The notes under the pieces are model-generated. The model searched no databases, was not told where the DNA came from, and saw nothing but the letters and a program-made list of their open reading frames with translations. The position numbers were made by a program, and so were the translations under genes. From Dehalobacter sp. DCM (GTDB taxonomy: Bacteria > Bacillota > Desulfitobacteriia > Desulfitobacteriales > Syntrophobotulaceae), in NCBI RefSeq assembly GCF_024972775.1, contig NZ_CP092282.1:3747525-3811524 (forward strand): a stretch of DNA of 64,000 nucleotides, given 5' to 3'. Of this stretch, positions 1 to 64,000 are shown in pieces (the stretch's first letter is position 1; each line of letters starts with the position of its first letter).

Positions 1-303
1 AACGACTTCGTTTCTTCTTTGGGCGATTTCTTCTTTGGTCGCGTTGGGATGATCATCACCCAAAGCCGGACGCAAACGACTGTTAAAACCGAAATTGCCG
101 CGTCCCCGTGCATTCCAGGACGGCGATTTTTCAAGCATCACCACTTTGGCATTGGCTTCTCTGGCTGAGAGCGTTGCTGCCGCACCGGCTACACCACAGC
201 CGATGACAACGATTTCCGTGTTGATAACTTCTTTGATCTGATCATCGGAAATGGGTGCAGGCGGAACTTCAAATGCGTATTTGGGCTCTTTTTCACAACT
301 CAA
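1..303 (-). CDS. FAD-dependent oxidoreductase, N-terminal part (gene continues beyond window start)
   Basis: Minus-strand TTG start at 303..301 with a GAGGT element upstream. Manual translation is open to position 1 and reads ...TEIVVIGCGVAGAAATLSAREANAKVVMLEKS, a classic FAD-binding Rossmann GxGxxG fingerprint. Not in the ORF track because it runs off the edge. Confidence 0.55.
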   Translation of the reverse strand, partial: MSCEKEPKYAFEVPPAPISDDQIKEVINTEIVVIGCGVAGAAATLSAREANAKVVMLEKSPSWNARGRGNFGFNSRLRPALGDDHPNATKEEIAQRRNEVV

Positions 304-605
304 AATTTTGACACCTACCTCGTTAACAAATTCTTTCTCATAGTTTCATTTTAGCGAAAAAGCAGTGGCATAACTACTGACACTCCGTGTGAATAATCAT
401 TGAGAATTACTACACTTTGTACTAGAATAATACTATCTGAATTGTTTTACTTATAGCACATCATTGGGAATTCTTGAATCTTTCATCTGTTACATTCTCC
501 AAATTACATAAAAAACCAACTCAAAGTTTGTACATCATGTACATTATTCTATTATCCATAAACCGTTCCGGCAATGACGCTAATTCGAAAGGAGACGCAC
601 TAATC

Positions 606-2159
606 ATGGCGATAACACTGCCGATGGTGTTAGACAGAATACCCGGCATTTTACAAGAAAATACAACTCTCTTTAAAAAAAGGAAAACGGACATTCAAGA
701 TATTGCACTACTTCATTTGCCTTGCTCGGAGTACTGGGAAAATCGGCTTTATATCCTGGATGAGAATGCTGATTTTAAGCTATTTCTTAATGATGCTCAG
801 GTATTGCCAAGGAACCTCGTATATATAGAGGAAAATCGCTGTTTCTATACCGGGCAAAACATAGCCCATCCTATCTGTTTATCCGAAACGGGTTTCGAAC
901 AAACGACCTTGCTGACACAGCTCCAGGATGCGCTGTATTATTACCGGAAGATGATGGATGATCTCTTAACCGCGGTTGGCAATGATGCCGGGCTGCAGTC
1001 CCTGACAAATAGGATGGCTTCATATCTCCGTAATCCGATCGCTATTTTTGCCCGGGGTCTCAAATTACTGGCACATTCCCAAAATTATAGAATGACTGAA
1101 AAGTTATGGACGGACACAGAGGAAAAGGGTTATTTGGAGGTCGAGGGTCAATTTTCCGAAGGACTAAAGGAACAGGCAAAGATGAGTGAACACAATACGT
1201 CACCGTTCATCTTTGCTGCGGATTACATGCCCTATCGGATTGCATCCAAAACCATCGTCAGAGGCTCAAACCAAATCGGGGTTTTTCAGGTGATCGAATA
1301 TAATACGCCTTTTTCCCAAGGTATCCTCGATATCATGGAAGTGATGAATATCTACCTGTCCATTGAAATCAATAAAAACGAACTGATTAATTTTAATCAC
1401 GGCATTTTGCATGGGCAGCTGTTTATCGACTTATTGGAAAGGAAAATTGACAGCCTTCAGACGTTAAAAAGTCAAGGCAAATACCACGGCTGGCTGTTCG
1501 CCAAATATACGTTTGTCATGGTGATTAAGCCCATCTCACGCTTTCTGGTGGATGAACAACTGGCTAAAATCCGTAACCAGCTCAATGTGATCCTGCCCTT
1601 CGGCAACTGTCTTGTTTATGACAAAGGGATTGTCGTCATTGTCATCCGTTCTTCCGAAATGCCTTATCCCAGCGAAACGGAAGCACAGCTGTTGTCTCTG
1701 CTCTCCGAATGGCATCTTTGCTGCGGATTAAGCCGATATTCCACCAATTTGCTTGATGTTGCGCTGTTATACGAGCAAAGCCTACAGGCAATTAAGTTTG
1801 GGCTAACTCAAAACTCCGGTAATTATATTTATGATTACTGCCAATTTGCGCTCTATGACTTTTTGGACAGCTGTGTAGCCAACGACAAAATTAGCGCGTA
1901 TTATCACCCGGCGCTTAAAATCCTGGGAGACTACGACAGCAAGCATCGCAGCGCCTTGCTCGCGACACTCCGCACGTATATCCAAAACCACAATAATCAA
2001 ATGTCCACTGCCAAGAAGCTGTTCATCAGCCGCAGTTCCCTACTCTACCGGCTCCATAAAATCGAAAAAATGGCCGCCATCGATTTTGATGATCCAAATA
2101 CGGTATTTCACCTGTTGCTGTCCTTTATGCTTCAGGAATATGCTGGCGTTGAGTCATGA
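606..2159 (+). CDS. PucR/CdaR-family transcriptional regulator
   Basis: ORF-track ORF 474..2159. The C-terminus (LFISRSSLLYRLHKIEKMAAIDFDDPNTVFHLLLSF) is the PucR-type HTH. The ATG at 606 is preceded by GGAG (591-594); the track start at 474 is a TTG with no SD. Confidence 0.7.
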   Translation: MAITLPMVLDRIPGILQENTTLFKKRKTDIQDIALLHLPCSEYWENRLYILDENADFKLFLNDAQVLPRNLVYIEENRCFYTGQNIAHPICLSETGFEQTTLLTQLQDALYYYRKMMDDLLTAVGNDAGLQSLTNRMASYLRNPIAIFARGLKLLAHSQNYRMTEKLWTDTEEKGYLEVEGQFSEGLKEQAKMSEHNTSPFIFAADYMPYRIASKTIVRGSNQIGVFQVIEYNTPFSQGILDIMEVMNIYLSIEINKNELINFNHGILHGQLFIDLLERKIDSLQTLKSQGKYHGWLFAKYTFVMVIKPISRFLVDEQLAKIRNQLNVILPFGNCLVYDKGIVVIVIRSSEMPYPSETEAQLLSLLSEWHLCCGLSRYSTNLLDVALLYEQSLQAIKFGLTQNSGNYIYDYCQFALYDFLDSCVANDKISAYYHPALKILGDYDSKHRSALLATLRTYIQNHNNQMSTAKKLFISRSSLLYRLHKIEKMAAIDFDDPNTVFHLLLSFMLQEYAGVES

Positions 2160-2193
2160 GCGACTTGGGGTTTTTTTTATTATTATATCTTCT

Positions 2194-3651
2194 CTATTCC
2201 TCATCCACTTTTTTTCTTCCTGACTGACAGGCGTTGTCGTCAACGAGCTCTTTAGAAAATTCTACGGAAAGTTCCGTGGGAAATGATTTCTCAGACCGGC
2301 CTTTGCTCGCAGTTCGGTTCGTTTGTAACCCTTGGCTTCGCATCACGATCATCGCAAAAACAGAAGTCACGGCAGTCAGAATAAGTCCTGCGACGAGGCC
2401 TGTTCCCTGTCCCGGTATTAATGGCATGCTGATAATAATCAGGATTAAGCTCACTAAAACGATCCAGCTTGAGTACGGATATCCGGGCATCTGACACTTG
2501 CCCGACGGCGGGCAGCCGTGTTTCTTCCGAAAGCGCAAGTGTGTCGCCATGATGACAGCATAGGTGAAGAGCAGGGCAAACCCGCCGGAACTGATCAGAA
2601 ATAAATAGACTCTGGGGAACAGCAAACCGATACCCAGTCCGGTAAGCATAGTCGCTCCTGAAAACAAAATGCCACGGTAGGGGACGTTGCCTCGGTCTTT
2701 TAGAACAGCGGGCGCCTGCCCTTCCGCTGCCAGAGACCGCATCATTCTGCCCAGTCCGAACATCGCAGCCAACATTGTGGAGAGAATGGCCGTGATGAGG
2801 ACTAAATTCAGAACACTGCCCGCCCAGGTGATTCCCCATCGGTTAAGAGCGGCGACCATCGGACTGAATTCTTCACTTAGACTGGCAGTAGGTACCAGCG
2901 GCAAAAGTACTGTCATTGAAACAACATATAAACCCACCAGAATGACGACCGTTCGAAAAATGGCTTTCGGAACCGTCACGGCAGGGTTATCCGTTTCCGA
3001 TGCAGCGAGTCCGATGATTTCAAAACCCGCATAGGAAAAGATGACAATCAGCATACTGCCTGCGATTCCTTTAAGGCCCGATGCCATGAAAGGTTCCCGA
3101 GCCAATTCCCCAGCGCCTATCCCGTGACCGTTGGCAAATAGCCCCAGGATCAAAAGTAAAGCAACAAGGATAAATGATGCCAGCGCTAACAGCTTAATGG
3201 CAGCAAGACCGCTCTCCAGCTTACTTAATTTATCCGCTCCGAGTAAATTTAGCAGTGTAACCCCTACGATAACAAAACTCCCCAGCAAGGCGACGGATAG
3301 GGCGGGGTACCATTCACGGACCAGGATCGACACAGCAGCAGCCTCACTGGACATCGCTAAAACCATTCCGATCCAATAGACCCATCCGACGACAAATCCC
3401 GCACTTGGGCCAAATGCTTGCGCCGCAAAGGTGCGGAAGGAGCCGACATCGGGATTGGCAACTGTCATCTCAGACAGGGCGAAGAGGGTAAAATAGACAA
3501 TGATTCCTCCCAGAATAAACGCGATAATAATAGAAGGGCCGGCCGCATTAATGGCTACCGAGGATCCCAGAAAAAATGAACCGCCGATGACTGTTCCCAA
3601 GGCCAGCATCGTGAGCTGCCAGGCGGATAATCCATGCGCTTGTTTTTTCAT
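2194..3651 (-). CDS. APC-superfamily amino acid permease
   Basis: 485 aa with about 12 TM segments. The N-terminus (LSAWQLTMLALGTVIGGSFFLGSSVAINAAGPSIIIAFILGG) is the amino-acid permease signature, followed by a long basic C-terminal tail. Confidence 0.85.
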   Translation of the reverse strand: MKKQAHGLSAWQLTMLALGTVIGGSFFLGSSVAINAAGPSIIIAFILGGIIVYFTLFALSEMTVANPDVGSFRTFAAQAFGPSAGFVVGWVYWIGMVLAMSSEAAAVSILVREWYPALSVALLGSFVIVGVTLLNLLGADKLSKLESGLAAIKLLALASFILVALLLILGLFANGHGIGAGELAREPFMASGLKGIAGSMLIVIFSYAGFEIIGLAASETDNPAVTVPKAIFRTVVILVGLYVVSMTVLLPLVPTASLSEEFSPMVAALNRWGITWAGSVLNLVLITAILSTMLAAMFGLGRMMRSLAAEGQAPAVLKDRGNVPYRGILFSGATMLTGLGIGLLFPRVYLFLISSGGFALLFTYAVIMATHLRFRKKHGCPPSGKCQMPGYPYSSWIVLVSLILIIISMPLIPGQGTGLVAGLILTAVTSVFAMIVMRSQGLQTNRTASKGRSEKSFPTELSVEFSKELVDDNACQSGRKKVDEE

Positions 3652-3871
3652 AATACCGTCTCCATGCTCTAAGTAATGGGTGTTAACTTATTATCTCTTG
3701 AAACGCTGAAATCCATTCGAAAACGAGCGCATGGCTGCCAATAACTCTTTTTAATTCCATTCCTCTTGATATTACCGCGTAAAATTCACCTATAAACAGA
3801 ATTGTTCCTGTTGTATCATCCGCAATGATGAACAGAAATGACCGGATGCAATGAAAACCGTAATGAAAGGA

Positions 3872-3904
3872 AATAGACCGCACCCGAAAGGATTACGGTC
3901 TATT
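3872..3904 (-). terminator. intrinsic terminator hairpin downstream of the ECF operon
   Basis: AATAGACCG / CGGTCTATT 9-bp stem with a GAAA-containing loop, followed on the minus strand by TTCCTTTCATT. It sits 68 nt after the stop of the 3973..4515 gene. Confidence 0.45.
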
Positions 3905-3972
3905 TTCTATACCATGACCGCACTGAAGCGGTTCAGGTCATTATTGTAAGTATCCGATTAAACTTAATAGCA

Positions 3973-4515
3973 CTAAGGTGTCACTGTTAATTTCACCGTA
4001 TTCTTACACCATTTGTTCGAGGGCTGCTCTTTTAAGATAGTCATCAGCGGGCCGCTGTTTCCTAAAGCCTCACCGTCCCGATTATATGCAAGTATACTGC
4101 CTTCCGCATTGATCATATCCGGTGTGTACTCGCAGGCATAATCATCTGAAGCGACAGCGGAAACCTTGGTGTACGCCTTCACTCCAGCTGCTTCCAGAAC
4201 TTTTGCCAGCGGGATTCCGGTGTATTCGTATTCCTGCTCCGATCCGTCTTTTTTCTTCATTGTCGCCTTCAAAGTGACTGCCGGAATGGCTCCCAATTCT
4301 TTTTCGGTCAGGGTCACTGTAGCGGATCCGTTAACAACATCGATGGTACAGGCGGGAACACTGCTTCCGGCAGTATCTGCCGGAGCCTGATTATTGTTCT
4401 GGGGCGCGTTGGCATTCGCATCCTGTTTAGCACCGGATGAACAGCCTGTCAGAACCAGTGCCAAAGAGAGCATAAGAACCGGTACAATAAGTAACTTTTT
4501 TGATACCTTGAACAT
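3973..4515 (-). CDS. lipoprotein with one sulfite-oxidase/YedY-like (Oxidored_molyb-like) beta-domain
   Basis: Signal peptide plus lipobox LTGC. The domain core (TGIPLAKVLEAAGVKAYTKVSAVASDDYACEYT...ILAYNRDGEALGNSGPLMTI...KW) resembles the G-[VI]-P-L / DGY / NGE-L / P-RL signature. Start chosen at ATG 4515 (MFKVSKK), 7 nt after GGAGGAG; the track start 4530 lies inside that SD. Confidence 0.6.
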   Translation of the reverse strand: MFKVSKKLLIVPVLMLSLALVLTGCSSGAKQDANANAPQNNNQAPADTAGSSVPACTIDVVNGSATVTLTEKELGAIPAVTLKATMKKKDGSEQEYEYTGIPLAKVLEAAGVKAYTKVSAVASDDYACEYTPDMINAEGSILAYNRDGEALGNSGPLMTILKEQPSNKWCKNTVKLTVTP

Positions 4516-4561
4516 TTCTTTCTCCTCCAAAAAATTATTTTTCTATTTTATTTGGACGAAA

Positions 4562-5386
4562 TCATCCAAAATAAAATGACAATAAGAATAAAATTACAAC
4601 AAGTATTCCCAGCAAAGCGATAACGGCATCTTTCCGGGTGAACAGCAGCGGGGTTAAAAATGTGCGTTTTGGATAAAGGCCAAATGCCCTGCCGTCCATG
4701 GACATACTCAGGGTATCTACCCGATGAATCGTCGTTGCCAGCAAGGGAACTAAAAGATAACGCAGCATGTTCATCAACCGTGTCCAAGAAAAGCCGTCAT
4801 AACGGACACCTTTTAAGCGGACAGCCAAGCGGATCTGACGGAAATCATCCTGGTATCCCGGAATAAAACGCAGTGCGGTAATCAGCATGAATCCCCAGCG
4901 ATAAGGAAGTCCGGCTTGAATCAAGCCCTGAACCAGCTTCATCGGATCGGTCGTGGCCACAAAAAGGAAACTGAGGCCGATGAGGTTTAGAAAACGCATT
5001 GCCAGCGCCAAGCCTTGCCCTAACCCCTCCGACCAGATCCCGAACTGCCATGGCCCAAGTCTGAACTGCCATAGCGGTGCCCCTTGCTGGCGGAAAAGAA
5101 TTTGGATAAGCAAGATAAACGCAGCAAAAAACAGAATGAACCGCAGTTTCCGGAGCCAATACCCCAAGCCTAAACCGGAAGAAATATACCCCATAAGCAA
5201 TATCCCAAGCAGTACAGCCCCTCGCGCCGCTTCGGCACTGATCAGCACCAGGCTGGCAAAAGCAAGCAAGAAACCTACTTTAACCAATGGATGAAGCTCC
5301 TGGATCCAGGAACTCCCCGGTATGAACTTCAGACCGGCCAAATCATCAAATTCCAATAGTTTATTAAAGAAAGACCGCGATTTCAT
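4562..5386 (-). CDS. ECF transporter transmembrane (T) component, EcfT/CbiQ family
   Basis: Polytopic membrane protein with the conserved C-terminal Arg/Gly motifs of EcfT. The start ATG 5386 overlaps the upstream ATPase stop (ATGA), indicating translational coupling. Confidence 0.8.
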   Translation of the reverse strand: MKSRSFFNKLLEFDDLAGLKFIPGSSWIQELHPLVKVGFLLAFASLVLISAEAARGAVLLGILLMGYISSGLGLGYWLRKLRFILFFAAFILLIQILFRQQGAPLWQFRLGPWQFGIWSEGLGQGLALAMRFLNLIGLSFLFVATTDPMKLVQGLIQAGLPYRWGFMLITALRFIPGYQDDFRQIRLAVRLKGVRYDGFSWTRLMNMLRYLLVPLLATTIHRVDTLSMSMDGRAFGLYPKRTFLTPLLFTRKDAVIALLGILVVILFLLSFYFG

Positions 5387-6921
5387 GGCAGGTAAGCCTC
5401 CAAGCCGTTCTCTTTCAACCATGCAAACACATCCCCCGGCGGCGCATCACAGCCAACCCGGCCTTGGTCGATAAACAGCAGGCGATGACAATAACGGGCA
5501 ACCACTTCCGGGTGATGACAGACCATCAGGACGGATCCGCCCCGCTGGCAATGGCTGTATAAGTGCGCCATTAAAAGATCGAGATGGGCGGCATCCTGAC
5601 CGGCCAGCGGCTCATCAAGCAAGAGCAAAGACGGTTCATAAGCTAATACCGACACGGCGCAAAGCCGTTTCTTTTCCCCCATACTAAGCAGGAAAGGCGA
5701 GTTGTCCCGAACCATCGCCAGAGAAAATTCCTCAATCAGTTTCTCCGTAGCCGGCTGAAAATTCATTGCAGGTTTAAGCATTTGGGCCGCCAATATGGCT
5801 TCTTGCCATACGGTCCGCTCTAAGATCTGGTGCCCGGGATTTTGCAGAACCATGCCGATATCCCGGACTCGGGACTGGATATCCGCTGCCGTTATATCCT
5901 GCCCGCGATAAAAAATCTTGCCTTGGTCCGGCCGGCAATATCCTAACAGGGACAAAAACAGCGTTGTTTTGCCGCTGCCATTTGCACCCATCACCGCCGT
6001 AATCTCACCCGGCGCCAGCTGAAACGTGATATCATCCAGAACAAGCCGGCCTCCCCGCCGTACGGTCATTCCCTGAACACACAGCAGTGGGTCGGCTGCT
6101 ATCGGGATATCTGTATGGTCGGCTTCTGTCTTTGCACCACGATTGCGGGCTTTGTCAAACTTCACTTTAGCCTGCAACGAATTGCTCAACGTGTTATCCA
6201 GCATGTCGCGATATACCGGGTTGACCTCCGAAGGGGTGCCGTCTGCCGCGATGCGCCCCTCATGGATAATCAGCATCCGATCAGCCATCGCGATAAACGG
6301 TTCTATCCGATGTTCGACCACGATCACGGTATAGCCGAATTGTTTAACTAACGTTATCAGACTGGCCGTCAAACCGGCTATGCCATCCGGATCAAGATTG
6401 GCCGTTGGTTCATCCAGCACCAAAATCCTGGGCTGCATGGCTAAGATGCAAGCCAGAGCGACGCGCTGTTTCTCTCCTCCCGATAAGCCGGCTACTTCGC
6501 GGTCCCGAAGGTGTTTGATATTCACAATACCGCATACGTCATCCAGCCTTGCTTGGATTTCAGCAGCCGCAAGGCGCAGGTTTTCCAAGCCAAAGGCGAC
6601 TTCCTGGCGCACTGTAAATGTACATAATTGGGCATCGGGGTCCTGCTGGACCAGCCCGGCTATCCCGGCGATTTTCTCCGGAGGGGTACTCTTGGTATTT
6701 TGGCCGTCAACCAGGACATCGCCTTCCATGTCTCCCGGCCAGCCGTAAGGAATAAACCCGCAAAGGGTATAAGCGAGGGTGGATTTGCCGCAGCCGCTAA
6801 GCCCGGTAACGAGGACAAAAGAACCCTCCGCAATGGTTAAATTTATGTTGCTTAGAGCCGGGTGGCTTTTTCCCGCATAGGTAAAGGAAAAATCCCGCAG
6901 TTCGATCATATTCTGTTTCAT
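5383..6921 (-). CDS. ECF transporter ATPase with fused tandem A1-A2 ABC domains
   Basis: Two complete ABC cassettes: GLSGCGKST + LSGGEKQRVALA + LVLDEPT, and GANGSGKTT + LSMGEKKRL + LLLDEP. There is a 4-nt ATGA overlap with the upstream gene. Confidence 0.85.
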   Translation of the reverse strand: MKQNMIELRDFSFTYAGKSHPALSNINLTIAEGSFVLVTGLSGCGKSTLAYTLCGFIPYGWPGDMEGDVLVDGQNTKSTPPEKIAGIAGLVQQDPDAQLCTFTVRQEVAFGLENLRLAAAEIQARLDDVCGIVNIKHLRDREVAGLSGGEKQRVALACILAMQPRILVLDEPTANLDPDGIAGLTASLITLVKQFGYTVIVVEHRIEPFIAMADRMLIIHEGRIAADGTPSEVNPVYRDMLDNTLSNSLQAKVKFDKARNRGAKTEADHTDIPIAADPLLCVQGMTVRRGGRLVLDDITFQLAPGEITAVMGANGSGKTTLFLSLLGYCRPDQGKIFYRGQDITAADIQSRVRDIGMVLQNPGHQILERTVWQEAILAAQMLKPAMNFQPATEKLIEEFSLAMVRDNSPFLLSMGEKKRLCAVSVLAYEPSLLLLDEPLAGQDAAHLDLLMAHLYSHCQRGGSVLMVCHHPEVVARYCHRLLFIDQGRVGCDAPPGDVFAWLKENGLEAYLP

Positions 6922-8009
6922 TGAAGGACAAACCGGCTTACTTTTTGGGCCCAGTAACCACCTTCGTAATTCGCGGCAATTATCCGCAGCGTGGTTTCTT
7001 TCCCTTTATTTTCTGTGAGCAGCATTTTGTCGTCGTTCATGACTTTAGCCAGATCAAACGTCACCTCATAGCCGTCGGTGGCAATAACCTTTAATTCTTT
7101 CGCCTCAGGCAAGGGCCGGGCATCCTTAAGAATAATCCGGACTGGCACACCGGTATAATCCTGCTCCGGTATATGGGTAACCTTGCCGTTGAGGGCTGCG
7201 CTGATTGTTACCTCCTCGCTGGCATACGCTTTTAATCCTGTCTTCATCGGCTGTTCGACTTTTCCTTCGATGCTCAGTACAACACCCTGCCACGGCAGCT
7301 GATAAATATTTTTATAGTAATATATTGCACCGCCTGTAAAAGACAAAAGAATGATAACCGCTAAACCAAGGGACATCCCAGTGAGGATTTTTTTCTTTGG
7401 GGAAACCGTTCGCTCTTTTTCTACCGCAAGCCGTCCCGGCCGCAGTGTCGTTAATAAGGCGAGGGATTGATGCGTCAAATAGCCACCGAAAATCGCCCCA
7501 GAAACTAGTGCAGCCAGGCAGATCAAACCGATATAGACAAAGGAGGCACCTGAAAAATACAGAATTTGAAAAACAATCACATTGGATACAGATGCTAAAG
7601 CACCGGCAATCACCAATGTGGGTAAATTAATCGTTTGTTTGCTTAAGAATATTATTATTTCAATAATTAACCCCTCAATAACGCAAACGAGGACGATGGG
7701 TAGTCCATGCGGGCTGCCGGTAAAAAACTCAACCAATCCTTTAATCAGACCGGCGGCGGCTGCGGCCCCGCGTTTACGGATCAGGCAGGGAACCATTAAC
7801 AACCAGAAAACATGGAGTCCGGCGATAAACTGCCCGGCTCCGAAAGGAACTCCGACCAGGCGATTCAAGATATTGCCGATATAACTGATATATGTACTCA
7901 GAACGCCGCCCAAGCCGCTGATCACAGCGATCATCAGGATATCCCTGCTTCTGCTCTTATAAGTTGTTTGCAGTGGGGGTTGCTCCACCTTATGCTGAGG
8001 CGTCTCCAT
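6918..8009 (-). CDS. ECF S-component-like polytopic membrane protein fused to a C-terminal extracytoplasmic YedY-like domain
   Basis: The N-terminal ~190 aa are hydrophobic with Gly-rich helices and sit in the S-component position immediately upstream of A and T. After a further TM the C-terminus (GVPVRIILKD...ATDGYEVTFDLAKV...GGYWAQKV) repeats the domain seen in the lipoproteins. The start overlaps the upstream stop (TAATG). Confidence 0.55.
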   Translation of the reverse strand: METPQHKVEQPPLQTTYKSRSRDILMIAVISGLGGVLSTYISYIGNILNRLVGVPFGAGQFIAGLHVFWLLMVPCLIRKRGAAAAAGLIKGLVEFFTGSPHGLPIVLVCVIEGLIIEIIIFLSKQTINLPTLVIAGALASVSNVIVFQILYFSGASFVYIGLICLAALVSGAIFGGYLTHQSLALLTTLRPGRLAVEKERTVSPKKKILTGMSLGLAVIILLSFTGGAIYYYKNIYQLPWQGVVLSIEGKVEQPMKTGLKAYASEEVTISAALNGKVTHIPEQDYTGVPVRIILKDARPLPEAKELKVIATDGYEVTFDLAKVMNDDKMLLTENKGKETTLRIIAANYEGGYWAQKVSRFVLQ

Positions 8010-9637
8010 TATTTAACCTCCATTCTTACGACATACCTTGCCCACCGGGCTCCGGCAGACGCGTAAGTATCCCAACCTTCACCCGGGGCGGACGTAGCGG
8101 AACAATCCGCATTATCATAAAGTCCATCGGCAGTTAAGAATACGATACGATAACCGTCCTGCCACTCGGGCGGCTGGCTGCCATTCCATTGGGTAGCCAG
8201 AATCATTTCCCCTTGTGCTTCCTGCCAACCGGCTTTTTCCGGATAGACATTACCGTAAGAATACGTCTGTTGGTAGCCGTCGACAGAGGTTATCACCAGT
8301 GTATTGTTTTCCGTCATACCGCCTACTTTTTCAAGAAGAGCTCGGATCGGGATCCCCGCATACGTTCCGGCGCCGCCGATATTGCCGTACTGGTTTTGGA
8401 AAGAAGCTTTCCCTTCAACCTCGGAAGCGGCAAATAAACCGTCGAAATCTTTGGCTTGCAACACCATGGAACCCGTGGCTCCTGTAACCGTTAGAATATC
8501 TCGCCTCGCCGGCGGATCAAAACGGTTGACTTTAATCGCCAGGGATGTGTTTTCGCTGTTAGCAGTGTTATTGGTGTTATTGGCGTTATCGGCGCTGACC
8601 AACAGCCAGTGATGGTAACCGCCTGCACCCGGCTCAGCATAGAGGTTGGCCCCGCCGCCCCCGCTGGTAATCAACGGCACGCCGTACTGACTGTACTGGT
8701 TAAACAGATGGATATGCCCGTTCATCACCGCCTCAATGTTTTGCTTGTGAAGTTGTACCATTGTTAGAAACGTTTTTGCAGCAGCCGCATCGGTCAGGGC
8801 ATGGTCTTCTTTTGCGCCGCGGGGATCCACAGCAGGGATATGCATAAAAATCATCACTTTTGATTGCTGGGACAGTATACCATTGAGGTAAGCAAATTGT
8901 TCCTGAGACACCGTACCCACGGAATCATCAATGAAAACCAGGGTTTTACCTCCCCATTCAAAATCGTAATGCGCCGGAGCCAGCAATTTCTCATAGAGGG
9001 AGGTTCCGCCGCCTTTGATGTCATGATTGCCCGGAACCGTATAAATCGGGCAAAATAATTGCTGTGCAGTTTGGAGAAAGGCCTTATATTCATCCTCCGT
9101 GCCGCTGGCGGTCATGTCGCCAAGATGAACAACAAAATCCGGCTGCACACGGTTGATCTGTTTGATTGCCCCTTGGAAAGATTCATTGTTGCCCTGGGTA
9201 TCGCCGATCACAGCAAAAGAACCTGCTGTTCCCCACGCCGCAGCGGGCTGAAGCAGGAGTTTCCCTTGCAAACCCTTGGGGATAGCGACCGTAATTTTTG
9301 TGGAAAGCGGCTGTTGGATTTGGACACCGGCTTGCGAAAGGTCGACTGTTCCATGTTCCCCTGTCAAGGAACCCTGCATCTGCTCAGCCGGAACATTGCT
9401 GATTTCAATCCGGCATTTTTGCCTGCTGCTAAGGTCAAACGCAATCACCGGTTGCCAAGCACGGTATACATAGACAGGTATTCCGTCGTCAGCAGGTAAT
9501 GCTGACTGCAGGACTGCCCCTTTGACTTGGGGCGCACGCTCAGAGAGTGAAGACTGGGTAGCTGTTGTACTGCAGCCGAATACAACAAGACAGCATAATC
9601 CAATCAACAACGTTGTTAACAATCTTACTTTTCTCAT
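8009..9637 (-). CDS. lipoprotein metallophosphoesterase (calcineurin-like) with C-terminal YedY-like domain
   Basis: Lipobox VVFGCS. Phosphoesterase motifs GDMTASG, GNHD and GHIH are present. C-terminus: GIPIRALLEKVGG...TSVDGYQQTYSY...ATQWNGSQPPE...GYRIVFL. Confidence 0.75.
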   Translation of the reverse strand: MRKVRLLTTLLIGLCCLVVFGCSTTATQSSLSERAPQVKGAVLQSALPADDGIPVYVYRAWQPVIAFDLSSRQKCRIEISNVPAEQMQGSLTGEHGTVDLSQAGVQIQQPLSTKITVAIPKGLQGKLLLQPAAAWGTAGSFAVIGDTQGNNESFQGAIKQINRVQPDFVVHLGDMTASGTEDEYKAFLQTAQQLFCPIYTVPGNHDIKGGGTSLYEKLLAPAHYDFEWGGKTLVFIDDSVGTVSQEQFAYLNGILSQQSKVMIFMHIPAVDPRGAKEDHALTDAAAAKTFLTMVQLHKQNIEAVMNGHIHLFNQYSQYGVPLITSGGGGANLYAEPGAGGYHHWLLVSADNANNTNNTANSENTSLAIKVNRFDPPARRDILTVTGATGSMVLQAKDFDGLFAASEVEGKASFQNQYGNIGGAGTYAGIPIRALLEKVGGMTENNTLVITSVDGYQQTYSYGNVYPEKAGWQEAQGEMILATQWNGSQPPEWQDGYRIVFLTADGLYDNADCSATSAPGEGWDTYASAGARWARYVVRMEVK

Positions 9638-9707
9638 GGGACTCTTCTTCCAAACTGTTTCTAATTGATTATTCTCACTATTTCCCCATACGCATTAATA
9701 TCCGTAC

Positions 9708-10766
9708 TCATTGCGATATTTTTGGCAGATTCAACAATTTCACCTGCTCGACTTGTTTCATGATGATTGGAGCCTTGTCTGCATTTTGGGCATCGATCAG
9801 AACCAAGGGCGCTTCGCCGTCGCCGAGAATACTGGTGTTTTTCTTATACGCCAGAATAATCTTTTCGTTATAAGACACATCTTGAGATGTATACTCCAGG
9901 ATTTTCCCGTCTTTGGTGATGACCTGAACCGTATAGCCGGAGCGTACAATATCGCGATTCACCGAATAATGCCCGTCGACTTTTTCTCCGCCGTCCACAA
10001 CCGCGACCATCATCCACAGACCCAAGCCCTCATAAACATCCGCCCCGCCATTACTCTTGGGGATTTCAATGGTCTGAACAGGATGCGGTGTTTCGGTGCA
10101 ACTGGCGGCACTTTCATAGGTCGCCCTGTCAATTGTTTTCTCTTCATAACCACTAAGTTTTATCATCCAATCAGCCACGCCTGCTTTGATATTAATGGTA
10201 TCCACCATTTTCACCCAGAGATGGCCGTCACTGATCGGATTGTCCTGGCCAACATAACATAAACGCGGCATCCCTTCACCCACCTCCGGGTCGCTGCAGG
10301 TGATACCCACGATGGCATCTAATTGCCGAACGGTGCCGTTTTTACCGTCTTCCTGGTAGGTCATGATATTCCCGGTAGCTTGCATATAGTCCAAGGTCAT
10401 GGTGTAGCCGTCGGAAGCAACAAATTCAAACGCATCCGATGGTGCCAATTCGATTCCGGCTGCTTTAAAGACGTCGGATAGTTTCGGTCCGCTGATTTCA
10501 GCCGGGCCGACCAACGCACCCGTTGATTTTTTGAATGTTGCAGTTCCTTTAAACTGAGTCAGGCTCTTCAGATCCACCGTCTTCGCGTTGCCGTTGGTGT
10601 CAACGATTTTTATGGTTGTACTTTGCGCTGTCTGGCCCTGATCGGAATTGCCTGCTGTTGCTGTTTGGTCCGTGCCTTTGCTGCACCCAGCGAAAGCAAG
10701 CACCATAATCAGAAGACCTGTTAACATAAACCGGATCCAGCCCCTGAAATTCTTTTCTTTTTTCAT
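9708..10766 (-). CDS. lipoprotein with two tandem YedY-like beta-domains
   Basis: Signal peptide plus lipobox AFAGC. Two repeats: GPKLSDVFKAAGIEL...ASDGYTMTLDY and a second ...SGYEEKTIDRATYESA... copy. Confidence 0.6.
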   Translation of the reverse strand: MKKEKNFRGWIRFMLTGLLIMVLAFAGCSKGTDQTATAGNSDQGQTAQSTTIKIVDTNGNAKTVDLKSLTQFKGTATFKKSTGALVGPAEISGPKLSDVFKAAGIELAPSDAFEFVASDGYTMTLDYMQATGNIMTYQEDGKNGTVRQLDAIVGITCSDPEVGEGMPRLCYVGQDNPISDGHLWVKMVDTINIKAGVADWMIKLSGYEEKTIDRATYESAASCTETPHPVQTIEIPKSNGGADVYEGLGLWMMVAVVDGGEKVDGHYSVNRDIVRSGYTVQVITKDGKILEYTSQDVSYNEKIILAYKKNTSILGDGEAPLVLIDAQNADKAPIIMKQVEQVKLLNLPKISQ

Positions 10767-11041
10767 TTTTCTCCCCCTTAGTTATGTAAATATATCAATC
10801 CTTCTGCAAGGATTGTTCATTAGCATCATGGTTCAAACTACTATCAATCACTCAGATTACTACAATTAATAAACTGATCAATACAACAACAACCTGATCA
10901 ATCCTACTTCAATTATTTTGTGATTAAACAAACTTATTTAATTCTAATAATAACAAATTCTATTATGTTTTCATACCTTTTTCTACCACTGGTTTAAGGA
11001 AAGTTGGTATAATGAAGAGGATTGGAGGTTGACTTGAATTC

Positions 11042-11560
11042 ATGCATATCTTTCTTACCGGTGAAATCCAAGTAGGAAAAAGCACAGTAATAACAAAGAC
11101 ACTTTCGCTGCTAAACATAACCCCAGGAGGGTTCAAAACTTACTTTGGGCCTGACAGAGGGGCAAAAAGCAGGCTGCTCTATATGAATGCCGCGGACAAA
11201 CCACCCGTTTATCATGAAGGAAATGCCATAGCCCGTATGGTTCGGGAAGAAAAACCGGTCATTCTGTTGGAGAAATTTGACGTTTACGGCGCGGAATTAC
11301 TCCGTTCGTCCATGTCCAATGCCCGTTTGATTTTAATGGATGAATGCGGAAATCTGGAGAAGTCTGCCCATATCTTTCAACGTGAAATATTTCGGTGCCT
11401 GGACGGGGATATTCCGGTTTTCGGTGTCGTTAAACAGGACAGTTATGGCTGGACAGACGGTATAAGAAACCATCCCAAGGTCTGTCTGTATACCGTGACA
11501 AAAGAGAATCGTGACTCGCTGCCTTTATTGCTTGCTGAGCAATTTGCGAATTCTATTTAA
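11042..11560 (+). CDS. P-loop NTPase, THEP1-like
   Basis: MHIFLTGEIQVGKSTV Walker A at the extreme N-terminus and LILMDECGNLE Walker B; the 172-aa size is typical. Confidence 0.6.
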   Translation: MHIFLTGEIQVGKSTVITKTLSLLNITPGGFKTYFGPDRGAKSRLLYMNAADKPPVYHEGNAIARMVREEKPVILLEKFDVYGAELLRSSMSNARLILMDECGNLEKSAHIFQREIFRCLDGDIPVFGVVKQDSYGWTDGIRNHPKVCLYTVTKENRDSLPLLLAEQFANSI

Positions 11561-11603
11561 TGTAATGATAAAGCAAATGATTTGGAGCAAACGTTTTTTA
11601 AAT

Positions 11604-13532
11604 ATGACGGATAAAAAAACAAACATAACCCTCGTCATGCTTGTTTATCTGGCAGGCGTTTTTATCGGCGCGCTTGATACCGGAATTGTTACACCCGCCA
11701 GAACGATTATTCAAAATAACCTGTTTGTTGAAGAAAAACTGGGGATTTGGCTGATCACACTCTATACGCTGGCCTATGCCGCAAGCATTCCACTTATGGG
11801 CAAGTTGGCGGATCTATTCGGCCGTAAGGTTGTTTACCTCACCAGTATCTTCATATTCGGCTTGGGTTCCTTATTTTGCGGTTTGGCCCAGGGGTTGGGC
11901 AGTTTTACCGTATTGCTCTTAGCACGCGTTATCCAGGCTATCGGCGGCGGGGGAATTATTCCGCTGGCGACGGCCGAATTTGGGACCTCCATTCCGCTGG
12001 AAAAACGCGGCTTAGCGCTGGGACTTGTCGGCGGGGTTTACGGAATCGCCAACATCCTGGGGGCTTCAGCCGGCAGTGCGATTCTCAGCAGCTTCGGCCC
12101 GGACAACTGGCCATTAATTTTTTATATTAACTTGCCGATTACGGCTTTGATCCTGATTATCGGGGTTATCTGCCTGCCCAATACCAAGCCTGCGGGAGCA
12201 AAAAACATCGATATCTTGGGGATTTCGATTTTAACACTCATGATTCTGGCACTTCTATATGGTTTAAAGAATATCGATTTTCTGCATTTCACAACTTCGG
12301 CGCAACGGTTTTCGGTCTATCCGTTTTTGACCGTTTTTATTTTACTCTTGCCTCTGTTTATTTGGACGGAAAAGAAAGCCGCGGATCCGATACTTAATAT
12401 TTCTTATTTTTCGAATAGGAAAATTGCCATCACCTTTACGCTGGCCTTTATTACCGGCTTTTTGATGATGGGAATGATCTTTGTACCGCAATTTTCCGAA
12501 AATGCACTGAAGATGGCTCCGGGCACCGGCGGTTACTTTGTTATTATTCTTGGCTTATTTGCAGGCATTGGCGCTCCCGTCTCCGGTAAATTGATCGATC
12601 ATTATGGTCCGAGGGTAATTCTTGCCTGCGGGTTTGTACTCTCCATTGCCGGATCTCTTTTTTTAGTTTTCGCCACGGCGAATCACCCCAGTCTGTGGCG
12701 TGTCATTCTCTGTCTGGTTCTCATGGGTTTAGGAACAGGCTTCACAATGGGAACACCATTAAATTATATGATGCTGGAAAATACCACAAAAAACGATGCC
12801 AACTCCGCTCTCGCCGCTCTCTCGCTGGTGCGTACCATCGGCACAACCATCGCTCCCGCAATTATGGTCGCCTTTCTCGCGCAAGCCGGCTTGAACGTTC
12901 AAGCCAACGTCAGAGACCTGCTGCCTCGGGAAATTACTTTACCACCGTTGCCCTATGCTACGGAGTTAACAACAACCATTGACCGTTTGAGAAGTGACCC
13001 CTCAACCAAACGGTATGTCGCTACGGTCTACATGCCGGACCTGTCTTTCCTGCAAACAATTGATATGGATATGAGCAGTGACAGTCCAATTGCTATTCCC
13101 GCCGACGTGTTAGATCGGCTGAAAGCTTCGGACGTAACCACCATCACTGCCAACTGTAAACGTGTTGCCCGCAGCCTGTTCTTCCAAACAACGCCCGAAC
13201 TGGTTGATCGGATTGAGCACGGGATGCAGATTGGCATTGAGGAATTGAATATAAGCATTGCGGAAATCAATCAAAGCCCCACAACGGAATTGACAATTTC
13301 CGTCAGGAACACGCTGCAGGACACCATCGACAAAATGATTGTCCTGCGGCAAGCCATTCCCGGTGCATTTAACGCGGCGGGCGATAATTATTTGTCGTTG
13401 ATAGACCAAAACAAAGGAAGGATTGAACAGGAGTATCAAAGGTTAATGATGATTGGATTTAAGCGTCTCTACCTTTCGGTTTCCATTGCTTCCTTATTAG
13501 GGCTGATTTTTCTGGCCTTTTATCGGAATTAG
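11604..13532 (+). CDS. MFS transporter (DHA2-like, 14 TMS) with ~200-aa extramembrane insertion before the last TM
   Basis: MFS signature (GKLADLFGRKVVYLTSIFIFGLGSLFCGLAQ) plus a hydrophilic ~200-residue block near the C-terminus. The ATG at 11604 (MTDKKTN) is the likely start; the track ORF 11511 overlaps the upstream gene. Confidence 0.8.
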   Translation: MTDKKTNITLVMLVYLAGVFIGALDTGIVTPARTIIQNNLFVEEKLGIWLITLYTLAYAASIPLMGKLADLFGRKVVYLTSIFIFGLGSLFCGLAQGLGSFTVLLLARVIQAIGGGGIIPLATAEFGTSIPLEKRGLALGLVGGVYGIANILGASAGSAILSSFGPDNWPLIFYINLPITALILIIGVICLPNTKPAGAKNIDILGISILTLMILALLYGLKNIDFLHFTTSAQRFSVYPFLTVFILLLPLFIWTEKKAADPILNISYFSNRKIAITFTLAFITGFLMMGMIFVPQFSENALKMAPGTGGYFVIILGLFAGIGAPVSGKLIDHYGPRVILACGFVLSIAGSLFLVFATANHPSLWRVILCLVLMGLGTGFTMGTPLNYMMLENTTKNDANSALAALSLVRTIGTTIAPAIMVAFLAQAGLNVQANVRDLLPREITLPPLPYATELTTTIDRLRSDPSTKRYVATVYMPDLSFLQTIDMDMSSDSPIAIPADVLDRLKASDVTTITANCKRVARSLFFQTTPELVDRIEHGMQIGIEELNISIAEINQSPTTELTISVRNTLQDTIDKMIVLRQAIPGAFNAAGDNYLSLIDQNKGRIEQEYQRLMMIGFKRLYLSVSIASLLGLIFLAFYRN

Positions 13533-13553
13533 AAAAAAGACGTTGCCTTTTCT

Positions 13554-14432
13554 TTATTTCAGGGTGCACATGAATGAATTCTCAGTCCAACGCCTGTACA
13601 GGCAATTAAAGCAGCTTCGAGCGTTATCGTTTATATCTACTGTTTCTTCCGGCACATCCGCTTTATACTTCGGGCAGGCTTCTATACTTGCCCGATCATC
13701 TCCAAACTGTCTCATTTCATTTTTAGCCAGGGTCACCCATTCATTTTGGGAATTAAGTGCTACCAGAAGGACCGGCTTGCCATCATGTAAAACCGGTTTG
13801 GCTTTCCATTTGATTTGTACGTTTTTATCAGGATCTAACGACTGCATATCTATGGTACAAACAGCAAAAATAAGTTCTTCCTGCAGGAGCTGCTCTACGG
13901 TGTAGCTCTCCCCTTTGATTAAGGTCTCAATCCCGCCTTTGACTTCGCCGTCATTGCCGTTTAAGCGTAAGCCCACACCGGCTAAGGCCCCAATGATGCC
14001 TTCACCACTGCCGCCTTTCTCCTCAAGAAACACACCGGTCTCACTGGCAATCTTGTACGCCTGATCTTTGCTTAACACTTCCCATTTAGCCCGAAAACCG
14101 AATTCTATTAGAGCGCGCGGGTTTTTTATGGTTTCCAGAGCGGCGATACAGATGCCGGGGTCGGAGTCAGGAACGCTTTCAGCTCCAAGATAATCAGCCA
14201 GAGTTCCTTTCAGCTGGTCAAAGTATCGATCTCCAATTTCCGCATCAAAACACATCGAGCTATTATGAGACGTATAGGGTACATCCGGATGGAGAATAAG
14301 CTGGTGCCTAGAAATAATTCCGCATTTTCCCCAGCCATTTTGTTCGATAATCCCCGTCATTTCGGAGGCAATCGAACCGGTGCCTTTGGATTCCAGATTA
14401 TCGGTATCGTCAATACATATAAGCAATTTCAT
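13554..14432 (-). CDS. hypothetical protein (N-terminal ICIDDTD..KGTG motif faintly reminiscent of the TiaS/DUF1743 kinase-like domain)
   Basis: 292-aa soluble protein with a Gly-rich middle (GGSGEGIIGALAGVGLRLNG). The family assignment is a guess from the N-terminal motif only. Confidence 0.4.
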   Translation of the reverse strand: MKLLICIDDTDNLESKGTGSIASEMTGIIEQNGWGKCGIISRHQLILHPDVPYTSHNSSMCFDAEIGDRYFDQLKGTLADYLGAESVPDSDPGICIAALETIKNPRALIEFGFRAKWEVLSKDQAYKIASETGVFLEEKGGSGEGIIGALAGVGLRLNGNDGEVKGGIETLIKGESYTVEQLLQEELIFAVCTIDMQSLDPDKNVQIKWKAKPVLHDGKPVLLVALNSQNEWVTLAKNEMRQFGDDRASIEACPKYKADVPEETVDINDNARSCFNCLYRRWTENSFMCTLK

Positions 14433-14442
14433 AATTATCCCC

Positions 14443-15627
14443 TTATTTTCCCGTTCCGCCCGCCAGGTTGGAACTACCTTTAATGTCCTTATATTCCCTG
14501 CCCTCCAAAATCTTGGTTACCTGGGCATCAGACAGTTCATAATGAAAATAGTTTTTATAGAAGTCTTTGGTTTCCGTGCAGATATCAATATCGGCAAACA
14601 AATCAGGATATATGGTTTTAGCTATCCACAGCATGGCTAGCGGGCTTTCAATCGAAGTAGGATGCCCCCACCGAGAAACACCCAGTGGCATCAGGTAAAT
14701 GTGCTTTTCTTTATAGGCTTTGAGATTATGGAGCTGGGTGCTTTTATTGATATAATCCAACACGTCGCCGCCGTTGATGAGAATATACTCGGGGTTGGCT
14801 TCCAGCAATTCCTCAAGGGCAATATAGTGTTTATCAATGCTTAGTTGGGTAGTTTTAGCTCCTTGCGGACCCTGAAAAGCAATGTTCTTTACACCACACT
14901 TGTCTAAAATATCTGCGGAAAGGGTATTAACCGCATCGGTTCTCAGCAGCTCGTTAATGGCATGATAGACTGTTTTCTTCTCACTGTCGGGTATATCTTT
15001 GATCCGGGAATTCACCAGTTCAACCACTGACTGATAATACTTATTGTAGTCCGCTGCTTCTTTCTCCCTGTCGGCAATAGTGCCAAGCATTTCCATAGTC
15101 TTCTTCTGCTGCTCGATATTGTCATAGGCAATAGTAACCACCGGTATACCCAGGTTCGTCAGTTTCTTAACAGTCGCTTCGTCCGTAGTGACTTCAGGAT
15201 TTGCGATCAACACCTCCGGCCTAGGCTGTTTAACAACTTCTTCAATATTCAGGACATTATTGCCTTTGACAATTCTGGCTTTGGAAATTTGGGGATATAT
15301 CTGACAGAATAAATAATCTCTGGTGTTTCCATCAGGAATCGTTACGATCTTATCAACATCGCCATATATAGCGAAGATATGCGTAGCGACTGCAAAAAGA
15401 CTGCCGATATAAGCTGGGTTCTGCTTCACTTTCACTTTGTTGCCATAATAGTCCGTAACAATGATATATCCTTGTTCCGGCGTCAGATCATTCGATTTAG
15501 CGGCTCCTTCCACAGGTGCTTTTGATTGAGAACATCCGGTCAATGAGGCTGATACCAAAAACAAAAAGGCGAGTAATAGTGCTGCAATTTTTCTATTTAT
15601 ACGTTTCTTGTTTGTGTTCGTGCTCAT
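14443..15627 (-). CDS. ABC transporter substrate-binding lipoprotein, class III (Fe-siderophore/haem/cobalamin type)
   Basis: Lipobox LTGCSQ and a FecB/BtuF-like fold pattern. The start at MSTNTN (15627) follows AGGAGG. Confidence 0.8.
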   Translation of the reverse strand: MSTNTNKKRINRKIAALLLAFLFLVSASLTGCSQSKAPVEGAAKSNDLTPEQGYIIVTDYYGNKVKVKQNPAYIGSLFAVATHIFAIYGDVDKIVTIPDGNTRDYLFCQIYPQISKARIVKGNNVLNIEEVVKQPRPEVLIANPEVTTDEATVKKLTNLGIPVVTIAYDNIEQQKKTMEMLGTIADREKEAADYNKYYQSVVELVNSRIKDIPDSEKKTVYHAINELLRTDAVNTLSADILDKCGVKNIAFQGPQGAKTTQLSIDKHYIALEELLEANPEYILINGGDVLDYINKSTQLHNLKAYKEKHIYLMPLGVSRWGHPTSIESPLAMLWIAKTIYPDLFADIDICTETKDFYKNYFHYELSDAQVTKILEGREYKDIKGSSNLAGGTGK

Positions 15628-16444
15628 TCCATTCCCCTCCTGCGCAGAAATCGATAGGAACAACAAAATTAAGTACCTTGTCCCCTTCACTATCTCTAAA
15701 ATTTTTAGTCCTAATTTTAAAAATCTTAGCCATGTTTTCCTGGTTTAACACTTCCGACGGAATGCCTAACGCTTCAAATGCTCCATTTTCCATCAGCGCA
15801 ACCCTGGTTGGGAGGCCTAAGCTTTCAAAAAAATAAGCATGATTGGGGAAGTGGGTAGCCATAATCACCGAAATGTTTTTTTCTTTGGTGATCTTAGCGA
15901 TATATCTGATCACATTGAGTTCATGGCGAAAGTCCAGATGGGAAGTCGGCTCATCAAAAATAATCAGCTCGGCATTTTGGGCAATAGCCCTGGCAATTTT
16001 CACAAGCTGGGCTTCTCCGCCGCTCAATTTGGTATAAACACGGTCTCTGAAATTATACATACCGACGCTGTCCAGCGCGTTTTTTGCAATCGCAAGATCC
16101 TCCGGACCAGGAGATGAAAACATGCCTGTATAGGCAGTCCTGCCCATTAAAACGATTTCCAGCACGGTATAGGGAAACGTCCGGTCGCTCTTCTGGGATA
16201 CGTAAGCAATCTTTTGCGCTTTCTGGGGCGGGGACATCGCTGTAAGGTTCCGGCCGTCAATGGTTATGTTTCCTTCCTCCGGTTTGTTCAGCCCAAGTAT
16301 ACAGTCGAGCATGGTTGTTTTACCACAGCCGTTTGGACCAAAGACACAAAAAACCTCACCTTGTTCCACAGTGAAATTAATTCCGTTCAGAATTTTCTTA
16401 TCATGATAGCGAAAGTGAAGATTTTCAACCTGTAAAGTATCCAT
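15593..16444 (-). CDS. ABC transporter ATP-binding protein (FecE/BtuD type)
   Basis: Walker A GPNGCGKTT, signature LSGGEAQLV and Walker B IIFDEPTSHLD. Confidence 0.85.
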   Translation of the reverse strand: MDTLQVENLHFRYHDKKILNGINFTVEQGEVFCVFGPNGCGKTTMLDCILGLNKPEEGNITIDGRNLTAMSPPQKAQKIAYVSQKSDRTFPYTVLEIVLMGRTAYTGMFSSPGPEDLAIAKNALDSVGMYNFRDRVYTKLSGGEAQLVKIARAIAQNAELIIFDEPTSHLDFRHELNVIRYIAKITKEKNISVIMATHFPNHAYFFESLGLPTRVALMENGAFEALGIPSEVLNQENMAKIFKIRTKNFRDSEGDKVLNFVVPIDFCAGGEWNEHEHKQETYK

Positions 16445-17466
16445 TACCAGCTGCCGCCTCCCTTAGTCCTTTTTAGTATAAGGATAAAAAACGGCCCACC
16501 GATCAAAGCGGTCAATACACCCAGAGGGATCTCAGTGCTTACTATGCTGCGGGCTATTAGATCGACAATTAATAGGAAACAGCCGCCTGCCGAAATACAG
16601 ACAGGCAGTAAAACGCGGTTATCATTACCTACCAGCATTCTAACGATATGGGGAATAATCAATCCGACCCAGCCAATGGTACCGCTGACGCAGACTGCTC
16701 CGGCCGTGGCAATTGCTGTGCAAATAATGATAATTGCCCGGCATATTCCCGTATTCACACCCAAAGTACTTGCTTCTTTATCCCCTAAAGAAAGGACATT
16801 GATCCTCCAGCGAATCAGGACAATTCCTGCCACCCCGATGATAATCGGTATAAGGGCAAAGGACATATCGCTAAAATTAGCCCTCGCCAGGCTGCCCATG
16901 AGCCAAAAAGTAATAGTAGGCAGCTGCTCCATCGGATCGGCCACGAACTTCATAAAAGATATTAAGGCGCTAAAGATCGCCGATATGACCACGCCGCCCA
17001 AAACAAGGGTCACGGTTGGGGCAGAATCATAGATTTTTCCTGCAAAGTAACTCAAAAGCACTGCCAGGATTCCAAAGCAGAAGGCTAAAACATAGGTCAT
17101 ATAAAAGTTATGAAAGATGATAATTCCCAGGCAGGCACCAAAACCCGAACCAGCACTGACCCCGAGCATACCGGAGTCAACCAGCGGGTTCCGAAACATT
17201 CCCTGCAGAGCGCCCCCGCTGATGGAGAGTGCTCCGCCGACGATAAAAGCCAACAACGCCCTAGGCAGCCTGATATCATATATTAATGAATATTCTATAG
17301 CGCGGTCTAAATCTGAATTCCAATTCTGCCCTTGAATTAATATCGACAGTATATCGCTGAAACTCAGATCATACCTGCCGACAAACAGAGAAAACAGAAT
17401 TAAAACCACCGGCAGGACGAAACAAGCGATAGCCAGAATTCTTTTCTGATAGTTCTTACTTAACAT
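16444..17466 (-). CDS. FecCD-family ABC permease
   Basis: About 340-aa polytopic core typical of iron-chelate/B12 permeases. The track ORF extends to 17619; M52 is the probable start. Confidence 0.8.
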   Translation of the reverse strand: MLSKNYQKRILAIACFVLPVVLILFSLFVGRYDLSFSDILSILIQGQNWNSDLDRAIEYSLIYDIRLPRALLAFIVGGALSISGGALQGMFRNPLVDSGMLGVSAGSGFGACLGIIIFHNFYMTYVLAFCFGILAVLLSYFAGKIYDSAPTVTLVLGGVVISAIFSALISFMKFVADPMEQLPTITFWLMGSLARANFSDMSFALIPIIIGVAGIVLIRWRINVLSLGDKEASTLGVNTGICRAIIIICTAIATAGAVCVSGTIGWVGLIIPHIVRMLVGNDNRVLLPVCISAGGCFLLIVDLIARSIVSTEIPLGVLTALIGGPFFILILKRTKGGGSW

Positions 17467-18052
17467 TTTTGTTCCGATGATTGATATAGAGAATAATTGC
17501 CGCTGCAATAATGACAATAGCACCAACGCCAACAATCCACCACACCAATGGATTATTGCCTGCCGGCGCAGAACTGCCGCTTGCTTGGGGGGAAGCACCA
17601 GCTTGTGTAGATGGGACATAGCCCTTTGTGGAGAAAGTATATGTTACTTCTTTCCCCAGCTTCTCACCGCTTTTTGATGTAACATCCGGACTTATAGTAA
17701 TGGTATATTGTTCAGCATCCTTGAGCTCAATAGGTTTAATTACAATGTCATTCCGTTTATCCCTTTCAAGCTGGTCGTCATACGTGATAACTTCAATGGT
17801 AACCGGCTGACCTTTAGAATCAGTCATGGAGAAACAATTTTTATTGTTTTCTGCTACCGTTATATTCGCAATGTTTTTGCTAAAAACAAATTTAATTTCC
17901 TTATTTAGCGGCACATCCTTTTCCCCGTCTGTTATTGTAGCTGAGGAAATCTCTAACGGTGTTTTCTCTTCACCTGCAGCCAGAATCGCCAAAGGAGACA
18001 TAACCAATAATAAGGTCATAATAAAAAAAATAACGATTGAATTTTTGTTCAT
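17456..18052 (-). CDS. secreted Ig-like (SbsA/Big-type) domain protein with C-terminal TM anchor
   Basis: Signal peptide, a beta-rich ~110-aa domain, a Ser/Ala/Gly/Pro linker and a terminal TM plus basic tail. Co-oriented with the ABC importer. Confidence 0.5.
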   Translation of the reverse strand: MNKNSIVIFFIMTLLLVMSPLAILAAGEEKTPLEISSATITDGEKDVPLNKEIKFVFSKNIANITVAENNKNCFSMTDSKGQPVTIEVITYDDQLERDKRNDIVIKPIELKDAEQYTITISPDVTSKSGEKLGKEVTYTFSTKGYVPSTQAGASPQASGSSAPAGNNPLVWWIVGVGAIVIIAAAIILYINHRNKNVK

Positions 18053-18215
18053 TCTCTTTCACCCTTTTTTTGTGTTATTTATAGCTAGAGCGAGGTTGCT
18101 ATTTATTTAGTTTTAATCATATATGTTTGATTTATTATAATTTAGTATTATTATAATTGAATATAGTTATGATAGCATATGACTGTTTGACCAACAAGAG
18201 GTTACGAGAGAAAGG

Positions 18216-18992
18216 TTATTCCAATAAAATATCCAGCATCTTCTTCGGGTTATTTAAGAAGGAGCGCGTGATTTGATAGTGCTCTGTCTCTTCATAGCCT
18301 ACCTGTTCAATTCCGTCTCGAATCTGATAGATCAAAGCATCCGGGTAGGCCATGATGATCGGGGAATGTGTGGCAATGATAAACTGAGACCCTTCGTTGA
18401 TCAGTTCATGCATTCTTGTCAGCAGTGACATCTGCCGCGAAGGGGATAACGCCGCCTCCGGTTCATCGAGTATATAGATACTCTCCCGAGAAAACCTATT
18501 TTGAAAGACCGCGAAAAAAGACTCGCCGTGGGACTGTTCATGCAACGACCTTCCGCCATAGGCATCCTCCAGCATTAAATCTTCCACATTGGACGCAAAG
18601 TTATAAAAGCTCTCCGCTCTGAAGAAAAAACCATCTCTGGGTTTTTTGGCTCCTTTGACAATTTTAATATAGTGATTCAAGTCGGAATGCGTCACTCTGG
18701 AAGCGAAATTGAAATTCTTTGTTCCGCCTTCCGCATTAAACCCGAACGCCACCGCGATCGATTCTAAAATGGTTGATTTTCCTGAACCGTTCTCTCCGAC
18801 GATGAAGGTGACTTTGGGGTGGAAAGACAATCGGTCTAAGTTTTTGATGGCAGGTAAATCAAAGGGGTATTCTGTAAAGGACGGAACCTGCTCCCGGTCT
18901 AATTCAATATAGCGTATGTATTGGGTAAGGTTGTCGCTTTCGCTTTGTGGCAGTAATTTCATCAGCCCAAGCGCGTTTTTCATTTTTTTCAT
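18216..18992 (-). CDS. AAA_21/ABC-type ATPase
   Basis: Walker A GENGSGKST, Q-loop, Walker B YILDEPEAALSP and H-loop IIATHSP. There is no transmembrane partner. Confidence 0.75.
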   Translation of the reverse strand: MKKMKNALGLMKLLPQSESDNLTQYIRYIELDREQVPSFTEYPFDLPAIKNLDRLSFHPKVTFIVGENGSGKSTILESIAVAFGFNAEGGTKNFNFASRVTHSDLNHYIKIVKGAKKPRDGFFFRAESFYNFASNVEDLMLEDAYGGRSLHEQSHGESFFAVFQNRFSRESIYILDEPEAALSPSRQMSLLTRMHELINEGSQFIIATHSPIIMAYPDALIYQIRDGIEQVGYEETEHYQITRSFLNNPKKMLDILLE

Positions 18993-19262
18993 AATTCATG
19001 CCTCGATAATCATTTCATTGATCTTCACTTCCAGATTTTTGATGAGAGCGTTTTCCTTTGCTTTATACTGTGTGAGCTTTTGCAGTGACAACGAAGACTG
19101 ACTGGTATGCTCGAGTTTGTATACATCTTCATTTTCATTATATAATATTTAAAATTATTTTTACCTATTTGGTCTAAAAATAAAGAGCCATCCGGCTCAT
19201 TATTTTTACAAAATTAGCTGTATTTTTTTTCGCTCCACGTCATGACATCTTTCATACATTAA

Positions 19263-19451
19263 TTACAACTGAACATGCTCCAAAAAGACAATATCATACG
19301 TCGTTTCATCAAGATAGAATCGAAAGCGTTCTGTGCTGTTCTTCCGAAATCTAGCTGTATCTTCCTCGCCAATCATTTCCCGAATGGCTTGCCAGACCAT
19401 TAGCTCACCTTTTTTAATTCGTTCACCTTTTTTCTCGAACACATATTGCAT
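19263..19451 (-). CDS. small hypothetical protein (62 aa)
   Basis: ORF-track ORF only; no recognisable motif. Confidence 0.25.
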   Translation of the reverse strand: MQYVFEKKGERIKKGELMVWQAIREMIGEEDTARFRKNSTERFRFYLDETTYDIVFLEHVQL

Positions 19452-19563
19452 GGATTTTCAGTGCGAATACGCCGAATTATTTACAGCAGCCGCAATTACG
19501 AATGGCTATTAAACTAAATTTCTCAATTCAGTTTTTATAAAAGTAATTCACATCCTCGCAAGC

Positions 19564-19809
19564 TCAATCTACTATTGCTTGACGCCGTGATAACGATGAG
19601 TAATTCATCAACCAATAAACAACCATACCGATGATTGGCAGTGAAAATGCAATGCCCAGCCAAAGTAAAGGGGATATTTCTAAAGCGGTTTGTGATAAAC
19701 TTTTCGCGTCCCTATAGACAATGACGGTTAGCGCAATATGTGTAATAATTAAAATCAGGGCCCAAATAATCTGAATCAATACTGTTAAACCAAATATCGG
19801 TGTCATCAT
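19564..19809 (-). CDS. small membrane protein with PLD-nuclease N-terminal-like (PLDc_N) domain
   Basis: Two TM helices with the W..LI....P..G..VYW motif. Confidence 0.5.
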   Translation of the reverse strand: MMTPIFGLTVLIQIIWALILIITHIALTVIVYRDAKSLSQTALEISPLLWLGIAFSLPIIGMVVYWLMNYSSLSRRQAIVD

Positions 19810-20280
19810 TTCTTTCCTCCAATATCTTTATTTACCGCCTTCACGAAACCACATCGGTAGGTTGAGTTCAAATTACATAAAGTAAACTGCAATACCAGCC
19901 AGCAAACAGGGAATTTCAAATAAAAATAAAGCAAAACTAATTTTAGACCGTTTTCTATAGTCTTCGGCATCTGAATAATTTGGATATGAACGTATGTTTA
20001 AATTTATCACCTGCCTTTATAAAAATACTCCCTAGATATTTTTATGCCTAAATCATTCAGAAGAAACCAAAACATGTTCCTTAGACACACGATATCTTTA
20101 TCCAATATTTGTATAATTCTCTTTTAATAGCTTCTTTCCTTTCTTTTCCTACATTTTTATAATATTTTAATCAAGCCATAGCATTATTCTTCCTGATACA
20201 GCAAAAACCGCTTTCGCGGTTTTTATATGTGTATCAGAAAGATATAAATCCATCTGAATATCTTATTTAAGTTTACTTCA

Positions 20281-20796
20281 CTATATCTCCTCACGTCGCA
20301 ATTGCTCAATTTTCCACTGGCATTTCCAGACGATCCTTAACAACGCTAACGTGATAATCCCGAGCAACACTGTTAAAGCACCAATAACAACTTCACCCGT
20401 TTCCATAGCGGCCATCAGCTCCATCAAGAAACAGATGGTTTCAATTACCAAAAAGACGGTGAAAAAACGTTTGATCTTACGGTATTGCGCTATTTTGGAC
20501 TGTGCATCGGTATACATCTCAAAGGGCCCATCGGCAGCCTTTTTGCGCAGGAATACCCATCGCCACCACTGACCGACTACTTCGACGCCGGCCTCCTCCA
20601 TAAACGTGGCATAATCGGTCTTATCGCCATGCCAATTATCCAGTATATCAATCTGATAATTGTATTCGCCGGGTTCACAGGGTACAAACGTATAAAAGCC
20701 GAGGAAAAACTGTTTCAGCGCCCATCCTTCCAAACACATTTTCTGCAGCCAATCTTGCTCGGCATCTTTATCATAATACAATCTGAATTTTAACAT
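20281..20796 (-). CDS. DUF2812-family protein (PadR-associated)
   Basis: N-terminus MLKFRLYYDKDAEQDWLQKMCLEGWAL and C-terminal TM segments. It lies immediately downstream of the PadR gene. Confidence 0.65.
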   Translation of the reverse strand: MLKFRLYYDKDAEQDWLQKMCLEGWALKQFFLGFYTFVPCEPGEYNYQIDILDNWHGDKTDYATFMEEAGVEVVGQWWRWVFLRKKAADGPFEMYTDAQSKIAQYRKIKRFFTVFLVIETICFLMELMAAMETGEVVIGALTVLLGIITLALLRIVWKCQWKIEQLRREEI

Positions 20797-20920
20797 CGTG
20801 TCTTTCCCCCTCTCATCTATCTTAATTGTCTTTATTTATCTTATGGTTTTCATTTATCTTATTGTTTTCATTTTCTTATTCTCTTTGTGGTTTTCGCTAT
20901 TATCGTCTTCTCTCTTATCA

Positions 20921-21280
20921 TCATCGCCCATCCACATCCATCAAATTACTTTGTTCCATCTTTTGTGCGTTGCAAATAAGTTCCTGCAGCCTTTGCACTT
21001 CGTTTTGAAAGACCTCCATACCCCGGCTTGTCAACAGGTATTCTTTTTTCTTTCGGGATTCCTTATCCTCACTGTATAAGCGGATCCACCCTTTGGTCAG
21101 CATGGAGTTAATCGCGCCGTATAAAGTTCCGGGACCTAAAGCGACTCTTCCACCTGTCATCTCATTAATATCTTGGATAATTCCATAGCCATGATTCGGT
21201 GTTCGCACTGCCAATAGAATATAAAACAAAGCTTCCGTCAACGGTGTATTATCCAAACCTCTCATCCTCCGATATATCAT
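20921..21280 (-). CDS. PadR-family transcriptional regulator
   Basis: ALFYILLAVRTPNHGYGIIQDINEMTGGRVALGPGTLYGAINSMLTKGWI is the PadR winged HTH. Confidence 0.8.
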   Translation of the reverse strand: MIYRRMRGLDNTPLTEALFYILLAVRTPNHGYGIIQDINEMTGGRVALGPGTLYGAINSMLTKGWIRLYSEDKESRKKKEYLLTSRGMEVFQNEVQRLQELICNAQKMEQSNLMDVDGR

Positions 21281-21579
21281 CTAACGATATATAATATATC
21301 ACCTTACGATATATCTGTCAATGATATATTATAAACAAAAACAAAAGCCGCCCCAGTCTGGGAAGACCTGAGCAGCTCCATAAAGACAAACTATATTTAT
21401 GAGGGGAAGATGTGATCCCTTCCAGTATGATGCAGGTATTTTTTTGCCTGGCACGCAGTCATAGACATACCCTTAAATGAAGCGATGCCGCTACGAAATT
21501 AACGAAATACGGTGGATAATCTATCGCTTAAAGGTAGATATTAAATATACAGCAACTAAAATACATTCACAAGGGGATA

Positions 21580-21732
21580 ATGTCGATGGATAATAACAAA
21601 AATCGAAACAAAGACAGAGAGAAAAGCAACGCGGAATTGAGAAAAATGAAGCCGAAAGATAATGCGGACGTCGGAATCATCAACGGCGAAAAAATCGGTG
21701 TCCATGACGGCAAGCATGAAAAAAGCAAATAA
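21580..21732 (+). CDS. small (50 aa) highly charged protein
   Basis: Manually translated ATG ORF (MSMDNNKNRNKDREKSNAELRKMKPKDNADVGIINGEKIGVHDGKHEKSK) preceded by AAGGGG 8 nt upstream. It is below the ORF-track size cut-off. Confidence 0.3.
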   Translation: MSMDNNKNRNKDREKSNAELRKMKPKDNADVGIINGEKIGVHDGKHEKSK

Positions 21733-21740
21733 ACTTTTTT

Positions 21741-22196
21741 TTATTTCCCAAACAATTCTCTGATTTTCTTCCAAAGCCCAGTTCCAACCATATTATCGGC
21801 GATCTTAATAATTTCCTGGACTCTGTTCAGGATATCGCCCTCACCGGCCCAATGCCGGCGGACGACCTCCGGATCCGTATTATTGATGATCGCGTCCAGA
21901 ACATAAGCAGCTACCGAGATATCATCAACAAATCCTACCGGGCCTAAAAAGACCTCCGGGATTAAATCAATCGGCGAGACAAAGTAAGCGATGGCGATGG
22001 CCAGCTTGGCTTTGTCGTCTACGTTAACATCTTTGTCAACGGTCAACTTGCACAGAAGATGAAACAAATCGGGGGCAATCAGGATATACTCCGCATATTG
22101 ATTCGTTTTGCCCTCTTCACTGGCGAAATAATCCTTGATCTTTTTCCTCAGGGATTGATAAAAATCAACATGGTCGTTCCGAATGGGATCAGTCAT
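21741..22196 (-). CDS. DUF1232 (YkvA-like) protein
   Basis: Motif DLIPEVFLGPVGFVDDI. The start is probably MTDPI. Confidence 0.6.
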   Translation of the reverse strand: MTDPIRNDHVDFYQSLRKKIKDYFASEEGKTNQYAEYILIAPDLFHLLCKLTVDKDVNVDDKAKLAIAIAYFVSPIDLIPEVFLGPVGFVDDISVAAYVLDAIINNTDPEVVRRHWAGEGDILNRVQEIIKIADNMVGTGLWKKIRELFGK

Positions 22197-22281
22197 GGCA
22201 ATACCTCTTTTCATCTTTTCATTTTTTTATATGTCGCGAGCACCATGGAGGGTGCAATAAGAACGGTGTACCGTGTACCAG

Positions 22282-23649
22282 TCATGTATCCTTCCGCTTA
22301 AGATTGGCCGTGACAGAATTGCTGTTTCTAATAGTATCAGCCATTCCTAATAAAATATTTTTATTATTCAACTCCGGGTTCTGCAAAACCTCTTCCATCA
22401 AATACCTTAGGGTATCGCCTAATCGCTTTCCCGGTTCAAAACCAATCATCCTCAGATCATTGCCATTCACCTTCAAATCCTTCAAGGCTAAAGGTTCTTT
22501 CTGGTTCAAAATACGTTCGACTTCTTTTCTCTGCCTGATGATTTTACTAAAGTCGTGAGGCGGCTTGCTTCCTTGGACATCTGCCAGCTGAAGTGCGAAT
22601 AGATCGTCCAAATTGTCAACGCCGACTCGGGTAATGAACCTTTTTATACTGGCAGTGCGCAGGGTGTCATACCGATACATATGATTATAGACGAGAATTC
22701 CAACTTTCTTCACTGTATCATGATCGAACTTTAAGCGCAACAAAATGTCTCTGGCCATGTCCGCGCCCAGTTTATGATGCTCGTAAAAATGACCAATGCC
22801 ATCTTCACCCAATGAAAATGCTGCCGGTTTCCCGATATCGTGCATTAAAGCCGCCCACCTTAGGGACAACGTATTGGGAACCGCATCCAGAACAAGCATA
22901 GTGTGTTCCAATACATCTTTATGATGATGCGGATTATGCTGATCAAAATCTGCCAGGCTGCAGATTTCAGGAAGGAAATAGCGCAATAATCCGGTTTTGT
23001 ATAAAAGGCTGATTCCCCGGCTTGGGAAATCAGAAATCAATATTTTATTCGTTTCCTCTCGGATTCTTTCCATGCTGATCCATTGAATCCGCTCCCTGTT
23101 TCGACAAAGCGAGTCGTAAACCACGCCATCGATAGTGGCGCCAAGCTGGCAGGCAAAACGAATACACCGCAGCATGCGCAGGGCATCTTCTCTGAATCGC
23201 TCGTCGGCATTGCCAACGGTGTTGATCACGTTCGCGCGAATCGCTTCCTGCCCACAGAATGGGTCGACGATACCCGTTTTCGGATTATAGGCAATCGCAT
23301 TCATCGTAAAATCCCGCCTGGCCAGATCCTCAATCAATGAGGATGAATATTTGATCGTGTCCGGCCGCCGGTTGTCCGAGTATTCGCCATCGATTCGATA
23401 CGTCGTCACTTCAAACGGCTCATGATCCAGCATCACGGTAATCGTCCCATGCTTCAGGCCGGTAGGAATGGTATGGTAATCCTTAAACACAGTGAGCATT
23501 TGCTCCGGCAAGGCGTTGGTGGTAATATCCCAATCCTTTGGCATTACCCCCAAGATCAGGTCACGGACGCAGCCACCCACGATAAAGGCTTCGTATCCGC
23601 TGAACTCTAATATTTCAATAATTCTTTTAGCTTTTGGATTTATAAGCAC
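22282..23649 (-). CDS. cca: CCA tRNA nucleotidyltransferase with HD phosphohydrolase domain
   Basis: Pol-beta head GGCVRD...DWD and HD motif ALMHDIGKP. GTG start with AGGAG 7 nt upstream. Confidence 0.8.
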   Translation of the reverse strand: MLINPKAKRIIEILEFSGYEAFIVGGCVRDLILGVMPKDWDITTNALPEQMLTVFKDYHTIPTGLKHGTITVMLDHEPFEVTTYRIDGEYSDNRRPDTIKYSSSLIEDLARRDFTMNAIAYNPKTGIVDPFCGQEAIRANVINTVGNADERFREDALRMLRCIRFACQLGATIDGVVYDSLCRNRERIQWISMERIREETNKILISDFPSRGISLLYKTGLLRYFLPEICSLADFDQHNPHHHKDVLEHTMLVLDAVPNTLSLRWAALMHDIGKPAAFSLGEDGIGHFYEHHKLGADMARDILLRLKFDHDTVKKVGILVYNHMYRYDTLRTASIKRFITRVGVDNLDDLFALQLADVQGSKPPHDFSKIIRQRKEVERILNQKEPLALKDLKVNGNDLRMIGFEPGKRLGDTLRYLMEEVLQNPELNNKNILLGMADTIRNSNSVTANLKRKDT

Positions 23650-23843
23650 ACGAAACTCCTATACTTCTGATTAGTCAAATCGCTGGGGGATTCAACGGTA
23701 ATTCCCCTGACATCAATGTCCGAACCTACGGTGTTCGTCCCATAAGCATAAGATCCGCTTAAGGTCAGTAAGATAACATGCTTACCGAGATGGGGTTCGT
23801 TTCGGATAAATTGATATTCAGGTTGCTGCAATAACTCTTTCAT
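23640..23843 (-). pseudogene. truncated nucleotidyltransferase (67-aa N-terminal remnant with intact SD)
   Basis: LTLSGSYAYGTNTVGSDIDVRG is the N-terminal nucleotidyltransferase fold motif of ~250-aa proteins. The ORF stops after 67 aa and its last codons overlap the cca start. Confidence 0.45.
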
Positions 23844-24242
23844 GATATTTCTTCCTCTTTAAGGAGAATGTATTACCTTATATGATATCACAAATTAGGG
23901 AATAAGCATCTTTCTCCGTCTATGCATCGCTCCAAGACTGCCGGAGCATACTAAGCATTCATTAAAACAAAACATCATGTACTTCTATTTTTTACCGAAA
24001 CACAGGCCCTTTGTCTTTTTATTTCCTATTTCAGGGATAATTATGAGCATGGTATATTCCCGGGTATTAGTCAACTTGGAAATGTTCCATGAACCTGAAA
24101 ATTTCCTAATAAGAGCAGGTAATTTTACGTTTTGGTTTGCGCTTGCAACCTGGGGCTACTTTAAATTAAACAGTTATATTGAAACAAAACATCATAAGCA
24201 TGAATGTCAGAAGGATTAGAAAAGAGGTATACAGGTTTGATG

Positions 24243-24385
24243 ATCTATTCCAGCCTTTATTGACCTTGCCAATACAGATCAGGCTGCCGTTCCACATATT
24301 GATTGGAATTAACAGACGTTCCCCGGGCTATCGCGGACACCGCCCAATACATATGATCATCGCTTCGGTATCGATATAATTATGG
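24243..24385 (-). pseudogene. rtcB-paralog fragment
   Basis: About 140 nt with ~85% nucleotide identity to 30399..30540 inside rtcB (ccagcctttatt...gatcaggctgccgt...catattgattggaat...cgcttcggtatcgatata). No ORF spans it. Confidence 0.6.
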
Positions 24386-24424
24386 CTATTTGTGATTTAT
24401 TTCACTTAATTAACTTCATCCCTT

Positions 24425-24530
24425 CCTTCAAGGGCAACGTTATCGGAGCCGCGTCCAGAACGAGCAAGATATAATCCAACACATTTTGATGATGACGCCG
24501 ATACTGCTGATCCAGGCGGAGGTTTTACAA
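24425..24530 (-). pseudogene. cca/HD-domain paralog fragment
   Basis: About 105 nt with ~70% identity to 22850..22960 of cca (gcgtccagaac.agca...tgatgatg.cg.at..tgctgatc). No ORF spans it. Confidence 0.5.
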
Positions 24531-24622
24531 ATCGGGAACGTTGGTAAATAAATGGGACAATTGCCCTGGTCTTTTTTATTCAATCGCTTTGAATTACAAG
24601 GGATTTTATTTCGTTATTGTAT

Positions 24623-24638
24623 TGGCACGCTATTTGCA
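24623..24638 (+). promoter_or_regulatory. sigma-54 (-24/-12) promoter
   Basis: TGGCACGCTATTTGCA matches the TGGCACG-N4-TTGCW consensus exactly. It lies 97 nt upstream of the ATG at 24735. Confidence 0.7.
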
Positions 24639-24734
24639 ATATTAGTCTGTGAAACCCAGCGCTGGAGGTTTCCAACAGTTATCTATCAATAATGAAGAAT
24701 GATGAAAACATTATCAGAAAGGAAGGTCGAATCA

Positions 24735-26972
24735 ATGGAAGAAAAAAGCTGGTCATATGCTCAGCATTCCAAACCTTTCAAGTATCAAGAAGGTAATCTT
24801 ACAGTCACTAGGGGTAGTGCCTGGTCAGGACCTGGCTGCCATCTCGGCTGCGGTGTCCTGCTCTATACCGACGAAAACGGTAAACTGGTCAAAGTGGAAG
24901 GAGATCCGGAAAATCCTTATAACGACGGCAGACTTTGTGTTCGATGTCTGAACGTCAATGAAGTGACCAACCACAAAGACCGGCTGCTATATCCCATGAA
25001 ACGTGACCCAAAAGACCGCGGCAAAGATAAATGGGAACGCATCAGTTGGGACGAAGCTTATGACATTATTGTCGAAAAGTTCAATAAAATTAAAGACGAA
25101 TTCGGGGCAGAAACCATTCTCTTTACACAAGGGACTGGGCGCGATATTGCCCAATGGATTTCACGGCTTGCTTGGTCTTTCGGATCACCAAACTATTGCT
25201 ACCATCTTTCTGGTGCAGCCTGTTATCTGCCGCGCGTCGCCGGCATGGCCGTCACCACAGGGGGCTACTGGGTAGCCGATTGTTCACAGCAATTTATTGA
25301 CCGTTATGACAACCCCCAGTATCAAGTACCTGAGACTATGTTCGTTTGGGGTAATTATCCGCTTACCTCCAACTCAGACGGATTTTATGGCCACTGGGTC
25401 ATCGATTTAATGAAACGCGGCATGAAGATTGTCTGCATCGACCCCAAGGTCACCTGGCTGGCTGCCCGTGCGGAAGAGCATCTGCGGGTCCGTCCCGGTA
25501 CCGACGCTGCCCTGGCCCTGGGTATGCTCAATATCATTATCAACGAAGAACTCTATGATAAGGAATTCGTTGAAAAATGGACGCATGGCTTCGATCAGTT
25601 GAAAGAACGGGTACAGGAATACCCTGTGGAAAAAGTCGCTGAAATCACCTGGGTGCCGGCGGAAAAAATCCGCAATGCAGCGCACATTCTGGCAAAAAGC
25701 AAACCGGCGACCATGCAATGGGGACTGGCTGTGGATATGACCAAAGAGTCGCTGCCGGCAAGTCAAGCCATTGCTGCGCTGTTCTATATCACTGGCAATG
25801 CTGATATCCCGGGCGGGATCATTATGCCCCCCGAACTCCTTCCTTACTCCGGCGGTTTCGGCCATGATCTCTTGAGTCCGGAACAGGCAGAAAAACGTAT
25901 CGGTTTAAAAGATTATCCAATCTTCCAGTACGGCTTCCAAATCGCTCAGCCTGATGCCGTTCAAAAAGCACTGGAAACAGATGACCCTTACAAAATCCAT
26001 GCCGGCTGGTTCCAAACCACCAATCCCATTGCCTGTGTTGCCGCTCAGCCGAAGCGTTGGGCCGAAGCAGTCAAGAAACTGGACTTCGTTGTTTTCGTCG
26101 ATATTTTTATGACCCCTTCCATCATGGAAGTCGCAGACATTGTTCTGCCGGCCGCGACGTTCCCTGAGCGCGACGGACTCCGGGTTGGCGACGGTGTACA
26201 AAGAGGCGAAGTCATTAACAAAGTCACCCAAATCGGGGAATGCAAGTCGGACATGCAAATCAACCTCGAACTGGGCAAGCGCTTTAATCCTGCTGCTTGG
26301 CCATGGGAAAATGTCCAGGCAATGTTCTCCGATATTCTGAAACCGACCGGTTTCTCGTTCCAGGAACTTCAGGAAAAAGCGCCGGCCTATATGCCCTTTA
26401 CCTACAAACGCTATGAAAAGGGTCTTTTCAGACCGGATGGGCAGCCCGGGTTTAATACCGGTACCGGGAAAATCGAACTTTATTCTACGTTCTACGAAAT
26501 GGTCGGCCTTGACCCATTGCCCTACTTTGAAGAACCGTCTCCCGGACCGGGCGCCACACCGGAGCTTCTGGAAGAGTACCCGCTGGTGCTCACGACCGGT
26601 GCCCGTATCTGGAGCATGTTCCATTCGGAACACCGCCAAATAGAACGCAACCGTGCTTTCAGACCGGATCCGGAGATTGAAGTTAATCCGGACACGCTCA
26701 AAAAGCTTGGGATCAAAGACGGCGATTGGGTTTGGGTAGAAAACGAACGCGGTCGGGCCAAAAGACGCGTCAAAGGCACTCCGGTAATCGATCCGCGCAT
26801 GTGTTCGTGTGATCACGCCTGGTGGCGGCCGGAAGCAGGCCCTGAAAACCTTTATGATGTTTTAGACCTGAACATCAACAATCTCGTTCCCTGGATTCCC
26901 GGCAAGAGCGGATTTGGTTCCAATTTCAAAACCATGCTGTGCAAGCTTTATAAAGTGAAGGAGGGAGAATAA
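24735..26972 (+). CDS. molybdopterin oxidoreductase catalytic subunit (DMSO-reductase superfamily), cytoplasmic
   Basis: N-terminal Cys motif (CHLGC...CVRC), no Tat/Sec signal, about 745 aa with MopB-like architecture. Start chosen at MEEKSW, 9 nt after AAAGGAAGG. Confidence 0.85.
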   Translation: MEEKSWSYAQHSKPFKYQEGNLTVTRGSAWSGPGCHLGCGVLLYTDENGKLVKVEGDPENPYNDGRLCVRCLNVNEVTNHKDRLLYPMKRDPKDRGKDKWERISWDEAYDIIVEKFNKIKDEFGAETILFTQGTGRDIAQWISRLAWSFGSPNYCYHLSGAACYLPRVAGMAVTTGGYWVADCSQQFIDRYDNPQYQVPETMFVWGNYPLTSNSDGFYGHWVIDLMKRGMKIVCIDPKVTWLAARAEEHLRVRPGTDAALALGMLNIIINEELYDKEFVEKWTHGFDQLKERVQEYPVEKVAEITWVPAEKIRNAAHILAKSKPATMQWGLAVDMTKESLPASQAIAALFYITGNADIPGGIIMPPELLPYSGGFGHDLLSPEQAEKRIGLKDYPIFQYGFQIAQPDAVQKALETDDPYKIHAGWFQTTNPIACVAAQPKRWAEAVKKLDFVVFVDIFMTPSIMEVADIVLPAATFPERDGLRVGDGVQRGEVINKVTQIGECKSDMQINLELGKRFNPAAWPWENVQAMFSDILKPTGFSFQELQEKAPAYMPFTYKRYEKGLFRPDGQPGFNTGTGKIELYSTFYEMVGLDPLPYFEEPSPGPGATPELLEEYPLVLTTGARIWSMFHSEHRQIERNRAFRPDPEIEVNPDTLKKLGIKDGDWVWVENERGRAKRRVKGTPVIDPRMCSCDHAWWRPEAGPENLYDVLDLNINNLVPWIPGKSGFGSNFKTMLCKLYKVKEGE

Positions 26973-26974
26973 GA

Positions 26975-27310
26975 ATGGCTAAGTATGGACTTCTGATCGA
27001 TTACAACTGGTGTACCGGTTGCCATTCCTGTGAAGTAGCCTGCCAAATGGAGTTAGGCCTTCCAGTCGGCCAGTATGGCATTAAACTGACGGAGCTCGGC
27101 CCATGGGAGTATGCACCGGGAAAATGGCAATTGACGTATGTCCCTATTCCCACTGACCAATGCACATTGTGTGATAAACGGGTCGCTATGGGGAAAATCC
27201 CCTCTTGCGTTCAGCACTGTCAGGCAAAATGCATGCAATACGGGCCCTTAGAAGAACTCTCCAAACTGCTGCTTGATCATCCGAAACAGGTACTCTATTC
27301 GTTGGATTAA
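26975..27310 (+). CDS. 4Fe-4S dicluster ferredoxin-type electron-transfer subunit
   Basis: CTGCHSCEVAC and CTLC...CVQHCQAKC cysteine clusters. The gene starts 3 nt after the alpha-subunit stop behind a GGAGGGAG SD. Confidence 0.8.
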   Translation: MAKYGLLIDYNWCTGCHSCEVACQMELGLPVGQYGIKLTELGPWEYAPGKWQLTYVPIPTDQCTLCDKRVAMGKIPSCVQHCQAKCMQYGPLEELSKLLLDHPKQVLYSLD

Positions 27311-27400
27311 GGTTCTGCTGGAACGGGGAAGCGGCCGGCGGTGTACACTCGTCCGCCGCCGAACTCACCCAGCATCCAACTGTACGAAAGGAGCAAAATC

Positions 27401-27790
27401 ATGAACGTGTTGAAACCAATCTTATCCGCTTTCGTTGTCGGAGGAATTTTTTCCGTCATCGGGCAGTTCCTGGCAAACGTGTATACCTCGGCACTCGGAC
27501 CAGGAAATCCATTAATCGACATTTTTACCTTAATCTCACTCGGCCTGATTGGTGCGGTGTTGTATATTACCGGCATCCATCAAAAGATTGAGAAGTTTGG
27601 CGGATACGGGACTATCCTGCCTTTTAACGGCTTTGCCGCCGCCGTAGCAGGTACTTTTTCAACAGCGAAAGCCCAGGCCGGCACTTCTGCTGCGGGAATA
27701 AAAGCAGCCGTATCGCTTGTTGTGTATGTACTGGGTATCGGATCAATTTTAGCGGCAATCGTCGGCATCGTCGCATTTTATACCGTATAG
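27401..27790 (+). CDS. SpoVAC-family membrane protein
   Basis: KPILSAFVVGGIFSVIGQFLANVYTSAL and GTILPFNGFAAAV align with SpoVAC (KNCLYAFFVGGLICVIGQ..., GTLVPITGFANSV). SD AAAGGAG. Confidence 0.75.
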   Translation: MNVLKPILSAFVVGGIFSVIGQFLANVYTSALGPGNPLIDIFTLISLGLIGAVLYITGIHQKIEKFGGYGTILPFNGFAAAVAGTFSTAKAQAGTSAAGIKAAVSLVVYVLGIGSILAAIVGIVAFYTV

Positions 27791-27802
27791 GAGGTTATTT
27801 TG

Positions 27803-28171
27803 ATGTATCTTACAGCGTTTCTTCTTGGCGGTATCCTTTGTGCACTTTTTCAAATATTCGGCATGTTTACGAAGCTTGATCCGCCGCGTGTTCTTATTTT
27901 AGGTGTTGCTATAGGCGGATTGCTGACGCCTTTCGGTATGTTGGCACAACTTGGTCAGTGGGGCGGCGCCGGGCTTACCGTCATGTGTATGGCGGCCGGC
28001 AGTGCCGTGACCGGCACCACGATGGCGCTTCTTGGCGGCAATCCGGTGCCAATTCTGATGATCCTTGGTCTCTTTGTCACTTTGACACTTATCGGGATCG
28101 TAGCAGGCTTAATTCGTGCGGCAGTGACAAAAGATACTGTCGTGAACAATGTACAAAGCGCTAATAAGTAA
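27803..28171 (+). CDS. SpoVAEb-family membrane protein
   Basis: MYLTAFLLGGILCALFQ... parallels the SpoVAEb N-terminus. SD GGAGG. Confidence 0.7.
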   Translation: MYLTAFLLGGILCALFQIFGMFTKLDPPRVLILGVAIGGLLTPFGMLAQLGQWGGAGLTVMCMAAGSAVTGTTMALLGGNPVPILMILGLFVTLTLIGIVAGLIRAAVTKDTVVNNVQSANK

Positions 28172-28387
28172 GACTAAAAAAATTAACGCTTAACGTTTAA
28201 TCAGGATGGCCCGTCAATGTTTTTGCCGGGCCGTCCTAACGCTGATATCCTTATTGGGTACATTATTTTTAATATGGAATTAACGATCGTTATCCTTTAT
28301 AATTAATCATCATCAACGAAATGTTTATATCCTGACCACCCAGCCCGGAATTGTGTTTTTGCCTGTTATTTGGGAGGTGTTTTGTAT

Positions 28388-30139
28388 ATGATTCATTCTT
28401 TCTATAACAAACAAGATATCATATCGACTTCTGAAGTCCATACAGCTATAACTGCGATCAACTTTCAGAAAGAGCTTTTCTTACACAGCCGTAAGAACCA
28501 TGACACAACTTCCTTGTTAAGACCGGAGGTAGCTACTTCATGGAAACGATCCAAAAAATTGAAGATCGACCCAGAAATGCAGGAGCTTGCCCATGCCCTA
28601 AGTGAAAAGGAACTAAACGCACTATTGTACGATAAGCGAACATTTGTAGATCTGACGAAAACTCACCTTTATAGTTTTCTCCCCCTGCTCAATATACCCA
28701 AATGTGCCATTACGATCTTTGACGAAAACGGCACCTTATTAGACGTGTCTGATCCTTATCAACTGCTTCGTCTCAACCCGCACAGTGGTTCAATCTGGAG
28801 AGAAGAAACCGTTGGCACCACTTCGACTTCTCTCTCCATGGAATACGGAAAAATCGTTCAACTATCCGGACCACTTCATTATTGCAAAGCGCTGGAGAAT
28901 CAGTTGGCCACAACGGCACCGGTCTACGATTTAGAGGGAAATCGCTTAGGGATTATCACGATTATTCATCATCTCAGCGATGAGCTGTTTAATGTAGAAA
29001 CCAGCCAGCGGATTTTGCTTTGGATATCCGCTTTGCGGTATATGGTGGAAAGTCAATTCGCCCTGTTAAAACGCAGCTATACTCTGAATGGTGGGGGATT
29101 TGAAGGGAGAAACAGAGAATATCTCCTTCCTATACCGGAAGATCACAACATGCTTGACTGCTATGAAAAAGGGCTAACGGCAAACAGTCCTTTTTCGACG
29201 ATCTTGGGCGAGAGTCCGCAAATCCAAAACGTAATCCGGACGGCGGAACGCTTTGCACCAAGCGAGAGCGGTATTCTCCTTACCGGAGAAAGCGGTACGG
29301 GCAAAGAAATGTTTGCTCAGGCTATTCATCAGGCCAGTGGAAGAAGCGGTCCTTTTGTTGCGATTAATTGCGCTGCTCTTCCCGGCAATCTCATTGCCAG
29401 TGAATTGTTCGGATATGTCGGAGGGGCTTTCACCGGTGCCGAAAATAAAGGCCGCTTGGGGAGAATTGAATTGGCTAAGGAAGGAACTTTGTTTTTGGAT
29501 GAAATCGGCGATATGCCTTTGGAAATTCAGCCAAATCTTCTGCGTGTGCTGGAAGACAAAAAAGTCACACGGTTAGGCAGCAATAAAGACATTCACGTTG
29601 ACTTTCGTCTGATTGCAGCAACTAATGTAGACCTTTTTCAGCTTGTACAGGAGAAAAAATTCCGTGCTGACTTATATTACCGCCTGGAAACACTGCAAAT
29701 GAAATTACCACCACTTCGAGAAAGGGGTCGGGATATTTTGCTGATTGCGAACTATTTTCTGGAGGAAATTTGCACAAAAGCCGGACGGGCACCGCTCAAA
29801 CTAAATAAAGATACGGAAACATTCCTTCTTAAACACGCTTGGCCGGGGAATATCAGGCAGCTTAAAAACGCTATGGTTTACGCTGCAAATATGTGTCAAG
29901 GGCAAGTCATTACGCTGCTTGAGCTGCCTGAAAGCGTTTATCGCGATATGGATATGGCGTTACCAGAAAAAGATTTAGTAAATTTTCCAATGTCTTCTCT
30001 TCAAGAGATAGAACTAAATTCAATAAAAAAAGCTCTGCTTTTATCCGGAAATAATGTACGCGGTGCTGCAAAAGTGTTAGGATTGAGCAAGACTTCCATT
30101 TATCGAAAAATAAAAGAATACAATATTGACATAACGTAA
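28388..30139 (+). CDS. sigma-54-dependent transcriptional activator (AcoR-like N-terminal sensor, AAA+ core, Fis-type HTH)
   Basis: GESGTGKEMFAQAIH and the GAFTGA motif in the AAA+ core. C-terminal HTH AAKVLGLSKTSIYRKI. N-terminal SWKRS-containing sensor domain. SD GGGAGG. Confidence 0.85.
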   Translation: MIHSFYNKQDIISTSEVHTAITAINFQKELFLHSRKNHDTTSLLRPEVATSWKRSKKLKIDPEMQELAHALSEKELNALLYDKRTFVDLTKTHLYSFLPLLNIPKCAITIFDENGTLLDVSDPYQLLRLNPHSGSIWREETVGTTSTSLSMEYGKIVQLSGPLHYCKALENQLATTAPVYDLEGNRLGIITIIHHLSDELFNVETSQRILLWISALRYMVESQFALLKRSYTLNGGGFEGRNREYLLPIPEDHNMLDCYEKGLTANSPFSTILGESPQIQNVIRTAERFAPSESGILLTGESGTGKEMFAQAIHQASGRSGPFVAINCAALPGNLIASELFGYVGGAFTGAENKGRLGRIELAKEGTLFLDEIGDMPLEIQPNLLRVLEDKKVTRLGSNKDIHVDFRLIAATNVDLFQLVQEKKFRADLYYRLETLQMKLPPLRERGRDILLIANYFLEEICTKAGRAPLKLNKDTETFLLKHAWPGNIRQLKNAMVYAANMCQGQVITLLELPESVYRDMDMALPEKDLVNFPMSSLQEIELNSIKKALLLSGNNVRGAAKVLGLSKTSIYRKIKEYNIDIT

Positions 30140-30148
30140 TTATCGGCA

Positions 30149-31357
30149 TTAATCCTCTTCTCCCGCTTTAAAGTTATAGATGGGTTTGATGATCTTGTCG
30201 ATGTCCGCGGTGGGCCCGATATTGTTTACGATATCATCCATATTTTTATAGGCCATTGGGCACTCATCGAGGGTATCTTTATTCACCGACGTGGTATAGA
30301 CATCCTTCATTTGTTTCTTGAATTCGGATAACGTAAACGCTTGTTTGGCCTTCGTCCGGCTCATCAGCCGCCCTGCCCCATGGGGCGCAGAATAATTCCA
30401 GCCTTTATTCCCCTTGCCGATGCAGATCAGGCTGCCGTCCCGCATATTGATTGGAATCAGCAGGCGTTCCCCTGCCTTCGCGGACACCGCTCCCTTACGT
30501 AAGATCATCGCTTCGGTATCGATATAGTTATGGGTGGTCGTGAATTGTTCCACTACGTCGAGCTTCATTCCTTTGACGATCTCCATGACCATGGCTTTAC
30601 GGTTCAATTCGGCAAACTGCTGAACGATTTTCATATCATGGATATAGTCATCAAACAGATTTCCGCTGACATAAGCCAGTGCATAGGGGACATCCGTAAT
30701 CACTTGACTTTTCAGTTCTTTTAAAGCCTTGGCGATCTCTTTATCCCGACCTTCGGCTTTATAGCGGGCAATCAAGGCTTCCAGATCCGGCTTTTCATTT
30801 TGGTTTAACTGTTGGTAACCGGCTTCCTGATAGTATTTGGCTACTTCCAGCCCCAAATGACGGCTGCCCGAGTGCACGACAACATACAAATCGCCTTCCT
30901 GGTCTTTATTGACCTCAATAAAGTGATTGCCTCCGCCTAATGTACCGATACTCTTCTGCGCTCTGTCCAGTTTGACTGCCTTCAGACAGCGCAGCGCCGT
31001 CAGGTCGATCTGTTCGTTATACCGGTGCGGGGTCTCCCTTACGGTATAGCCCGACGGAATGGATTCATAGATCAATTTATCCAGCTTCTGCAGCTCCAGC
31101 CGTTTATTGCTGATCCGGATGGTTTCCATCCCACAGCCGATATCCACCCCAACTAAGTTGGGAACCACTTTATCGGTAATCGTCATGGTAGTGCCGATGG
31201 TACACCCGGCCCCGGCATGGACGTCGGGCATGATCCGGATTTTACTGTCTTTGGCAAATTCCTGGTTGCATAGCGTTGCGATCTGGGACGCTGCGCCTTC
31301 CTCTAGTGTATCTGTAAATATTTTGGCTATATTATATTTTCCTCTAATTTCTTGCAT
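30149..31357 (-). CDS. rtcB: RNA-splicing ligase RtcB
   Basis: Full-length 402 aa with metal-ligand motifs (PDVHAGAGCTIG, HNYI..., HGAGR). Confidence 0.9.
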   Translation of the reverse strand: MQEIRGKYNIAKIFTDTLEEGAASQIATLCNQEFAKDSKIRIMPDVHAGAGCTIGTTMTITDKVVPNLVGVDIGCGMETIRISNKRLELQKLDKLIYESIPSGYTVRETPHRYNEQIDLTALRCLKAVKLDRAQKSIGTLGGGNHFIEVNKDQEGDLYVVVHSGSRHLGLEVAKYYQEAGYQQLNQNEKPDLEALIARYKAEGRDKEIAKALKELKSQVITDVPYALAYVSGNLFDDYIHDMKIVQQFAELNRKAMVMEIVKGMKLDVVEQFTTTHNYIDTEAMILRKGAVSAKAGERLLIPINMRDGSLICIGKGNKGWNYSAPHGAGRLMSRTKAKQAFTLSEFKKQMKDVYTTSVNKDTLDECPMAYKNMDDIVNNIGPTADIDKIIKPIYNFKAGEED

Positions 31358-31445
31358 GGTAAACTCCGTTCTGTTCTTATCACTACATTTGTTTTAATCT
31401 AAAATCCGGCCCCTCATACACGCGCAGCGGGTTGCCGCGGTTCCT

Positions 31446-32564
31446 TTAATCGCTCACTTTTGCCGTCAACAGATGATTCAGCTGTTCGAGCAGAGTACCC
31501 CCGCCAGTCAGGGAAATACTGCCGATCTTATCACAGATCTTCTCCAGGAATTCCAGTTCTTTTAAGCGGTATAGTGTTTGGTTTTCCTCCATCAACTTGG
31601 CTGTATTCATAAGACTCCGGGTCGAAGCGATCTCCTCTCTACGGGTGATGACGTTGGCCTGGGCACGTTTTTCAGCCACCAGTACGGTATTCAAAATATC
31701 TTTAATATCGCCGGGCAAGATAACATCTTTAACCCCGACAAAGACAAATTCGGCCCCGAAAGCAGTACTTTTCTCTCTTAATTTCTCTAGGACAAAAGTT
31801 CCGACTTCTTGCTTTTTCTGAAGCAGGTCATCCAATCGCAACGAACCGACGTATTCTCTTAAAATAAGCTGCAGCATAATGTAAAGCTGTTCCTCGAATG
31901 ATTTGATTTCAAGCACCTGTACGGGATCAACAATTTTATACTGGCAGACAAAGTTCAAGCGTAAGCTGATCTTATCTTCCGTCATGATTTCCTGTCCGTT
32001 CAAATCCAGTTGCTGCTGCCGCATATCCAGATTCCTGACGGCAACCTGAACGGGACTCTTCCAGTAGAAATACTTCCCGGGATTTAGTGTTTTCTGCATA
32101 ACGTTATTGTAATAAAGAATCCCTTTTTCATGGTCGGCAACTTCCCAATAGCTTAAGTATCCCGCCAGCTTCGGGTGATAAAACAACGCCGGTTCGATGC
32201 CGTTTTGGATTTCCGGATTGCGGATATCAATGGTGATAAAATCATGCTGTTTCAACAGCTTCCAGTATGCATATTTACCGGATGGCAGAACATCGATAAA
32301 TTTGCCGTCTTCATAATGGAGCACAAGCTCGTAATCCCGAACATCGATGACTGCAAGCTCCTTCAGCAGCTCGGAATCTTCCAGGAAGAGATTGATATTT
32401 TTACCGCTTGTCTCAAATCGGTTATTAATATCCGTAATTATTACTTTATATCTGCCAAATGGATTGAGGATATATCTTCCTGGTTTCAAGCATTTAACAT
32501 AATTGCCGTCCTTAAATAATAATCCTCTCTCGTCATTTTTAATCCTTACTCTCATAACATCCAC
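31446..32564 (-). CDS. cytoplasmic SPFH/band-7 domain protein with N-terminal triple PGxY beta-repeat extension
   Basis: The C-terminal ~200 aa are SPFH-like (LRLNFVCQYKIVDPVQV..., coiled-coil tail). There is no TM; the N-terminus carries three repeats of KPGRY/PSGKY/NPGKY. Confidence 0.65.
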   Translation of the reverse strand: MDVMRVRIKNDERGLLFKDGNYVKCLKPGRYILNPFGRYKVIITDINNRFETSGKNINLFLEDSELLKELAVIDVRDYELVLHYEDGKFIDVLPSGKYAYWKLLKQHDFITIDIRNPEIQNGIEPALFYHPKLAGYLSYWEVADHEKGILYYNNVMQKTLNPGKYFYWKSPVQVAVRNLDMRQQQLDLNGQEIMTEDKISLRLNFVCQYKIVDPVQVLEIKSFEEQLYIMLQLILREYVGSLRLDDLLQKKQEVGTFVLEKLREKSTAFGAEFVFVGVKDVILPGDIKDILNTVLVAEKRAQANVITRREEIASTRSLMNTAKLMEENQTLYRLKELEFLEKICDKIGSISLTGGGTLLEQLNHLLTAKVSD

Positions 32565-33045
32565 CTCTTTATCTTGACATTGGTTTGAACCTTTTTCGAG
32601 AATCCTTCCCGAAGTTCGGCGGAGTACTGCTTTAGGAGCATAGACCTCCGTTGTTACCGGAATAAATTATGTTTCGGGCATTGCCCGTCATAAATCATCC
32701 CCAAAGTAAGAGCGGATTTGTTTTGATCCGGTATCCGCGTACTGCAAGGCTTACGTTCAGGTGTCCTGAGCAGACCGGCTGTCCAGAACGTAAGGATTCT
32801 CGTCAAAGATTCCTTTTGGCTCCATGAAATTTCTCGATTCTCAGTCGCGTGCTTACCACAGCTTCAGATGTCACTAATCTGACGGGGAGTCGAACCCCTT
32901 TGGTGTTTCTAACCCCTTGCCGGCATACCTCACTCTGAAATTAAGGAGGCACCGTAAGACCCTACCGAAATCTTCGCAATGAATTAGGAACAATTTAAGT
33001 ATATAGGGAAAATTTAGGGCTCTAAAGACAAAAAGTTTGCAACCT

Positions 33046-35350
<2,305 letters not shown>

Positions 35351-35493
35351 CTACTACGGTAATTATAGCATATGCATCCTTATTTGATAGAATCTCTATC
35401 TGATGAGTCCGATTAAAAACTTTTATTGCATTATTCCTTCCTTATCGTTTACAATAAAACCTGCTAAATTTTAGAAAGAGGAGAATTGACAGC

Positions 35494-35676
35494 ATGGAAG
35501 AACAAATTAACAAATTTAACTGGACAGCCTTCATTGAAACCACCGTCGTTAACTTTTTTCAGGAAAATGAAATGGAAAAACTGACTTTGGAAGACGGAAA
35601 AGGGAATAAAGCGAAACTAAGCAGACAAAAAGACAATACGATCAAGGTTGAAAGCACATCGACATCGATGTATTAA
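35494..35676 (+). CDS. small hypothetical protein (60 aa)
   Basis: Good SD (AAAGAGGAG) 8 nt upstream; no motif. Confidence 0.3.
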   Translation: MEEQINKFNWTAFIETTVVNFFQENEMEKLTLEDGKGNKAKLSRQKDNTIKVESTSTSMY

Positions 35677-35796
35677 ACCTGAATTCTCGGATATCTTCTT
35701 CATCCACGGATAAAAATAAGGCTATTAACAAAAACTTGACCTGATCGAACAGATTAACGATAATTTCCTTAAATCAAGGAAAGAAGGGGGTTACAT

Positions 35797-36201
35797 ATGA
35801 TCACGCCTTATATCAACTTTTCTGGACGCAGCGGTGAAGCAATTGCCTTCTATGAAAAGGCGCTGAACGGGCAGGATAAACGGATTATGTATTATAAAGA
35901 TGCGCCGCCAAACCCGGATTTTCCTGTTCCCGAGGCCATGCAGGACTATGTTCTGCACGCGGAGATGACGATCTGCGGAACAAAAGTAAGCTTCAGCGAC
36001 ACACAGCAGGGTGTTGTTGCCGGCGACATGATTTCCCTGGCTCTCAGTTATCCCACGGTGAATGAAGTGACAGAGGCCTTCAATCGTTTAAAAGATGGCG
36101 GCGAGGTTTTGATGGAGCTTTCCCCGCAGTTTTACAGCCGGATGTACGGCTGGGTCAAGGACAAGTTCGGTATCGGCTGGCAGATTATTTGCTTGGAATA
36201 A
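35797..36201 (+). CDS. VOC/glyoxalase-family protein (PhnB-like)
   Basis: 134 aa with the paired beta-alpha-beta-beta-beta pattern (YINFSGRSGEAIAFYEKAL..., GWQIICLE C-terminus). Confidence 0.7.
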   Translation: MITPYINFSGRSGEAIAFYEKALNGQDKRIMYYKDAPPNPDFPVPEAMQDYVLHAEMTICGTKVSFSDTQQGVVAGDMISLALSYPTVNEVTEAFNRLKDGGEVLMELSPQFYSRMYGWVKDKFGIGWQIICLE

Positions 36202-36381
36202 AGAGAAACCTAAGAATATTGTGATTGGCTCCTCTAGTAGATCGACAGTAAACGCTAAAGAAACTGTCATTCTAAGGAGGAGCTTTTTTTATGGGCAATC
36301 TGACAAAAAATTAATAATAATTGAATAAACACCGATAACCTCGTACAATTTGGGTGAGATGCTGTAAAGGAGAAGATCCAC

Positions 36382-37242
36382 ATGTTGAAAAGAACCACTC
36401 TCAATATTAATATTGGACTCATTTTGCTTGGCAATACCCTGTACGCCTTGGCGGTCACCGCTTTTATTCTTCCCGCCGGGTTAATTACCGGCGGGACAAC
36501 CGGCTTAGCCCTCCTGTTTTATCATCAGCTGGCTGTTCCCATTGCCCTGACGGTTTCTGTCTTCAATGTGGCGATGTTTATTTTGGGCGGTGCCGTTCTC
36601 GGGCGGTCATTTGCCCTGAATACGCTGATCAGTACGTTCTACTTTCCGTTCATCCTCGGTGTCCTTCAGCAATTTCCTTCCTTGCAGACCCTGACTTCCG
36701 ACCCCCTGCTTTCAGCGATCTATGCCGGAATGATGATCGGTTTCAGCCTCGGTTTGGTAATTAAAGCCGGTGCTTCCACCGGTGGCATGGATATACCGCC
36801 CCTGGTGCTGAATAATAAAATAGGCATACCTGTTTCCTTCAGTCTGTATGCCTTTGACTTCGTGATTTTGCTCTCTCAAATGTTTTTCGCCAATAAAGAG
36901 CAAGTACTTTATGGGATTCTTCTGGTATTGATTTATTCCGTTGTCCTGGATAAAGTCCTGATCTTTGGTCAATCCCGCACCCAGGTGAAGATCGTCAGCA
37001 CGAAATATGAGGAAATCAACCAGGCGATCATCCAGCATCTGGACAGAGGCTCGACGTTAATCGAGGCTGAAACGGGATACCGCCGGAATGAAAGCTTTGT
37101 TGTCCTTACCGTCGTCTCTAACCGGGAATTGCCCAAGCTCAATCAACTTGTCCTGGCCATCGACCCGGATGCCTTTATGGTAATCAATCGGGTGAATGAA
37201 GTGAAGGGACACGGCTTTACCCTTGACAAGTCCTATAAATAA
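36382..37242 (+). CDS. YitT-family membrane protein (DUF161 + DUF2179)
   Basis: N-terminal 5-TM region with GLITGGTTGLALLF followed by a C-terminal soluble DUF2179-like domain. Confidence 0.75.
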   Translation: MLKRTTLNINIGLILLGNTLYALAVTAFILPAGLITGGTTGLALLFYHQLAVPIALTVSVFNVAMFILGGAVLGRSFALNTLISTFYFPFILGVLQQFPSLQTLTSDPLLSAIYAGMMIGFSLGLVIKAGASTGGMDIPPLVLNNKIGIPVSFSLYAFDFVILLSQMFFANKEQVLYGILLVLIYSVVLDKVLIFGQSRTQVKIVSTKYEEINQAIIQHLDRGSTLIEAETGYRRNESFVVLTVVSNRELPKLNQLVLAIDPDAFMVINRVNEVKGHGFTLDKSYK

Positions 37243-37266
37243 TAAATACCATGTAATTTGTAAACT

Positions 37267-38466
37267 CTATTTAATGCCGAGCGACTTCACTTTGCGATAC
37301 AGGGTAGATTTGCTGAGGCCAAGTATTTCCGCTGCCTTAGCGATATTGTTGCCGGTGATGAGCATCGCGTTCCGTATCGCATTTTCTTCAGCGTTTCTTA
37401 CGGTATATTCCTGATCGACCTCAGCTGATGGTTGATCGATTGTTAAAGAAGGCACATTCTCTTCCACACGGGTTTTACTATTTCTAATTCCACACATCAC
37501 TTCCAACGGCAAATCCTTCGGCAGGATGATATCATGCTCGTAAATGTGCAAGGCATAAATCATCGCATTCTCTAATTGCCGTACATTACCCGGCCAATGA
37601 TAATCCAGTAATTTATATTGGGCATCTTTATCAATCACAGGAACTTTACTGCCGGCAGGGCAGTGTTTCTTTATTAAAAACTTAGCCAGAGAGATTATGT
37701 CTACCCCCCTCTGACGCAAAGGCGGAATATTTACCGTAAGTACGGAAAGACGATAAAATAAATCCAGACGAAATGACCCTTCTTCAACCATAATTTGAAG
37801 ATCTTTATTGGTTGCTGCGATTAATCTGAAATCGACGGGCCGATACTGTTGTCCGCCAACACGTAAGACCTGTTTATTTTCCAACACTCTTAAGAGTACA
37901 GCTTGTGTTTCCAGCGGCATATCGCCGATTTCATCCAGAAAGAGGGTACCACGTTCGGCTAATTCAATCTTGCCCTGGCTCCCGCCTTTCTTGGCCCCTG
38001 TAAACGCGCCTGCGTCATAGCCAAATAACTCACTTTCGATGAGATTCCGTGGTATCGCAGCACAATTCAGAACCACAAAATTCCCTTCAGGGCGGCCCTG
38101 ATTATGAATTGCCTGAGCAAATAGTTCTTTGCCTGTACCACTCTCACCGATCAGAAGGATATTTGCCGAAGATGGCGCAAAACGCTTCGCCAGCTTTTTG
38201 GCTTGAATCATCTGGTCGCTCTCCCCAATGATACTATTCAAGTCAAAACCGGTTTTGAGCCCGTGATTCACAGTCTCTTCATATTCATCATTATCGATTA
38301 TTTCTTTAACTTCCTCGTCATTGGACGGCAGTTCAACATACTCAAAATTTTCTTCTGCTTTCAATTGCGCATCGCATTTAATACAGTTTAATCGTGTTCG
38401 TGGATTTGCTGCGCCACAGTTCGGGCAGACTTTAATTTTAGTAGGCGTCGTCGGGCGAAAGCACAT
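37267..38466 (-). CDS. sigma-54-dependent activator with N-terminal zinc ribbon in place of a sensor domain
   Basis: CPNCGAANPRTRLNCIKCDAQL zinc ribbon, acidic linker, AAA+ core (GESGTGKELFAQAIH, GAFTGA), C-terminal HTH. ATG 38466 follows AGGTGGTG; the track start is a GTG inside that SD. Confidence 0.8.
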   Translation of the reverse strand: MCFRPTTPTKIKVCPNCGAANPRTRLNCIKCDAQLKAEENFEYVELPSNDEEVKEIIDNDEYEETVNHGLKTGFDLNSIIGESDQMIQAKKLAKRFAPSSANILLIGESGTGKELFAQAIHNQGRPEGNFVVLNCAAIPRNLIESELFGYDAGAFTGAKKGGSQGKIELAERGTLFLDEIGDMPLETQAVLLRVLENKQVLRVGGQQYRPVDFRLIAATNKDLQIMVEEGSFRLDLFYRLSVLTVNIPPLRQRGVDIISLAKFLIKKHCPAGSKVPVIDKDAQYKLLDYHWPGNVRQLENAMIYALHIYEHDIILPKDLPLEVMCGIRNSKTRVEENVPSLTIDQPSAEVDQEYTVRNAEENAIRNAMLITGNNIAKAAEILGLSKSTLYRKVKSLGIK

Positions 38467-38524
38467 GGGATTAAACACCACCTGAATTCAATAGGTCTCT
38501 CTAATAATTTATTATACAATAATT

Positions 38525-38716
38525 TTAGGTCATATTCCTAACTAATTTTAAAATAAATTGTGATGTGATAAACCGAGTCCATGAAGGGACCCGGTTTACC
38601 TGGCCAATCCTATTCCTGAATTTATAGTTCCACATAGGACAAACAACTGCCATGACCAGTAGGATGAGTGCAAGATACACTTTGGCAATGTTCTTAAAAG
38701 CCTTAATTTTATTCAT
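38525..38716 (-). CDS. small membrane protein (63 aa)
   Basis: Single TM; co-oriented downstream of the CPBP gene. Weak. Confidence 0.25.
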   Translation of the reverse strand: MNKIKAFKNIAKVYLALILLVMAVVCPMWNYKFRNRIGQVNRVPSWTRFITSQFILKLVRNMT

Positions 38717-38719
38717 TTG

Positions 38720-39544
38720 CTACCACCCTCTGTTGTTCTCCAGCTTTTTGACGTTCATCATCATAGCGATTACGAATAGGATCAGAGCCGTGATGATGCT
38801 TTCCTGGATCGAATATTTGGTCATCACGTCCGTCTGCAAGAATCCGCCCAGAAGGATCGAACTACCGGTGATCGTCCAATGATACAGGATCATTAATTTC
38901 AGGGCACCCCCGGTTTTGATATAAATCATCGTCATAATGACGGCGTGCAGCGTCATGGTGATCAGAATGAGTATAAATGCCGGAATCATAAACTGACCAT
39001 AACTCTTATACCCGATATAATGCATGGGCAGATGCCAGATCTCCCAAATCACACCCAGTATGATCCCGGATTGCAGCGGCGTGAACCTTGCCAGGAGTTG
39101 AGGTAGAATATATCCTCTCCAGCCAAATTCCTCACCAAAGCTGGAGAATAATGGCCAGATTAGACCCATTAGAATTAAAGGTATCGTCAAAGCAAATTGG
39201 TATTCGTGAATCACGCTATGGGAAATCACCGTTGTCAAGATAGTAGCCGACGGTACGATCGCCAAGACAATAAGAATCCGTCGCCTGGCGGTTTTCTTCT
39301 TAAAGTTGGCTATAAGCGCTTCGGTGCCTTCTTTGCCTCGCGTAATTCGGGTAACAATGAACGCAGCGATGCTCGGTGATATATTGCACAATAGCCCGAC
39401 AAGGATAAAAGCCAGTGTCGGTTTATTCACATCCTGGACAAGACCGGAAATGATGAGAGCAAATACCAGCATCCATGTCCATCCAAAGGTTATCAGAAAG
39501 TAAGCGGTGTTCGGTCTTTTTCTTATATACATTATCATTATCAT
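38720..39544 (-). CDS. CPBP-family (CAAX/Abi) intramembrane metalloprotease
   Basis: EEFGWRGY motif 1 and a second HxxxH-type motif in a polytopic protein. Confidence 0.75.
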   Translation of the reverse strand: MIMIMYIRKRPNTAYFLITFGWTWMLVFALIISGLVQDVNKPTLAFILVGLLCNISPSIAAFIVTRITRGKEGTEALIANFKKKTARRRILIVLAIVPSATILTTVISHSVIHEYQFALTIPLILMGLIWPLFSSFGEEFGWRGYILPQLLARFTPLQSGIILGVIWEIWHLPMHYIGYKSYGQFMIPAFILILITMTLHAVIMTMIYIKTGGALKLMILYHWTITGSSILLGGFLQTDVMTKYSIQESIITALILFVIAMMMNVKKLENNRGW

Positions 39545-39944
39545 ACCTCCTATCCGATATTGCTTTTTGCTTCTATCAGCCTTTCTTATCCAGCCGTTTG
39601 ATAAGTACCAACTCCAGATTCATATCCCGAATCTTATTGACAGCAGTTCTTTTCTTTAGATCACTTTTTCAGATAACGTGGGAATGAATAGATTCGTCGC
39701 AAGAATAGGTGGCTTCATCGTTTACTCCCGTCTGGTTTTAAATGAATGGATAGAGGTTGATTTCTCAAAATCTATTATATCAGTTCACGAACCTTTCCAA
39801 TAGTATGAATAAGCCGGCTACTTTATCAGCAAACCGGCTTGCACCTCTAATGACGTTCTATAAACACGCTATGATTGGTTTAACTGTCTATGCTTTTCTA
39901 TGCTCAAATAAACCCTTAATGAATGATTAACGATAATCTACCTA

Positions 39945-41087
39945 TCATAGAAACGATAACTTATGGCCGCTTTCCAGCTGCTGGATCTGTTGCTCTCCTT
40001 TTTCAGCCAGCTCCCGGAATTGATTGATCGTATCCCGCATTCGGGGAAGCGCTTCCTGCTTATAGGTACTGATGGAATCCAGAGCGGACAGCGCATCAGC
40101 AAAAGCACTTTTCAGGGTATCGACGGAAATATTGGCTTCCATCGCTTGTTTATGGATCTCCATTCCCTGTTCCTTGAGCATTTTAGACGTACTGCTGATG
40201 ATATTGTTGGTGGTTTCATTCAGAAGCTGAATCTTTTTTAGGACGATCTTCTGGTTGTAAAGGGCGCTCGCAACGGTCACCGAGATACGCAGAGCTGAAA
40301 TCGTCACATTTTTAGCCCGATCCACACCTCGGATAAGCTCCTTATTGTTGCGGATCACAATTTCGATGGCCATGATTCCCTGTTGGTTGACGACGATCAT
40401 CTGCTGCAGGTCCATGAGGCGTTGGCGGAGAGGGAAGAGTACTTCTTCCGTGATGAATTTGATTTTTTCCGGGTCTTCGTTATTGGCTTTTAGGGTATCA
40501 ACGTGTTTCTCAATCGCCTGATCCATCAACGTACCGAGCTCGATTTCTTTGCGCAGTTTTTTTGTCAGATCCCGCAGGGATTGCTGCTCTATTTCGAGAG
40601 TGGTGTTGTCATTTTTCAAGGTCGTTTTCCCTTTTTCCAGGGAAACGACAATATCGGCAATGGCCGAATCGGCTTTCTCGTATTTTTCAAAATAGGCTCG
40701 GATCGGGTTGAAAATCTTACCGAGAAATCCTGTTTTTGCAAAATCAATGATACTCGGATCAAGATCCTTTAACTCCCGGTGAAGCTCCATCAGGCCTTGG
40801 GCGACGACACCACCCTCGTCACCGTCTTTCGCTAAATTCCCCACGGTGATCTGGAGCAGGGAATTTTTCTCGGAAGAGCTTTTCATTGTTGCTGTCCCGA
40901 AAGTGTCCAGAGACTGCAGGATTTGGCGTCTGCTTTCCAAAGATCCGATGTCCAAAGACATGATTTCGGTGACGTTATTATTGGCTAATGCCTGCAGCTG
41001 GGCCACCTCTTCCGGCACCGGCTGGACCTGTTCAATCACTTCCTGTTTAATGACCGCTTCATTGGCAATTTCCATTGAAAAAGACAT
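39945..41087 (-). CDS. TelA/YaaN-like toxic-anion-resistance family protein
   Basis: About 380-aa all-helical coiled-coil protein of the TelA/KlaA type. The ATG at 41087 (MSFSMEI) follows GAAGGAGG. Confidence 0.65.
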   Translation of the reverse strand: MSFSMEIANEAVIKQEVIEQVQPVPEEVAQLQALANNNVTEIMSLDIGSLESRRQILQSLDTFGTATMKSSSEKNSLLQITVGNLAKDGDEGGVVAQGLMELHRELKDLDPSIIDFAKTGFLGKIFNPIRAYFEKYEKADSAIADIVVSLEKGKTTLKNDNTTLEIEQQSLRDLTKKLRKEIELGTLMDQAIEKHVDTLKANNEDPEKIKFITEEVLFPLRQRLMDLQQMIVVNQQGIMAIEIVIRNNKELIRGVDRAKNVTISALRISVTVASALYNQKIVLKKIQLLNETTNNIISSTSKMLKEQGMEIHKQAMEANISVDTLKSAFADALSALDSISTYKQEALPRMRDTINQFRELAEKGEQQIQQLESGHKLSFL

Positions 41088-41162
41088 GATATGTCCTCCT
41101 TCTTCTTCCTTCACTGTCCTGGCAATCTGTTGATCTATTCTTCAACGATCTGGTTAGTTTTT

Positions 41163-42857
41163 TTACATCTGAGCGTTGAAAAGATTGCCGAGCTGATAGA
41201 CGACATCATCCGTATCGGCATTGATGCTCGCCGCCTCATTAATGTTGGAGATACTCTGCAGTGCCGCAATATCGGCATTGTAGCCGATGGTATAGATGGG
41301 TATCTGATACGCTTCAACTGAGCTTCGGATCTCATCCAGGCTATGTCCCCGATTGGTATCACCGTCGCTCAAGACAAAAATCATGGGCTTCAGATTCGGA
41401 TTGGCCGCCGTCTGTTCCTGAATCATTTGAATGGCCACGGCGATAGCGTCAAACGTTGCGGTATTTCCATTGGCCTCCAGACCATTGACGGCTCCCGCAA
41501 AGTAAGAACGCTGCGTCAAATCAAAGGGTTGAATCGGAAGATTGATCGTCACATCACTGGAATAAGAGATCAAGCCCACGAAGTTATCTTTGCTGATGTA
41601 GTTTGCGCCTTGCAACAAGGAGAGTTTCAGTTTGTTCAGGGGTTCACCGGCCATACTCCCTGAAACATCGGCAATGAAGACGGCACAAATATCTTTGGTA
41701 CCATTTTTCTTTTCTTTCCATAATTTCTGGGCTTTGCTGATCACAGTCCCATTAATCGACCCCAACTCCGGTATATACTCATTCAAATGATTAAACCCGT
41801 ACTCTGTGGCCAATCGTTGATACTTTTCCTGTTTGGCATAGTCAATAAACGCCTTCAGGATCTCCGTTTTTTCTGAAGATAAGCCGCCAATAGCATACAC
41901 CGGGCTGTCATGCCGTACCCCGAAAGGCGTGAAAACGTAATCCGTTTGCAGTTCCGGTAAGTTGGCGTAGGACTGGTATTCCAGGATAAATCCATCCAGG
42001 ACGCCGGACTTGGCTGATTCCCGCATCTGGAGCGTGGTATAGGCCACAAAAGGGATATTTGTTTGGAAGGTCTCAAACCCCTGCACCGCTTTCGTGCTGA
42101 GTAAATCGCTGCTGTCGAAGGTATCCAGGGCCGTCATCAGGAAGTTCAACCCGGTCGAACTGGCAAAAGGGTTCGTGTATCCCATGGCCAATTCATTCTT
42201 CGAAACAGCATCCGTAATGGTTTTGATATTAATGGCGCCGTATTTTTTGATCAGTTCATCATTTTTTGATTTGGAGATCAGGATGCCCGCCACATTGCCG
42301 GTCAACTTCTTCTCCACCAGTTGGGTCTGTACACCCTGAGCTGTAATCATTTCTCCCCATAACTCATTGGAGGGAGAATACGCATCCGGCACATACTTCC
42401 CGGACGTGATGTAGTCGGCAGCTACGCCGGAGGCGATGCCCCGGATTCTGACCGACACCGGTTTTCCGTCGATGGTGATACCGGCATTGTTAAAGTCGGT
42501 CGCGACTTTCGTCAGCCAACCATCCGTCCCACTGCCCGCTTTCTCCGTGGAAGAGATAATTTCCACAAAGGCATCCGTCGTATTATCGACCTGTGCCGGA
42601 TATTTGGAGATATCCGGCAAGGTATCTTTCAGTTCGGCCGTCTCCAGGTCAATCTGTCCCTTGACCAAATCGGCCTGATTTACTCTGATGTCTTTAATAA
42701 TGCTTTCCAGGGCCTTTCCTGCTTTTTCGGCGCTTACCTGGGCATCATCCTTACCTAAGTTCTTTGTCAGTGAAATACCAAAGTAGACAACAGCAAAGAC
42801 AAATACTGCGGCTACCAACAGAATCAGAAACTTTTTGGGTGAACCACCTCGTGCCAC
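41163..42857 (-). CDS. membrane-anchored protein with PBP-like solute-binding domain plus C-terminal vWA domain
   Basis: N-terminal TM. vWA MIDAS motif DVSGSM...SDGDTN. The central region resembles type-2 periplasmic binding proteins. GTG start with AAGGGAAGGG SD. Confidence 0.7.
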   Translation of the reverse strand: MARGGSPKKFLILLVAAVFVFAVVYFGISLTKNLGKDDAQVSAEKAGKALESIIKDIRVNQADLVKGQIDLETAELKDTLPDISKYPAQVDNTTDAFVEIISSTEKAGSGTDGWLTKVATDFNNAGITIDGKPVSVRIRGIASGVAADYITSGKYVPDAYSPSNELWGEMITAQGVQTQLVEKKLTGNVAGILISKSKNDELIKKYGAINIKTITDAVSKNELAMGYTNPFASSTGLNFLMTALDTFDSSDLLSTKAVQGFETFQTNIPFVAYTTLQMRESAKSGVLDGFILEYQSYANLPELQTDYVFTPFGVRHDSPVYAIGGLSSEKTEILKAFIDYAKQEKYQRLATEYGFNHLNEYIPELGSINGTVISKAQKLWKEKKNGTKDICAVFIADVSGSMAGEPLNKLKLSLLQGANYISKDNFVGLISYSSDVTINLPIQPFDLTQRSYFAGAVNGLEANGNTATFDAIAVAIQMIQEQTAANPNLKPMIFVLSDGDTNRGHSLDEIRSSVEAYQIPIYTIGYNADIAALQSISNINEAASINADTDDVVYQLGNLFNAQM

Positions 42858-42872
42858 TTCTTATCCCTTCCC

Positions 42873-43604
42873 TTACCGATAAAATTTGACTTGTTTGATC
42901 AGGTTATTGAGTTCCTCCATACCTGGCATATTTTCAATTGCATTGCTTTCCAGGCTGGTTAATTTAGAAATTTCAAGAAGCAATTTATCGAGTTTCAGCA
43001 GGATTTGCTCGTTTTGCTGTGCTGCGTTGCTGACAAACGCCATGTGGTCGTGATACACACTGAGTTTTTCCTCGCGGAATTCTTCAGACAGTGTTCTTCC
43101 TGCTTTTCGCGTAATGAATATGTAATCTTTTTCATCAAAGGCATTGAGTCGATTGATGATGCCTTTGATATTAATATAGAAAATATCTGTCACTTCGGTG
43201 ACCACGGCCTGAAATTTCTGAAAGCTGATTTCTGTCGGACAGAATTTCTGCTGCAGAACATCCGTAATCGTATCCTGTTTTTCTTCGATTCGCTCAATCT
43301 GCCCGAGCAGTAAATCAATCGTTTCAGCAAAGGTTTTCTTTTGGCGATGCAATCGTAAGGCAGCGGCGCATTCACTGGGAGAATCGAGCTCCTTGGTCTG
43401 AACAATTCTTTCTTTTTCTGTGAGCATTTTGTAATTACCATAAAGGAACAATACAGCACATACAAACACAATGGCGCAGCCCAACGCCGTGGAGAATACG
43501 CTGGCGCCCCCGATTTTCAAGCCGATAAGTCCGGGAGAAAATACGACAATCAACGCCGCAGCAATACCGATGTTCAGCCCAAGCAGTTTGGAGATTTTAT
43601 TCAT
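42873..43604 (-). CDS. XpaC-like (5-bromo-4-chloroindolyl-phosphate hydrolysis family) membrane protein
   Basis: Two N-terminal TM helices plus a helical cytoplasmic domain. Its size and its pairing with a TelA-like gene mirror the Bacillus xpaC-yaaN arrangement. Confidence 0.55.
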   Translation of the reverse strand: MNKISKLLGLNIGIAAALIVVFSPGLIGLKIGGASVFSTALGCAIVFVCAVLFLYGNYKMLTEKERIVQTKELDSPSECAAALRLHRQKKTFAETIDLLLGQIERIEEKQDTITDVLQQKFCPTEISFQKFQAVVTEVTDIFYINIKGIINRLNAFDEKDYIFITRKAGRTLSEEFREEKLSVYHDHMAFVSNAAQQNEQILLKLDKLLLEISKLTSLESNAIENMPGMEELNNLIKQVKFYR

Positions 43605-43880
43605 TCCCAATGTCCATCAACGCTCCTAAAAGGATCGGTTATTTACATCTTTCTGCAAAATTGTATATAAACAACCTTAAATCCAGATTAAAGTTCATTA
43701 TTAGAGATAATTCATCATGTAACTTCCCATTAATTCTCCATCAATCTGTGCATTCCTTTAAAGCATTCAGCCAATTTATGTGCTTTAAGTAAAAAATATC
43801 CGTGTTTATTATATGACAAAAAAATAGACCTGCGACAAAAACGAACGCAGGTCTATATTCAGCTTATATCTTAACTTGCC

Positions 43881-45419
43881 TCAGGTGCCGCAAAAAGTTT
43901 GATAGCCACAGGACGAGGGCCCCGGCATCGCGGCATAATCTGCTTGCTTGGTTGTATGGGCGTACGGATCAGCTAAGACAGCCAGAAGTTCCTCCATGAC
44001 GCTCAAATCGCCTTGATTCGCAGCCGTCAGAGCTTCTTCCACCCGGTGGTTGCGCGGAATGACGGCGGGATTGTTTCTCCGCATCAAGTCATGCTGATCG
44101 GACGCTGTTTCCTGCTGGCGTTTGGTTCTAGCCTGCCACTGCGCATGCCATTTGGCAAATTCCGCTGTCTTCAAAAGAGGATCGCCCTCCGGTTGATTAA
44201 ACGTCAATGACCGGAACGTATTGGTATAATCCGCCTTCTGCTCTTCCATAATCCGCAGAAGATCATGGATCAAGGATTCATCCTCCGGCTCGTGATTGAA
44301 TAGTCCTAATTTCCATCGCATACCGTTCAGCCAATTCGTTTGATATAATCCCTCAAATTCATCGATGGCTTCTTGGGCCAGCTGTATCGCGTTATCCTTA
44401 TCCTCCGCCAAGAGAGGCAGCAATGTCTCCGCAAATCGCGCCAGATTCCAGGCAGCAATGGGCGGCTGGTTGCCGTAGGCATAGCGACCCTGCGTGTCAA
44501 TGGAACTAAACACCGTTGCCGGATCATACGTATCCATAAAAGCACAGGGACCGTAATCGATGGTTTCACCGCTTATGGCCATATTATCGGTATTCATCAC
44601 GCCATGAATAAATCCCACCAGCTGCCATTGGGCAATAAGAGCGGCTTGCCGTTTCACAACCTCCTGGAGCAGGTAAAGATAAGGGTTATCCACAGACAGA
44701 GGCTCGGCAAAATGCCGTTGTAAGGTATAATCGGCTAAAACTCGGAGATCTTCCGGCGTACCCCAGCGGGCGGCGTACTGAAACGTACCGACACGGAGGT
44801 GACTGGCTGCAACCCGGGTCAGAACCGCACCGGGCAGCACGGTGTCACGTATAACGGTTTCTCCGGTCGTCACGACAGCGAGGCTGCGTGTCGTCGGTAT
44901 GCCAAGCCCGACCATCGCCTCACTGATGATGTATTCACGCAGCATCGGTCCCAGGGCGGCTCGACCGTCACCCCGACGGGAATGCGGCGTTTTGCCTGAT
45001 CCCTTCAGTTGAATATCAAAACGCTGACCTCGCGGGGTGATCTGTTCGCCAAGCAGCAAGGCCCGCCCGTCCCCCAACAACGTAAAGTACCCGAATTGAT
45101 GGCCGGCATACGCTTGGGCCAACGGCTCCGCACCTTCGGGAATTTGATTTCCGGCGAAAAGCTCAGCACCCTCACTGTTTTGCAGAACCTCCGTATTCAG
45201 TCCCAATGTTTCGGCCAAGGAGGTATTGAAGATCACCATTTCTGGCGCGCGAACCGGTGTCGGATCCGTCCGGCTGAAAAAAAATTCCGGCAAGCGGGCA
45301 TAGGAGTTGTCAAAATGCCATCCCGCGCTGACGGCAGCTCTCGAATTATTCATCAGATGTTTCATGCTTTTATCCAACATGTTCGTTGTATTTTGTTCTG
45401 TATGGAGTTCCATCATCAT
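43881..45419 (-). CDS. selO: protein adenylyltransferase SelO (YdiU/UPF0061)
   Basis: [13 protein letters not shown] near the N-terminus, GHQFG...GDGRA, the kinase-like catalytic core and a C-terminal region all match the SelO family. The exact start among the first 22 codons is uncertain. Confidence 0.85.
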
Positions 45420-45661
45420 TCTCCTCCCCGGTGCCCATTTCAGCAGATTTTTGAGAATTAATTTGAAAGTTGAATTTGAAATCTATTTTTTAGTATACGG
45501 ATTTCGCTGTTTCATAACCTAGAAAGTTTTGAGAACACACACAATATTAAACAGATTTCATATTAAATTTTACACTTTTTTCAAAGATATGGTTAGTATC
45601 CTTAAGCTAAAAGCGTACATTTTCGGTAGCAGGGTATACTACTTATAAATCAGGAGGAACG

Positions 45662-46939
45662 ATGATGGATACACTGACTTATGAAGAAATATTTGGTCGC
45701 CTTGTCCAAGCCGCTTACCGCGGCAATATCGGTACAGAAATCGCAAAAATTAAGTCGACAGATCAAGCCTATATAAACGAATACATTCATTATGCCCTCG
45801 GTCAGGGGGATCTCAATAAAGTTGTTTTTAAAGTGGATTCCTGTGATGGAGAGTGTTCGGAGAATGAGCATAATTGCGAAGCAGCTTGTTTGTTTAATGC
45901 GATCGTGCGGGATATGGAAGGCAACGTCATGATCCAGGACCGTAATTGCACGCACTGCGGACGGTGCATCGAAACCTGTTCACTCCATCGGCTCGTTGAT
46001 AAAAAAGAATTTATCCCGCTGGTCGATCTCCTGAAATCAAAAGAAGTCCCGGTTTTTGCCATTGTTGCTCCTGCTATCATCGGGCAGTTCGGCGAGGATG
46101 TGACCATGGGTCAGCTCCGGATCGCCTTGAAGCATCTGGGATTCTACGGGATGGTGGAGGTCGCTTTGTTTGCGGATATTCTCAGTCTGAAAGAATCTCT
46201 TGAGTTTGATATCCATGTTAAAACCGATAAGGATTTTGTTCTGACGAGCTGCTGTTGTCCTGTTTGGATCAATATGGTAAAGAAAGTTTACAACACCCTT
46301 GTCCCGCATATATCCCCCTCCGTATCACCAATGGTGGCCTGCGGCCGGGGAATCAAACGTTTGCATCCTGAGGCCAAAGTTGTCTTTATCGGCCCCTGTA
46401 TTGCCAAGAAAGCCGAGGCCAAAGAAAAAGACATTCGGGATGCTGTCGATGCCGTCCTCACATTTGAAGAGCTTCATCAAATCTTTGACGCAACGGGAAT
46501 CGTCCCTTCCGCAATGGAAGATGTCCCCAGTGAGCACTCGTCGCTGGGCGGGAGAATCTATGCCCGGACAGGCGGTGTTTCCAAATCGATCGCTGACACA
46601 CTAAACCGTCTGCGTCCGGAAAAGAGCGTTAAAATAAAAGCGATTCAAGCCAACGGTGTCAAAGAATGCAAAGCGCTTCTTAACACGATTCTGGAGAATG
46701 AGATTACTGCCAACTTCTATGAGGGTATGGGCTGTGTCGGCGGCTGTGTCGGCGGACCGAAGGCAGTGCTTAGTACAGAAGAAGGTACGAAGCGGGTGAA
46801 TAACTATGGCAAAGAAGCCCATGCTCCAACCGCCGCAGATAATTTTTATGTCCTCCATTTACTTCAGGAGTTGGGTATCCATAGTGTCGAGGAACTGTTA
46901 AAAGGTGAAGCGGCTGAGATATTTCACCGGAAGTTATAG
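45662..46939 (+). CDS. [FeFe]-hydrogenase-like protein (2x[4Fe-4S] ferredoxin domain + H-cluster domain)
   Basis: H-cluster motifs L1 TSCCCPVW, L2 GPCIAKKAE (Met replaced by Gly) and L3 EGMGCVGGCVGGP. N-terminal CxxCxxCxxxC pairs. SD AGGAGG. Confidence 0.8.
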   Translation: MMDTLTYEEIFGRLVQAAYRGNIGTEIAKIKSTDQAYINEYIHYALGQGDLNKVVFKVDSCDGECSENEHNCEAACLFNAIVRDMEGNVMIQDRNCTHCGRCIETCSLHRLVDKKEFIPLVDLLKSKEVPVFAIVAPAIIGQFGEDVTMGQLRIALKHLGFYGMVEVALFADILSLKESLEFDIHVKTDKDFVLTSCCCPVWINMVKKVYNTLVPHISPSVSPMVACGRGIKRLHPEAKVVFIGPCIAKKAEAKEKDIRDAVDAVLTFEELHQIFDATGIVPSAMEDVPSEHSSLGGRIYARTGGVSKSIADTLNRLRPEKSVKIKAIQANGVKECKALLNTILENEITANFYEGMGCVGGCVGGPKAVLSTEEGTKRVNNYGKEAHAPTAADNFYVLHLLQELGIHSVEELLKGEAAEIFHRKL

Positions 46940-46952
46940 ACATAAAAATATT

Positions 46953-46980
46953 CCAAATTCGCCACCGGTGGCGAATTTGG
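46953..46980 (+). terminator. intrinsic terminator (perfect 12-bp palindrome CCAAATTCGCCACCGGTGGCGAATTTGG, T-run follows)
   Basis: 14 nt downstream of the hydrogenase stop, followed by ATTCCCGTCTTTTT. Confidence 0.55.
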
Positions 46981-47015
46981 ATTCCCGTCTTTTTCCTGGC
47001 GGTAAAATGAATAAA

Positions 47016-47043
47016 AACTGATCAGCACGTTCCTGCGATCAGT
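47016..47043. terminator. bidirectional terminator hairpin flanked by A5 and T6
   Basis: AAAAACTGATCAGCACG...TGCGATCAGTTTTTT. It serves the convergent minus-strand gene that ends at 47067. Confidence 0.5.
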
Positions 47044-47066
47044 TTTTTCACATATAAGGAGAATTA

Positions 47067-47426
47067 TTATCGTTTATTTTTATCCTTTCTTTTTAGATCT
47101 TTGATCAGCCAGTTAAACAGCGAAACGATGAGAGAGGTCAAAAAGGCTGCAAAGAAGCCATGGATTCCAAGACCCGGCATCCATGCCGCAGTCAGCATAA
47201 TCATCCAGGTATTAATGACCAGGATGAATAAGCCAAGAGTTAACACGTTAAGGGGAATCGTCAGCAGCATAACAACCGGTCGGATAAACAGGTTGATCAC
47301 GCCGAGCAGCAAACCGGCTCCCACCAAGGCGACTGCACTATTGACCGTAATTCCCGGTACGATATATGAAGCGACGACGAGTGCCACAATATTGATTAAA
47401 CAGGTCAAGATCCATTTGCGCATCAT
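47067..47426 (-). CDS. DUF360/YvlD-like (phage-holin-4_2 superfamily) membrane protein
   Basis: Four TM helices with a conserved PG...FIRP motif. Confidence 0.7.
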   Translation of the reverse strand: MMRKWILTCLINIVALVVASYIVPGITVNSAVALVGAGLLLGVINLFIRPVVMLLTIPLNVLTLGLFILVINTWMIMLTAAWMPGLGIHGFFAAFLTSLIVSLFNWLIKDLKRKDKNKR

Positions 47427-47439
47427 TTTGCTCTCCTTG

Positions 47440-47790
47440 TTATACCAAATCTACCTGGATATGCGTTGTATTGACTTCAATATCAATCATTCGGTACTGG
47501 CCTTGAACACGCAATTCCCGAAGAATATCATTGACGGTTTGGATGGTTAAGCTTATTGGCAGGCCTGCGGCATAGTGACGCCATTTATTGGAGTCTCGAT
47601 TAAACCCTGCCTTGCTTTGTCCCGTGTTATGCCTCACCGCCAGTCTAATAATCCGCTCCCAAACCCAGGCAATATCCTGTACGGCCTCCAACGTTTCTTC
47701 CAGAACCCAAACCGGGATCGGAAGAAGCCATTTCCTGCTGTTGTTATGCCGAATGCCGATCAGGAGCAGAAACGATTGACGTGTCGGTTT
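47440..47790 (-). CDS. hypothetical basic protein, start uncertain
   Basis: Track ORF 47440..47898 overlaps the upstream gene by 110 nt. Only the distal ~115 codons can be unique and no ATG lies there, so a TTG or GTG start would be needed. Confidence 0.2.
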   Translation of the reverse strand, partial: KPTRQSFLLLIGIRHNNSRKWLLPIPVWVLEETLEAVQDIAWVWERIIRLAVRHNTGQSKAGFNRDSNKWRHYAAGLPISLTIQTVNDILRELRVQGQYRMIDIEVNTTHIQVDLV

Positions 47791-48214
47791 AGTCGACAAA
47801 TACCTCAACTTTAATCCTTCCTTCTTTCGGGTCATCAACATCGATATCGACAAGTTTGCCCCCACTGGATCCTTGCTCCAATTCTTGAATAAGTTCATTC
47901 AGAAGATATTCGAGATCAATTCCTCTTTTGTCGATTTCCCCTTTGGCTTCCGGCGGAATAAAGGCCATGGCCGCGTTGGCCAGTTTGGTTACGGATTTAA
48001 CCAGATTCATTGGGATATTCACGTTGACTTTGGCTGCTTTCTCTCCATTGACCCGGATCCGTAAAAAACGGTTGGCCAAAATAGATAGAGCCGTATTCGT
48101 TTCAGGTACGCTTTCCTCGATCGCTTTTAGAAGTTCCATTCCTTCTGCTGCCGTGATTTTCCCCTCTTGAATCATTTCCAGGACTTTTAACCTTTCACTG
48201 CTTGCATTGCTCAT
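47789..48214 (-). CDS. SHOCT-like domain protein (YvlB/LiaG-like N-terminal region)
   Basis: ERLKVLEMIQEGKITAAEGMELLKAIE is the SHOCT-like motif. The start at MSNASS follows AAGGTGGAAAGGG. Confidence 0.5.
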   Translation of the reverse strand: MSNASSERLKVLEMIQEGKITAAEGMELLKAIEESVPETNTALSILANRFLRIRVNGEKAAKVNVNIPMNLVKSVTKLANAAMAFIPPEAKGEIDKRGIDLEYLLNELIQELEQGSSGGKLVDIDVDDPKEGRIKVEVFVD

Positions 48215-48308
48215 GATATCATTCCCTTTCCACCTTAGCATTTTATGCCTTAATCCTTTTAGCTTATTACTTTAAATTCTTATTCCATCCCTTTTCTATG
48301 TTGGACTT

Positions 48309-48734
48309 TTATTTTCCAACCTTTTTTAGTCGGCTGGCAGCCTCCTGGGAGGTTATTTCTCCGCGATCCAGCGCATCTAAAATCTCTTTGCGGTTTTCTC
48401 GGTCCTCCTGGGAATCTGTACCAACCTCTACTTTATAACCCAAGGCTTGGATCGCACTGTCTAATCGTCCTCTGACCGTGGGATAGGAGATTCCCAGTTC
48501 TTTTTCCACATCTTTGATATTGCCGCGGCATTTCATAAAAACTTCGATAAATTCGAGTTGATCGGGAGGGAGCAGACAGAATTTACACGGAGCAAACTGC
48601 CCTTCCAACGTCGTGTTACAGTGCATACAGTTCAGTTTGCTCACATGAAGGCTCTGTCCGCAGATCGGACACAAACCCGGCGCTTTGTATTTCGTGATAT
48701 TCACCTCCAAAATGGAACCACTGTTATGTTTCAC
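48309..48734 (-). CDS. DUF2089-family zinc-ribbon/HTH protein
   Basis: CPICG...CMHC zinc ribbon followed by an HTH (ISYPTVRGRLDSA). The start codon is ambiguous: GTG at 48734 or an internal GTG. Confidence 0.6.
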   Translation of the reverse strand: MKHNSGSILEVNITKYKAPGLCPICGQSLHVSKLNCMHCNTTLEGQFAPCKFCLLPPDQLEFIEVFMKCRGNIKDVEKELGISYPTVRGRLDSAIQALGYKVEVGTDSQEDRENRKEILDALDRGEITSQEAASRLKKVGK

Positions 48735-49114
48735 AAGTAAAATATAACAGCCGGAATTAATTTTGTCAATATATATATTAATATTATTAAGTTTATTATT
48801 AAATTATTTAATATTCGAAGACACTAGTACAGTTATTCACCGTCTTATCATAATCGTATTCAGGATAAACCCTAACTCTGTGCCGAGTTATTGAAACGGA
48901 TAATCTCCACACAATTATAATTAGAAATCTAAAATATTTGTACTCCAATATATTCTGCTGCTGTCAAATCAGAGTATACTTAGTACAGGATTTCAGAAAA
49001 GCAACTCTATTTCTCGTACCTATTATTCATTAGTTTACCACCAGCAGCTAATATACCTACATAATAAGGAAGTACCATTAAATCAAAAAAAAGATATGGA
49101 TCAGGAGGACATCT

Positions 49115-50110
49115 ATGAACTTAAGGGAAAACGTTATGGCTATTTACAACAGAAAACAGCCGGATTATTACGGGGATCTGATGGCCGCGCTTGAATTCGT
49201 CATAGACCCGGTATTCGAACGAGATGGAATGATCCCGCAGGATGGGAAAGAACACAAAGATTCGTGGGGTACTGTCAAAATGTTTCTGCCCGGCTCTCCG
49301 GGAGCGCATCCGCATCTAACACCGGAAAATATCGTCATTAAGGACATTGAAAAATGGGAAGAACAGCTCGTCGTACCGACAATCGATGATCTTGACTGGT
49401 CTAAAGCAAGGGCTCAGGCGGCTTCGATCAAAAGAGATGAAAAACTGGCAGCTATCTTTTCTCCGGGAGGCCTTTTTGAACGCAGCCATTTTCTGATGGG
49501 TTTCGAGAATGCGTTAATGAGTTATATGGAATATCCGGATGAAATGAAAGCATTGCTCAGAAAAATTGCCGATTACAAAATAGCTTTTATCAGGAAAGTT
49601 GCTGAGGAATGTCACCCTGATATCATCTTCTACCATGATGACTGGGGTTCCAAACAAAATCTGTTATTACCCCCAAGAGTATGGCGGGATATCATCAAAC
49701 CGCTGCAGAAAGAGATTGCAGATACGATCCATGACTGCGGCATGATCTACATGCACCATGCGGACTGCATATGTCAGCCCATTGTCCAAGACATGGTTGA
49801 GATCGGTGTGGATGTCTGGCAAGGCGTTATCGCTCAAAACGATATCGTCGAAATTCAGCGTATTACTCAGGGGAAGATGGCGTTGGTCGGCGGCATCGAC
49901 GGACCGAAGATTGATATCGAGAACATCACGGAAGAAGCCATTCGGGCGGAAGTCAGACGGGCGATTGATACCTACTGTCCGGCCGGACGTTTCTATCCTT
50001 CTATCCCCAACGGCGTATGTTTCAGAGAATGGAACAACCAAATTGTCATGGATGAACTTGCTTCCTACGGCAAAAAGTACGCCCAGGAACATCCCATCGC
50101 CAATTCGTGA
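49115..50110 (+). CDS. uroporphyrinogen-decarboxylase (URO-D) family protein, MtaA/CmuA-like methyltransferase type
   Basis: 331-aa TIM-barrel pattern with the ENVMAIYNRKQPD N-terminus typical of URO-D-like corrinoid methyltransferases. SD GGAGG. Confidence 0.7.
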   Translation: MNLRENVMAIYNRKQPDYYGDLMAALEFVIDPVFERDGMIPQDGKEHKDSWGTVKMFLPGSPGAHPHLTPENIVIKDIEKWEEQLVVPTIDDLDWSKARAQAASIKRDEKLAAIFSPGGLFERSHFLMGFENALMSYMEYPDEMKALLRKIADYKIAFIRKVAEECHPDIIFYHDDWGSKQNLLLPPRVWRDIIKPLQKEIADTIHDCGMIYMHHADCICQPIVQDMVEIGVDVWQGVIAQNDIVEIQRITQGKMALVGGIDGPKIDIENITEEAIRAEVRRAIDTYCPAGRFYPSIPNGVCFREWNNQIVMDELASYGKKYAQEHPIANS

Positions 50111-50199
50111 TTTTTTTCTCAAGAGATTGAAAAAGCCCCAATCAATGCGTGTACACTAATAAAACTATACGATAAAGCCTCCAGTAAAGGCATAATATG

Positions 50200-50239
50200 A
50201 AACAGCCGGGACTCCTTAAAAAAAGAGCTCTGGCTGTTT
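50200..50239 (+). terminator. candidate terminator after the URO-D-family gene
   Basis: AAACAGCC...GGCTGTTT 8-bp stem with a long loop, followed by GTATTT. Weak. Confidence 0.3.
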
Positions 50240-50422
50240 GTATTTCACTCTGGCAAGAAGACTTCCTGCTACGATTACTCAGGAAACGATTCATTTTTTA
50301 CCTTTTAACAGATTGCGATCGAAAATGACAAAAAACTGACCAAACCGTAAGGACTGACTGGAACATCTTGTCCTGTGACTGACATATGATGGTATTGAAA
50401 AAATTGGAAGGCAGGAGAATCA

Positions 50423-51328
50423 ATGACACCACCTTTTATCACCTACTCAACCTTTCACCGGCTCGGTTTGAATGTCAGAAACCTGAACGCATTACTGTTA
50501 AATACGACAGATGATTTCGAGCTTCACATCATCGATAGCAATTCCCAGGACGGCACCTGGGATTTTATCAAGAGCTTAAGCGACAGCCGGATAAAATCGA
50601 TAACACGGCTGCCGATGAATTACGGTCCAATCTATGCGCTGAACTACAATCTAGCCCGCAGAAAACCCGACCAGTATTTTATTGTTCTTGAAAGTGATGT
50701 CTATCATTATGTCCCGGATTGGATCAGTCGTTTTATGAAGGTGTTTGATATGTTCCCCGATGTTGGGCTTCTGGGATTAGCCCGATCACACCCGTACCCG
50801 GTTTATTATCCCGAAGTATCCCTGCAAGAAAAAAATGGCGTTCAATATCTGCAGTTAATGCACACCGAGGTTGGCAATGTTATGGATTTCGTTCCCGGAC
50901 AATGCCAATTCTTAAGACCGGAGCTCATCGACCTAATCGGTTATTGGAGCGAAGAAAACGGCTACGGAGATGCCGAATTGTCGCTTAGAGTGACTAAATA
51001 CACCCCGTTTAAAGCCGGATACGTTATCGACGTCCCTATCGATATGATTCAGAGTGTTCCCTGTGAATCCTGTGAAGGACGCCCATGGTGTCAGCTTGAC
51101 AAGGTTAATACGACCTGTTTCAACATTTGGAAGAGCAAGCATCGAAATGAATCCTTTGTGTTAACAAACGGTACCCGAAAATATCTGGAATGTTTCGACG
51201 AACTAAGGCAGGGCAAGAGAACAGTCTATTGTGCATCGATTCATGATCCTGATTCCTACAAAAATCACCTCTACCATATGGATTGGGCCCTGGAGAATTT
51301 CGATTACTATGCCAACAATTCCAATTAG
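50423..51328 (+). CDS. glycosyltransferase family 2-like (GT-A fold) protein
   Basis: LHIIDSNSQDGT and ESD (DxD-like) motifs. Moderate support only. Confidence 0.45.
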   Translation: MTPPFITYSTFHRLGLNVRNLNALLLNTTDDFELHIIDSNSQDGTWDFIKSLSDSRIKSITRLPMNYGPIYALNYNLARRKPDQYFIVLESDVYHYVPDWISRFMKVFDMFPDVGLLGLARSHPYPVYYPEVSLQEKNGVQYLQLMHTEVGNVMDFVPGQCQFLRPELIDLIGYWSEENGYGDAELSLRVTKYTPFKAGYVIDVPIDMIQSVPCESCEGRPWCQLDKVNTTCFNIWKSKHRNESFVLTNGTRKYLECFDELRQGKRTVYCASIHDPDSYKNHLYHMDWALENFDYYANNSN

Positions 51329-51346
51329 ATAGAAATAACAAGAAAA

Positions 51347-51628
51347 ATGCCTAAAAAACTAGCCCGTTCTGCTGAGAATATCCGATCTCATGTCGTCGGC
51401 AATTTTGATCGAAGCGATATTGATGTCAGTGAGCTCGGGGACCGAATTATTTTTTATGGGTTAAGGAACAAAAGCTTCTTTCCAACTTTTTATTCTGGAA
51501 TAGACCTGATCGTATCTCCGAACCTTCCTTTTGTCCTGATACCAGGCAAAAACTACGATGGGTTCCCGACAGGTTGTTGTATTGACGCGGCTTTGCACAA
51601 TGTCGGCAAGCGGACAGAAGAAATTTAG
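51347..51628 (+). CDS. hypothetical protein (93 aa)
   Basis: ORF-track ORF 19 nt after the previous gene; no motif. Confidence 0.3.
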   Translation: MPKKLARSAENIRSHVVGNFDRSDIDVSELGDRIIFYGLRNKSFFPTFYSGIDLIVSPNLPFVLIPGKNYDGFPTGCCIDAALHNVGKRTEEI

Positions 51629-51892
51629 ACAAATCTTTAATTTTCAAAAACAAATGAAAGAAAGGGGCTCTGTCATCGGGCAAGCCCTTTCCTTGAAATA
51701 ATTTCTCTTGGAAAAATAACCAAATGAATGAGATAAACCCTGGGCAATCGACGGTTATCTTTTTAAAAACCCTCGTTCTTCATGTGTATATAGGGATGCT
51801 TATTTCATTTTAATAGAGTTGAATGAAGGAAAAACTGTGTTATTGTCGAAATAATGCAAAATTTCAACTTGTGAGTAATGTGGGGGACGAAA

Positions 51893-52759
51893 ATGGAATT
51901 GAAGTATTATAAGATCATTGTTGAATCTTCTCCGAATATGATTTGGAAATCAGGCATCGACGGTAATTGTAATTATTTCAATAATACCTGGCTGGAATTC
52001 ACAGGAAGGACAATTGAACAGGAGTTAGGTGATGGCTGGGCAGAGGGTGTTCATAAAGACGATTTAAAGAATTGTTTGAAAGTTTATCTCGATTCATTCC
52101 ATAATAGACAGCCATTTGAAATGGAGTACCGTCTACTGCGCGCTGATGGAGAGTATCGATGGATTAATGACAGAGGAGTCCCTTTTTTTGAAGAAGGTGA
52201 ATTTAGCGGCTATATCGGAAGCTGTATCGATGTCAACGAAAAAGTTGAAGGGAGACATTTAAAATTCAAAGCCCAAAGGGATGGTTTAACAGAAATCACC
52301 AATCGGGAATACTTTGAAAAAATGTTCCTGCAGGAATTCAAGAAAGCCAAAAAAATGAAATCCCCTCTTTCTATCATTATGATCGACATTGATAATTTTA
52401 AATCAGTGAATGATACATATGGACACCTTGCCGGGGATAAAGTACTTATTGCTCTTGCAAAGACAATACAAAAAGAGATACGAAATATTGACTTGTTTGG
52501 ACGATACGGGGGGGAAGAATTCATCATCGCTTTACCCGAGATTGAAGGCTCGTCGGCTAAGTCAATTGCCGAACGTCTTCGGAAAAAAATCGAAAAAACG
52601 AAAATATCCTATAAAAAACAAGCTCTCCGAGTCACTGCCAGTTTTGGAGCCGCCCAATTATCCGACGAGAAAAATCCAAAAGAACTTTTGGACAAATCGG
52701 ACCAAGCCATGTATTTATCTAAGGGAAACGGTAAAAATCGTGTCACACTTTTTGAATGA
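51893..52759 (+). CDS. PAS-GGDEF diguanylate cyclase
   Basis: PAS fold (IIVESSPNMIWKSGIDGNCNYFNNTWLEFTG...RWINDRGVP) and GGDEF domain with RYGGEEF. Start at MELKYY. Confidence 0.85.
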   Translation: MELKYYKIIVESSPNMIWKSGIDGNCNYFNNTWLEFTGRTIEQELGDGWAEGVHKDDLKNCLKVYLDSFHNRQPFEMEYRLLRADGEYRWINDRGVPFFEEGEFSGYIGSCIDVNEKVEGRHLKFKAQRDGLTEITNREYFEKMFLQEFKKAKKMKSPLSIIMIDIDNFKSVNDTYGHLAGDKVLIALAKTIQKEIRNIDLFGRYGGEEFIIALPEIEGSSAKSIAERLRKKIEKTKISYKKQALRVTASFGAAQLSDEKNPKELLDKSDQAMYLSKGNGKNRVTLFE

Positions 52760-52925
52760 CAAGTACCATGTCAACCCTAAATCCTATATATCCTGACGTC
52801 AGATTTCTTTTAATACTGCGTTGTCATCATTCGCCATACGCTCGGTATGCCTCAATCCTTCGCCTTGTCTTAAAAGAAATCTGCTCATCATTATATTACA
52901 GTTTTTAGGTTGACAAGGTACTGGA

Positions 52926-53711
52926 TTATATCAGCTTCTCCGGAACAAAACGTGCTGCTGCCTTCCGCATCAGTATAAAGTCAATCATAAAGACGACAGC
53001 ACCGAATCCGCCAAGAATAGCCTCATTCAGCACGAACAATCCCGTCATCTGCCCTACCAAAAGTAAAATGACCGGGATAATAATAAACGCGCTAGTTTGC
53101 TGTGCTTCTTGAAAGGTCTTCGCTTTCGCTGAAACGAGAACCATAAAATAGATGGATAGAATCGTCACGGCAGGAGAGACCCATAAGATCAGGATCAACC
53201 ATTTGATGCTGGGAAAAACGATTTTCCCAAAGTACATCCATCCCCCGATATTCATAACGATGCCAAAGACAACGGCAGAAAGCAACGTAATCACAATAGC
53301 CGGTACCGCGGTAGCAACAACCTTGGCGTTAAAGAGCTCGCGGATACTGATCGGGGTATAAAAGAGAGATTCCATGGTTTTATGTTCTTTCTCCCCGACA
53401 AAACTGCTGGCCCCGATGATACTGCCGGACATGATCGGTATCAGGAGAAAAAACACAGGGAACATGTAGTTCAAAGCAATTTCAAAGAGGAGTTGGGCGT
53501 TAGTCAGGTCTGCGAACTGGTCGCCTAAAGCGTTGATCATATAATCCATACCATTAATCGCCGAGACCCCATATCGTGCCCCGATAACGAGGATTAATGG
53601 TAATATCACCATCATGACTACCGGCACAATCAGCATCGGCATGAGTATTTGTTTATCTCCTGTGACCTCCCGAATATCTTTATAGATCATGGCACGCTGC
53701 ATGGCGTTCAT
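52926..53711 (-). CDS. ABC-2 family transporter permease
   Basis: Six TM segments; the 4-nt overlap with the upstream ATPase gene indicates coupling. Confidence 0.7.
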   Translation of the reverse strand: MNAMQRAMIYKDIREVTGDKQILMPMLIVPVVMMVILPLILVIGARYGVSAINGMDYMINALGDQFADLTNAQLLFEIALNYMFPVFFLLIPIMSGSIIGASSFVGEKEHKTMESLFYTPISIRELFNAKVVATAVPAIVITLLSAVVFGIVMNIGGWMYFGKIVFPSIKWLILILWVSPAVTILSIYFMVLVSAKAKTFQEAQQTSAFIIIPVILLLVGQMTGLFVLNEAILGGFGAVVFMIDFILMRKAAARFVPEKLI

Positions 53712-54649
53712 AAAATCACACCCCTCTGAAAACTAAAATATAAATCTTCAAGATTCCAGCGCACTTGCTTCGCTTCATAGACCTTACCGCCACGCGCAAG
53801 AATATCGGCAAGGACCTGAGTGACCTCCGAATCGCCCATGATCGGAATTCGCAGCCTGCCTTCCGGTGTTATTACCGACGCGGCGATCTCCGGGAGTTTT
53901 TCGCCTCTTATTTCCAAGTAGATCTTACTATCCTTTTGTTTTAATAGTTGCTCAAAAGTACCTAAGCCGATGATCTTACCCTCGTGGATAAATCCATAAT
54001 AGGTGCAGATTTCCTCGGCATATTTCAGCTGATGGGTACAGACGAAGACGGTGACGCCTTGGTGCATGGATAGTTTACGGATCATTTGAGTCACGTTCAT
54101 TGCGGCTTCTGGATCTAATCCCGACGTCGGTTCATCCAGAAATAAAACCTTCGGGCTGTGCAGCAGCGCCCGAGCCAGGGACAAACGTCGTTTCATACCC
54201 GTGCTGTACGCTTTCAGCTTCTTGTCCTTAGCGTCAATGATTTCGAATGATTCCAGCAGTTCAAATCCCCGCTTTTGGATAGCCTTATCATTCATCCCAT
54301 GCAGCCTGCCAAAGAACGAGAGATTTTCCATACCCGTCAGGTTTTCGTACATCAAGGCTGTCTCAGTCATTACCCCGCAAAGTTGATGGATACCCGCCCG
54401 ATCTTTTATTATGTCCTTACCCATTACCGTGGCCCGACCGCCCGATGGTTCAAGAATCCCATTAAGCAACCTTACCGTGGTCGTTTTTCCCGATCCGTTG
54501 GGACCCAGGAAGCCGAACACTTCGCCCTGAGCGATGGTAAAGCTGGTTTCATTCAAGGCATACGTACGGCCGTCATAGGATTTTTTCAGTTTATTGATTT
54601 CAATAGCGTTCATTTTCTTCACTTCCCGTTTATCGTTTCCATATTTCAA
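53708..54649 (-). CDS. ABC transporter ATP-binding protein (ABC-2 exporter type)
   Basis: GPNGSGKTT, YSTGMKRRLSLA and LFLDEPTSGLD. The true start may be the internal ATG at 54613. Confidence 0.85.
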   Translation of the reverse strand: MKYGNDKREVKKMNAIEINKLKKSYDGRTYALNETSFTIAQGEVFGFLGPNGSGKTTTVRLLNGILEPSGGRATVMGKDIIKDRAGIHQLCGVMTETALMYENLTGMENLSFFGRLHGMNDKAIQKRGFELLESFEIIDAKDKKLKAYSTGMKRRLSLARALLHSPKVLFLDEPTSGLDPEAAMNVTQMIRKLSMHQGVTVFVCTHQLKYAEEICTYYGFIHEGKIIGLGTFEQLLKQKDSKIYLEIRGEKLPEIAASVITPEGRLRIPIMGDSEVTQVLADILARGGKVYEAKQVRWNLEDLYFSFQRGVIL

Positions 54650-54802
54650 GAGGCACCACCATTATCATGCACGCCATTCAATAATTCAATGATAATTTCC
54701 AATCTAACACGTATGATAATTCCCAACTGACTTTATTCATATAAAAGACGCCTGGATATTTAGGCGCCCCCATAAACGAATAAATGAATACAGCTTGATT
54801 AT

Positions 54803-55897
54803 TTAGCCTGCGATAACCCGATTCTTGCCATATTCTTTGGCCAAATAAAGCAACTGATCGACCCGGCTGATGAGTTTCCGCTTTTCATCCCCTTCGCCAA
54901 ATTCGGTGACGCCAAAGCTTGCTGTGACCTTTCCTGTAACTTTATCATGTTCAATTTCTTCAATAAGTTCTCTGAGCCGATTGGCAATATCCTTGGCAAT
55001 TCTTAGCGTTGTCTTCGGAAGAATGACGATAAATTCCTCTCCGCCCCATCGGGCGACAATGTCCTCTTGTCTGACTGCTGCTTTCACGGTATCAACCATT
55101 TTTACAATGACATCATCTCCCACCATATGGCCGTAGGTATCATTGATGCGTTTGAAATCATCGATATCAAATAAAATAAGAGAAAACGGAACGTGGCCGG
55201 CGCACATTTCATTAAGTATACTATCACACGCTGCTCGATTGGATGCTTTGGTCAAGGTATCTGTTTTAACCAGTATTTCCAGCTGTAATTGCTGTAAGTA
55301 ATTCAACCGTCTTTGTTTTCCGTTTTGATAGATTAACGCACTGATCACAACGATGTGTATGACTAAATAGATTATGAGATTGACTGCAGAACCAATAATA
55401 ACATTGGGAATAGTCCACGGTATCAGCGCGATAAAAATGATAAATAACAAACACGCCGTAATAACATTAAAGATCCACCGGTTAGGTATCATAAACAGAC
55501 ATAATGTAACAATCAACAGATTAAACGCCTCGGACATGATACTAACTGGAGCAAGCTTAACGGCAACGTACTCGTGTAACAGGTAGACGACCAGCGTAAA
55601 AACGAGGATGAGAGGAACGGTCTTCGTCTTATCTTTTGGGTTCGTAAGCAGGACATAAACAATGATCCCAAGGACTAACACGATAATTCGATGAACCAAT
55701 GAATACTTGATGATTACGGCTGTATCAATATCCAGAATAAAGAAGTAGTCCGAGATAAAAAACAGGAGATGCAGGATGCAGAAAATCAGGATAATGTTCC
55801 TGCTTACCCTTATCCCTTTAAAAACTTGATCATCATGATATTCCTTTTCCAGTTTTTTGTCTTTAAATTCACCTAAGCGATTAATGGACTTTTCCAT
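54803..55897 (-). CDS. polytopic membrane GGDEF diguanylate cyclase
   Basis: About 6 N-terminal TM helices plus a GGDEF domain (RWGGEEF). Confidence 0.8.
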   Translation of the reverse strand: MEKSINRLGEFKDKKLEKEYHDDQVFKGIRVSRNIILIFCILHLLFFISDYFFILDIDTAVIIKYSLVHRIIVLVLGIIVYVLLTNPKDKTKTVPLILVFTLVVYLLHEYVAVKLAPVSIMSEAFNLLIVTLCLFMIPNRWIFNVITACLLFIIFIALIPWTIPNVIIGSAVNLIIYLVIHIVVISALIYQNGKQRRLNYLQQLQLEILVKTDTLTKASNRAACDSILNEMCAGHVPFSLILFDIDDFKRINDTYGHMVGDDVIVKMVDTVKAAVRQEDIVARWGGEEFIVILPKTTLRIAKDIANRLRELIEEIEHDKVTGKVTASFGVTEFGEGDEKRKLISRVDQLLYLAKEYGKNRVIAG

Positions 55898-56203
55898 GAC
55901 AACCCATCCTATCGATTTTCAAGTCTTTCTATCTATGTTATCGTCAATTTTCTAAAAAATCTTTCGGTTGATCAAAATAAATACGAATTCCATTTTCCTC
56001 CACTGAGGTCTTGATTGTAACACCATAATATCTTATTGTAGATACAGAAGTAATCATTAATTATTAATAAATTATTGCAGACAATAGTTAGTTACAGACC
56101 ATAAGGATATTTATTATTGACAAAACGGCTTTATCCCCTATGATTAACTTATTTGGATGCTGTATTTGGATGCCGAAATTATTTCGATGAGGATGGTCAG
56201 CTT

Positions 56204-58111
56204 ATGAAAAAAGGCGTAATCCGTTTGATCCTATGTATTTTGATAATAATTACATTGGTCTTAATATCCGCCTGGTACACCCACCGCCAAGAAAACAATA
56301 ATGCCGTCTCTGCGGAAAAATCCGCAGAAAAGATAGCTCTGGTACGCTTGGAGGATGTCGGCCCCGGCGAACATTACAAACTTCAAGAGAACATAGATAA
56401 ACTGATGGTCCTGGCTGATTATCTGCAACAGGAAGGCATCCCCTTTTCTGTCTCATTGATTCCACGCATGGTGGAACCGGATAGAAACTATGATGTTTCG
56501 ATTGGCGACGACACGCCCTATACCCAGCAATTCCTGGCTGCAATGAAAGGCCTGGAACAGAGAGGCGGTATTATCGGAGTCCACGGTTATACACACCAAA
56601 GCGGAAGCAGCCGTAGTGTTGCCGGATATGAATTTTACAGTAAAGCGAAAAATCCGGATGTACCAAACACTTTTACCTACGCCGAAGAACGTGCGGACAA
56701 AGCCATTGCCTTATTTAATCAAGTCGGGATCAAACCGGCCTATTGGGAAACGCCGCATTACAGCGCATCTGCTCACCAACTGGTCGCTTTTCAAAAAAAA
56801 TTCGGTATAATTTATGAAAATAATTACTATTATCCGGAAGCGTGGAAAAGATACGCTGTCCTGAATGAGAATGATCAGTATTACTGCGGTTTGGACGTTG
56901 TGCCTGCTCCCATCGGTCATTTAAACTCACCGGATCGCCTTTCAGCCATGCTGGCTGTCCTGGATGATCCGGAAAAGTCCGGAACACTGGCATCTTTCTA
57001 TGTCCATCCGACTTACGAGTTTCAGTTTATTAAAAAGGTAGAGCTTGAAAACGGTAAAACACAATACGTCTATGATGAAAACTCTCTCTTGCACCAGTGT
57101 GTGCGCGAATTTAAAAGCAGAGGGTATCAGTTTGTGTCTCTGTATTCCCTGGTCGGGTTCGTGCCGGCTCAACGGGAAGAGAAGATTCTGTTTAATCCGG
57201 GTGATGAATTATATGCGGGTCAATTTGTCAAGGGTACTCCGGGGAATTCTCTGCTTGTGTGGAATAAGAAAGCAGATCAGTGGCACATGTATCAGTACAC
57301 CGCACCTTGGTTTGTGCCAAGGGATTTAAAAGCCTTTGCGGATAGGGGAGTCTGGCTAAAAGATTTAGCACTGCCCAAAGGCACAATTCCTTTAACCGGG
57401 TATTTTATTAATAACGCCAGGCAGGACCTCATGCTATTCAACCCGGTTTCGAGGAAAGTCATTCTGGCTGAAAACGACGGCGATAAATTCATTCCCCAGG
57501 ATATGCCGATGACTGCGTTCAATAACTTGAAAAAGGCCCAACCTTTGGCTGGCGACCTGAATGGCGACGGCCTGACTGACCTTTTCCTTTATGACAGAGA
57601 CAATAGCCGAATTGGAACAGCAATCAATACAGGCGGTACCTTCACCGATTTTTCATGGCAGCCCTTTAGTTTGCTTAAAAAAGAAAATCTTCAGCTGACA
57701 GTCGGAGATTATAATGGTGACGGGCGATGTGACATAGTCATCTTGGATCCGGATAAAAATCTAGGATATTTGCTATCCGGGAATACATCAAACAACTTCA
57801 CTCTTGGAGATCGGATAAATAATCAAATCCAGATTAAAGAAGACGAACGTATCACCACCGCCGACGTCAACGGTGATGGCAAGGACGACTTGCTCATTAT
57901 CAACCCGAATGGCCTTTGGCAATATGCCATCTCCAACGGCAGTGAATTTGACTCCGTAAGATCTTACGGCCCATGGGGGCAAGGGAAAGATGAAGCTGCT
58001 CTCGCCGCCGATATTAATGGTGATAACAAGGCCGATCTGGTTATGATCGATCATGCGGCCGGCCGTTACAACATGAATACCGCCATATCCGTTTTGGATA
58101 CGAACTTATAA
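56204..58111 (+). CDS. membrane-anchored DUF2334 (polysaccharide-deacetylase-like) protein with C-terminal FG-GAP repeats
   Basis: N-terminal TM. DUF2334-like core (ALVRLEDVGPGEHY...VHGYTHQ). Four DxNGDGxxD calcium-binding FG-GAP-type repeats. Start at MKKGVIRL. Confidence 0.65.
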   Translation: MKKGVIRLILCILIIITLVLISAWYTHRQENNNAVSAEKSAEKIALVRLEDVGPGEHYKLQENIDKLMVLADYLQQEGIPFSVSLIPRMVEPDRNYDVSIGDDTPYTQQFLAAMKGLEQRGGIIGVHGYTHQSGSSRSVAGYEFYSKAKNPDVPNTFTYAEERADKAIALFNQVGIKPAYWETPHYSASAHQLVAFQKKFGIIYENNYYYPEAWKRYAVLNENDQYYCGLDVVPAPIGHLNSPDRLSAMLAVLDDPEKSGTLASFYVHPTYEFQFIKKVELENGKTQYVYDENSLLHQCVREFKSRGYQFVSLYSLVGFVPAQREEKILFNPGDELYAGQFVKGTPGNSLLVWNKKADQWHMYQYTAPWFVPRDLKAFADRGVWLKDLALPKGTIPLTGYFINNARQDLMLFNPVSRKVILAENDGDKFIPQDMPMTAFNNLKKAQPLAGDLNGDGLTDLFLYDRDNSRIGTAINTGGTFTDFSWQPFSLLKKENLQLTVGDYNGDGRCDIVILDPDKNLGYLLSGNTSNNFTLGDRINNQIQIKEDERITTADVNGDGKDDLLIINPNGLWQYAISNGSEFDSVRSYGPWGQGKDEAALAADINGDNKADLVMIDHAAGRYNMNTAISVLDTNL

Positions 58112-58193
58112 TTCTTAGACTTAACAAATTTTATAACGTAAAAAATCCCGGTAAATGCTAAATCATTCTGCATATACCGGGATTAATTCTTCT

Positions 58194-58964
58194 TTATACG
58201 ACCATATCCTTAAGTGTGATGGTTGGACACTGGTACCGTCCCCATTGCGTCGTTTTATCCTCAAATTGGATAGCCTGATTTGGACACCAATGCATACAGG
58301 CCAGACAAAATTCACAATGATGCTGCCAAGAAGGCGTGTTATCTGCTATCCGGATATTCCCGGCAGCGCAGACCTTTTCACACGTACCGCAGCTATTGCA
58401 CTGGTCATTAAGCCAGAATTTCTTATCGATTTCATAGGGAACGAACTCCGGCCGCTGCCAGCTATCTTGTGTGTCCGTGTCGTCCAGAGTTGGGCTGAAA
58501 GTTGCTTCATTAACAATCTTGGCGATGCCCGCCATCATCTTTTCCTGGATACCGATCATCGTATTCTGCTCAGCTTCTGGGGCCGGTGGATAGAAGACAT
58601 TGAAGTTATCAGGCATTTGAATCTCAAACGTATCCGCCAGGATCAGATTTTTTTCTGCAAGGAGTTGTTTCAATTGGGTGAGCGAACACCCAGAAGATTC
58701 ACCGAAATTTGAAATGGCAAAAACATAGGTAGTCTGATGGGGTACAACGTTTATTTGTCGGACAAAATTCTCAACCAAAAGCGGCACGCCTTCGGCAAAA
58801 ACCGGAAAGACGATGCCGATTTTCTCTGAATGGACAGGAATTTCTTGTGCAACTAATTTGCCGGTGATACGTACAACCTCGGAATCTTTCAGCAAACAGC
58901 AAAGATCCTTAGCGATTTTTAAAGAGTTTCCCGTCCCGGAAAAATAATAAATCGTCGTGCTCAT
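58194..58964 (-). CDS. flavodoxin-like + 4Fe-4S ferredoxin (EFR1-family) protein
   Basis: YYFSGTGNS flavodoxin-like N-terminus and CNSCGTCEKVC...CEFCLACMHWCP ferredoxin C-terminus. Confidence 0.65.
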   Translation of the reverse strand: MSTTIYYFSGTGNSLKIAKDLCCLLKDSEVVRITGKLVAQEIPVHSEKIGIVFPVFAEGVPLLVENFVRQINVVPHQTTYVFAISNFGESSGCSLTQLKQLLAEKNLILADTFEIQMPDNFNVFYPPAPEAEQNTMIGIQEKMMAGIAKIVNEATFSPTLDDTDTQDSWQRPEFVPYEIDKKFWLNDQCNSCGTCEKVCAAGNIRIADNTPSWQHHCEFCLACMHWCPNQAIQFEDKTTQWGRYQCPTITLKDMVV

Positions 58965-59124
58965 AAAACCCTCCCAGTTTATTTTTTCACATGGTATTTA
59001 ATCATCTAACTAATCAGCATATTAAATTATATCGAATCACATCATCTTAGGCAAAATAATTCTGATAAAATGTGGGAAACTAAAACATAATTAATTAAAT
59101 TTAACCATCAGAGGTGAACTTACG

Positions 59125-59640
59125 ATGGATGAACTGCGTATAACCAAATTGAAAAAGTTATATGAATTGGAGAATTTGCTTATCCATTATTACAAATCGC
59201 AATTGTCCGAAAGCGAGGATACGGTGTTTAACAGCGCGTTGACGAAATTTATTAAGACCGATACGGTACACGCAGACTACTTTCATGAGCTATTTCGTGA
59301 ACAGGACATAGAAATTCCGGTAATCACAGCGGCGATAGCCGATATTACCGGAAATCTTGTCGGGGAAGCAGTCGAATTGACGGGGATCGGAAATGTTTGC
59401 CGTATCGGCGTCTCTCTGGAAAATCAAATTGCCGAATTATACGCCGACCTGATTGAAGAAAATCCCTCCTCGAAAATCTTGGATATACTGCTCAGTTACA
59501 AGATTGATAAGGAATTTCATGCGTTATGGCTGCAGCGTTATGGGCAGTTTCTCAAACAACAGAAGACGTGTACCACCAATCTTATTCAAAATGCTATCGA
59601 TGGTCATCCCACGGTGAATATGAATGTACGCTTGATCTAA
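59125..59640 (+). CDS. hypothetical helical protein (ferritin-like?)
   Basis: 171 aa, predicted all-helical, no firm motif. It overlaps the idi stop by 4 nt in convergent orientation. Confidence 0.35.
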   Translation: MDELRITKLKKLYELENLLIHYYKSQLSESEDTVFNSALTKFIKTDTVHADYFHELFREQDIEIPVITAAIADITGNLVGEAVELTGIGNVCRIGVSLENQIAELYADLIEENPSSKILDILLSYKIDKEFHALWLQRYGQFLKQQKTCTTNLIQNAIDGHPTVNMNVRLI

Positions 59641-60149
59641 CTAAAATAGCGGATCACACGTTTCAGGGCTATCGCAAACCAATACGTATATTCTTCCGGT
59701 TTTTTCCTCACCTGATCAGCCAATTGGTCTAGTCGGATCCATTGATAATCGGAAACTTCATCCGGATTGGGGACCGGATCTCGGTTATATTCGCCAATAA
59801 AAACATGGTCGATTTCATTTTCGGTCATCTCTTTATCCAGAGCAACCGTGTATTGAAAAACAAAGATTTCTTTTAATGGACAGGTAAAGCCCATTTCCTC
59901 CATCAAGCGCCGTGTTGCCGCCGACATCAGATCCTCGCCCGGACGCGGATGGCTGCAACAGGTATTCGTCCACAAATCTTCGGAATGGTATTTGGTTGCT
60001 GCGCGTTTATGTATCAGCAATTCATGCTTATCATTAAAAACGAAGATGGAAAAAGCACGATGACGCAAACCTTGACGATGCGCTTCCATTTTCTCCATTA
60101 TCCCGACTTCCCGATCCTGTTCATCCACGAGGATTACCGTCTCTTGCAT
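59637..60149 (-). CDS. idi: isopentenyl-diphosphate delta-isomerase, type 1 (Nudix)
   Basis: LHRAFSIFVFN...LLIHKRAATKYHSEDLWTNTCCSHPRPGE matches the IDI-1 active-site region, including the Cys and Glu catalytic residues. Confidence 0.85.
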   Translation of the reverse strand: MQETVILVDEQDREVGIMEKMEAHRQGLRHRAFSIFVFNDKHELLIHKRAATKYHSEDLWTNTCCSHPRPGEDLMSAATRRLMEEMGFTCPLKEIFVFQYTVALDKEMTENEIDHVFIGEYNRDPVPNPDEVSDYQWIRLDQLADQVRKKPEEYTYWFAIALKRVIRYFS

Positions 60150-60435
60150 TGAATTCTCCTTCTGTTGTCGATGTGATCTCCGCCCTCTGTAATGTTTCTA
60201 TATTATCATGTTCATTCTGTTAATTTCCACTCTAATTATTTGTAATTTGAAAAGGCATCGCGTGTATCTCCTCATATTATTTGTTTTCTTTGCCGCAAAA
60301 ACAGTGTAGAATAGAAACACGAGTGTCGCAAGATATTTGTTTAAAAAACTATCAAACACACGTTCCCATTTGGTCTCTTTTATGTTAATATATGGAATAT
60401 AGATTAACATAATGTTTATCTGGGTGGAGGAAAAA

Positions 60436-61248
60436 ATGGATAACGAGAGGTTTCAAGAACGCGTATTAGAGCAACTTGGTTCTCTTGGAAATAAAATGGA
60501 TCGAATGGAAACACGCCAAGAGAGTCTGGAAGTCAGACAGGACCGATTTGAAGACGTCTTGATGGATCTTCGTACCGGACAGCAGGAACTTCGTACTGAT
60601 GTAAAGGAACTTCAGACCAACGTCCGGGAACTTCAGACTGACGTACAGGAACTTAAGACCGACGTCCGGGAACTTCAGACTGACGTACAGGAACTTAAGA
60701 CCGATGTCCGGGAACTTCAGACTGATGTACAGGAACTTAAGACCGACGTCCGGGAACTTCAGACTGATGTACAGGAACTTAAGACCGACGTCCGGGAACT
60801 TCAGACTGATGTCCAGGAACTTAAGACCGACGTCCGGGAACTTCAGACTGACGTACAGGAACTTAAGACCGACGTCCGGGAACTTCAGACCGATGTCCAG
60901 GAACTTCGTACCGGACAGCAGGAACTCCGTACCGGACAGCAGGAACTCCGTACTGATGTTCAGGTACTTCAAACCAACGTCCGGGAACTTCAGACCGACG
61001 TACGAGACCTTAAATATGGCCAGAAACAAATATGGAACTGCATCGAAACGATTGCTATTAACCAGGAAAACATGCAGCAGGACATAACTACGATGAAAAC
61101 TGACCTCCGGAGTGTCATTCAAAGTCAAGCCCGTGTGGAACATATCCTGACCGGAAAGGTTAAATCTTTATACGATTTTCGGGAATGCCAGATTGAGACA
61201 AATGAGAAAGTCGCCGCCAGACTTGACCGGCTGGAAGCAAAATGCTGA
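60436..61248 (+). CDS. coiled-coil protein built from 14-aa tandem repeats (DVRELQTDVQELKT)
   Basis: Start at MDNERF follows GGAGG. Central region of about 11 heptad-pair repeats; no TM. Confidence 0.7.
   Translation: MDNERFQERVLEQLGSLGNKMDRMETRQESLEVRQDRFEDVLMDLRTGQQELRTDVKELQTNVRELQTDVQELKTDVRELQTDVQELKTDVRELQTDVQELKTDVRELQTDVQELKTDVRELQTDVQELKTDVRELQTDVQELKTDVRELQTDVQELRTGQQELRTGQQELRTDVQVLQTNVRELQTDVRDLKYGQKQIWNCIETIAINQENMQQDITTMKTDLRSVIQSQARVEHILTGKVKSLYDFRECQIETNEKVAARLDRLEAKC
60628..60879 (+). repeat. six near-identical 42-nt direct tandem repeats inside the coiled-coil gene
   Basis: The unit gaacttcagactgacgtacaggaacttaagaccgacgtccgg is repeated head-to-tail with 0-2 mismatches per copy; diverged copies flank it across ~60590-61010. 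Confidence 0.85.
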
Positions 61249-61370
61249 AGTACTTGGTAGGGCCGTACATACATAGTATATACGGCCCCTTTCTCTGTTA
61301 CAATGATATATAATCACGATGTGAATTCAATCGCAGGAAAAAAAAGCAAGTCTTCGTCCCTCTTGTCCCC

Positions 61371-62966
61371 TTATGGGAATATCGCGGTGATGACGCCTGA
61401 CCCGGCCGCATTGCTCGCAGTTGCTCCCGGTACGCTGAAATAGTTCTCACTGACACTATCGAGCGTGTACCCTTCTTTCGGGAATAACGTGACCGTCGCG
61501 GTGTATTGCTGGCCTTCCACAAAGGGATCATCTGCCGGCGTCCACATAATGGCCCCCGTATATTGCTCTGTTTCAGTTATCGTCGTGGCTGGTACCGCAC
61601 CGGGCGTTGGCGGTGTTACTCCTGCGATGACGCCGATATCGATGGGCAAAGCTTCCGGCAGAGCCGGTTCTGAAGCCGGGAATACCGCCGTAATGATGCC
61701 GGAATTCGCTGCATTTTGGGTTGTTGCGCCAGGTACTTTAAAGAAGTTGGCTGCGATCCCTTTCAGAGTGTACCCCGTTTTGGGAACTAAGGTGATGGTT
61801 GCGGTATATTCCGTACCTGCCACATACGTACTGTCCGCCGGTGACCATGTCACGGTGCCTGTGTATTCTTCGGAATAAATCGATGTTACAGGTATAGCTC
61901 CCGGTTCCGGTATGGTTACGCCGAGTATTTCCGGCATGGTGATAACGGTCTGCGTTGTTGGTGTTGTCATATGCGCTTTGACATCGGGATCCATAGAGGT
62001 TATTACCGAGGTGTCCCAAACCTTATCGGTGGTTTTCCCCAGAAGAAGATTCTGGGCGACTTCTTTCGCTGCCTCGCGGTTGACCTCCCAGTAGCTTAAC
62101 CCGTCAAGATTAACGGCATCGCCGGGCAGTGTCTGCGTAACAATCGTTGCTTCTTCGAATGACTTGGCCGCTCCGGCCAGCCTTGTCATATCTTTAAAAG
62201 TTAAGTCTGTCTCTACAGCCTCCAATAATTGCGGAATCAGCTTAGGCAATTTCAGGACCGTCGCGGGCTTTAGCATTTCTTTTGCTACCGCGGTCAATAC
62301 TTTCTGCTGTCGTGCAGTCCTTCCGATATCGGCAGTCGCGTCGTGTCGGAAGCGCGCGTATTGGAGAGCCTTCGTCCCGTTTAATTCTTGTACGCCGGCC
62401 TTCAGATCAATAACTCCGTCCTGCTTATCCCCGGTCTCGTAATACATATCTTTTTCGACATCAATGGTTATTCCGCCCAGAGTATCAATGATGTCCTTAA
62501 AGCCGTCAAAATTCGTCAGAAGATAGCCATTCAGTTTGATGCCCGTCAACTCCGTGACTTGTTTTTTAAGTTCGTCAATATCCCTGAGCATAGGAACCGC
62601 GTTGATCTTGCAATAGCTGTCCGAGCCCGATAGTGTCACGCGGGTATCGCGGGGAATTGACAGCAGAGAAATAATTTTTGTTTCCGGATCGAAGCTGGCA
62701 ACAATGATGGAGTCCGAATTAAATGATGTCGCCCCGGGCCGTTTATCAGCCCCGATCAAAAGAAAACTGACCCGTTTATTCAACGTATCCCCGCCGGGAA
62801 GGGTGTCGCTGCGGAGATAAAACGTCGCAAACGCTGCTGACCCGAGAAGTACCCCAACGATTACCAGTGCTATGATTATGAAAGTTCTTTTCACTTTGCT
62901 TTTCTTTTTTGGTCTCTTGGTTCTACTATCTTTGTTTGTTGCATTCGTGGATACCATTATATTCAC
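61371..62966 (-). CDS. LCP (LytR-CpsA-Psr) family protein with duplicated C-terminal ~90-aa domain
   Basis: N-terminal TM. LCP core (LLIGADKRPGATSFNSDSIIVASFDPETKIISLLSIPRDT). Two C-terminal repeats ending ...GYTL...PGAT..NAA.SG.ITA.FP. GTG start with AGGAG 6 nt upstream. Confidence 0.8.
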   Translation of the reverse strand: MNIMVSTNATNKDSRTKRPKKKSKVKRTFIIIALVIVGVLLGSAAFATFYLRSDTLPGGDTLNKRVSFLLIGADKRPGATSFNSDSIIVASFDPETKIISLLSIPRDTRVTLSGSDSYCKINAVPMLRDIDELKKQVTELTGIKLNGYLLTNFDGFKDIIDTLGGITIDVEKDMYYETGDKQDGVIDLKAGVQELNGTKALQYARFRHDATADIGRTARQQKVLTAVAKEMLKPATVLKLPKLIPQLLEAVETDLTFKDMTRLAGAAKSFEEATIVTQTLPGDAVNLDGLSYWEVNREAAKEVAQNLLLGKTTDKVWDTSVITSMDPDVKAHMTTPTTQTVITMPEILGVTIPEPGAIPVTSIYSEEYTGTVTWSPADSTYVAGTEYTATITLVPKTGYTLKGIAANFFKVPGATTQNAANSGIITAVFPASEPALPEALPIDIGVIAGVTPPTPGAVPATTITETEQYTGAIMWTPADDPFVEGQQYTATVTLFPKEGYTLDSVSENYFSVPGATASNAAGSGVITAIFP

Positions 62967-63152
62967 CCCATTCTCCTTTTGAACATTAAAACCATACCAC
63001 TTCTCCGTGTGGGTATCAAGACTATTTTTATTTTTTATATGATACCTGTATCCATCTTCATTGCAAAAAAAGACCAGTACGGAATAACCGACTGGTCCAA
63101 GATAACTTTCAATCTATTAAAAATGTTCTGCTCATACTTGTTAAAAAAGCAA

Positions 63153-64000
63153 CTACAGTTCAGCAGCTAACTTATCTAAGCGAGCGGATAAACTGGCCAA
63201 CTCCTCAATACTGGCATTGACCTCCTGACTCGCTGCTGCCGTTTCTCCTATGGCGTGTAGTACCTCCTTGGAGGATCCGGTGGTTACCCCGACAGAGCGT
63301 TGGATTTCATTAGTAAGCTCGCTGATTTTGACTACTGTTTTCCGGGATTCTTCGGATAACTTTCTGATTTCATCCGCAACGACTCCAAATCCCTTTCCCG
63401 AATTTCCTGCTCTGGCTGCCTCAATGGCGGCATTGAGACCGAGCATGTTGGTCTGTTCCGCAATCTCTTTGATAAAGGTCATAACTTTGTCGATGTTGTC
63501 GGTTAATTTTTTTACGTTCTGCACTTCGGTATGCAAATGAGTTTGGCTTCGATTGATTTCAGTGGCGGATGCTGTGATTTCTTGCATGGCCGCTGAGACG
63601 CCTGCCAGACCATCACCCAGTTTTCGCGACATTTCTTTCAGATCGGTTGCCAGCTGACGGGGAAGAACTAAGCCCAACGCGGCAATAGCCTCGCCCGAGT
63701 CTTCATCGATCATCGGTGTACAGGTGAGTGAACAGGGAATTCCAAAATAGGATGGATCAATATCGGCTACCACTTCTTTGCCGGTTCTAACCGCTTCCAG
63801 GGCTATTTCATCGGCTTGCTCGCCGATCTTTATATTCTGAACATCAAACTTTTGGGAGCCTTGTTTGTGCCGGTATACTTGCTTATCATTGATAAATAAC
63901 ACGCCCCCCTCGGGCAGAAGGTTGGTCAGAATAGGCGCGTAATATTTGAATGAACTGGCTAAAGGGTGCCTGCGCGGTAAAGCAAAAGCCCAGCTTCCGA
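63153..64000 (-). CDS. methyl-accepting chemotaxis protein (C-terminal signalling domain; gene continues beyond window end)
   Basis: MCP signalling hairpin ([33 protein letters not shown]). The reading frame stays open from 63902 to 64000 on the minus strand, so the real start lies outside the window. Confidence 0.75.

Follow-up and report, generated by a model that had tools for sequence, protein, structure and literature searches.

The spacer between a pair of WYL/WCX regulator genes and the slipin and rtcB genes of Dehalobacter sp. DCM contains, on its minus strand, short stretches that resemble the arms of a tRNA and stand in an order that is not that of a tRNA. The question is what this element is and what it might do beside a gene for an RNA ligase. 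The window, that is the whole stretch of 64,000 nucleotides that was analyzed, was compared with homologous loci from other genomes. The flagged motif is a rearranged tRNA look-alike and it belongs to a conserved family. The non-coding spacer itself, described in the initial annotation as 480 nt long and spanning 32565-33045, is genuine, but its bounds have to be corrected to 32556-33045. The slipin gene starts at ATG 32555 and not at GTG 32564, and its product thus has 369 residues, the same length as the protein P0001.

The T-loop motif AAGGGG-TTCGACT-CCCCG is found on the minus strand at 32900-32883, exactly as first described. Its loop has the seven nucleotides ascribed to it, but the stem is not made of five clean pairs, because it consists of four G-C pairs and an outer A.G mismatch. 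The second motif, GCT-GTGGTA-AGC (32862-32851, minus strand), is a D-arm-like hairpin with a GG dinucleotide, as had been noted. It is separated from the T arm by 20 nt, however, and not by ~25 nt, and this gap is filled by another hairpin, TCAGAT-TAGTGAC-ATCTGA, which has a 6-bp stem and takes the place of the acceptor stem. This acceptor-like stem has neither a free 3' end nor a CCA. A fourth arm, CGCGA-CTGAGAA-TCGAG (32849-32833), was overlooked earlier. It is a local, anticodon-like hairpin with a 5-bp stem that includes one G.A mismatch, and its 7-nt loop fits the pattern of the family, in which the triplet is preceded by C and U and followed by two A residues, as in a real anticodon loop.

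The arms of the module (32833-32899, minus strand) are therefore arranged in the order T arm, closed acceptor-like hairpin, D arm and anticodon-like arm, and the anticodon arm and the T arm flank the permutation break. The remarks that a 3' CCA is missing and that the T-then-D order is unlike a normal tRNA are borne out by this arrangement, and the reading of that order as a circularly permuted tRNA mimic tied to rtcB is supported. The slipin gene is on the same strand and starts 278-344 nt downstream of the module. With the A.G mismatch in the T stem, the G.A mismatch in the anticodon stem and a reduced D arm, the window copy is the most degenerate one seen among its close relatives. The closest of these relatives carry two tandem modules, the first of which has been lost in the window.

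Table 1. Positions of the tRNA-like module, the surrounding leader RNA and the neighboring genes in the window.
Feature	Positions	Strand	Sequence or composition	Basis or remark
T arm	32883..32899	-	A-GGGG / UUCGACU / CCCC-G	sequence and R1 alignment
Acceptor-like stem, loop-closed	32864..32882	-	UCAGAU-UAGUGAC-AUCUGA, 6 bp	read from sequence
Reduced D arm, GG dinucleotide kept	32851..32862	-	GCU-GUGGUA-AGC	sequence; aligns with family consensus UGGUAGAGCA
Anticodon-like arm	32833..32849	-	CGCGA-CUGAGAA-UCGAG	sequence and R1 alignment
Whole conserved structured leader, ~405 nt	32587..32991	-		conserved blocks across 79 aligned sequences; ends predicted
Inverted repeat and T-run, just after WYL/WCX gene	33033..33063	-	GAGTTTGCA...TTGCAAACTT	terminator scan
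Predicted sigma-70-type promoter	32998..33026	-	TTTAGA, 17 nt, TATACT	promoter scan
P1 stem-loop, 5' domain	32954..32977	-	GC-G-AAGAT / GTCTT-AC	conserved UUC at 5' side of loop
P2/P3 extended hairpin	32922..32953	-	GGUGCCUC...GAGGUAUGCC	conserved internal-loop nucleotides UGC / GUAUG
P-LR, 5' strand	32792..32812	-	GAAUCUUU-GAC-GAGAAUCCUU	pairs with 32587-32607
P-LR, 3' strand	32587..32607	-	AAGGAUUCUC-GAA-AAAGGUUC	ends 32 nt before slipin start codon
X strand	32728..32743	-	AGUACGC, then near-invariant GGAUACCGG	pairs with Y, 32623-32630
Y strand	32618..32630	-	GCAGUACU, one bulged nucleotide, then conserved CCGCC	
Slipin (SPFH/Band-7) gene	31446..32555	-	369 aa	Pfam Band_7 match
RtcB RNA ligase gene	30149..31357	-		Pfam RtcB match, E=9e-64
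Two overlapping WYL/WCX regulator genes, upstream of the RNA	33046..35329 (34040-35329, 33046-34107)	-		Pfam WYL, WCX

Standard tRNA and Rfam scans miss this class of RNA entirely. ARAGORN reported no tRNA gene in the 64-kb window and its tmRNA search was negative. An Rfam scan of the window at the gathering score matched no family, RF00005, tmRNA, T-box and riboswitches included, and RF00005 gave nothing in the window even at E<=10. The best weak match of a permissive Rfam scan was a tymovirus tRNA-like element, whose 14.1 bits (E=3.2) fall short of the threshold of 40. A canonical tRNA or a tRNA pseudogene was rejected on the negative ARAGORN and RF00005 results, the permuted order and the absence of an open 7-bp acceptor stem, and a tmRNA on the negative ARAGORN tmRNA search and the lack of an Rfam tmRNA match. 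The T-loop motif is not significant by itself, because GGTTCRANYCC is expected 0.69 times per window and at least one copy is present in 53 of 100 shuffles. The single-sequence fold of the 196-nt core region is no better than that of shuffled sequences (z = -0.13) and is thus uninformative, which is why the structure was derived from comparison.

A covariance model, R1, was built from 42 other loci with the window sequence excluded. It finds a single site in the 64-kb window (39.5 bits, E=1.1e-9), the runner-up having 8.6 bits in the 128 kb of strand searched. Of the 80 homologous loci, 77 also have an R1 match where it is expected, upstream of slipin, and 35 of these 77 were outside the seed. 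The site is considered significant because of this window-free match and the conservation in the homologous loci. The RNA is always on the same strand as slipin and directly upstream of it, and in Bacillota loci the module is typically 300-500 nt from the slipin gene. The carriers comprise Clostridia, Paenibacillaceae, Thermoactinomycetaceae and Negativicutes (Pelosinus), with at least seven named Bacillota genera among them.

The helices of the family covary. When the T, acceptor-like and anticodon-like stems are counted, double changes occur in 11 of 15 pairs and 92% of the cells are paired, a level that none of 500 shuffles attained. The T stem is 96.5% paired with double changes in three of its five pairs, and the anticodon-like stem is 99.5% paired with double changes in all five. 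An equivalent of the acceptor-like hairpin is found in nearly all loci, its sequence differing from one locus to another. The GG of the D arm is nearly invariant (family alignment A3), and the anticodon-type loop pattern is conserved whereas the 'anticodon' triplet varies. When the arms are put back into tRNA order, ARAGORN calls a tRNA in 22 of 74 family members, compared to none of the 74 in native order; the window copy yields no call even after such re-ordering. Four relatives have D and anticodon arms that attain the RF00005 threshold.

The initial annotation had named covariance models, covariation in orthologous spacers and conservation in related genomes as evidence that would bear on the element. 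The models give a divided answer, since the public Rfam models have no match but the family-specific model does. Compensatory changes are present in the T, acceptor-like and anticodon-like stems, and the element recurs upstream of slipin in the related Bacillota loci as counted above.

Judged from an alignment of 79 sequences (78 loci and the window), the tRNA-like module is one domain, the central one, of a conserved leader of ~400 nt whose other parts include a 5' domain with covariation and a pair of long-range helices. The leader runs between predicted ends, from a transcription start near 32991 to the end of the long-range helix P-LR, and then continues into the slipin mRNA. Neither the sequence nor a terminator scan revealed an intrinsic terminator between P-LR and the slipin start codon. 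The -10 box of the promoter and the subsequent AAATTGTTCC are conserved in Clostridial relatives. The inverted repeat at 33033..33063 looks like a terminator. It may also serve as an operator, because its sequence is conserved in Clostridial relatives; its GTTTGCAA...TTGCAAAC-TTTTTGTC recurs in L001, L005 and L009.

In the 5' domain, RNAalifold analysis of 50 sequences gave GC in 38, AU in 11 and UA in one for P1 pair 11-28, and UA in 22, UG in 20 and CG in seven for P1 pair 14-25. The P3 pairs show many double changes in the same set. Columns 32 and 65 of P2/P3 covary perfectly in alignment A4, being A-U in 40 sequences and G-C in 10 with no exception. A model of the 5' domain, R2, scores 40.6 bits at 32922..32953, where the window sequence is itself part of the R2 seed.

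The two long-range helices are supported by block-wise column counts, which were used because a global MAFFT alignment with RNAalifold on the 79 upstream regions was too noisy for helices of this kind. The 10-bp core of P-LR is canonical in 693 of 790 cells, compared to 567 +/- 8 when partners are shuffled among sequences, and the observed value was reached in none of 1000 shuffles. P-LR is also predicted by the MFE fold. The X-Y helix is canonical in 494 of 553 cells, compared to 390 +/- 7 in shuffles (0/1000) and to only 129-247 in slid registers. A control in which duplex energies were calculated with swapped partners was positive but blunt, the native partner having a median rank of 10 of 75, with fixed windows that missed longer leaders. 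Two further pairings were rejected. An alternative pairing of P1 with the P-LR strands, which could have formed a switch, depends on a similarity that is not consistently kept in L032 and L073, and a GCGGA/UCCGC pairing has GCAGA variants that are uncompensated. A T-box or other riboswitch leader was also rejected, as Rfam has no matching family, no conserved terminator precedes the start codon, and the conserved structure leaves the ribosome-binding site unpaired. Most leaders contain short ATG-ORFs, but their positions and lengths are inconsistent, so that no conserved small ORF was found in the leader.

The slipin encoded in the window is identical to the Dehalobacter sp. DCM slipin. It has no transmembrane segment, its maximum 19-aa hydropathy being 1.2, and solved structures exist for its stomatin homologs. 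In the window rtcB is immediately downstream of slipin. The RNA stays immediately upstream of slipin at loci in which rtcB precedes the RNA (L013, L015, L022, L024, L031, L035, L074 and L079), and also at loci that have no rtcB. Because the RNA remains with slipin when rtcB moves or is absent, it appears to be coupled to slipin rather than to be a leader of the operon as a whole. RtcB or RlaP is found in many of the related loci. The WYL/WCX genes are syntenic in L001, L002, L009 and L018, and L005 has the pair further upstream. Slipin identity among the homologous loci is 51-72%, which excludes a single recent mobile insertion, and no slipin homolog was found in the phage collection searched. 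The sigma-54 activator gene at 28370-30139 was considered as RtcR and rejected; NCBIfam gives only generic AAA/HTH matches, far below the RtcR cut-off, and the gene is convergent with rtcB. Inspection by eye of the spacer in the window revealed no sigma-54 promoter.

R1 also matches upstream of distant slipin homologs (33-37% identity) in Proteobacteria, with 29.2 bits in Burkholderia and 23.6 bits in E. coli. Burkholderia has a canonical-order tRNA, called by ARAGORN, that is enclosed by two T arms. The related module of E. coli precedes an island of slipin, nucleotidyltransferase and zeta-toxin genes that is present in ~30% of complete E. coli genomes; this locus has RlaP and a sigma-54 promoter. 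The 5'-domain model R2 has no significant match in the E. coli or Burkholderia loci.

A Band-7-associated tRNA-like ncRNA beside RtcB, b7a-tRNA, has been predicted (Burroughs and Aravind, Nucleic Acids Res 2016;44:8525, as cited in bioRxiv 10.1101/312249). According to this secondary source, b7a-tRNA 'strongly resembles an authentic tRNA' and may be functionally redundant with YrlA; as far as that account of the literature extends, it contains no experimental validation of the prediction. The quoted resemblance is borne out in Burkholderia by its canonical-order tRNA. The secondary description and the gene context together point to the window RNA being of the b7a-tRNA class, because its constant partner is the slipin (Band-7) gene.

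What could such an RNA do? The reading that we favor, with a probability of roughly 0.55, is that the permuted module, central in a ~400-nt leader of the b7a-tRNA class, acts as the RNA partner of a soluble slipin/RtcB repair complex, and for this we infer the following mechanism. The leader would be transcribed from its own promoter together with slipin and rtcB, under the control of the upstream WYL pair. Either the folded RNA itself or a fragment released from the 5' UTR by processing would act as RNA partner to the slipin oligomer. Its elbow, shaped like that of a tRNA and formed by the T-loop docked on the GG of the D-loop, and its anticodon-like loop might provide a handle or a substrate mimic. 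The RNA could in this way bring tRNA-recognizing repair enzymes to the slipin scaffold, namely RtcB at the present locus and, for other genomes, a nucleotidyltransferase of the RlaP type, an arrangement that would be analogous to that of a Y RNA tethering Ro60 to an effector. Translation stress induces slipin and rtcB together in Anabaena (PMC10272220).

The main rival is a cis-acting role, which we regard as unlikely but deserving of serious attention. The structured 5' UTR would sense RNA damage or the status of tRNA processing and thereby control how stable the slipin-rtcB mRNA is or how well it is translated. Nucleases that cut tRNAs could, for instance, also cleave the anticodon-like loop of the leader, which RtcB could reseal, or this loop could bind a tRNA-recognizing factor. 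Such a role is equally compatible with the layout, because only 32 nt, and no terminator, separate the structure from the start codon. The same-strand position directly upstream of slipin at every locus and the conserved anticodon-type loop with its variable triplet also agree with it, and a response to damaged tRNAs is known for RtcR-controlled rtc operons (PMC7790460). However, no expression platform was found in the leader, where the ribosome-binding site is unpaired and a conserved terminator/antiterminator pair is lacking, and Rfam gave no T-box or riboswitch match. Furthermore, the element is not at the 5' end of the operon where rtcB precedes the RNA, and dedicated protein regulators are already there, the WYL pair in the window and the sigma-54 promoter in E. 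coli.

An improbable reading is that the tRNA-like fold, with no partner-specific function, serves to process or stabilize the transcript, either recruiting RNase P, RNase Z or other tRNA-processing enzymes for its cleavage or shielding the 5' end of the mRNA from exonucleases. Such an element would leave ~300 nt of further conserved, covarying structure and the strict pairing with slipin genes unexplained. tRNA-like modules do serve as processing signals elsewhere, and the present one is located at the 5' side of an mRNA. The YrlA of M. smegmatis is cut by RNase P (PMC4201824), but the acceptor-like stem of the window-type module is just 5-6 bp long and closed by a loop, and YrlA stems of this kind are reported in bioRxiv 10.1101/312249 to make poor substrates for RNase P.

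The initial annotation had proposed a YrlA-type tRNA mimic. In architecture YrlA is indeed the closest analog, with a common order of T arm, closed acceptor-like stem and D arm as well as an association with rtcB, and bioRxiv 10.1101/312249, a secondary source in this respect, places YrlA occasionally beside Band-7 genes. That the window RNA is itself a bacterial Y RNA that binds Ro60 (Rsr) is nevertheless very improbable. Neither the flanking genes nor the ten largest ORFs in the window include a TROVE/Ro60 gene. The Ro-binding motif GNCGAAN0-1G lacks conservation: of the 81 upstream sequences (those of 80 loci and the window), just 14 contain it at all, and at no fixed place. The anticodon arm is a local hairpin and not a stem made from the RNA termini, and no Rfam family was matched.

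A decayed tRNA gene, an attachment scar of a phage or integrative element, or a chance match has a negligible likelihood: the T-loop motif alone has chance frequency, ARAGORN and Rfam are negative and the window copy carries mismatches, but 77 of the 80 loci keep the position relative to slipin, which is fixed across no fewer than seven named Bacillota genera, related modules exist in Proteobacteria, all three helices counted have compensatory changes and the window-free model scores the site at E=1e-9, so that the 'degraded tRNA' and 'integration scar' of the initial annotation are contradicted.

The partnership with slipin and RtcB could be part of something larger, although this extension is tentative. 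The module may be a domain of an undescribed class of ~400-nt RNAs, in which a 5' domain (P1-P3) is combined with one or two permuted modules and with a 3' domain of several helices that is closed by a helix with a span of 200 nt. Together with RNA-repair enzymes and a soluble stomatin-like protein that forms cages, such an RNA might build a bacterial ribonucleoprotein that would bear comparison with Ro60-Y RNA or with vaults; it might instead be a decoy or sensor for tRNA-cutting toxins. To our knowledge, few physiological substrates of bacterial RtcB are established and little is known of its cofactors. For an element that has no Rfam match at threshold, the present analysis supplies coordinates, an architecture supported by covariation and working covariance models. 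Because E. coli has a related module, the old question of the function of tRNA mimics in RNA-repair operons is testable in a tractable organism.

Canonical tRNA (RF00005), tmRNA and the viral tRNA-like structures have in common with the window RNA the T-loop UUCGANU, the GG of the D-loop and an anticodon-type loop. They differ in that the window RNA has no ARAGORN call and no Rfam match at the gathering score. Circularly permuted tRNA genes, which are found in red algae and in some archaea, resemble it in that their arms are permuted and their acceptor stem is initially closed. An RtcB-type ligase takes part in the maturation of such genes. Their precursors, however, give rise to functional tRNAs with a 7-bp acceptor stem and CCA, whereas the acceptor-like stem of the window type has 5-6 bp and the window copy is unrecognizable as a tRNA even when re-ordered.

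YrlA (Chen et al. 2014; Wang et al. 2018, PDB 6cu1) has not only the same order of its first three arms but also conserved T-loop and D-loop nucleotides, no CCA end and a genomic link to rtcB. Its origin from tandem tRNAs has been proposed as likely (bioRxiv 10.1101/312249; PMC4201824). In YrlA the 'anticodon stem' is built from the 5' and 3' ends and continues into the Ro60-binding helix with its GNCGAAN0-1G motif, whereas the window RNA has a local hairpin with a 5-bp stem and a 7-nt loop, and its partner gene is slipin and not rsr. Finally, by the secondary description b7a-tRNA differs from the window RNA, which is permuted, has a closed acceptor stem, is undetected by tRNA finders and has its module embedded in a structured leader of ~400 nt. 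Nevertheless, both have tRNA-type T, D and anticodon arms, and both lie next to a Band-7/SPFH (slipin) gene in RtcB-centered RNA-repair neighborhoods.

Comparative sequence evidence establishes the spacer upstream of the window's slipin (SPFH/Band-7) gene as encoding a conserved, covarying predicted RNA structure with tRNA-type loops. The T-arm and D-arm motifs that the initial annotation had placed on the minus strand of the WYL/WCX-SPFH spacer are borne out by reading the sequence; the anticodon-like arm was absent from that description. The arms come in the order expected of a circularly permuted tRNA: T, closed acceptor-like hairpin, D, anticodon-like. The T-loop motif carries no statistical weight by itself, because 0.69 copies of GGTTCRANYCC are expected per window. 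ARAGORN finds neither a tRNA nor a tmRNA in the window. The window copy is degenerate compared to its family, with an A.G mismatch in the T stem, a G.A mismatch in the anticodon stem and a D stem of 3 bp, and ARAGORN still calls no tRNA when this copy is re-ordered in silico to tRNA order.

Features of the window locus and of related loci (window positions unless a locus is named)
Feature	Coordinates	Strand	Remark
WYL-WCX gene	34040-35329	minus	gene order
WCX-bearing gene	33046-34107	minus	gene order
Spacer with tRNA-like module, 490 nt		minus	between WCX-bearing gene and slipin
Promoter, sigma-70 type	33026-32998	minus	predicted; -10 box kept in relatives
P1 stem-loop	32977-32954	minus	5' domain
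P2/P3 extended hairpin	32953-32922	minus	5' domain
T arm	32899-32883	minus	A-GGGG-UUCGACU-CCCC-G; sequence reading
Acceptor-like closed hairpin	32882-32864	minus	UCAGAU-UAGUGAC-AUCUGA; sequence reading
D arm	32862-32851	minus	GCU-GUGGUA-AGC; sequence reading
Anticodon-like arm	32849-32833	minus	CGCGA-CUGAGAA-UCGAG; 5-bp stem, 7-nt loop; sequence reading
P-LR long-range helix	32812-32792 with 32607-32587	minus	closes 3' domain; covariation
X-Y inner helix	X 32743-32737 with Y 32630-32623	minus	covariation
Slipin (SPFH/Band-7) gene	31446-32555	minus	downstream of spacer
rtcB	30149-31357	minus	downstream of slipin
tRNA-like unit, canonical order	L082 (Burkholderia multivorans) 4629-4775		between two T arms; ARAGORN tRNA-Phe(aaa), anticodon loop just 3 nt
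E. coli island	L083 (NZ_CP116176.1) 4464-7879; L081 4660-5000
RlaP / Pol-beta-family 'RNA repair pathway' nucleotidyltransferase	L054 (Paenibacillus) 5134-5925; L083 (E. coli) 6126-6917		directly 3' of slipin

The window slipin is 100% identical to the slipin of Dehalobacter sp. DCM, which assigns the window to this organism. Slipin protein alignment yielded 80 loci from Clostridia, Paenibacillaceae, Thermoactinomycetaceae and Pelosinus, with slipin identities of 51-72%. Of these, 74 have a T-loop motif on the slipin strand, 300-600 nt upstream of the gene; 3' of it come a closed hairpin and a D arm, and in most of the 74 also a CUCGA-N7-UCGAG arm. Covariation in orthologous spacers, named as a check when the motif was first annotated, proved strong in the 42 cores on which it was counted, the window being left out. 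There 92% of cells are paired (27-51% in slid registers), 11 of 15 pairs have changes on both sides, and the observed covariation values were reached by none of 500 shuffles.

The outcome of covariance-model searches depends on the model. Rfam 15 gives zero matches in the window at the gathering score, and its sole match at E<=10 is a sub-threshold tymovirus tRNA-like element. A search of the entire window, filters off, with R1, the model built from the 42 cores, gives one strong match, 32831-32901 on the minus strand (39.5 bits, E=1.1e-9; runner-up 8.6 bits). R1 matches the expected site in 77 of the 80 loci, 35 of them outside the seed; the exceptions are L007, whose upstream region is incomplete, L035, and L078, where just a T arm is present. 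In Paenibacillus xanthanilyticus the slipin RNA is preceded by an ordinary tandem tRNA cluster (L065, 1599-3059). Its tRNA-tRNA junctions are false positives of R1, the T arm of one tRNA scoring together with the D arm of the next. False positives of this type were known before for models of YrlA, the Ro60-bound bacterial Y RNA.

When the arms are re-ordered to acceptor-D-anticodon-T, ARAGORN calls a tRNA in 22 of the 74 family members, compared to none in the native order. The D and anticodon arms alone pass the Rfam tRNA threshold in four relatives. The closest Clostridial relatives (L001-L006, L009 and L018) have two tandem modules, T1-acceptor1-D1 followed by T2-acceptor2-D2-anticodon (e.g. 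L002 3584-3718). The first is missing from the Dehalobacter window, which we read as loss. Thermoactinomycetaceae loci L008, L011, L038 and L056 likewise have two T arms.

As judged from conservation, the tRNA-like module is part of a predicted multi-domain leader RNA of ~400 nt, with conserved blocks throughout, between the predicted transcription start and a point ~30 nt short of the start codon. Double changes occur in 12 of 16 predicted pairs of the 5' domain, where one column pair alternates perfectly between A-U (40 sequences) and G-C (10). Canonical pairs make up 693 of the 790 cells of the 10-bp P-LR core, compared to 567 +/- 8 with partners exchanged among sequences (0/1000 shuffles); P-LR has clear swaps, e.g. 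GAGAAUCCUU/AAGGAUUCUC in the window and UUGGAGUCUUC/GAGGACUCCAA in L027. The X and Y strands, directly 5' of the near-invariant GGAUACCGG and of a conserved CCGCC, respectively, form canonical pairs in 494 of 553 cells; shuffling gives 390 +/- 7, and slid registers give 129-247. The leader contains no conserved terminator or conserved ORF, and the ribosome-binding site (32569-32561) is outside the conserved structure. A terminator-like hairpin from a scan (32713-32730, minus strand; CGGAUCAAAACAAAUCCG then CUCUUACUUU) is probably part of a variable inner hairpin and not a terminator, because the U-run is absent in relatives; its 3' arm AUCCG(C) is also complementary to a conserved GCGGAU just upstream.

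The same comparison establishes a physical coupling of the RNA to slipin genes, whatever the order of the repair genes. In at least 8 loci the RNA is flanked by rtcB and slipin, and in many others it accompanies slipin alone. Its neighbourhoods are those of RNA repair: RtcB, RlaP and WYL regulators. In L054 and L083 the nucleotidyltransferase occupies the place of rtcB in the window. The window's WYL/WCX ORFs, with start sites as listed, share 68 nt (34040-34107); many Paenibacillus loci instead have one divergent WYL-WCX gene upstream of the RNA. A terminator-like inverted repeat 3' of the WYL/WCX gene (33033-33063, minus strand; GTTTGCA...TTGCAAAC then TTTTTGTC) is kept in sequence in L001, L005 and L009, which is unusual for a plain terminator, and may also be an operator of the WYL regulators.

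A sigma-54 activator convergent with rtcB (28370-30139, plus strand) was considered as RtcR and rejected, its similarity to RtcR being generic only; it has an uncharacterised N-terminal region of 270 aa and an AAA/HTH part closest to PrdR. A second sigma-54-dependent activator lies nearby (37267-38481, minus strand). At a distance of ~9 kb from the tRNA-like RNA there is a gene of the CCA-adding enzyme/poly(A) polymerase family with an HD domain (22282-23649, minus strand), probably the housekeeping cca.

With regard to function, we infer co-transcription of the RNA with slipin; the RNA would be the partner of a soluble slipin oligomer. The window slipin has no hydrophobic segment of membrane-spanning length, and the solved structures of its relatives are oligomeric stomatins. 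Its tRNA-shaped elbow and anticodon-like loop would be presented to repair enzymes that recognise tRNA, similar to the way in which Y RNA works with Ro60. The main rival is a leader that would sense damage in cis. The evidence effectively excludes that the element is an inert tRNA remnant, a scar of integration or a chance match.

Outside Bacillota, Burkholderia chromids, Photobacterium, Citrobacter and E. coli have slipin homologues with 33-37% identity. R1 has two tandem matches upstream of the B. multivorans slipin (29.2 and 19.3 bits) and one upstream of that of E. coli (23.6 bits, E=1e-5), where the module is permuted and tRNA-like. The E. coli slipin gene is followed by genes for a Pol-beta-type nucleotidyltransferase and a zeta toxin, and 1626 of 5426 complete E. 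coli genomes (~30%) have this island, located between yjbD and lysC. A sigma-54-like promoter, TGGCACGCTTCTCGCA, precedes the E. coli leader. The leader 5' domain is not detectable in the proteobacterial loci. The canonical-order tRNA that ARAGORN calls in Burkholderia extends from the D arm through a short anticodon arm to the second T arm; its position between two T arms suggests that the family arose from tandem tRNA units, giving canonical and permuted forms.

The initial annotation's proposal of a tRNA mimic linked to rtcB stands, but neither YrlA nor a scar does. The order T, closed acceptor, D is common to YrlA and the window element. However, the YrlA termini form the anticodon stem and the Ro60-binding helix, whereas the anticodon arm of the window element is local; the defining YrlA features tested are absent from it. 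No Ro60/TROVE protein is found among the genes flanking the RNA or the ten largest ORFs of the window. Band-7-associated tRNA-like RNA (b7a-tRNA) was described by Wang et al. as strongly resembling authentic tRNA, as possibly redundant with YrlA and as never validated (bioRxiv 10.1101/312249); our literature search found no later paper on it. The class, predicted in 2016, is experimentally untouched in the literature we searched and matches no Rfam family. The Burkholderia canonical-order form is probably the source of the published description. To our knowledge, the permuted architecture, the ~400-nt multi-domain leader and the related module in ~30% of E. coli genomes are described in none of the papers we read. 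From the YrlA mismatch and the comparison with the published description, the window element is therefore filed under the Band-7-associated class, known to us through a secondary description, as a Bacillota-type variant that is permuted, has a local anticodon arm and lies in a multi-domain leader.
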